Part shown: positions 1-27,667 of the stretch, piece by piece
Layout: each line of letters starts with the position of its first letter
How positions within the stretch are numbered: position 1 is the stretch's first letter
Source of the DNA: an uncultured Verrucomicrobiae bacterium
Lineage (GTDB): Bacteria > Verrucomicrobiota > Verrucomicrobiia > Chthoniobacterales > Chthoniobacteraceae
Assembly: GCA_963769025.1 (NCBI GenBank)
Contig: CAVYKI010000011.1
Span: 1-27,667, forward strand
Direction of reading: 5' to 3'
Length of the DNA stretch: 27,667 nucleotides
Notes under the pieces: generated by a model
Database searches by the model: none
The model's input: only the letters and a program-made list of their open reading frames with translations
Told to the model about the DNA's origin: nothing
Position numbers and translations under genes: made by a program

Positions 1-693
1 AAAAAGATCCTCCTCCTCCTCGTCTGCCTCGTCACCGCTGCGAACGCACAGAAGCCCGACGCCAAGCCCCAGCAGCGTGCCCCGAAAAAACCCGACGCCT
101 CGCTCGCTGCGATCACCGACGAACCGGGCCTGCCGCGCGTGCTGCTCATCGGCGACAGCATCTCGATCGGCTACACTTTGCCAACGCGCGCATTGCTGAA
201 AGGAAAGGCCAACGTCCACCGCATCCCCACCAACGGCGGATCGACCCGGGACGGCATCGCAAAAATCGAGAGCTGGCTCGGCACCGGAAAATGGGACGTG
301 ATCCATTTCAACTGGGGCCTGCATGACCTGAAGCATTTCAAGGATGGAAAGATGGACCTGGCCGCGCCGCAGGTTTCATCGCTCGAAGAATACGAGAAGA
401 ACCTGCGCGCACTGGTGAAGCGCATGAAGGCCACCGGCGCGAAGCTCATCTGGGCCAACACCACTCCGGTCCCCGAGGGAAGCAGCGGCCGGGTGCATGC
501 CGACGAGCTGAAATACAACGCCGCCGCCGCGCGCGTGATGAATGACGAAGGCATCCCGACCGACGACCTCCACGCGATCTGCCTGAACAACAGCGGCTGG
601 CAGTTGCCGCAGAATGTCCATTTCACACCCGAGGGCTCTGCCGGACTCGCGGCGAAGGTCGCCGCCGAAATCGAGGCCGCGCTGAAGAAGTAG
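1..693 (+). CDS. SGNH/GDSL hydrolase family protein, secreted; 5' end (start codon) just outside the window
   Basis: Frame 1 is open from base 1: KKILLLLVCLVTAANA (signal-peptide-like), then LLIGDSIS (block I Ser), FNWGLHD (block III-like), and NVHF (DxxH-like block V). Stop TAG at 691-693. Confidence 0.9.
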   Translation, partial: KKILLLLVCLVTAANAQKPDAKPQQRAPKKPDASLAAITDEPGLPRVLLIGDSISIGYTLPTRALLKGKANVHRIPTNGGSTRDGIAKIESWLGTGKWDVIHFNWGLHDLKHFKDGKMDLAAPQVSSLEEYEKNLRALVKRMKATGAKLIWANTTPVPEGSSGRVHADELKYNAAAARVMNDEGIPTDDLHAICLNNSGWQLPQNVHFTPEGSAGLAAKVAAEIEAALKK

Positions 694-705
694 GCGCCCG
701 CGCGG

Positions 706-1317
706 CTACATCCCGTCAGCGGGGGAATTCACGGCTTTCGCGCTCACCACGTAGAAGAGCTCGCACGCGCCGTTCCCGCTGTCCTCGCGCGTCGTCGAGG
801 AGTTCCACGTCCTGCCTTCCGGGCCGGCGGCATTCACGAGGAAGCCATCCATTTTCAAAATCTGCCCCACGCGGAGGCCGCGGATCACACCCTTCACTTC
901 GGCGTTCGCGGAGATGAGGTGATTGTTCGCGGCGGAGACCTTGATCTCCTCCGGCGGAATCGCCGGCTGGTCTGCCCACTCGTAGAAAAAGAACCGGTTG
1001 CCCATGCTGATCTCGAATTGATCGAGCACGGCCTGATCGGTCATCCGCTTCCAGCCGATGGCGACGTCGATCGGCACAAGGTCGGAATTGGGATCGCCGT
1101 AATAGCGCTTGGTGCCCAGCACCCGGCCGCGCACGTGATACTCGGCGACTGCGGTGAGATTCCAGCCGGCGACGGTCCCGAGCGATTTCCACGGGATGTC
1201 CGTTTGCGCCGGCGGCTCCGGCACGAGCACGCCTGCCGGATGCGTGATGGGTCGCCGGGGCATGAACAGCCAGACCGCTCCCGACAGCAGGAGCAGGAAG
1301 ACAAGTTTCGGGAGCAT
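706..1317 (-). CDS. Conserved hypothetical protein with N-terminal membrane anchor/signal
   Basis: MLPKLVFLLLLSGAVWLF hydrophobic N-terminus followed by a globular, coding-like region (PIDVAIGW...SAANNHLI...GFLV...W.SSTTREDSGNGACE). Start chosen at ATG 1317; alternative ATG 1335. Confidence 0.75.
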   Translation of the reverse strand: MLPKLVFLLLLSGAVWLFMPRRPITHPAGVLVPEPPAQTDIPWKSLGTVAGWNLTAVAEYHVRGRVLGTKRYYGDPNSDLVPIDVAIGWKRMTDQAVLDQFEISMGNRFFFYEWADQPAIPPEEIKVSAANNHLISANAEVKGVIRGLRVGQILKMDGFLVNAAGPEGRTWNSSTTREDSGNGACELFYVVSAKAVNSPADGM

Positions 1318-1396
1318 CCGGATGAACATCGCCATCACCCCCTCCAAAGCAAAACCGATGCCGCGGGCCGTGGCGCGGCCCGGCGAGGAATCACGA

Positions 1397-1425
1397 TTGC
1401 ACAGCCGCGGCCCGCTGTTCAGCGT
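1397..1425 (+). promoter_or_regulatory. Putative sigma70-type promoter (TTGCAC-17-CAGCGT), 7 nt upstream of the ThuA-like start
   Basis: TTGCAC 1397-1402, 17-nt spacer, CAGCGT 1420-1425, ATG at 1433. The same layout recurs at 2268 and 8176. Confidence 0.45.
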
Positions 1426-1432
1426 CCGCCCC

Positions 1433-2245
1433 ATGAAGCGCATCCTCTCCCTCATCGCACTCACCCTCGGCATTGCCGGACTTTTCACGCCCTCCCGAGC
1501 CGCCGACGAAAAGACAAATCCGCTCCGCGCCCTGATGGTCTGCGGCGGATGCTGCCACGACTACACGAGCCAGAAGAAGATCCTCTCCGAGGGCATCACC
1601 GCGCAGGCGAACGTCGAGTGGACCATCGTGCAGGAAGGCGCGCCGAAGGGTGCGGACGAACGCAGCCATCGCGTGAGCATTTACGAGAAGCCCGAGTGGT
1701 GGAAAGGCTACGACGTCGTGGTCCACAACGAATGCTTCGGCATGGTCGCGGACAACGCATTCATCGAGGGCATCACCGCCGCGCACAAGGCCGGCGTGCC
1801 CGCGGTCTTCCTGCATTGCTCGTCGCACAGCTACCGCGCTGGCACGACCGACGAGTGGCGCAAGTGCGTCGGCATCACGTCACGCAGCCATGAGAAAAAC
1901 CGCGACCTGACAGTGAAGGTGATCAAGGCCGATCATCCCGTGATGAAAGGCTTCCCCGCCGAGTGGCTCAACCCGAAGGACGAACTCTACAAAAACGAAT
2001 TCGTCTGGCCGAACACCGTGCCGCTCGCGAAGGCGTACGGCGAGGACACGAAGCAGGACCACACGGTAATCTGGGTGAACACCTATGAAGGCACGCGCGT
2101 ATTCACCACGACGCTCGGACACAACAATTCCACGATGGCCGCGCCGGAGTTCCTCGGTCTCGTCACGCGCGGCCTGCTGTGGGCGTGCGGCAAGCTGACC
2201 GATGACGGCAAGCCCGCCGCAGGATTCGGCCCCGGAGGAAAGTAG
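1433..2245 (+). CDS. ThuA-like (class I glutamine amidotransferase-like) domain protein, secreted
   Basis: Signal peptide MKRILSLIALTLGIAG...; motifs GGCCHDY, YDVVVHNEC, LHCSSHSY, HPVMKGFP, DELY, RVFTTTLGH typical of ThuA-domain proteins. Confidence 0.85.
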   Translation: MKRILSLIALTLGIAGLFTPSRAADEKTNPLRALMVCGGCCHDYTSQKKILSEGITAQANVEWTIVQEGAPKGADERSHRVSIYEKPEWWKGYDVVVHNECFGMVADNAFIEGITAAHKAGVPAVFLHCSSHSYRAGTTDEWRKCVGITSRSHEKNRDLTVKVIKADHPVMKGFPAEWLNPKDELYKNEFVWPNTVPLAKAYGEDTKQDHTVIWVNTYEGTRVFTTTLGHNNSTMAAPEFLGLVTRGLLWACGKLTDDGKPAAGFGPGGK

Positions 2246-2267
2246 CACCCCGGCCGGAAAAGGGACG

Positions 2268-2297
2268 TTGCATCGCGCGCAAGGCGGTTGCTAGCGT
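2268..2297 (+). promoter_or_regulatory. Putative sigma70-type promoter (TTGCAT-18-TAGCGT) for the DUF485-actP operon
   Basis: TTGCAT 2268-2273, TAGCGT 2292-2297, ATG 8 nt later at 2306, no SD. Confidence 0.5.
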
Positions 2298-2305
2298 CGC
2301 GCCTC

Positions 2306-2638
2306 ATGACCACCCCGCCCCCCTCCGACTGGACGCGGATCGCAAACGATCCCGCATTTCTGGAACTCAAACGGGCGCGCAAGCGGTTCACCATTCCCGC
2401 GACGATCTTCTTCCTCGTGTATTACACCGCGCTGCCGGTCCTCGTCGGGTTCTTCCCGGAGCTCATGAAAAAGCCGGTCCTCGGCAAGGTGAACGTCGCA
2501 TACCTTTTCGCCCTCTCTCAATTCATCATGACGTGGGTGCTCTGCGGCATGTACGTCCGCGTGGCGCGCCGCTGGGATGCGATGAACGCCGCCCTGCTCT
2601 CGCGCCTCGCACCATCCAACGTCACGACCTCGAACTAG
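2306..2638 (+). CDS. DUF485 (YjcH-like) small inner-membrane protein, partner of ActP
   Basis: DPAFLELKRARKRF, two hydrophobic segments, YLFALSQFIMTW...YVR.A...D pattern; lies 7 nt upstream of an actP-like gene, the canonical arrangement. Confidence 0.9.
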   Translation: MTTPPPSDWTRIANDPAFLELKRARKRFTIPATIFFLVYYTALPVLVGFFPELMKKPVLGKVNVAYLFALSQFIMTWVLCGMYVRVARRWDAMNAALLSRLAPSNVTTSN

Positions 2639-2645
2639 ACCGCCA

Positions 2646-4259
2646 ATGCTCTTCACCCTCGCATTCATCAAGCCCGCGCTCGGGCTCTTTCTCGGTTTCG
2701 TGGCGCTGACGCTCGTCATCACCTATTTCAGCGCGCGCAAGGCCAAGGGCAGCGCGGCCTATTTCGCCGCGGGGCGCAGCATCACCGGCTGGCAGAACGG
2801 CCTCGCCGTCGCGGGCGACTACATGAGCGCCGCGAGCTTCCTGGGCATCAGCGGCATCATCTGCCTGAAGGGCTACGACGGCTTCATGTACAGCGTCGGC
2901 TTCCTCGTCGCCTACCTCACCGTGCTCTTCCTCGTCGCCGAGCCGCTGCGAAATGCGGGCAAGTACACGATGGCCGATCTGCTCGCCTACCGCCTCAGCC
3001 CGCGGCCGGTGCGCGCGATGGCTTCCCTTTCCACGCTCACCGTTTCCACGTTCTACATGATCGCGCAGATGGTCGGCGCGGGCGGCATCATCAAGGTGCT
3101 CATCGGCATTGATTTCGTACCCGCGGTCATCGGCGTGGGCGTGCTCATGCTCATCTATGTCGTCTTCGGCGGGATGCTCGCGACGACCTGGGTGCAAATC
3201 ATCAAGGCCATCCTGCTCATGGCCGGTGCATTTGCGCTCAGCTGGATGGTGCTTGGCCGCCACGGCTACAGCCTCACGAGCTTTTTCGACGCCGTCTCCG
3301 CCGCCGACTACGCCGGCACGAAGGCGCCCGTGAATCTCCTCGATCCCGGCCTCGCCTATGGCGCGACGGAGAAAAATCCGTGGGGCGCCGTGGACTTCCT
3401 CTCGCTCGCGCTCGGCCTCGTGCTCGGCACTGCGGGACTGCCGCACATCCTCGTCCGCTTCTACACGGTGCCGGATGCAAAGACCGCGCGCGTCTCCGTC
3501 GTCTGGGCCACGGCGATCATCGGCGTCTTCTACATCCTCACCACGTTCTTCGGATTCGGCGCGGCGACTCTGCTGAAAATCACCGACATCCCGCTCGACG
3601 CCGCGGGCAAGCCGGACGGCAACATGGTCGCGCCCATCCTCGCGCAGATCCTCGGCGGCGAATGGTTCTTTGCGTTCATCAGCGCGGTGGCGTTCGCCAC
3701 GATCCTCGCGGTGGTCGCCGGCCTCACGATGAGCGCCTCGACTTCCTTCGCGCACGATTTCTTCACAAACGTCATCCACCACGGCAAGGAGCACCGGCCC
3801 GGAGAGGAGGTCTTCGTCGCGCGCATCACGGCATTCGTCGTCGGCGCCATGTCCATCTTCCTCGCCATCCAGCTCCGCTCGCTGAACGTCGCCTTCCTCG
3901 TCGGACTCGCCTTCGCCGTCGCGGCGTCGGCGAATCTCCCGGTGATCCTGATGAGCATTTTCTGGAAGCGCTTCAACACCACCGGCGCGGTCGCCGGGCT
4001 GGCCGTCGGCCTCGGCAGCAGCATGCTGCTCATCATCCTCAGTCCTTCCATCATGGACCCGAGCGGTGCCGCATTCATCAAGGCCGAGCCGATTTTCCCG
4101 CTGCGAAACCCCGGCATTGTGAGCATCCCGCTCGGCTTCCTCGCCGCATGGATCGGCACGCTTCTCGGCGCGCGCGATCCGCACGCAGAGTCGAAGTTCG
4201 ACGAACTCAACGTCCGCGCGACGACCGGCCTCGGCGCGGAGAAGGCGACTTCACACTGA
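2646..4259 (+). CDS. actP: Cation/acetate (monocarboxylate) symporter, sodium:solute symporter family
   Basis: YFAAGRSITGWQNGLAVAGDYMSAASFLGISG, AEPLRNAGKYTMAD, GGMLATTWVQIIKA, GTAGLPHILVRFYTVP, AFAVAASANLP are ActP hallmark motifs. Confidence 0.93.
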   Translation: MLFTLAFIKPALGLFLGFVALTLVITYFSARKAKGSAAYFAAGRSITGWQNGLAVAGDYMSAASFLGISGIICLKGYDGFMYSVGFLVAYLTVLFLVAEPLRNAGKYTMADLLAYRLSPRPVRAMASLSTLTVSTFYMIAQMVGAGGIIKVLIGIDFVPAVIGVGVLMLIYVVFGGMLATTWVQIIKAILLMAGAFALSWMVLGRHGYSLTSFFDAVSAADYAGTKAPVNLLDPGLAYGATEKNPWGAVDFLSLALGLVLGTAGLPHILVRFYTVPDAKTARVSVVWATAIIGVFYILTTFFGFGAATLLKITDIPLDAAGKPDGNMVAPILAQILGGEWFFAFISAVAFATILAVVAGLTMSASTSFAHDFFTNVIHHGKEHRPGEEVFVARITAFVVGAMSIFLAIQLRSLNVAFLVGLAFAVAASANLPVILMSIFWKRFNTTGAVAGLAVGLGSSMLLIILSPSIMDPSGAAFIKAEPIFPLRNPGIVSIPLGFLAAWIGTLLGARDPHAESKFDELNVRATTGLGAEKATSH

Positions 4260-5427
4260 CCTTCGCCTTCGCACCCAGCACGCGCGCGCCCGGCTTGAAG
4301 AGCCGCGCGTGTTCGTCGAGCAGGTAGCGGTCCGTCATTCCCGAGACGTAGTCGCACACGGTGCGATGAACGCCACCCTGCCCCACGCGGCGCGCGGTCG
4401 CCTCGCCGAGGAGCGCCGGCTTTTTCAGATACGCCGTAAAAACATCGCCGAGCATGTCACACGCGGCGGTGTTCGCGCCGGCGACCCTCGGGTGGTAGTA
4501 GAGATGCTTGTAGAGGAATTTGCGGAGTTGCAGGTTCGCCCGGCGCAGCGGGTCGCTGTAGGCGATAAGCGGCTTCGAGTACGCACGCACGTCGGCGGCG
4601 CTGCGCACGCCGGAGGCATCGATGCGCGCGGAACTCGTGCGGATGACATCCGCCACCTGCCGGTCGATCATGCATCGGATGACATACGCCCGCAGCGCGG
4701 AGCCCTTGAGCTTTGGAAAATTGCTCCGCACCTCCCCTTCGGTCTCCTGCCACGCCTGCAGCTCGCGGAGCTGCTTCGGATCGAGCAGGCGAAAGTCGAG
4801 CCCGTCGTCGATGTCGTGGCTGTAGTACGTGATTTCATCCGCAAGGTTCGCCACCTGCGCCTCGAGCGAAGGCTGTGAGGTCCGCTTCCCGCCGGGCTTC
4901 GCGCTCTCGTAAAAGCGCGCGTGCTTCTGGAGCCCCTCGCGCACCTCGTGGCTGAGGTTCAGGCCGGGAAACTTCGGGTAGCGCGTCTCGATCACGTCCA
5001 CGATGCGGAGACTCTGCTCGTTGTGATCAAATCCGCCGTGGTCGCACATCAGCTCATCCAGCGTCTCCTCGCCCGTGTGGCCAAAAGGCGGATGCCCGAG
5101 GTCGTGCGCGAGCGCGATCGCCTCGGCGAGATCCTCGTTCAGCCCGAGCGCGCGCGCGACGGTGCGCGTGATGTTTGCCACCTCGAAGGTGTGCGTGAGC
5201 CGCGTCCGCAGGTGATCGCCCGTGCCGTTCAGAAACACCTGCGTCTTGTATTCCAGCCGCCGGAACGCGCGGCTGTGGATGACGCGCGCGCGGTCACGCT
5301 GGTAGTCCGTGCGATGCGGATGCTTCGGCTCGGGATAGGCGCGCCCCTCGGAGTCTCCCGACTTTTGCGCGTAAGACGCCAGCACCACGCGTTCCTGCGC
5401 CTCGAGTTCCACCCGCGTGCGGATCAC
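4207..5427 (-). CDS. dgt: Deoxyguanosinetriphosphate triphosphohydrolase (HD-domain dNTPase)
   Basis: RTDYQRDRARVIHSRAFRRLEYKTQVF, RTRLTH, AHDLGHPPFGH.GE, DEITYYSHDIDDG, DYVSGMTDRY. GTG start overlaps the upstream TGA (GTGA). Confidence 0.93.
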   Translation of the reverse strand: MIRTRVELEAQERVVLASYAQKSGDSEGRAYPEPKHPHRTDYQRDRARVIHSRAFRRLEYKTQVFLNGTGDHLRTRLTHTFEVANITRTVARALGLNEDLAEAIALAHDLGHPPFGHTGEETLDELMCDHGGFDHNEQSLRIVDVIETRYPKFPGLNLSHEVREGLQKHARFYESAKPGGKRTSQPSLEAQVANLADEITYYSHDIDDGLDFRLLDPKQLRELQAWQETEGEVRSNFPKLKGSALRAYVIRCMIDRQVADVIRTSSARIDASGVRSAADVRAYSKPLIAYSDPLRRANLQLRKFLYKHLYYHPRVAGANTAACDMLGDVFTAYLKKPALLGEATARRVGQGGVHRTVCDYVSGMTDRYLLDEHARLFKPGARVLGAKAKVSVKSPSPRRGRSSRGR

Positions 5428-5741
5428 TTCGGCTCCCCCTTTGTCTTCTCGTCGATCTCCGCGATTTCCCGCTCCAACCGCGCCCGCATCGCGCGCGCGG
5501 TCGCGCGGATGATCAGGATGTCAAAAACCGCGAGCAGCACGCCCGTGAGCGTGATCCACCCGCACAGCGCCCAATAGATGAAGTAGAGCCACACGTGCTG
5601 CCTCGCCCACTCGTCCGACATGAGCCACGACCCGAGAAAGAGCATCACCAGAGCCACGGACATCAGCCACAGCATCACATTTCGCCGCGTCCTCGTGTCG
5701 CGGAGGACGCCTTTGGTGAGCAGAATGACGAGGCGGAACAT
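5424..5741 (-). CDS. Small membrane hypothetical protein (2 TM), translationally coupled to dgt
   Basis: MFRLVILLTKGVLRD..RRNVMLWLMSVALVMLFLGSW...YFIYWALCGWITLTGVLLAVFD then a charged helix; 4-nt overlap with the dgt start. Confidence 0.75.
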   Translation of the reverse strand: MFRLVILLTKGVLRDTRTRRNVMLWLMSVALVMLFLGSWLMSDEWARQHVWLYFIYWALCGWITLTGVLLAVFDILIIRATARAMRARLEREIAEIDEKTKGEPK

Positions 5742-5878
5742 GATCGATGTTTCGTTCTCCGCCCGCGCAACGTCGAGAAAAGAAACCGCCATCTCCTCCC
5801 AGCGCTCTCGTCGTCCATGCTCCGTTTCAAATGCAACCTTGGCCACTCGGGCCGCCTGCGATACGTCGTCCGAAATCC

Positions 5879-7366
5879 GTGAGCAACCATGAGCCACTTG
5901 AACTTGCGCGCCATCACCACCGAGCAGGGCGCTTGGCGGAGGCGGAAGCCATCTACCGCGAGATCCTGGCCACCGATCCGCGTGAAGCGGATGCGCTGCA
6001 CTTGCTCGGAGTCATCGCCGGGCAGACCGGCAGGCGTGAAGCCGCCGTTGAATGGTTCCGCCAGTCCGTCGTGATCCGGCCCGACCATCCGGAAGTTCAC
6101 AAAAATCTCGGCGTCGCACTGAAGGACATCGGACGGATCGATGAAGCCATCGACGCGTACCGCACGGCCATCGCCCTCAAGCCCGACTACGCCGAAGCCC
6201 ACAAGAATCTCGGCAGCGCGCTTTATCTCAAAGGCCGGCACGACGAGGCCATCGACGCGTACCGCCAGGCCATCGCGCACAGACCAGCGTTTGCCGAAGC
6301 GTATGGGAATCTCGGCGCGGCTCTCACCGCCGCGCGCCGGCTCGACGAAGCGGTTGCCGCGTGCCGCGAGGCCATCGCGCTCCGGCCTGGAAATCCCGAA
6401 GCCCACAACAACCTCGGCAATGCGCTGCACGACCAAGGTCATTTCGCAGAGGCCATCGCCGCCTACCGCGCCGCGCTCTTGCTCAAGCCCGATTTCGCAC
6501 CTGCATGCAACAATCTCGGCATCGCACTCCACGCCAGCGGCCAGCGCGATGAAGCCATCGTCGCGTATCGCCGGGCGATCGAATTGCAGCCCGACAACGC
6601 GGAAATCTTCGGCAACCTCGGCAACGTCCTGAAACAGCAGGGCCGCCTCGACGAAGCCGTCGCCGCCTATCGCATCGCCGTCCGTCTGAAGCCCGGTTCG
6701 CCCGACTGGCAGCACATCCTCGCGGCGCTCACCGGCGATCAATCCTCGACGACCACCCCCGCCAGCTACGTCCGGAAGCTCTTCGATCCGTACGCCCGCG
6801 AATTCGACGATCATCTCGTCGGAAAGCTCGGCTATCACGTGCCACAGCAACTCCTCGAAGCAGTCCTCGCCGTCGCCCGAGGAAGGCAGTTCGACATCCT
6901 GGATCTCGGCTGCGGCACCGGGCTCTGCGGCGCCCCATTTCGCTCCATCGCGAAAAGTCTCACCGGCGTGGACCTCTCCCCCGCGATGATCGCGAAAGCC
7001 GGCGCACGCGGCATCTACGACAGCCTCATCACCGCCGATCTCGCCGAGGCCCTGCAGGTGGAGGAAAGCTACGACCTCCTTCTTGCGGGCGACCTCTTCA
7101 TCTACGTCGGCGATCTCGGTCCGATCTTCCCCGCGGCAGCCCGCGTCCTGCGTCCCGGCGGGCTCTTCGCCCTTTCCCTCGAACGCCATGACGGCGAAGG
7201 TTTCATCCTCCACTCGAAAGTGCGCTTCGCACATTCGCTTTCCTATATCCGCGAACTGTCCATCCGCCACGGCTTCGCCGAACTCCACGTCCGCGAAGTG
7301 ACCCTCCGCAAAAGCGGCCCGCATGACGTGCCCGGCTGGATCGTGGTGCTCCAGAAGCACGGTTAG
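5879..7366 (+). CDS. TPR-repeat protein with C-terminal class I SAM-dependent methyltransferase (COG4976-like)
   Basis: About 8 TPR units (AH.NLG.AL...GR.DEAI.AYR.AI.LKP), then YVRKLFDPYAREFD.HLV..LGY, ILDLGCGTGLCG, GVDLSPAM, LRPGGLF. GTG start at 5879 inferred. Confidence 0.88.
   Translation: MSNHEPLELARHHHRAGRLAEAEAIYREILATDPREADALHLLGVIAGQTGRREAAVEWFRQSVVIRPDHPEVHKNLGVALKDIGRIDEAIDAYRTAIALKPDYAEAHKNLGSALYLKGRHDEAIDAYRQAIAHRPAFAEAYGNLGAALTAARRLDEAVAACREAIALRPGNPEAHNNLGNALHDQGHFAEAIAAYRAALLLKPDFAPACNNLGIALHASGQRDEAIVAYRRAIELQPDNAEIFGNLGNVLKQQGRLDEAVAAYRIAVRLKPGSPDWQHILAALTGDQSSTTTPASYVRKLFDPYAREFDDHLVGKLGYHVPQQLLEAVLAVARGRQFDILDLGCGTGLCGAPFRSIAKSLTGVDLSPAMIAKAGARGIYDSLITADLAEALQVEESYDLLLAGDLFIYVGDLGPIFPAAARVLRPGGLFALSLERHDGEGFILHSKVRFAHSLSYIRELSIRHGFAELHVREVTLRKSGPHDVPGWIVVLQKHG
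6143..6673 (+). repeat. 102-bp-period coding repeats (TPR units)
   Basis: GA(A/G)GCC(A/G)TCG.CGC.TA.CGC-like motif at 6143, 6245, 6347, 6449, 6551 and 6653, exactly 102 nt (34 codons) apart. Confidence 0.85.
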
Positions 7367-7428
7367 CCCGCCATTGTGGAGCAGATCCGGGTGGCGACCG
7401 GCGGACGCAAAACGCGCGAACAACCCCG

Positions 7429-7452
7429 AGCCCGGCCACATGCAACCGGGCT
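7429..7452 (-). terminator. Hairpin between convergent genes, possible terminator
   Basis: AGCCCGG/CCGGGCT inverted repeat, extended by G-U pairs on the minus strand, just downstream of the 7462..8019 stop. U-tract is weak. Confidence 0.35.
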
Positions 7453-7461
7453 GGCGGAGCG

Positions 7462-8019
7462 CTAAACCTTTCTCGAAAACTTCCTGCGCAGGACAAACCC
7501 GATCGCCTTCCACCGGCGAGTGAAGTGCCCGCCGCGCGGCAGCCACGACTTGATCGCATTTTTCCATCGGACCACCGCCGCCCACGCCGGCATAGACTTG
7601 ATGGCTGCGTAGAGCCGGGTCTTCAGCCGGACGATCCATTCGTAGAGCCGGCGAAACCACCCGACCGTCAGCAGACTCGGCCGGCACACCGCAAAGATGC
7701 GCGCGACAATAGCTGTGCCGACGACCTTCGCCGCGAGGATGACGAACAGCCCGCTGAGAGGGTGACCTTGCGCAATCAGGAAGAGCGCGGCGATCTTCAC
7801 AGGCATCAGCATCACGCCCGGGATGAAGAACACCGCCATCGCACCGTACGGCGGCAGCGCGGCGAGCCGTTGCTCCAGCCAGCGGAATATGCGCGCGCGA
7901 GCCACCCACCCCATGAACGTGGCAAGATGATCCCACAGCCACTCCTCAAAAAACATGATCGCCGCCGCGAGGATCACCATCGGCGGGTAGAACAGTTTTT
8001 TGAGGAAGCGGCGGATCAT
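7462..8019 (-). CDS. Hypothetical membrane protein
   Basis: 185 aa with 3 hydrophobic segments, FFEEWLWD and PVKIAAL...AKVVGTAIVARIF motifs, and a basic amphipathic C-terminus. Confidence 0.8.
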   Translation of the reverse strand: MIRRFLKKLFYPPMVILAAAIMFFEEWLWDHLATFMGWVARARIFRWLEQRLAALPPYGAMAVFFIPGVMLMPVKIAALFLIAQGHPLSGLFVILAAKVVGTAIVARIFAVCRPSLLTVGWFRRLYEWIVRLKTRLYAAIKSMPAWAAVVRWKNAIKSWLPRGGHFTRRWKAIGFVLRRKFSRKV

Positions 8020-8175
8020 GAAAATCGGTTCGCGGACAATGCCGAGGGAGCATGAGTCACTCCACCTTCAAAAATGTCACGCGACAGGATCCCGCCATTG
8101 GGACATCGCTCCGGCCGATTCGCATCTCTCCGGGGCAGCACGGCAACGGCGCCACCGCAGTCCCTTTCCCCTCTA

Positions 8176-8204
8176 TTGCACACGTCGGCGGCGGATTGTA
8201 TTGT
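8176..8204 (+). promoter_or_regulatory. Putative sigma70-type promoter (TTGCAC-17-TATTGT)
   Basis: TTGCAC 8176-8181, TATTGT 8199-8204, GTG start 9 nt later at 8214. Confidence 0.55.
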
Positions 8205-8213
8205 GACCTTACC

Positions 8214-11200
8214 GTGAAACACGCAGCCGCCCTTCTTCTTTTCCTCGCAACCCTCCCCTCACTCCCTGCCGTCGCAGATGGCCCGAATTACCGCGACCTG
8301 GTGATCGCCGACAGACCGGCATCGTACTGGCGCTTCGACACCATCGAGGAATGCTGCACGCCGAACGAGACGCACGAGGCGCTCCGCGCGAACGCAGGCA
8401 CGAATGTCTCGCTGCTCGAAATGGGCCCGAGGCCGCCGGCATTCAGCGCGTTTTCCGCGGAGAATACCGCGGCGGATTTCACCGGCTACGCGCGCGACAC
8501 GTATCTGCGCGTGAAGGATCCCGGGGCGCAGAGCGAGTTCGACTTTGAAAATGGCGACACGATCACGATCGAGGCGTGGGTGCAGTGCCAGGAGATCGCA
8601 GAGGGGCGGAATGTGTACATCGTCGGCAAGGGCCGCACGGGATTGCCGGGCACTGCGCGCGACAACCAGAACTGGGCGCTCCGGCTGCGCGGGCAGGCGG
8701 GGGTGGCGTGCCCGAGTTTCGTCTTTCACGACCGCGAAAACGAGGGAGAGAAAGGCTGGCACCGCTGGACGACCGTCAGCGGGATCGTGCCGGGGAAGGA
8801 ATGGCATCACGTTGTGGTGAGCTACAAATTTGGCGAACCGGAAAGCATCCGGGGCTACGTGAACGGCGAGGAAGTCAAAGGCGCATGGGACATGGGCGGA
8901 GCGAGCGCGGCCGCGCCGATGGTGGACAACGACGAGGTGTGGATCGGCGGTTCGATGGGCGGCGCACCCCAGGCGCAATTTCCGGGTCGCATCGACGAAC
9001 TCGCCATCTACCGCACGGCTCTGTCGCAGGAGCGAATCAGGATCCACGCCGCCCGCGAAGGCGTCGTCCCCGGCCTGCGCGCCGCGCCCGTGGCGAAGAC
9101 CGCACCCGGTGCAAAGCCTGCACCGAAGGGCGAGGCGCTGCCACTGCCGCCCGCGATCATCGCGGCGGAGGAATTGCCGAAGGGCAAGGTGCGCGTGCAG
9201 GTGTTCGAGTTTCCGAAGCCGGCGGAGCAGGAGTCCGGCTGGGCGTCGAATGATTCGCCGAAAAAGAAGGCGGAATCCGCCGACTTGGACGAGTCGTGGT
9301 CGGTGCTGCCGGAAATCCGGACGGATGAATTCACGGAGCAGGTGTTCGCATTTGCGGACGTCACCAACAAATACAACGAGCGCGGCGTGAAGGTGGATCG
9401 CTCGGCGCCCTACCTCATCCGCGCCGCCGGGGTCGTGCGCCTCCCCGCGGGCGAATACACCCTGCATCTGCGCGCGCTCACCGGTGCGCGTGTGGCCTTC
9501 GATGGAAAAATCGTCGCCGACACGCCGCTGAAAAAGGGCAAGGGCGGCGATCTGGAGGCCGTACCGGACATGGCGAAGCTGCAGCTCGTGGAATCGATGC
9601 CGCCGCTGCTGCCCGGTCACAAGGAAGTGCAGGGCCGGCTGAGCAGCGACGGCCAGCCGCACGTGCTGCTGATCGAATGCCTCGTGGGCGGAAAAGGCAT
9701 CCGCCCGGAAATCGGCGAGCTGTTCGCCGCCGTGACAAAGGACGGCAAGGCATTCGCACTGCTGGCGCCCGAAGGTGCGGAGCGCACCGCGCCGGGACTC
9801 ACGACGGGCGAATGGCAGAAATTCACTGGGGAGCAGCGTGCGCGGATCGAGACACTCAATGCGGAGCGCCGCCGGAATCCGGCGGAGGAGGCGTACTGGA
9901 AGCAACGCCACGATCTCGCGCGACAGAACGCGAAGCCCGCGCCCGCGGTGCCATCGGCCGCAGCCGGTGCATCCATATTCAACGACGTGGATCGCTTCAT
10001 CGCCGCGAAGCTGGCGAAGGCCGGCACGAAGCCCGCGCCGCTGTGCGACGACGCTTCGTTTCTCCGCCGCGCGACGCTCGACATCACGGGCGTGATTCCC
10101 ACCGAGCAGGAGGCCGCCGCTTTCCTCGCCGACAGCTCCCGCGACAAGCGTGCGAAGGCCATCGACCGACTGCTCGCAAGCCCCGGCTGGGCAGAGCACT
10201 GGACGAGCTACTGGCAGGACGTGCTCGCCGAGAATCCGAACATCCTCAAAGGCACGCTGAACAACACCGGGCCGTTCCGCTGGTGGATCCGCGAGGCGCT
10301 GCTGGACAACAAGCCGATGGACCGTTTTGCGACCGAGCTGATCACCATGGAAGGCAGCGCGAGCTACGGTGGTCCCGCAGGCTTTGCGGTCGCCTCGCAG
10401 AACGACCTCCCGATGGCGGCGAAGGCGCAGATCGTCTCGAGCGCATTCCTCGCGAACGAGATGAAATGCGCGCGCTGCCACGACGCGCCGAACCATCCCT
10501 TCGAGCAGGGCGACCTTTTCAAGATGGCCGCGATGCTCCAGCGCGCGCCGCTGAAGGTCCCCGCGTCCTCGCTCACCCAAGGCCTCGCCGCGAACAGCCA
10601 CGTGACCGTCACGCTCAAACCCGGACAGACGATCGATCCGCACTTCCCATTCTCGACTCCCGGGGAGCCGCTCGCGGGAGTCCTGCGGCGGCAAGGCGAC
10701 AGCCGCGAGAGCCTCGCGGCAATCCTCACCGACCCGCGCGATGACCGCTTCGCGCAGGTCGTCGTGAACCGGCTGTGGAGGCAGTTCCTCGGCTTCGGCA
10801 TCGTCGAGCCGGTGGACGACTGGAGTACTTCGCTCGCCTCGCATCCCGACCTGCTGAAGTGGCTCGCCCACGAACTCATCACGCACGACTACGACACGAA
10901 GCACCTCGCGCGGCTCATCCTGAACAGCCACACCTACCAGCGGGTGCCGCAGCCTTCCGCGATGCGGCAGGTGACGAGCAGTGAGCGCCTTTTCGAATCC
11001 CCTGCCCGCCGCCGCATGACTGCGGAGCAGCTCGTGGACAGCCTTTTTGCCGTGACCGGCCTGCCGATGGACTCCGAGCAGCTCAGCTTTGACCCTGAGG
11101 GACGCCAGTCTCCGAAGGATCACAACAACCTCGGCACGCCGCGACGCGCGTGGGAACTCACCTCGCTGAGCAACGAGCGCGATCGGCCCGCGCTCGCCAA

Positions 11201-11726
11201 ACCGCGCGCGCAGGTGATCGCGGATGTGCTCGCCGCATTCGGCTGGCGTGAAAGCCGCCCCGAGCCGCGCAGCACGCGCGACCATGATGCCAACGTCCTC
11301 CAGCCCGCGACGCTCGCGAACAGCACGATCAGCAACCGCCTCACGCGTCTCAGCGACGAGCACGCGTTCACCGCGCTCGCGCTCGAGGACCAGCCGGTCG
11401 CGCAACTCGTTGAACGGATGTTCCTGCGCCTCCTGTCGCGTCCGCCGACTCCCGCCGAGACCGCAAAGTTTTCCGCGATCCTCGCGCCTGACTTTGCCAA
11501 GCGCCGCACCGGCGCTGCGCCCGCGCCTCCGCGCCCGCCGTTCACGATGGGCGTTTCGTGGGCGAATCACCTCAACCCCGACGCCAGCACCGCCGTGCTC
11601 GCCGTCGAACGTGTCATCAAGGCCGGCCCCACGCCCTCGCCGCAGCTCGCGAGCGACTGGCGCGACCGCATGGAAGACGCGATCTGGGCGCTCATGCTTT
11701 CACCAGAATTCACCTACATCCCATGA
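8214..11726 (+). CDS. Large secreted LamG/concanavalin-like + DUF1549 + DUF1553 (PSCyt2/PSD1-type) protein
   Basis: Signal peptide (VKHAAALLLFLATL), LamG motifs (YWRFD, TIEAWV, WHHVVVSY, F.GRIDELAIY), DUF1549 (DRFI.AKL..., D.SFLRRATLDITG.IP, W.DVL), CARCH CxxCH motif, DUF1553 (FAQVVVNRLWRQFLG.GIVEPVDD...HPDLL.WLA, RRMTAEQLVDS), C-terminal WALMLSPEF. Confidence 0.9.
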   Translation: MKHAAALLLFLATLPSLPAVADGPNYRDLVIADRPASYWRFDTIEECCTPNETHEALRANAGTNVSLLEMGPRPPAFSAFSAENTAADFTGYARDTYLRVKDPGAQSEFDFENGDTITIEAWVQCQEIAEGRNVYIVGKGRTGLPGTARDNQNWALRLRGQAGVACPSFVFHDRENEGEKGWHRWTTVSGIVPGKEWHHVVVSYKFGEPESIRGYVNGEEVKGAWDMGGASAAAPMVDNDEVWIGGSMGGAPQAQFPGRIDELAIYRTALSQERIRIHAAREGVVPGLRAAPVAKTAPGAKPAPKGEALPLPPAIIAAEELPKGKVRVQVFEFPKPAEQESGWASNDSPKKKAESADLDESWSVLPEIRTDEFTEQVFAFADVTNKYNERGVKVDRSAPYLIRAAGVVRLPAGEYTLHLRALTGARVAFDGKIVADTPLKKGKGGDLEAVPDMAKLQLVESMPPLLPGHKEVQGRLSSDGQPHVLLIECLVGGKGIRPEIGELFAAVTKDGKAFALLAPEGAERTAPGLTTGEWQKFTGEQRARIETLNAERRRNPAEEAYWKQRHDLARQNAKPAPAVPSAAAGASIFNDVDRFIAAKLAKAGTKPAPLCDDASFLRRATLDITGVIPTEQEAAAFLADSSRDKRAKAIDRLLASPGWAEHWTSYWQDVLAENPNILKGTLNNTGPFRWWIREALLDNKPMDRFATELITMEGSASYGGPAGFAVASQNDLPMAAKAQIVSSAFLANEMKCARCHDAPNHPFEQGDLFKMAAMLQRAPLKVPASSLTQGLAANSHVTVTLKPGQTIDPHFPFSTPGEPLAGVLRRQGDSRESLAAILTDPRDDRFAQVVVNRLWRQFLGFGIVEPVDDWSTSLASHPDLLKWLAHELITHDYDTKHLARLILNSHTYQRVPQPSAMRQVTSSERLFESPARRRMTAEQLVDSLFAVTGLPMDSEQLSFDPEGRQSPKDHNNLGTPRRAWELTSLSNERDRPALAKPRAQVIADVLAAFGWRESRPEPRSTRDHDANVLQPATLANSTISNRLTRLSDEHAFTALALEDQPVAQLVERMFLRLLSRPPTPAETAKFSAILAPDFAKRRTGAAPAPPRPPFTMGVSWANHLNPDASTAVLAVERVIKAGPTPSPQLASDWRDRMEDAIWALMLSPEFTYIP

Positions 11727-13009
11727 AACTCTCCAGACGTCAGTTCCTCGCACACTCCGCGCTCGCCGCCGGTGCCGCATCATTGCGCGCCCCACTTTTT
11801 GCGGAGGACAAAAAGACACCGCTCGGCAAAGCAGAGCACTGCCTGTTCATCTGGCTCGGCGGCGGAATGTCGCAACTCGACACCTTCGACGCGAAGACCA
11901 CCAAGGGCGACGGAGTGAAGACGCCCGGCTGCTACTACGACACGATCGAAACCGCGATTCCCGGCGTGCGTTTCTGCGAGCACCTGCCGCGGCTCGCGAA
12001 GATGGCGGATCGGCTCGTACCCGTCCGTTCGGTAAACCACACGGTGATCGACGAACACGCCGCTGCGGTGAACCGCATGCACACGGGCCGCCCGGTGAGC
12101 GGCAGCGTCGTGTATCCGAGCATCGGCAGCATCATCGCGCACCAGCGCCGCGGGGCGGATGAAGGCGTGCCGCCCTACGTGCTCATCGGCTACCCGAGCG
12201 CCACGCGCGGCCCCGGCTTCCTCGGACCGAAGGCAGGCTACGTCTATCTCACGGACACGGCCGCGGGTCCCGCCGGCCTTACGCGGATGCCTGGCATCTC
12301 CGACGACCGGCAGAAGCGCCGCGAATCGCTGCTCGCGTCGCTGCGAAGCGACTACGTGGGCCGCAACCCCGGCGACAAAATCGTCCAGGACTACGACGAC
12401 GCGATTGGCGAGGTCTTCAAGCTGCAGGGCGGGGACTTCATGAAGGCGTTCGATCTCGGCAGCGAAGCGGGCTCGCTCCGGGAGACCTACGGCGATGAAT
12501 TCGGCCAGCGCTGCCTGCTCGGCAGGCGGCTCATCCAGCGCGGCGTCCGTTTTGTTGAGGTGGGATTCAACCTGAACTTCGTCAACGGTGCGGGCTGGGA
12601 CACACACAACGCCGCCCAGAAGCAGCAGCACGCGCTCATTCAGCGGCTCGACCAGGGAGTCGCCGCGCTGATCGCCGATCTCGAGGCTCACCGCCTTCTC
12701 GAAAAGACCATCGTGGTCATCGCCACGGAGTTCGGACGTCCCGCCTCATTCGACGCGGGCGGCGGCCGCGGTCATTACGGGAAATGTTTCACCAGTGTCC
12801 TCGCCGGCGGCGGACTCCGAACCGGACAGGCCATCGGAACCACCGACGAACTCGCCATGAACATCGTCGATGAACCGGTCGGCGTCCCTGACCTCTTCGC
12901 CACGATTTTCGCCGCGATGGGAATCAACCCCGCGAAGAACCTCATGATCGACGAACGCCCCGTGCCGATCACGGACAACGGCAAGGCCATCGCGAAGCTC
13001 TTTGCTTAG
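11723..13009 (+). CDS. DUF1501 family protein with twin-arginine leader
   Basis: SRRQFL Tat motif, IWLGGGMSQLDTFD, YPSIGS, FGQRCLLGRRLIQRGVRFVEV, WDTH, TEFGR, LAGGG. ATGA overlap with the upstream gene. Confidence 0.92.
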   Translation: MKLSRRQFLAHSALAAGAASLRAPLFAEDKKTPLGKAEHCLFIWLGGGMSQLDTFDAKTTKGDGVKTPGCYYDTIETAIPGVRFCEHLPRLAKMADRLVPVRSVNHTVIDEHAAAVNRMHTGRPVSGSVVYPSIGSIIAHQRRGADEGVPPYVLIGYPSATRGPGFLGPKAGYVYLTDTAAGPAGLTRMPGISDDRQKRRESLLASLRSDYVGRNPGDKIVQDYDDAIGEVFKLQGGDFMKAFDLGSEAGSLRETYGDEFGQRCLLGRRLIQRGVRFVEVGFNLNFVNGAGWDTHNAAQKQQHALIQRLDQGVAALIADLEAHRLLEKTIVVIATEFGRPASFDAGGGRGHYGKCFTSVLAGGGLRTGQAIGTTDELAMNIVDEPVGVPDLFATIFAAMGINPAKNLMIDERPVPITDNGKAIAKLFA

Positions 13010-13064
13010 GCGGCTTTCGGAAATGCGGCGTGCGGAGCACGTCACGGACACGTAGGTTTCACCG

Positions 13065-14063
13065 ATGCTCGATCGTCTCCAGCGACCGCTTCGCGACTTG
13101 CGCCTGTCCGTCACGGACCGGTGCAATTTCCGCTGCGGCTACTGCATGCCGAAGGAAGTCTTCGGTCGCGGCTACGATTTCCTGTCAAAGGATCGCATCC
13201 TGTCCTTCGAGGAGCTGACGCGCATCAGCCGCGTCTTCGTCGGACTCGGCGTGGAAAAAATCCGCCTCACCGGAGGCGAGCCGACGATGCGGCGGGACAT
13301 CGAACGCCTCGTCGCGCAACTCGCGGCAATCGACGGCTTGCGCGACCTGACGCTCACGACCAACGGCTCGTTGCTCGTGGAAAAGGCGGACGCGCTTCGC
13401 TCGGCGGGCCTGCGCAGACTGACGGTGAGCCTCGACTCGATCCGCGAGACGACCTTCGCCGCGATGAACGACATGAATTTTCCGCTGAGCCGAGTGCTCG
13501 CCGGAATCGATGCCGCGCTTGCAGCGGGCTTCTCGCCGATCAAGCTCAACATGGTCGTGAAGCGCGGCGTGAACGAAACGGAGGTCGCGGAAATGGCGCG
13601 GCGCTTCGCGGGGCCGGATTTCATCGTCCGGTTCATCGAATACATGGACGTGGGCAACAGCAATGGCTGGCGGATGGCCGATGTCGTCCCGGCCTCGGAA
13701 ATCATCGAACGCGTCGGCGCGGAACTGCCGCTGACGGCTCTGCCGCGGAACTACCCCGGCGAGACGGCGCTGCGCTACCGGCTCCCGAATGGCGGCGAAA
13801 TCGGCGTCATCGCATCGGTCACCCAGCCTTTTTGCGGCGACTGCACACGCGCGCGGCTGACTGCGGACGGGACGCTTTTCACGTGCCTGTTTGCCTCGCA
13901 TGGCGTCCCGCTGCTGGACGTGCTGCGGGCCGGAGCGTCCGACGCCGAGCTGCGGGAAAAGGTCAGCGGCGTGTGGAAATTGCGCGGAGACCGGTACTCG
14001 GAAATTCGCTCATCGGAGACCGAACGCGCGCCGAAGGTGGAGATGTCGCGGGTCGGCGGCTAG
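13065..14063 (+). CDS. moaA: GTP 3',8-cyclase (radical SAM)
   Basis: LRLSVTDRCNFRCGYCMP, RLTGGEP, TTNG, FIEYMDVG, FCGDCTRARL...CLF, C-terminal MSRVGG. Confidence 0.97.
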   Translation: MLDRLQRPLRDLRLSVTDRCNFRCGYCMPKEVFGRGYDFLSKDRILSFEELTRISRVFVGLGVEKIRLTGGEPTMRRDIERLVAQLAAIDGLRDLTLTTNGSLLVEKADALRSAGLRRLTVSLDSIRETTFAAMNDMNFPLSRVLAGIDAALAAGFSPIKLNMVVKRGVNETEVAEMARRFAGPDFIVRFIEYMDVGNSNGWRMADVVPASEIIERVGAELPLTALPRNYPGETALRYRLPNGGEIGVIASVTQPFCGDCTRARLTADGTLFTCLFASHGVPLLDVLRAGASDAELREKVSGVWKLRGDRYSEIRSSETERAPKVEMSRVGG

Positions 14064-14072
14064 CCGACCGGA

Positions 14073-14570
14073 TCATTCGGCCGGGCGGAGCGTCGGGCGC
14101 GGATGACCGAGGTGATCGAGGCACTCGATGATCGCGCGCAGCAGGAGCGGCAGGCATTCGCCGATGGCGCGCGGGTTGCCGGGCAGATTGACGATGAGCG
14201 AGGTCCCTCGCGTGCCGGCGGTGGAGCGGCTGAGGATGCTCGTCGGCACCTTTGCAAATGATTGGACGCGCATGATCTCGCCGAAGCCGGGAAGCTCGCG
14301 CTCCAGCACCGCGTAAGTGGCCTCCGGGGTCACGTCGCGGGGGGACGGACCAGTGCCGCCGGTCGTCACCACGAGCGCGCAGCGTTCGTCATCGCAGGCC
14401 TGGCGCAACGCGGATTCGATCTGCGCGCGCTCGTCGGGGATGAGAACGCGGAGCCATTCGACCTCCTCCGCGATGGAAGCTGCAAAAAACTGCTCGATGG
14501 CCGGGCCGCTCCGGTCCTCGTAAACTCCCGCGCTCGCCCGGTCGCTCAACGTGATCCGGGCGAACTTCAT
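14073..14570 (-). CDS. mog: Molybdopterin adenylyltransferase
   Basis: ITLSDRASAGVYEDRSG, IPDE, TTGGTGPSPRDVTPEAT, PGFGEIMR, LSRSTAG, NLPGNP. Start overlaps the moaC stop. Confidence 0.93.
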   Translation of the reverse strand: MKFARITLSDRASAGVYEDRSGPAIEQFFAASIAEEVEWLRVLIPDERAQIESALRQACDDERCALVVTTGGTGPSPRDVTPEATYAVLERELPGFGEIMRVQSFAKVPTSILSRSTAGTRGTSLIVNLPGNPRAIGECLPLLLRAIIECLDHLGHPRPTLRPAE

Positions 14571-15022
14571 TCCTTCACCTTCTCGGTCACGCGGATTTCG
14601 CCGATGCTCATCGTTTTGTCCACGGCCTTGCACATGTCGTAGATGGTGAGCGTGGCGATGCTCACCGCGGTGAGGGCCTCCATCTCGACGCCCGTCTTCG
14701 CCGTCGTGCGCGCCGTGACTTCCACGCGGATGGCATTTGCGAGCACGTCAAATTTCACCTCCACCGAATCCAGCGGAAGTGAGTGGCAGAGCGGGATCAA
14801 TTCATCGCAGCGCTTTGCCGCCTGGATCGCGGCGATCTTTGCGACGGCGAGCACATCGCCTTTTGGCAGCGCCTTCTTGCGCAACGCGCGGACGGTCGAG
14901 GCGGCGCAATGGACAAATCCCTCCGCGGTGGCGGTGCGCCGCTGCACTGCCTTGGCTCCGATGTCCACCATGCGGGCGGCGCCGGCCGGATCGAGATGGC
15001 TGAAGGTTTTCTTCGTTGGCAT
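14567..15022 (-). CDS. moaC: Cyclic pyranopterin monophosphate synthase
   Basis: FSHLD..G.ARMVD, KGDVL.VAKIA.I.AAK, LIPLCH, TGVEMEALT, TIYDMCKAVD. Confidence 0.97.
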   Translation of the reverse strand: MPTKKTFSHLDPAGAARMVDIGAKAVQRRTATAEGFVHCAASTVRALRKKALPKGDVLAVAKIAAIQAAKRCDELIPLCHSLPLDSVEVKFDVLANAIRVEVTARTTAKTGVEMEALTAVSIATLTIYDMCKAVDKTMSIGEIRVTEKVKE

Positions 15023-15064
15023 TGCGGAGAGATCGCCTTTGACGCGGGAAAAAGCGAGCGCGGC

Positions 15065-16261
15065 CTACGCGATCGCCGCGCGGATCAGTCGTGCGGAAAC
15101 TTTTCCTCCCGGCGGAATCTCCGGGCTGTTTGAGGGAACGCAGATGAGGGCATCGAAGCCGGCAAGGCCCGTGAGGTCGCCCGAGCTTTGCCATTTCAAC
15201 GGCATGAATGACGGCCCCCCGCCCTCCCATGACAGGCGGGCGGGACACCACGTTTCGCGCGCGTGGCCGCGGAGCGGTTTGGTGCCGCCGAGCGCGGCTG
15301 TCGCGAGGCCGAACTCCGCGCAACCGGCCGTGAGCATGTCGAAGGCGGCGCGAATCACGACGTGCCAGCAGACGATGTGCGAAAGCGGATTGCCCGGGAT
15401 GACGAAGGCCAGCTGCCTTCCGCGCGTCGCGAAGATGAGCGGCTTGCCGGGCCGGAGATTGAGCTGCTGAAAGTGGACGTCGAAGCCGATCGCCTCGATC
15501 GCCTTCAGGCCGAGATCGTGGTCGCCGACGCTCGCGCCGCCGGAGAGCAGGAGCACATCCCAGCCATCCGGCGCTGCCGATTGGAGCGTGGACATCAGCG
15601 TCGCGAAGTCGTCGCCCGCACGATGCTGCGCCACGATTTCCCCGCCGGCCTCGGCGGTGAGCGCGGCGACGAGCGTCGAATTGCTGTCACGGATCTGCCC
15701 CGGCGCGGGCGAGGCATCCGGCGGCACAATCTCGCTGCCGGTGGCGACATGTACGATGCGCGGGCGCGGCGAAACGAGCGGGCTCACATTTCCGAGCTGC
15801 GCAAAAAGCGAGAGCTCCGGCGCCCCGAGGCGCACGCCGCGATCGATGATCACGCTCCCGACGCGCGCATCCTCCCCGCGCAGGCGGATGTTCGTCGCGC
15901 CGTCGCGTTTTGAAAATGAAACGGAGGCACCCTCGCGCTGGGCGAGTTCCTGGATGACCACATGCGTCGTGCCCGCCGGGATCGCCGAGCCCGTGAATAC
16001 ACGCGCGCATTCGCCGGGGCCAATCTTGCGCTCCGAGACGGCGCCGGCCGGGATCTCGGCGACGATGGGAAAGGGACCGGTCCCGTCGCCATTCACGGCG
16101 TAGCCATCCATCGCCGAACGATCGAACGCCGGAATATCCTCGGTCGCCGCGAGCGTCTCGCGGAGCACTCGTCCGCGCGCGTCGGCGAGCGGCAGGCGCT
16201 CCGGTGCGAGGATGTGGACGTGCTCGGCAATGAGGGAGCGGGCTTCGGCGAGCGTGAGCAT
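15065..16261 (-). CDS. moeA: Molybdopterin molybdenumtransferase
   Basis: P.FDRSAMDGYA, RVFTG..IP.G, NIR.RGED, TGSE, GQIRDSN, SGGASVGDHD, PGKP, PGNP, SGDL. Start ATG 16261 (MLTLAEA). Confidence 0.94.
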   Translation of the reverse strand: MLTLAEARSLIAEHVHILAPERLPLADARGRVLRETLAATEDIPAFDRSAMDGYAVNGDGTGPFPIVAEIPAGAVSERKIGPGECARVFTGSAIPAGTTHVVIQELAQREGASVSFSKRDGATNIRLRGEDARVGSVIIDRGVRLGAPELSLFAQLGNVSPLVSPRPRIVHVATGSEIVPPDASPAPGQIRDSNSTLVAALTAEAGGEIVAQHRAGDDFATLMSTLQSAAPDGWDVLLLSGGASVGDHDLGLKAIEAIGFDVHFQQLNLRPGKPLIFATRGRQLAFVIPGNPLSHIVCWHVVIRAAFDMLTAGCAEFGLATAALGGTKPLRGHARETWCPARLSWEGGGPSFMPLKWQSSGDLTGLAGFDALICVPSNSPEIPPGGKVSARLIRAAIA

Positions 16262-16404
16262 GATCGGAAGCGACTTGTGCCGTGTCCGCGCTCCGCGGGC
16301 GAATGGAAATTCCGGCGACCAAGTCTGCGGACCCGCGGCGTGCCTGCAAAATTTCCGTCGAAGAGACGTTTTCAAAATGCGCGCGGGCGATACATTGGCG
16401 GCGC

Positions 16405-16641
16405 ATGATTTCCGTGAAACTCCTCGCATTTGCCCAGGCCGCCGACCGGCTCGGCTGGCGGGACATGCTGGTGGAATGCGCGCCCGGCGAAACGCCGCGG
16501 GAGATCATCGCTCGCATCGCACCGGGCTTTGATCCCGGAACGGTGCGCGTGGCGGTGAACTGCGAATACTCGACGTGGGATGATGCGGTGGGGCCGCTTG
16601 CGCAGGAGCTCGCGCTGCTGCCGCCGGTGAGCGGAGGCTGA
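16405..16641 (+). CDS. moaD: Molybdopterin synthase sulfur carrier subunit
   Basis: 78 aa, VKLLAFA, RVAVNCEY, C-terminal LLPPVSGG. Confidence 0.93.
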   Translation: MISVKLLAFAQAADRLGWRDMLVECAPGETPREIIARIAPGFDPGTVRVAVNCEYSTWDDAVGPLAQELALLPPVSGG

Positions 16642-16643
16642 CG

Positions 16644-17024
16644 ATGGACTGCGAGGTGCTTTTCACATCGGAGCCGATCCGCGCGGCGGAACGGACGCGG
16701 GCTTCGCGCGAGATCGGTGCGGTCGTGGAGTTTCACGGGATTGTCCGCGAGCTGGAGGGCGAGGGAAAAATCGCGGGGCTTTCCTACGAGGCTTACGAGC
16801 CGATGGCCCGGAGCGAGTTTGAGCGCATCTTCGCGCAGCTTTCCGCCAGCCATCCCGTCCGGTCCGTGCTCGTCATTCACCGGCTGGGCGATGTGCCGGT
16901 CGGCGAAGCGTCGCTGTTTGTGCGCGTGGAGGCGAAGCACCGCGGGCAGGCGCTGGCGTTTTGCGGGACGCTCATCGACCGGATGAAAGAGGACGTGCCG
17001 ATCTGGAAATCGCCGATGCGGTGA
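16644..17024 (+). CDS. moaE: Molybdopterin synthase catalytic subunit
   Basis: GAVVEFHGIVR, LSYEAYEPMA, HRLG.VPVGE, HR..A, D.MK..VPIWK. Confidence 0.95.
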   Translation: MDCEVLFTSEPIRAAERTRASREIGAVVEFHGIVRELEGEGKIAGLSYEAYEPMARSEFERIFAQLSASHPVRSVLVIHRLGDVPVGEASLFVRVEAKHRGQALAFCGTLIDRMKEDVPIWKSPMR

Positions 17025-17030
17025 GCTGCG

Positions 17031-17324
17031 TCACCGCTCGCGCAGCGAAGTGCGGCCTCCCCTCGCCTTCCGGAAGCGGTCGAACACCTCGTCGCAGCCG
17101 TCGGTCTTGAGCTGATGCACGATGCGGAGCAGTTCGCCGATGCGCCCGGCGGGCCAGCCCTTTTTCTGGAACCAGCAGAGGTATTCGACGGGGAGATCGA
17201 AAAGCGGCACGCCGTGCGGCGGGTAATGCTCCGGGCCGTATTTTCCGAAGGGCATGAAAGTCCCGGCGATGTCGCCGAGGTCGGCTGCCATCCAGTCGCG
17301 GAGATTGTCCTCAAAGGCGCTCAT
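17031..17324 (-). CDS. DUF3820 family protein
   Basis: MPFGKYG...LFDLPVEYLCWF..KGWP.GRIGELL...LK.DG pattern. Confidence 0.8.
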   Translation of the reverse strand: MSAFEDNLRDWMAADLGDIAGTFMPFGKYGPEHYPPHGVPLFDLPVEYLCWFQKKGWPAGRIGELLRIVHQLKTDGCDEVFDRFRKARGGRTSLRER

Positions 17325-17489
17325 GCGGATGCCGAGGCTAATGCGGCTGCGTTGCCGGGCGATGCGAAATGTGAGCCGCGGTGAACTGCCGGTGTTGGCG
17401 GCGGCGCTTCGCCCTGAGAATCTCCCCGGAGTGGCACTCATCTGGCTTGCTTCAGGGACAAAAGGACGTCCACTGCCCGAATAGTCTTC

Positions 17490-20051
17490 ATGCCCATTGT
17501 CAGCCCCATCAGCGGCTCGCTCACCGAGCAGTATGCAGACGTGCCGATGTCACGCTTTGCCCGGATCTTCGAGGCGACGACCGATGTCGTGGCGATGACG
17601 GATCGGAACGGGAAACTCCTCTACCTGAATGCCGCGGGGCGGAAGCTGCTCGATCTGCCGCAGGAGGTGGAAATCTCGGGACACACGCTCCGCGGCCTGC
17701 ATCCGGAATGGGCGTACGAGATCCTGGTGCAGGAAGGCTTCCCATGCGCGCTGGAGGAAGGCTCATGGTCGGGCGAGACGGCGCTCGTTTCGACCTCGGG
17801 CCGCGAATTCCCGGTGCTGCAGGCGGTGCTCGCGCACGTCGGCAAACACGGCGAGGTGGAGTTCATCTCGACGATCTGCCGGGACATCTCGGATCGCAAA
17901 CAGAAGGAGCTCGAGCAGATCGAATGGGCGAACCGCTATGACGCAGCCGTTCGCGCGAGCGGACAGGTCGTCTTTGACTGGGATACGCTCTCCGGCGAAA
18001 TCGCATACGGGGGCGAGATCGAGAAGCTCCTCGGCTTTTCCGTCGATGAAATGAACGGCGGCATGGAGCGGCTGCGCAAGGCGGTCCATCCCGAGGATCT
18101 GGAGTCATTCGATAAGCGGACCGAAGTGGCCTTGCTGACACGCGATCCCTTGGATCACACCTTCCGCGCGCAGCGCAAGGATGGCGGGGAGATCGCCATT
18201 CACGCAAATGGCTGCTTCTTCCTGGACCGGCAGGGGCAGCTCGGCCGGATGGTGGGGTTCCTTAAGAACGTGACGAAGGAGCGGCGGGCGCAGCGGGCGA
18301 TCCTGATGGCCAACGAACGTCTCGACCAACGGGTGACGGAGCGGACGGCGGAACTCGCCAAGGCAAACGTCGAATTGAGGAACGGTGCCCTCCGGCAGGC
18401 CGCCGTCTCGAGGCTCGGCCAGCAGGCGCTCGCCGGACAGTCGCTCGGGGACCTGATGAGCGATGCGGCGAAGATCGTACACGAGATGCTGCCGTGCGAC
18501 TGCACTTCGGTGCTCCACTACGACGAGCACGCCCTGCTCTTCAAAGTGCTCGCCCAGATCGGATGGGCCGACACCGGGGAAGCCCGGGCCCCGGTCTTCG
18601 GCGGCAACCAGTCCATGAGCGGATACACGATTCAGACCGGCGAACCGGTCGTTTCAAACGATCTCACCACGGAGACGCGATTCCAGCTCGGGGCCGAAGC
18701 CAAGGCTGCCGGCGCGAAGAGCGCCATCACGGCGTGCATCAAGACCGGAGAGCATCCCCTCGGCGTTCTGGCCTCCTTCTCGCTCCGCCGGAGGACGTAC
18801 TCGAACGACGATGTGAGCTTCGTGCAGTCCATCGCGAATGTCCTCACGGCCGCCATTGACCGGAACCACGCGGAGGAAAGCATCCGGAAGGCGCGCGCGG
18901 ATGCGGAAGCGGCGAACCGCGCGAAGAGCGAATTCCTCTCGCGGATGAGCCACGAACTGCGCACGCCGCTGAATGCGATTCTCGGCTTCACCCAGCTGCT
19001 GGAAATGGAGGAGCACACCGAGAAGCAGAACGAGAGCATCTCCCACATTTCCCGGGCGGGGCGGAACCTGCTCGACCTCATCAACGAAGTCCTCGACATC
19101 GCGCGCCTCGACGCCGGGCGCGTGCAGTTCCAGCTGGAATCGGTGGATGTCCAGGAGATGCTCCGGGAGGTCGTCACGTTTTCGACTTCCATGGCGGCGA
19201 AACGCAAGGTGACGGTCAGCATCGCGGAGGGGCCCGGCGGCTCGCAATTCGCCTCCACCGACCGCGAGCGCCTGAAGCAGTTGCTGATGAACCTCATTTC
19301 CAACGGCGTGAAGTTCAACCAGGAGGGCGGGAGCATCACCCTCGCCGTGTCGCGGGCGAATGACTCCACGTGGCGCATCAGCGTCACCGACACGGGCATC
19401 GGCATTCCGCAGGAAAAGCTCACGCGCCTCTTCGTGCCGTTCGAGCGGCTGGGCACCCGCGAAGGCGGGATCGAGGGCGGCACGGGGCTCGGCCTCGCGC
19501 TCTGCCAGCGCCTCATCACCGGGCTCGGCGGACGCATCGGCGTCACCAGCAACGTCGGCGTGGGCAGCACCTTCTGGGTCGAAGTCCCCGCAGTGGAAGC
19601 GCCGGAAGACCCGCCGCCGGCCACCAAGTCCGCCCCGCTCGCACCCCTCAGCCCGCCGGCCAAGCCGGCGATGGAAGTCCGGAAAATCCTCTACATCGAG
19701 GATGACGTGGCGAACTACTTCCTGCTCGATCGCTTCCTCAGCACCCGCAAGGACGTGAAACTGCTCCAGGCCGTCCAGGGCAGCATCGGCATCGACCTCG
19801 CGCGCGAGCACCGCCCCGCGTTGATTCTCCTCGATTTGAATCTCCCGGACATGAACGGCGAGCAGGTGCTACGGCTCCTCAGGGCCGATCCCGCGACCGC
19901 CGATATCCGCGTGGTCGCCGTCACCGGCGAGGTCGGTTCCGGGCGCGAGCAAATGCTCGCGGAACTCGGCGTGGCGGAAACCCTCGTGAAGCCCTACAAG
20001 CTGTCGGAAATCACCGCCCTCATCGAGCGCTCCCTGGCCGGGAAATGCTAG
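17490..20051 (+). CDS. Cytoplasmic hybrid sensor histidine kinase (PAS-PAS-GAF-HisKA-HATPase-REC)
   Basis: PAS (LLYLNAAG...RDISDRK; VHPEDL), GAF (GEPVV..DL..ETRF), H-box FLSRMSHELRTPLNAILGF, N-box NLISNGVKFN, DTGIGI, GTGLGL, receiver ILYIEDD...LLDLNLPD...KP. No TM segment. Confidence 0.95.
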   Translation: MPIVSPISGSLTEQYADVPMSRFARIFEATTDVVAMTDRNGKLLYLNAAGRKLLDLPQEVEISGHTLRGLHPEWAYEILVQEGFPCALEEGSWSGETALVSTSGREFPVLQAVLAHVGKHGEVEFISTICRDISDRKQKELEQIEWANRYDAAVRASGQVVFDWDTLSGEIAYGGEIEKLLGFSVDEMNGGMERLRKAVHPEDLESFDKRTEVALLTRDPLDHTFRAQRKDGGEIAIHANGCFFLDRQGQLGRMVGFLKNVTKERRAQRAILMANERLDQRVTERTAELAKANVELRNGALRQAAVSRLGQQALAGQSLGDLMSDAAKIVHEMLPCDCTSVLHYDEHALLFKVLAQIGWADTGEARAPVFGGNQSMSGYTIQTGEPVVSNDLTTETRFQLGAEAKAAGAKSAITACIKTGEHPLGVLASFSLRRRTYSNDDVSFVQSIANVLTAAIDRNHAEESIRKARADAEAANRAKSEFLSRMSHELRTPLNAILGFTQLLEMEEHTEKQNESISHISRAGRNLLDLINEVLDIARLDAGRVQFQLESVDVQEMLREVVTFSTSMAAKRKVTVSIAEGPGGSQFASTDRERLKQLLMNLISNGVKFNQEGGSITLAVSRANDSTWRISVTDTGIGIPQEKLTRLFVPFERLGTREGGIEGGTGLGLALCQRLITGLGGRIGVTSNVGVGSTFWVEVPAVEAPEDPPPATKSAPLAPLSPPAKPAMEVRKILYIEDDVANYFLLDRFLSTRKDVKLLQAVQGSIGIDLAREHRPALILLDLNLPDMNGEQVLRLLRADPATADIRVVAVTGEVGSGREQMLAELGVAETLVKPYKLSEITALIERSLAGKC

Positions 20052-20071
20052 CGCAGGCGCGCATGGCCCGG

Positions 20072-20111
20072 AAAAGCAGGAGTGCCGCGCCCCCGGAGGA
20101 ACGCGGCACCC
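20072..20111 (-). terminator. Rho-independent terminator of the outer-membrane protein gene
   Basis: Minus strand GGGTGCCGCGTTCC-TCCG-GGGGCGCGGCACTC followed by CTGCTTTT, about 30 nt after the stop at 20141. Confidence 0.75.
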
Positions 20112-20140
20112 GTTGAAAGGAACGCTGCTGTCAGTTTCGC

Positions 20141-20719
20141 CTAGAAGACGATCCGGACACCGGCGCGAACGGCGAAGTTGTTGATGTCGCCGCGGCCGAA
20201 ACGCTCGCCGTAATAGTTCCAGCGCACATCCGAGAAGATGCCGACCTTGTTCGGGACGACCCGGTGTTCGATGCCGACGCCGGCATGGCCGACGGCCCAT
20301 TGGTCGCCTTCCGCCGCGACGCCGCCGCCGACGAAGACGTACGGGGCGGTGCAGATGCTGTCGATGGGGAAGCGATAGATGAGGCTCGCGCTGAAGTTAT
20401 GGATGGTCGTCCGGCCCGTGGTTCCCGAGTAGGGAGCCTGGCTGGCCGACAGCCACGCAGCGTCGGCACCGAGGCCGAGGTTGCGGGTGAAGAAGTAGTT
20501 CAGGCCGATGCCGCCGCCCCAGCCGTGGTCGCGGATGGGACCGGCATGGTCGTTGGAATTGCCGTCATTGTACTGGCCGAACATGTCCAGCTGGAGTTCG
20601 CCGGCGCGGAAGCACTCCGTCTCGGCGACGACGGTCGTTTTGCTTTCAACCGTGCGCGTGCCCGCAAAAGCGGTGCCCGCAAATGCTGCGACGGCGAGGA
20701 GGGTGAGGGTGGTTTTCAT
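20141..20719 (-). CDS. Outer-membrane beta-barrel protein (OmpA/OmpW-like 8-strand type)
   Basis: Signal peptide MKTTLTLLAVAAFAGTAFA, alternating beta strands (WGGGIGLNYFF, APYVFVGGG, GIFSDVRWNY), C-terminal Phe (RAGVRIVF). Confidence 0.88.
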   Translation of the reverse strand: MKTTLTLLAVAAFAGTAFAGTRTVESKTTVVAETECFRAGELQLDMFGQYNDGNSNDHAGPIRDHGWGGGIGLNYFFTRNLGLGADAAWLSASQAPYSGTTGRTTIHNFSASLIYRFPIDSICTAPYVFVGGGVAAEGDQWAVGHAGVGIEHRVVPNKVGIFSDVRWNYYGERFGRGDINNFAVRAGVRIVF

Positions 20720-20967
20720 TGGTGGTTTTGCGTTGGTGTTGTGTTTTGGGTTTTGAAGCGCTGATGCGCCGCGGTGGTAATCGGGGCGGGCCCGTCCGGT
20801 GGTCGCCTTTATTTTCATCCTTTTTGGGTGCCCCAAATCCCGCTCCGCCGACCGGGTGGACGGCCTCCGCTTTCCTACATCCGTGAATGGACGAGGGGCG
20901 ATTTTGTTTCCGTCGATGGAAACCCCGCGACATCAACAAGAACCCCACCATCAACCCCAAAAAACCC

Positions 20968-21159
20968 ATGAAACTGCTCCTCCAAACCACTGCCCTGTCC
21001 CTCTCGCTGATTGCCGCCGGCTTCGCCACCGACGTGCGGAATACCAAGACCACGCGGGATATCCCCACGCCCGGCGAACCCATGGCCAAGCCGGTGAATC
21101 CCGACGCAGGCGGAGGCGTCACCACCAATGGCGTGAGGAACACCAAGACCAACAAGTAG
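20968..21159 (+). CDS. Small (63 aa) putative secreted peptide with duplicated VRNTKT motif
   Basis: MKLLLQTTALSLSLIAAGFA signal peptide. Preceded by an A/C-rich leader (...ccatcaaccccaaaaaacccATG) like that of the divergent OMP gene; C/G-ending codons. Confidence 0.65.
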   Translation: MKLLLQTTALSLSLIAAGFATDVRNTKTTRDIPTPGEPMAKPVNPDAGGGVTTNGVRNTKTNK

Positions 21160-21161
21160 CC

Positions 21162-21282
21162 TTTCGGCGGAATCCGTCGCCTCCGGGCACCTGGCAGGCA
21201 CCTTAAACGCGGGCGTCGCCCGTGGGTGAGGTGCCTTCCTGCATTTCAGGGCCGCATCCGTAGGCGGACGGAACGACGGAAA
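21162..21282 (+). ncRNA. Candidate structured RNA / long imperfect hairpin directly after the small peptide stop
   Basis: Nested inverted repeats: TCCGTCGCCT 21173-21182 / AGGCGGACGGA 21262-21272; AGGCACCT 21196-21203 / AGGTGCCT 21229-21236; GCGGGCG 21209-21215 / CGCCCGT 21217-21223. Family not recognised. Confidence 0.4.
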
Positions 21283-21545
21283 AATCCCCCATTCCCCCTG
21301 TCCGCGGAGCCCTGTTTCCTCCCTCCGTCCCCGGTCTCCTGCGCCTCTTCCCGTCTCCCCGGCTCCTGCCCCGCTGCCCGGGGTCCGTGCGGACGGCACG
21401 GACGTCCTTCCCGGCTCCCGGAGCGAACGCCTTCCTTGCAAAAACCGCCTGTTTCCCCATGCCGGGAAGCCGCCTTTGCCGCTCGGGTTGCGGTTTCGGG
21501 CCGAAAATGGCCGTTTTCGCGGTCCCATTGCCGCCCCCGCCCGCG

Positions 21546-21793
21546 CCGGGGTGCCCATTCCCCGTCCCGGGGTGCCCACTCGCGTTCCCGGGGTGGCCAT
21601 CCGGCGGCGCGGGGTGTCCCATCGCGGAGCCATGGACGCCAGTCCCGCCGCCGGGGTCCTCCATGGGCCGGGCGGAGTGCTCATTCCGAGGGCCGGGGAG
21701 GCGCCCCGGCCCGGCAAATGGGCACCCCCGCAGTCCCATGGGACACCCCGGCCCGCGGAGTGGACACCCCGGTCCGCGCACCCGGCACCCCCG
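21546..21793. repeat. Degenerate 21-bp-period repeat array arranged as a large inverted repeat (core CCGGGGTGCCCAT)
   Basis: Forward units start at 21546, 21567, 21588, 21609, (21630), 21651, 21672 and 21693. Centre hairpin CCGGGG-AGGCG-CCCCGG at 21693-21709. Reverse units (ATGGGCACCCCGG-like) end at 21730, 21751, 21772 and 21793. Confidence 0.85.
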
Positions 21794-21942
21794 GGACGCC
21801 GGGCGGCCGCATTCCCCGCGACACCCGCCCAGGCACGCCCGCGACAACGCGGCAGGAAGTGGCGCAGTCCAGACCTCGCGCCGGGAGTGCTGCCCTTCGG
21901 TTCTGCGTTGCGTTCGGCGCCGGCATCCGTCATTCGGCGTTG

Positions 21943-23541
<1,599 letters not shown>

Positions 23542-23589
23542 GAGCCTGCTTGCCATGCGGCCCTTCGCGGCCCTAAGCACCATCCCCTT

Positions 23590-23889
23590 ATGTTCAGTCA
23601 CGTCGTCATCTTTTGGACCAAACCCGAAAACCCCAACGCACCCGCCGAGCTGCTCGCCGGTGCGGAGAAATACCTGCGCCCGATCCCGGGCGTGGTCAGC
23701 TTCCACGTCGGCAGGATGGTGACGAGCCCTCGCGCGGTGGTGGACCAGAGCTATCAGGTCGCGCTGAATCTGATTTTCGAGACGAAGCAGCAGCAGGACG
23801 ACTACCAGGTGCATCCGCTGCACATCGATTTCGTGGAGAAGGTGTTCAAGCCGTGCTGCGCACGGGCGGTCATTTACGATTTCGAATAG
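23590..23889 (+). CDS. Dabb family (stress-responsive A/B barrel) protein
   Basis: MFSHVVIFW...IPGV...G...Y...L...F......DYQVHPLH..FV......YDF. Confidence 0.9.
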   Translation: MFSHVVIFWTKPENPNAPAELLAGAEKYLRPIPGVVSFHVGRMVTSPRAVVDQSYQVALNLIFETKQQQDDYQVHPLHIDFVEKVFKPCCARAVIYDFE

Positions 23890-24033
23890 GCGGCCCGGAA
23901 GCGTGCGGCGCCCGGTCCACGGCACTTGCTTTCCGCGCCCACGTGCGGAAACGTCCGCGCGCAATCGGCTGGCGCCGCGCCTGGGCCCCGGCGCGTTTCC
24001 TGCCATCGCCGGCCCGTGCCGCAACCATCATTC

Positions 24034-24837
24034 ATGAATTTTCCCGAAGCTGAGACGCTGACAAAACTCGCGCAGATCATCCTCACGGACCTCGTGCTGG
24101 CCGGCGACAATGCGCTCGTCATCGCCCTGGCCACGCGCGCTCTGCCGACGAGGCAGCGGTTCTGGGGGCGGATCTTTGGCGCGGGCGGCGCGGTGGGGCT
24201 GCGGGTGCTGTTCGTTTTCTGCATCACGTGGCTGACGGCGATACCGGTCATCCAACTCGTCGCCGGGGTGGCGCTGCTCTGGGTGGCCTGGAAACTCGTC
24301 CGCCCTCAGGAAGCGGCGCTCGAGGCCGCGGCGCATCCCGAGCACGCAAAACGCCATGCAGCCCGTTCGCTCTGGAATGCGATATACGTCATCATCGTCG
24401 CAGACATGATCATGAGCCTCGACAACGTGATCGCCATCGCCGGAATCGCCAAGGAGGGCAGCGCCTCTCCGCACGGCGAGATGGGCCTGGTGATATTCGG
24501 CCTGCTGCTTTCCATCCCGCTGGTGGTTTTCGGCAGCGCGCTGATCGCCCGCCTGATGAGCAACTACCGGTGGGTCATCTGGCTGGGCGGCGGCGTGCTC
24601 GGCCATGTAGCGGGGGAGATCATTTTCAAGGATCCGCAAGTGCTCCGCTGGCTGGGAATGCCGGCGACCTCCGGGATGTCCGGAATCGAGGTGGACAATC
24701 TGCTCAAGCTCGCGCCCGCAAGCGTGAGCTGGCTGGTGCACGGCCTGCCCTGGGTGCTGGGCGCGGTGCTTTTCTCGCTCGGCGCGTGGTGGAGCCGGAC
24801 GCACCATACGATCGCGGATGATTCCCAGCAGGCATGA
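24034..24837 (+). CDS. TerC family (YjbE-like) integral membrane protein
   Basis: IILTDLVLAGDNALVIALA, LRV, IIVADMIMSLDNVIAIAG, IFGLLLSIPLVVFGS. Confidence 0.92.
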   Translation: MNFPEAETLTKLAQIILTDLVLAGDNALVIALATRALPTRQRFWGRIFGAGGAVGLRVLFVFCITWLTAIPVIQLVAGVALLWVAWKLVRPQEAALEAAAHPEHAKRHAARSLWNAIYVIIVADMIMSLDNVIAIAGIAKEGSASPHGEMGLVIFGLLLSIPLVVFGSALIARLMSNYRWVIWLGGGVLGHVAGEIIFKDPQVLRWLGMPATSGMSGIEVDNLLKLAPASVSWLVHGLPWVLGAVLFSLGAWWSRTHHTIADDSQQA

Positions 24838-25505
24838 AGGAGAAGCCGGAAATCAAGCATCCCACGCCGGCTGAGGAGGTGATTGATCCGATCAGCGCGG
24901 ACCTCCGTTCGCTCCTGGATGTCGCGCAGGGGGAGCCGATGTCACTTGCGCAAATCGAGGCCCATCTGAAGGACCGTGGCTATGCGCTCCTGGTGCTCTT
25001 CCTCGCAGCGCCCTTTCCGATCCCCAATATCCCCGGCCTGTCCGTTCCGTTCGGGATCGCCATCATGCTCATCGGCATGGCGTTCACGCTGCGACGCAGG
25101 CCGAAGCTTCCGGGGTTCATCCTGCGGAAAAAGGTTCCCTTCACGACGCTTCAAAAAATGATCCCGTTCATCGCGCGCTTCATGGAGCGCCTCGAACGTC
25201 ACATGAAGCCGCGCCTGCAATTCCTCATCAAGGGGCCGGTCATGACGAGCATCTTCGGCCTCGGCATCGTGTCCGGCGGCCTTTTTCTCGCACTGCCGCT
25301 GCCAATCCCGCTGACCAACGGCCCCCCCGCGCTGTCGATTATTTTCCTGATCGTGGGCATGCTGTGCCGCGATGGCGTGATGGTCCTCATCGGCTATGCG
25401 CTGGGAATCATCGCGTGGGCATACCTCGCGGTCTGGATCTACTTCGGGGCCTACCTCATCCCGAAACTCCAGCTCCTCTGGGAATCCATCAAACACTGGT
25501 TTTGA
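24834..25505 (+). CDS. exoD: Exopolysaccharide synthesis ExoD family membrane protein
   Basis: RGYALLVLFLAAP..IP.IPGLSVPFG, P.LP.F, LE..MKPR, LPLPIPLTN.PPA, DG. ATGA overlap with the TerC gene. Confidence 0.85.
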   Translation: MKEKPEIKHPTPAEEVIDPISADLRSLLDVAQGEPMSLAQIEAHLKDRGYALLVLFLAAPFPIPNIPGLSVPFGIAIMLIGMAFTLRRRPKLPGFILRKKVPFTTLQKMIPFIARFMERLERHMKPRLQFLIKGPVMTSIFGLGIVSGGLFLALPLPIPLTNGPPALSIIFLIVGMLCRDGVMVLIGYALGIIAWAYLAVWIYFGAYLIPKLQLLWESIKHWF

Positions 25506-25556
25506 ACAAAAAGGCGTTTGCAATGCGCCGCCGGAACTGGTTGAAACCCCTCACCG

Positions 25557-25970
25557 ATGAAACGCCTCCTCCTCACCCTCGCCGTCGCACTCCTCGCCGG
25601 TCCGGCCCTCGCTGACATCCAGGACCCGCCGATGAACGATTACAACTCCACCAGGAAGCTCGGCCGCGCATGGGCGAACATGCTTTACTCATCGTCTGAA
25701 ATCGGGATGACCATGCAGCGCGTAAACGAACTCGAAGGAAATTCCGCGGGGGCCACCTACGGCTTCATCAAGGGCGTCAGCCGGTGGGTCGTCCGCACGG
25801 GCACGGGCATCTACGAATTCGTCACCTTTCCATTCCCCCTCAACCGCCGATCCTACCGGCCGATCCTCCGCTCGAACATCCCGTGGGTCAACGGAGGCTA
25901 CGAGGAATTCCCGCCCGAGTTTGGCTTCCAGACACGGAAACGGTATACGACCACCTCGGATCGTAACTGA
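25557..25970 (+). CDS. Secreted protein resembling the exosortase-system-associated TIGR04073 family
   Basis: Signal peptide; RKLGRAWAN...E......G..KG....V.RTG.GIYE.VTFP.P pattern. Confidence 0.7.
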   Translation: MKRLLLTLAVALLAGPALADIQDPPMNDYNSTRKLGRAWANMLYSSSEIGMTMQRVNELEGNSAGATYGFIKGVSRWVVRTGTGIYEFVTFPFPLNRRSYRPILRSNIPWVNGGYEEFPPEFGFQTRKRYTTTSDRN

Positions 25971-25990
25971 CACCGGATCGCACTTTCCCA

Positions 25991-26031
25991 TGGAGGCTTC
26001 CGTCCCCAAAGGCGGAAGCCTTCAGCTTTTT
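25991..26031 (+). terminator. Rho-independent terminator
   Basis: GGAGGCTTCCGTC-CCCAAA-GGCGGAAGCCTTC stem-loop followed by AGCTTTTT, about 20 nt after the stop at 25970. Confidence 0.8.
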
Positions 26032-26048
26032 CACCCTGTCGCTGCCTG

Positions 26049-27107
26049 ATGCCTGAGCCTGTCGAATTGCAAATTACTGATGTCGCGTTTGGAGGCGCAG
26101 GCGTGGCGAGGCACGAGGGAAAGGTGTACTTCGTCCCGTTCACCGCGCCGGGCGACACCGTCCGCGTGAGGGTCGCGCGGGACCGCAAGAAGTTCTGCGA
26201 GGCGAGCGTGGCCGAAATCGTCACGCCTTCGCCGGATCGCGTCCGGCCGGAATGTGAGTACTTCACGCGTTGCGGAGGGTGCGCCTACCAGCACATCGCG
26301 TATCCGCGGCAGCTGGAATTGAAGCAACGGCAGGTCGAGCAGACGCTCCGCCGCGTCGGGAAATTCGACGAGGTCCCCATGCGCCCCATCGTACCGGCCC
26401 CGCTGCCATACGCATACCGGAACCGCATCCGCGTGCATGTGCAGGACGGCCGACCTGGCTTTTACGCACACCGCTCGCACGAACTCGTCCCGATCACGCA
26501 TTGTGAGATTGCGAAGCCCGCCGTGAACGAAGCGCTGCAGCGAATGCTCCGTTCGGGGGTTCGTGACGGCGACTACACGCTGTTTGGGGGTACCGGGGAA
26601 AACTTCTTCAAGCAGACCAACGACTCCGTCGCGGATGAACTGCTCGCGCTCGTCGAGCGCTCGCTCCTCCGCGGTCAGGCATTGCTCATCGATGCCTATG
26701 CCGGCGCCGGCTTCTTCTCGAACCGGCTCGCGCCTCTCTTCACGGAAGTCATCGGCATCGAGGAGAACGAACATGCCGTCGGCCGCGCCCGCAGCGGCGC
26801 AGCCGCGAACGAACGCCACCTGCTGGGGGACGTGGCGGTCCTCATCTCGGAAGTGCTCACCGCCCATGCGATGGACAAAACCTCCGTGATTCTCGATCCG
26901 CCCGCGACCGGACTTTCCCCGCGCGTGGCCGGTCTCCTCGCCGCGGCACGCCCGGCCGAAATCCTCTACGTGTCCTGCAATCCCGCGACGCTCGCACGGG
27001 ACCTCGGCGAATTGCGTTCCACCTACCGGCTCGAATCCGTGACGCCTCTCGACATGTTCCCGCAGACGGCGGAAATCGAAGTGCTCGCAGCCTTGCGCCT
27101 CGCCTAA
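26049..27107 (+). CDS. rlmD: RNA (uracil-C5)-methyltransferase, RlmD/TrmA family, with TRAM domain and [4Fe-4S] motif
   Basis: TRAM (GAGVAR..G...FV..TAPGD.V), CEYFTRCGGC...HC, YRNR, FFKQTN, DAYAGAG, LDPP, YVSCNPATLARD, DMFPQT..IE. Confidence 0.85.
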   Translation: MPEPVELQITDVAFGGAGVARHEGKVYFVPFTAPGDTVRVRVARDRKKFCEASVAEIVTPSPDRVRPECEYFTRCGGCAYQHIAYPRQLELKQRQVEQTLRRVGKFDEVPMRPIVPAPLPYAYRNRIRVHVQDGRPGFYAHRSHELVPITHCEIAKPAVNEALQRMLRSGVRDGDYTLFGGTGENFFKQTNDSVADELLALVERSLLRGQALLIDAYAGAGFFSNRLAPLFTEVIGIEENEHAVGRARSGAAANERHLLGDVAVLISEVLTAHAMDKTSVILDPPATGLSPRVAGLLAAARPAEILYVSCNPATLARDLGELRSTYRLESVTPLDMFPQTAEIEVLAALRLA

Positions 27108-27667
27108 CGCCGCGTCCCGGGTTTCCGCAGATCCTCGAAACGGTCCGGCGTCCAACCCGCGGGATTCCTCGCGGCACCGGATCGCGTGGGGAGACGAAAC
27201 GCCTGCCCCACCGACCCGCCTCCCACCGTTTCGTTGTACGCCACGAAAGTATTCAGCGGCACTGCCGCGACGGTAGTCGAGGGCTTCAGACGCCGGTGGG
27301 CATTGATGAACTCCACCGGGCTCCAATAGATGCTGTCGTCCTGGGCAAACTGATGCCGTGCCATTCCCACTCGGATGTCCTTCCGCATCTCCAGATGGAG
27401 GTGCGCCTCGTAGCGTCCGCCCGCAGTCCCGATGGTGCCGACCTGCTGCCCGCGCCGGAGCTGCTGGCCGTAACGCACGAGAATCCTGTCGAGATGGCCG
27501 TAAAGCGAATCCACCAGTCTCTGCCGGCCACCTTCCTCGTACGCGTGCCGCACGATGACCACATTGCCCCAGCCGTGCCCGAAATTCTGCGCGAACACCA
27601 CGACGCCGTGCGCGACGGTATACACGGGGTCACCCAGATCCGTGTCGCCGCCGCGGTTGCCATTCCA
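27104..27667 (-). CDS. M23 family metallopeptidase (5' end outside the window)
   Basis: Frame is open to the window end: WNGNRGGDTDLGDPVYTVAHGVVV...GWGNVVIVRH...SLYGHL...GQQVGTIG...AHLHLE (HxH zinc motif). Confidence 0.88.
   Translation of the reverse strand, partial: WNGNRGGDTDLGDPVYTVAHGVVVFAQNFGHGWGNVVIVRHAYEEGGRQRLVDSLYGHLDRILVRYGQQLRRGQQVGTIGTAGGRYEAHLHLEMRKDIRVGMARHQFAQDDSIYWSPVEFINAHRRLKPSTTVAAVPLNTFVAYNETVGGGSVGQAFRLPTRSGAARNPAGWTPDRFEDLRKPGTRR

Follow-up and report, generated by a model that had tools for sequence, protein, structure and literature searches.

The two-way array of 21-base units upstream of an aldehyde dehydrogenase (ALDH) gene in this uncultured Verrucomicrobiae bacterium is real, as is its inversion, and the array is not a selected long hairpin. 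It is probably a member of an undescribed class of phase-locked, open-frame leaders, and we judge with good confidence that the copy described here is a decayed remnant of that class, left without its gene. The lack of hairpin selection and the remnant status assigned to this copy are new, as is the observation on these leaders of a stop-free sense frame that ends on the start of the next gene; a search of the open-access literature returned no description of such arrays.

Architecture of the array

The window, i.e., the whole stretch of 27,667 nucleotides that was analysed, is contig C11 of a genome that is 83% complete. The features in and around the array are as follows.

20968-21159, plus strand: small peptide ORF of 63 codons; flanking, outside the element
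21230-21943, plus strand: stop-free frame over the array, ending TGATG on the ALDH start; not the canonical frame of the family
21378-21803, plus strand: whole leader element, as delimited by its homology to the cassette copy of contig C3 (75% identity); 15 x 21 bp lie left of the turn
21378-21422, plus strand: left end, with a decayed TGTGCT..AT box at the same place as in cassette copies; putative promoter
21420-21545, no strand: left flank with A- and T-tracts ~10.5 bp apart, borderline in the window (36/500 shuffles)
21423-21425, plus strand: leader start-codon position, GCG in the window (start lost), where C3 and most relatives have ATG and the C9 duplicate has GTG
21546-21692, plus strand: left arm, seven 21-bp units with core CCGGGGTG..CA and variable tails
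21693-21709, no strand: turn CCGGGG-AGGCG-CCCCGG, a 17-bp hybrid unit of the form GGGG-N5-CCCC
21710-21797, minus strand: right arm, four units with the same core reversed
21798-21880, plus strand: match to the 3' half of a dispersed ~145-bp palindrome (score 58, against a maximum of 41 in 1000 shuffles)
21943-23541, plus strand: ALDH gene (PF00171); flanking, outside the element

The gap between the small peptide gene and the ALDH gene, put at about 780 bp in the initial annotation, measures 783 bp (21160-21942), and the coordinates proposed for the array all hold: seven left units at 21546-21672, a turn at 21693-21709 and four reverse units ending at 21730-21793. Each unit consists of a 13-nt core and an 8-nt tail, repeated at a period of 21 with an orientation switch. 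The autocorrelation at lag 21 that had been suggested as a check was run, and both arms beat all 1000 dinucleotide shuffles; identity at this lag is 0.566 on the left (21546-21709) and 0.583 on the right (21693-21797), against 0.33-0.34, with 0/1000 shuffles as high in either case. The array does not reach 21850 as first thought, since 21798-21850 is not lag-21 periodic (689/1000 shuffles) and is half of a different dispersed palindrome. Weaker units had been read further to the left (21378-21545); position 21378 is the exact start of the homology to C3, but the lag-21 periodicity of this stretch is marginal (0.361; 29/1000 shuffles). The repeat distance is offset across the turn, since a left half-unit and a right half-unit are fused there into a 17-bp hybrid centre. 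The GGGG-N5-CCCC geometry of the turn is common to C3, L045 and L032, and was seen there before its use as a search pattern. Among 17 family loci, 124/127 core spacings are multiples of 21, in agreement with the claim that phase is kept, and the phase is thus constrained.

CRISPR arrays have near-identical repeats with unique spacers of ~26-45 nt between them. The present array, with its short core and tail and its switch of orientation, is not of this kind, nor is it a plain VNTR, and both exclusions made at the outset are upheld. Rfam gave no match to it up to E 1, and a Pfam scan of 23 window ORFs found no Cas families (the other listed ORFs, mostly shadows, lay outside the scan).

The inverted arms are not a selected hairpin

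Complementarity about the axis at 21701 reaches 55/90, where the best axis in 500 shuffles gives at most 49, and the RNA fold of the window array has a z of -2.1, with 2/100 shuffles equally stable. Such values would agree with the earlier suggestion of a cruciform or long double-stranded RNA hairpin as the feature under selection. However, the arms pair because the same core stands in opposite orientation, and agreement between units is no better in mirror register than off it, with means of 12.25/21 and 12.71/21 in the window and of 11.2 and 11.0 across 21 family loci. The tails do not pair between the arms, and RNAalifold on 17 copies paired mostly invariant G-runs with C-runs and returned a covariation term of 0.08. 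The 16/21 match noted earlier between 21651-21671 and the reverse complement of 21731-21751 is correct in value, but two off-register pairs also reach 16/21. Relatives turn either way or several times (convergent, divergent and repeated turns; L049, L065, L072), orientation switches keep phase, and many related cassette arrays, e.g., L030, never invert. Selection for a cruciform or double-stranded RNA is thus largely refuted already, and we hold it to be highly improbable. Palindromic units were also considered as a general rule and rejected, as unit dyads beat shuffles in only 3/38 consensus units.

Copies of the element and their gene context

The search for further copies of the core that had been proposed found them in relatives, together with a gene partner, but gave only two independent copies in this genome. 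Two of the three genome matches are one duplicated locus: the C9 copy is the same locus as the window, because 27,346 of the 27,667 window bases align to C9 (89.6% mean identity). The whole window is duplicated at G000:C9:1252842-1283483, at 82-97% identity in blocks and with many frameshifts in C9. Larger contigs likewise cover five more of the small ones, in part or for the most part; strain haplotypes or a noisy long-read assembly are the likely cause. The one independent copy of the window element, on C3, has 75% identity over window positions 21378-21803 and lies between an XRE-type HTH gene (PF13560) and a gene with a W-D repeat start and a 232-aa body, with a collagen-like gene next. 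The order of the cassette, i.e., XRE-HTH gene, array, W-D leader with helical-bundle/FN3 gene, and collagen-like gene, is intact on C3, where the partner gene, as assembled here, is frameshifted.

A de novo lag scan of this genome gave 31 places, of which 23 were kept; the eight dropped were two that overlap called genes and six that looked like coding heptads by eye. A helical-bundle/FN3-type gene lies within 2.5 kb of 12/23 kept arrays, a count that is partly circular since the queries came from genes near arrays, and the other 11 stand apart from any such gene. Searched by pattern, the GTDB genomes yielded 32 stretches, 13 of them unrelated short palindromes and 19 the two-way array; these 19 are all in Verrucomicrobia records, and two of them repeat loci of the family-genome set. 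The partner gene stands just downstream in 12/19 of these same-family loci, starting ~230-330 nt past the turn; six lack it, and one is at a contig edge with an HTH gene upstream. The six copies without a cassette gene bear out the earlier view of a dispersed element. Viral contigs gave 28 pattern matches, none of which was confirmed. Three DNA sequencing runs gave no coverage of the array, which has no bearing on its expression. The scan pattern was also matched by a palindrome, GGGGTC(A/T/G)GACCCC, at 21-bp steps (L052, L053, L057, L059, L063, L070, L077, L080, L083), carried by Betaproteobacteria and other phyla. Two 21-bp arrays of this genome lie downstream of their helical-bundle gene (G000:C10:155117-155490; C3:280340-280601), one with a transposase-like gene between.

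The 232-aa body of the partner protein is predicted to form a bundle of four helices and an FN3 domain (pLDDT 86.5). A fold search supports the FN3 assignment at the C terminus (Z 10.9, rmsd 2.2, 86 aligned) and gave generic helical matches only for the N-terminal bundle (best Z 7.6, rmsd 3.1, 95 aligned), with S23-family BT_0352 at Z 6.3. Foldseek returned nothing at E 0.001 and the ESM Atlas unnamed clusters only, the protein has no NCBIfam family and its paralogue in this genome no Pfam family, and the predicted fold carries no sign of nucleic-acid binding. The family comprises 2,350 clusters at 50% identity. At L001:4277-4390 and most other cassette loci the partner gene has two in-frame starts, the first opening a W-D-x-G-x-W repeat leader of ~30-38 residues and the second at MKR, both in ATGA contexts.

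One period over unrelated cores

An independent test starts from the partner protein, which occurs in 38/151 family genomes. Upstream of its gene the leading lag is 21 or 42 in 27/28 of the loci that were fetched with upstream DNA, over unrelated cores. The same holds for new loci from metagenomes, where 56 were found and 31 used (19 lacked a gene start and six upstream DNA): their top lag is a multiple of 21 in 29/31, the loci falling into 21 sequence clusters. A sample of 301 genomes from the class of Hymenobacter (Bacteroidia) contained 20 genomes with the protein. Of the 30 loci fetched, 27 were analysed; 24 of these have an upstream repeat, and its lag is 21, 42, 63 or 84 in 22/24. Several arrays of distant members of a second protein family have a period of 41 or 83.

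The HTH gene was found in 41/58 loci with three seed HTHs only, so that misses are possible. A role of the HTH protein as sequence reader is not supported, since the core does not track its recognition helix: the same core occurs with two different recognition helices. Cores also change among partner proteins that are 80% identical. The helical-bundle/FN3 protein would be a likelier reader than the HTH protein because its gene is the only constant partner. As the period and the open frame are kept while the letters change, the leader is likely read via DNA shape and passing ribosomes rather than via sequence.

An open frame that ends on the next start

In the 450 nt before the downstream ATG of 35 loci (one locus counted twice, L029 left out), frame +1 contains six stops versus 38, 79, 54, 80 and 81 in the other five frames, while in a control window 600-900 nt upstream the six frames are level (53-75 stops). 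In 34/35 loci an in-frame ATG lies at the end of frame +1 or no more than 5 nt from it. The resulting ATGA overlap is partly automatic where codon 2 begins with A; where it does not, the overlap is TGATG (five loci) or the frame runs on to a second start. The distance from centre to start is 2 mod 3 in 12/13 loci, over eight different distances, and palindromes inserted between array and gene keep the frame. Among the 31 new metagenome loci frame +1 is stop-free in 26, versus 8 and 3 for the other sense frames; of the five exceptions, three rely on frame 0, which is closed by a stop immediately ahead of the ATG. Pooling the cassette loci, which are kin, gives 59/65 (62 with run-on) in which one of the frames stays open over 390 nt and closes between -5 and +1. 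Among control genes of this genome, each preceded by 400 nt of free DNA, the count is 20/265; these control regions are less G+C-rich than the cassette leaders (0.63 vs 0.69). For the 122 controls richest in G+C, a frame other than +1 is the most open.

The second protein family follows the same rule in a different geometry, with frame +2 stop-free in 16/26 loci versus 6 and 6; in 17 loci chosen afterwards for a clear W-D leader, this frame is open for at least 565 nt in 14. Distant members of that family, several with a period of 41 or 83, have no open frame. The Bacteroidia sample gives a weaker signal: a sense frame is stop-free over the array in 18/21 loci and an antisense frame in 13/21, and most of the ORFs end 7-85 nt ahead of the gene. 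The A+T-rich relative L210 carries an ATG-initiated heptad ORF, its three sense frames having 0, 22 and 21 stops. Judging from the overlap of stop and start, the cassette leader is likely a translationally coupled leader ORF on which expression downstream would depend.

Selection on frame and peptide

Translations of the open frame are unrelated between cores. Across seven alignable copies the leader has a dN/dS of 0.84, and its variable columns are spread over the codon positions as 41, 42 and 40 of 125. Its GC1-3 values (0.66/0.69/0.67) show no GC3 bias, and its codon log-odds are -0.21 against a comparison value of +0.20. Leader divergence is 0.13-0.15, while the next gene has a dS of 0.45 and a dN/dS of 0.08 (6 of 7 copies); as leader divergence lies below the dS of the gene, the nucleotides are constrained whatever their codon position. 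There is no selection on the amino-acid sequence of the leader, and by eye its peptides, with this dN/dS and unrelated translations, hold no conserved sensing or arrest motif. The initial annotation had named a conserved protein whose heptads explain the period as the case that would overturn it; the reading frame is indeed conserved, but the amino-acid sequence is not.

A peptide function at the level of pattern is kept as a candidate because of periodic hydrophobic signals: period-7 power is highest in the coupled frame at 20/43 loci, and period-3.5 hydropathy at 7/14 loci of the second family, in periodicity tests that numbered eight per family and were made on related loci. The leader would then encode a low-complexity heptad polypeptide whose pattern rather than sequence is selected, 21 nt being seven codons, a reading that we think rather unlikely. 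Its pattern would be about one hydrophobic cluster per seven residues, rich in Gly and Pro, and coupling would set its ratio to the helical-bundle protein, which we likewise doubt. The open coupled frame itself and the ATG-initiated heptad ORFs of A+T-rich relatives such as L210 are consistent with it, and 10.5 nt also equals 3.5 codons. Against this, the dN/dS of 0.84 and the even variation over the three codon positions are not those of a selected peptide, synonymous sites are constrained like the rest, at about one third of the dS of the gene, and the share of hydrophobic residues is 19.2% in the coupled frame compared with 19.5% and 17.2% in the others. The array also inverts mid-frame, A-tracts and T-tracts share a common phase, and arrays of period 41 and 83 exist.

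DNA geometry and a proposed mechanism

B-DNA makes one turn per ~10.5 bp, and phased A-tracts bend it. The power of A/T dinucleotides in the left flank peaks at 10-10.5 bp, and the 10.5-bp tract signal is clear in 8/11 family copies (at most 9/500 shuffles), borderline in the window (36/500) and C3 (37/500), and lacking in L082. AA and TT together score above either alone in 7/8 flanks, a joint phase that is as expected of bending tracts and not of hydrophobic codons. Inside the arrays the 10.5 harmonic is carried by GG/CC only (12/22, a count made with no null set). The suggestion that the cores sit on one face of the helix draws support from the left flanks of relatives, where A/T-tracts recur every 10-10.5 bp, but the window itself is borderline.

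We propose, at about even chances and on the strength of comparative sequence analysis, that the intact leader is a helically phased DNA scaffold inside a translationally coupled leader traversed by ribosomes. The 10.5-bp helical repeat would set the geometry, either through bending or through an oligomer on one DNA face, with either unit orientation tolerated, and 21 would be the shortest length that fits both two helical turns and whole codons. Translation of the leader would be needed because 300-500 nt of G+C-rich structured RNA separate the promoter from the gene; ribosomes delivered in this way to the next gene would probably also avert Rho termination. Occupancy of the array, most plausibly by the helical-bundle/FN3 product of the cassette itself, may then tune expression. 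More tentatively, the class could be a widespread control module in which this protein assembles on its own leader DNA by geometry alone, with one unit for every two helical turns, in either orientation and on any sequence, and in which a product-free frame couples assembly to translation. Should that be so, and we regard it as doubtful, the same bases would carry a DNA code of 10.5 bp overlaid on a frame code of 3 nt, and the two together would force the period to 21.

The arrays of period 41 and 83, which cannot keep a frame and have no open one, argue for DNA phase. However, the 10.5-bp signal is borderline or absent in the three copies named above, neither of the candidate readers (HTH or helical-bundle/FN3) tracks the core, and the period-7 and period-3.5 hydrophobic signals fit a peptide pattern. 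In the other class the open frame usually ends 7-85 nt before the start and antisense is stop-free in 13/21, while in the cassettes the ATGA overlap is partly automatic, the loci are kin and the controls differ in G+C (0.63 vs 0.69). Since the array lies within a predicted transcribed, coupled leader, the downstream protein might instead coat its own leader mRNA in a 7- or 21-nt register and block the ribosome, giving feedback repression via coupling; repression of this type is known from iraD (PMC5574718). We consider this distinctly unlikely, given that there is no shared RNA structure (covariation term 0.08; unit palindromes 3/38), that a reversal of orientation would alter a single-strand site, that A/T phasing at 10.5 nt has no obvious meaning in single-stranded RNA, and that in two cases in this genome the array follows its gene instead of preceding it.

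Less probable still is that the array is a non-autonomous mobile repeat, MITE or REP-like, whose link to a gene is secondary. The absence of such a gene near 6/19 family loci and 11/23 arrays of this genome, the absence of the array from 18 ALDH orthologue loci and the presence of one Y1 transposase in the genome would agree with it. However, the window core has only two independent copies in the genome, and frame and position are tied to one gene family. At the element ends the best inverted match (12/14), a candidate terminal inverted repeat, is the core motif itself, and the C9 duplicate does not share a 7-nt direct match that would be a candidate target-site duplication. The sole Y1 transposase match (G000:C9:555357-555686) is ~2.3 kb from the cassette array at C9:552350.

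Comparison with known systems

The leader resembles a coupled ORF laid over a parS-like array, and differs on a defining feature from each of these, as it does from BrickBuilt-type MITEs, REP and CRISPR. TIGR-Tas arrays have ~36-nt dual-spacer units beside a Nop-domain protein; here the period is 21 or 42, the partner has no Pfam family and nothing Nop-like is among its listed fold matches, a comparison that leaves room for a TIGR-Tas relation. Iterons and sopC group with the parS of pSM19035 as the nearest array systems. In pSM19035, parS consists of heptad arrays bound by omega2, with contiguous direct and inverse units at the 5' end of the genes of the module (PMC3074150). Cassette arrays likewise have direct and inverse units at helical phase, 5' of the genes of their own module, but their period is 21/42 rather than 7, their sequence is unconserved across loci, and they are chromosomal, multi-copy and inside an open coupled frame. 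The iteron or parS-like array first suggested is thus matched in its helical-phase units but not in a linked gene: the cassette has no ParA/ParM NTPase or Rep gene, and the neighbours in the window are the ALDH and the small peptide gene.

Among leader ORFs, that of E. coli iraD has a stop overlapping the next start and controls expression (PMC5574718). The cassette leader shares the overlap but is an ORF of 130-250 codons built of a 21/42-nt array and without conserved sequence. CruR of Bordetella pertussis (Bp2923, DUF2946) is an upstream ORF that governs the next genes via translation and Rho termination and depends on conserved CXXC and RAPP motifs (10.1101/2022.03.18.484875). The cassette leader is also a protein-sized upstream ORF, but its relatives have no common motif by eye and are periodic at the DNA level. 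BrickBuilt of Porphyromonas gingivalis is a MITE of 23-nt units with IS5-type terminal inverted repeats and 19 copies of one sequence (PMC4596501). It shares with the cassette arrays a genome-dispersed, intergenic tandem array of 20-odd-nt units with a leader; the cassette arrays have many unrelated cores, one period, no clear ends of that kind and a fixed gene partner. A MITE-like family, as initially suggested for the window, is not borne out by three genome matches, two of them one duplicated locus (in a genome 83% complete), nor is a REP-like one by unit dyads in 3/38 and a covariation term of 0.08. The adjacent 145-bp element is REP-like yet separate from the array.

Leaders of the partner family preserve period and frame while their sequence changes, so that they escape searches by motif or RNA family as well as gene callers. 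If it is DNA phase that is read, they would offer a protein a sequence-independent way to recognise its own locus, and would constitute a natural, tunable part for translational coupling. The copy in the window is useful in pointing to the class, and it documents arrays stranded beside ordinary genes.

The window copy as a probable remnant

Neither the HTH gene nor the partner gene is present at the window copy, the family start codon is GCG with the next in-frame ATG at 21459-21461, and a scan for sigma-70 promoters and terminators gave no match. The array is missing from all 18 ALDH orthologues of the genus that were examined (24 were fetched, of which these 18 matched from residue 1). Their two weak lag-21 peaks fall inside upstream genes, and closer ALDH relatives keep the last ~55 nt before the start. 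The ~145-bp palindrome occurs at 24 places in the genome, including just past the last cassette gene at C3, C6 and C9, and its half at 21798-21880 directly adjoins the last array unit, where it likely marks a truncation breakpoint. The simplest history is likely that a C3-type cassette lost the genes between its array and the dispersed palindrome. It is possible that the palindrome half was inserted independently and then decayed, because such palindromes also sit between array and gene. By these sequence features the window copy probably no longer works as in the cassette.

The frame at 21230-21943 runs into the ALDH start with TGATG in C11 and likewise in C9. The 18 orthologues lack this context, which may reflect chance or a new coupling. 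As evidence it is weak because the frame is not the canonical one and all three sense frames are open in the window copy. Divergence between C11 and C9 is 0.09 in the element, where the ALDH gene has a pS of 0.10 and a pN of 0.039; this hints at relaxed constraint, yet the ALDH pN suggests assembly noise, so the comparison carries no weight here.

Several minor features lie nearby. The small peptide ORF (20968-21159) has no Pfam or NCBIfam family; it has a signal-peptide-like start by eye and contains VRNTKT twice. Just past it lies a separate 47-bp imperfect palindrome (21193-21239), found elsewhere only in the C9 duplicate, and 21288-21377 is a pyrimidine-rich tract with 9-mer-like repeats that resembles tracts just past cassette genes at C13 and C3. 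At intervals of about 2 kb, the ~145-bp palindrome is repeated along G000:C10:512848-521540 and C13:27849-36277.
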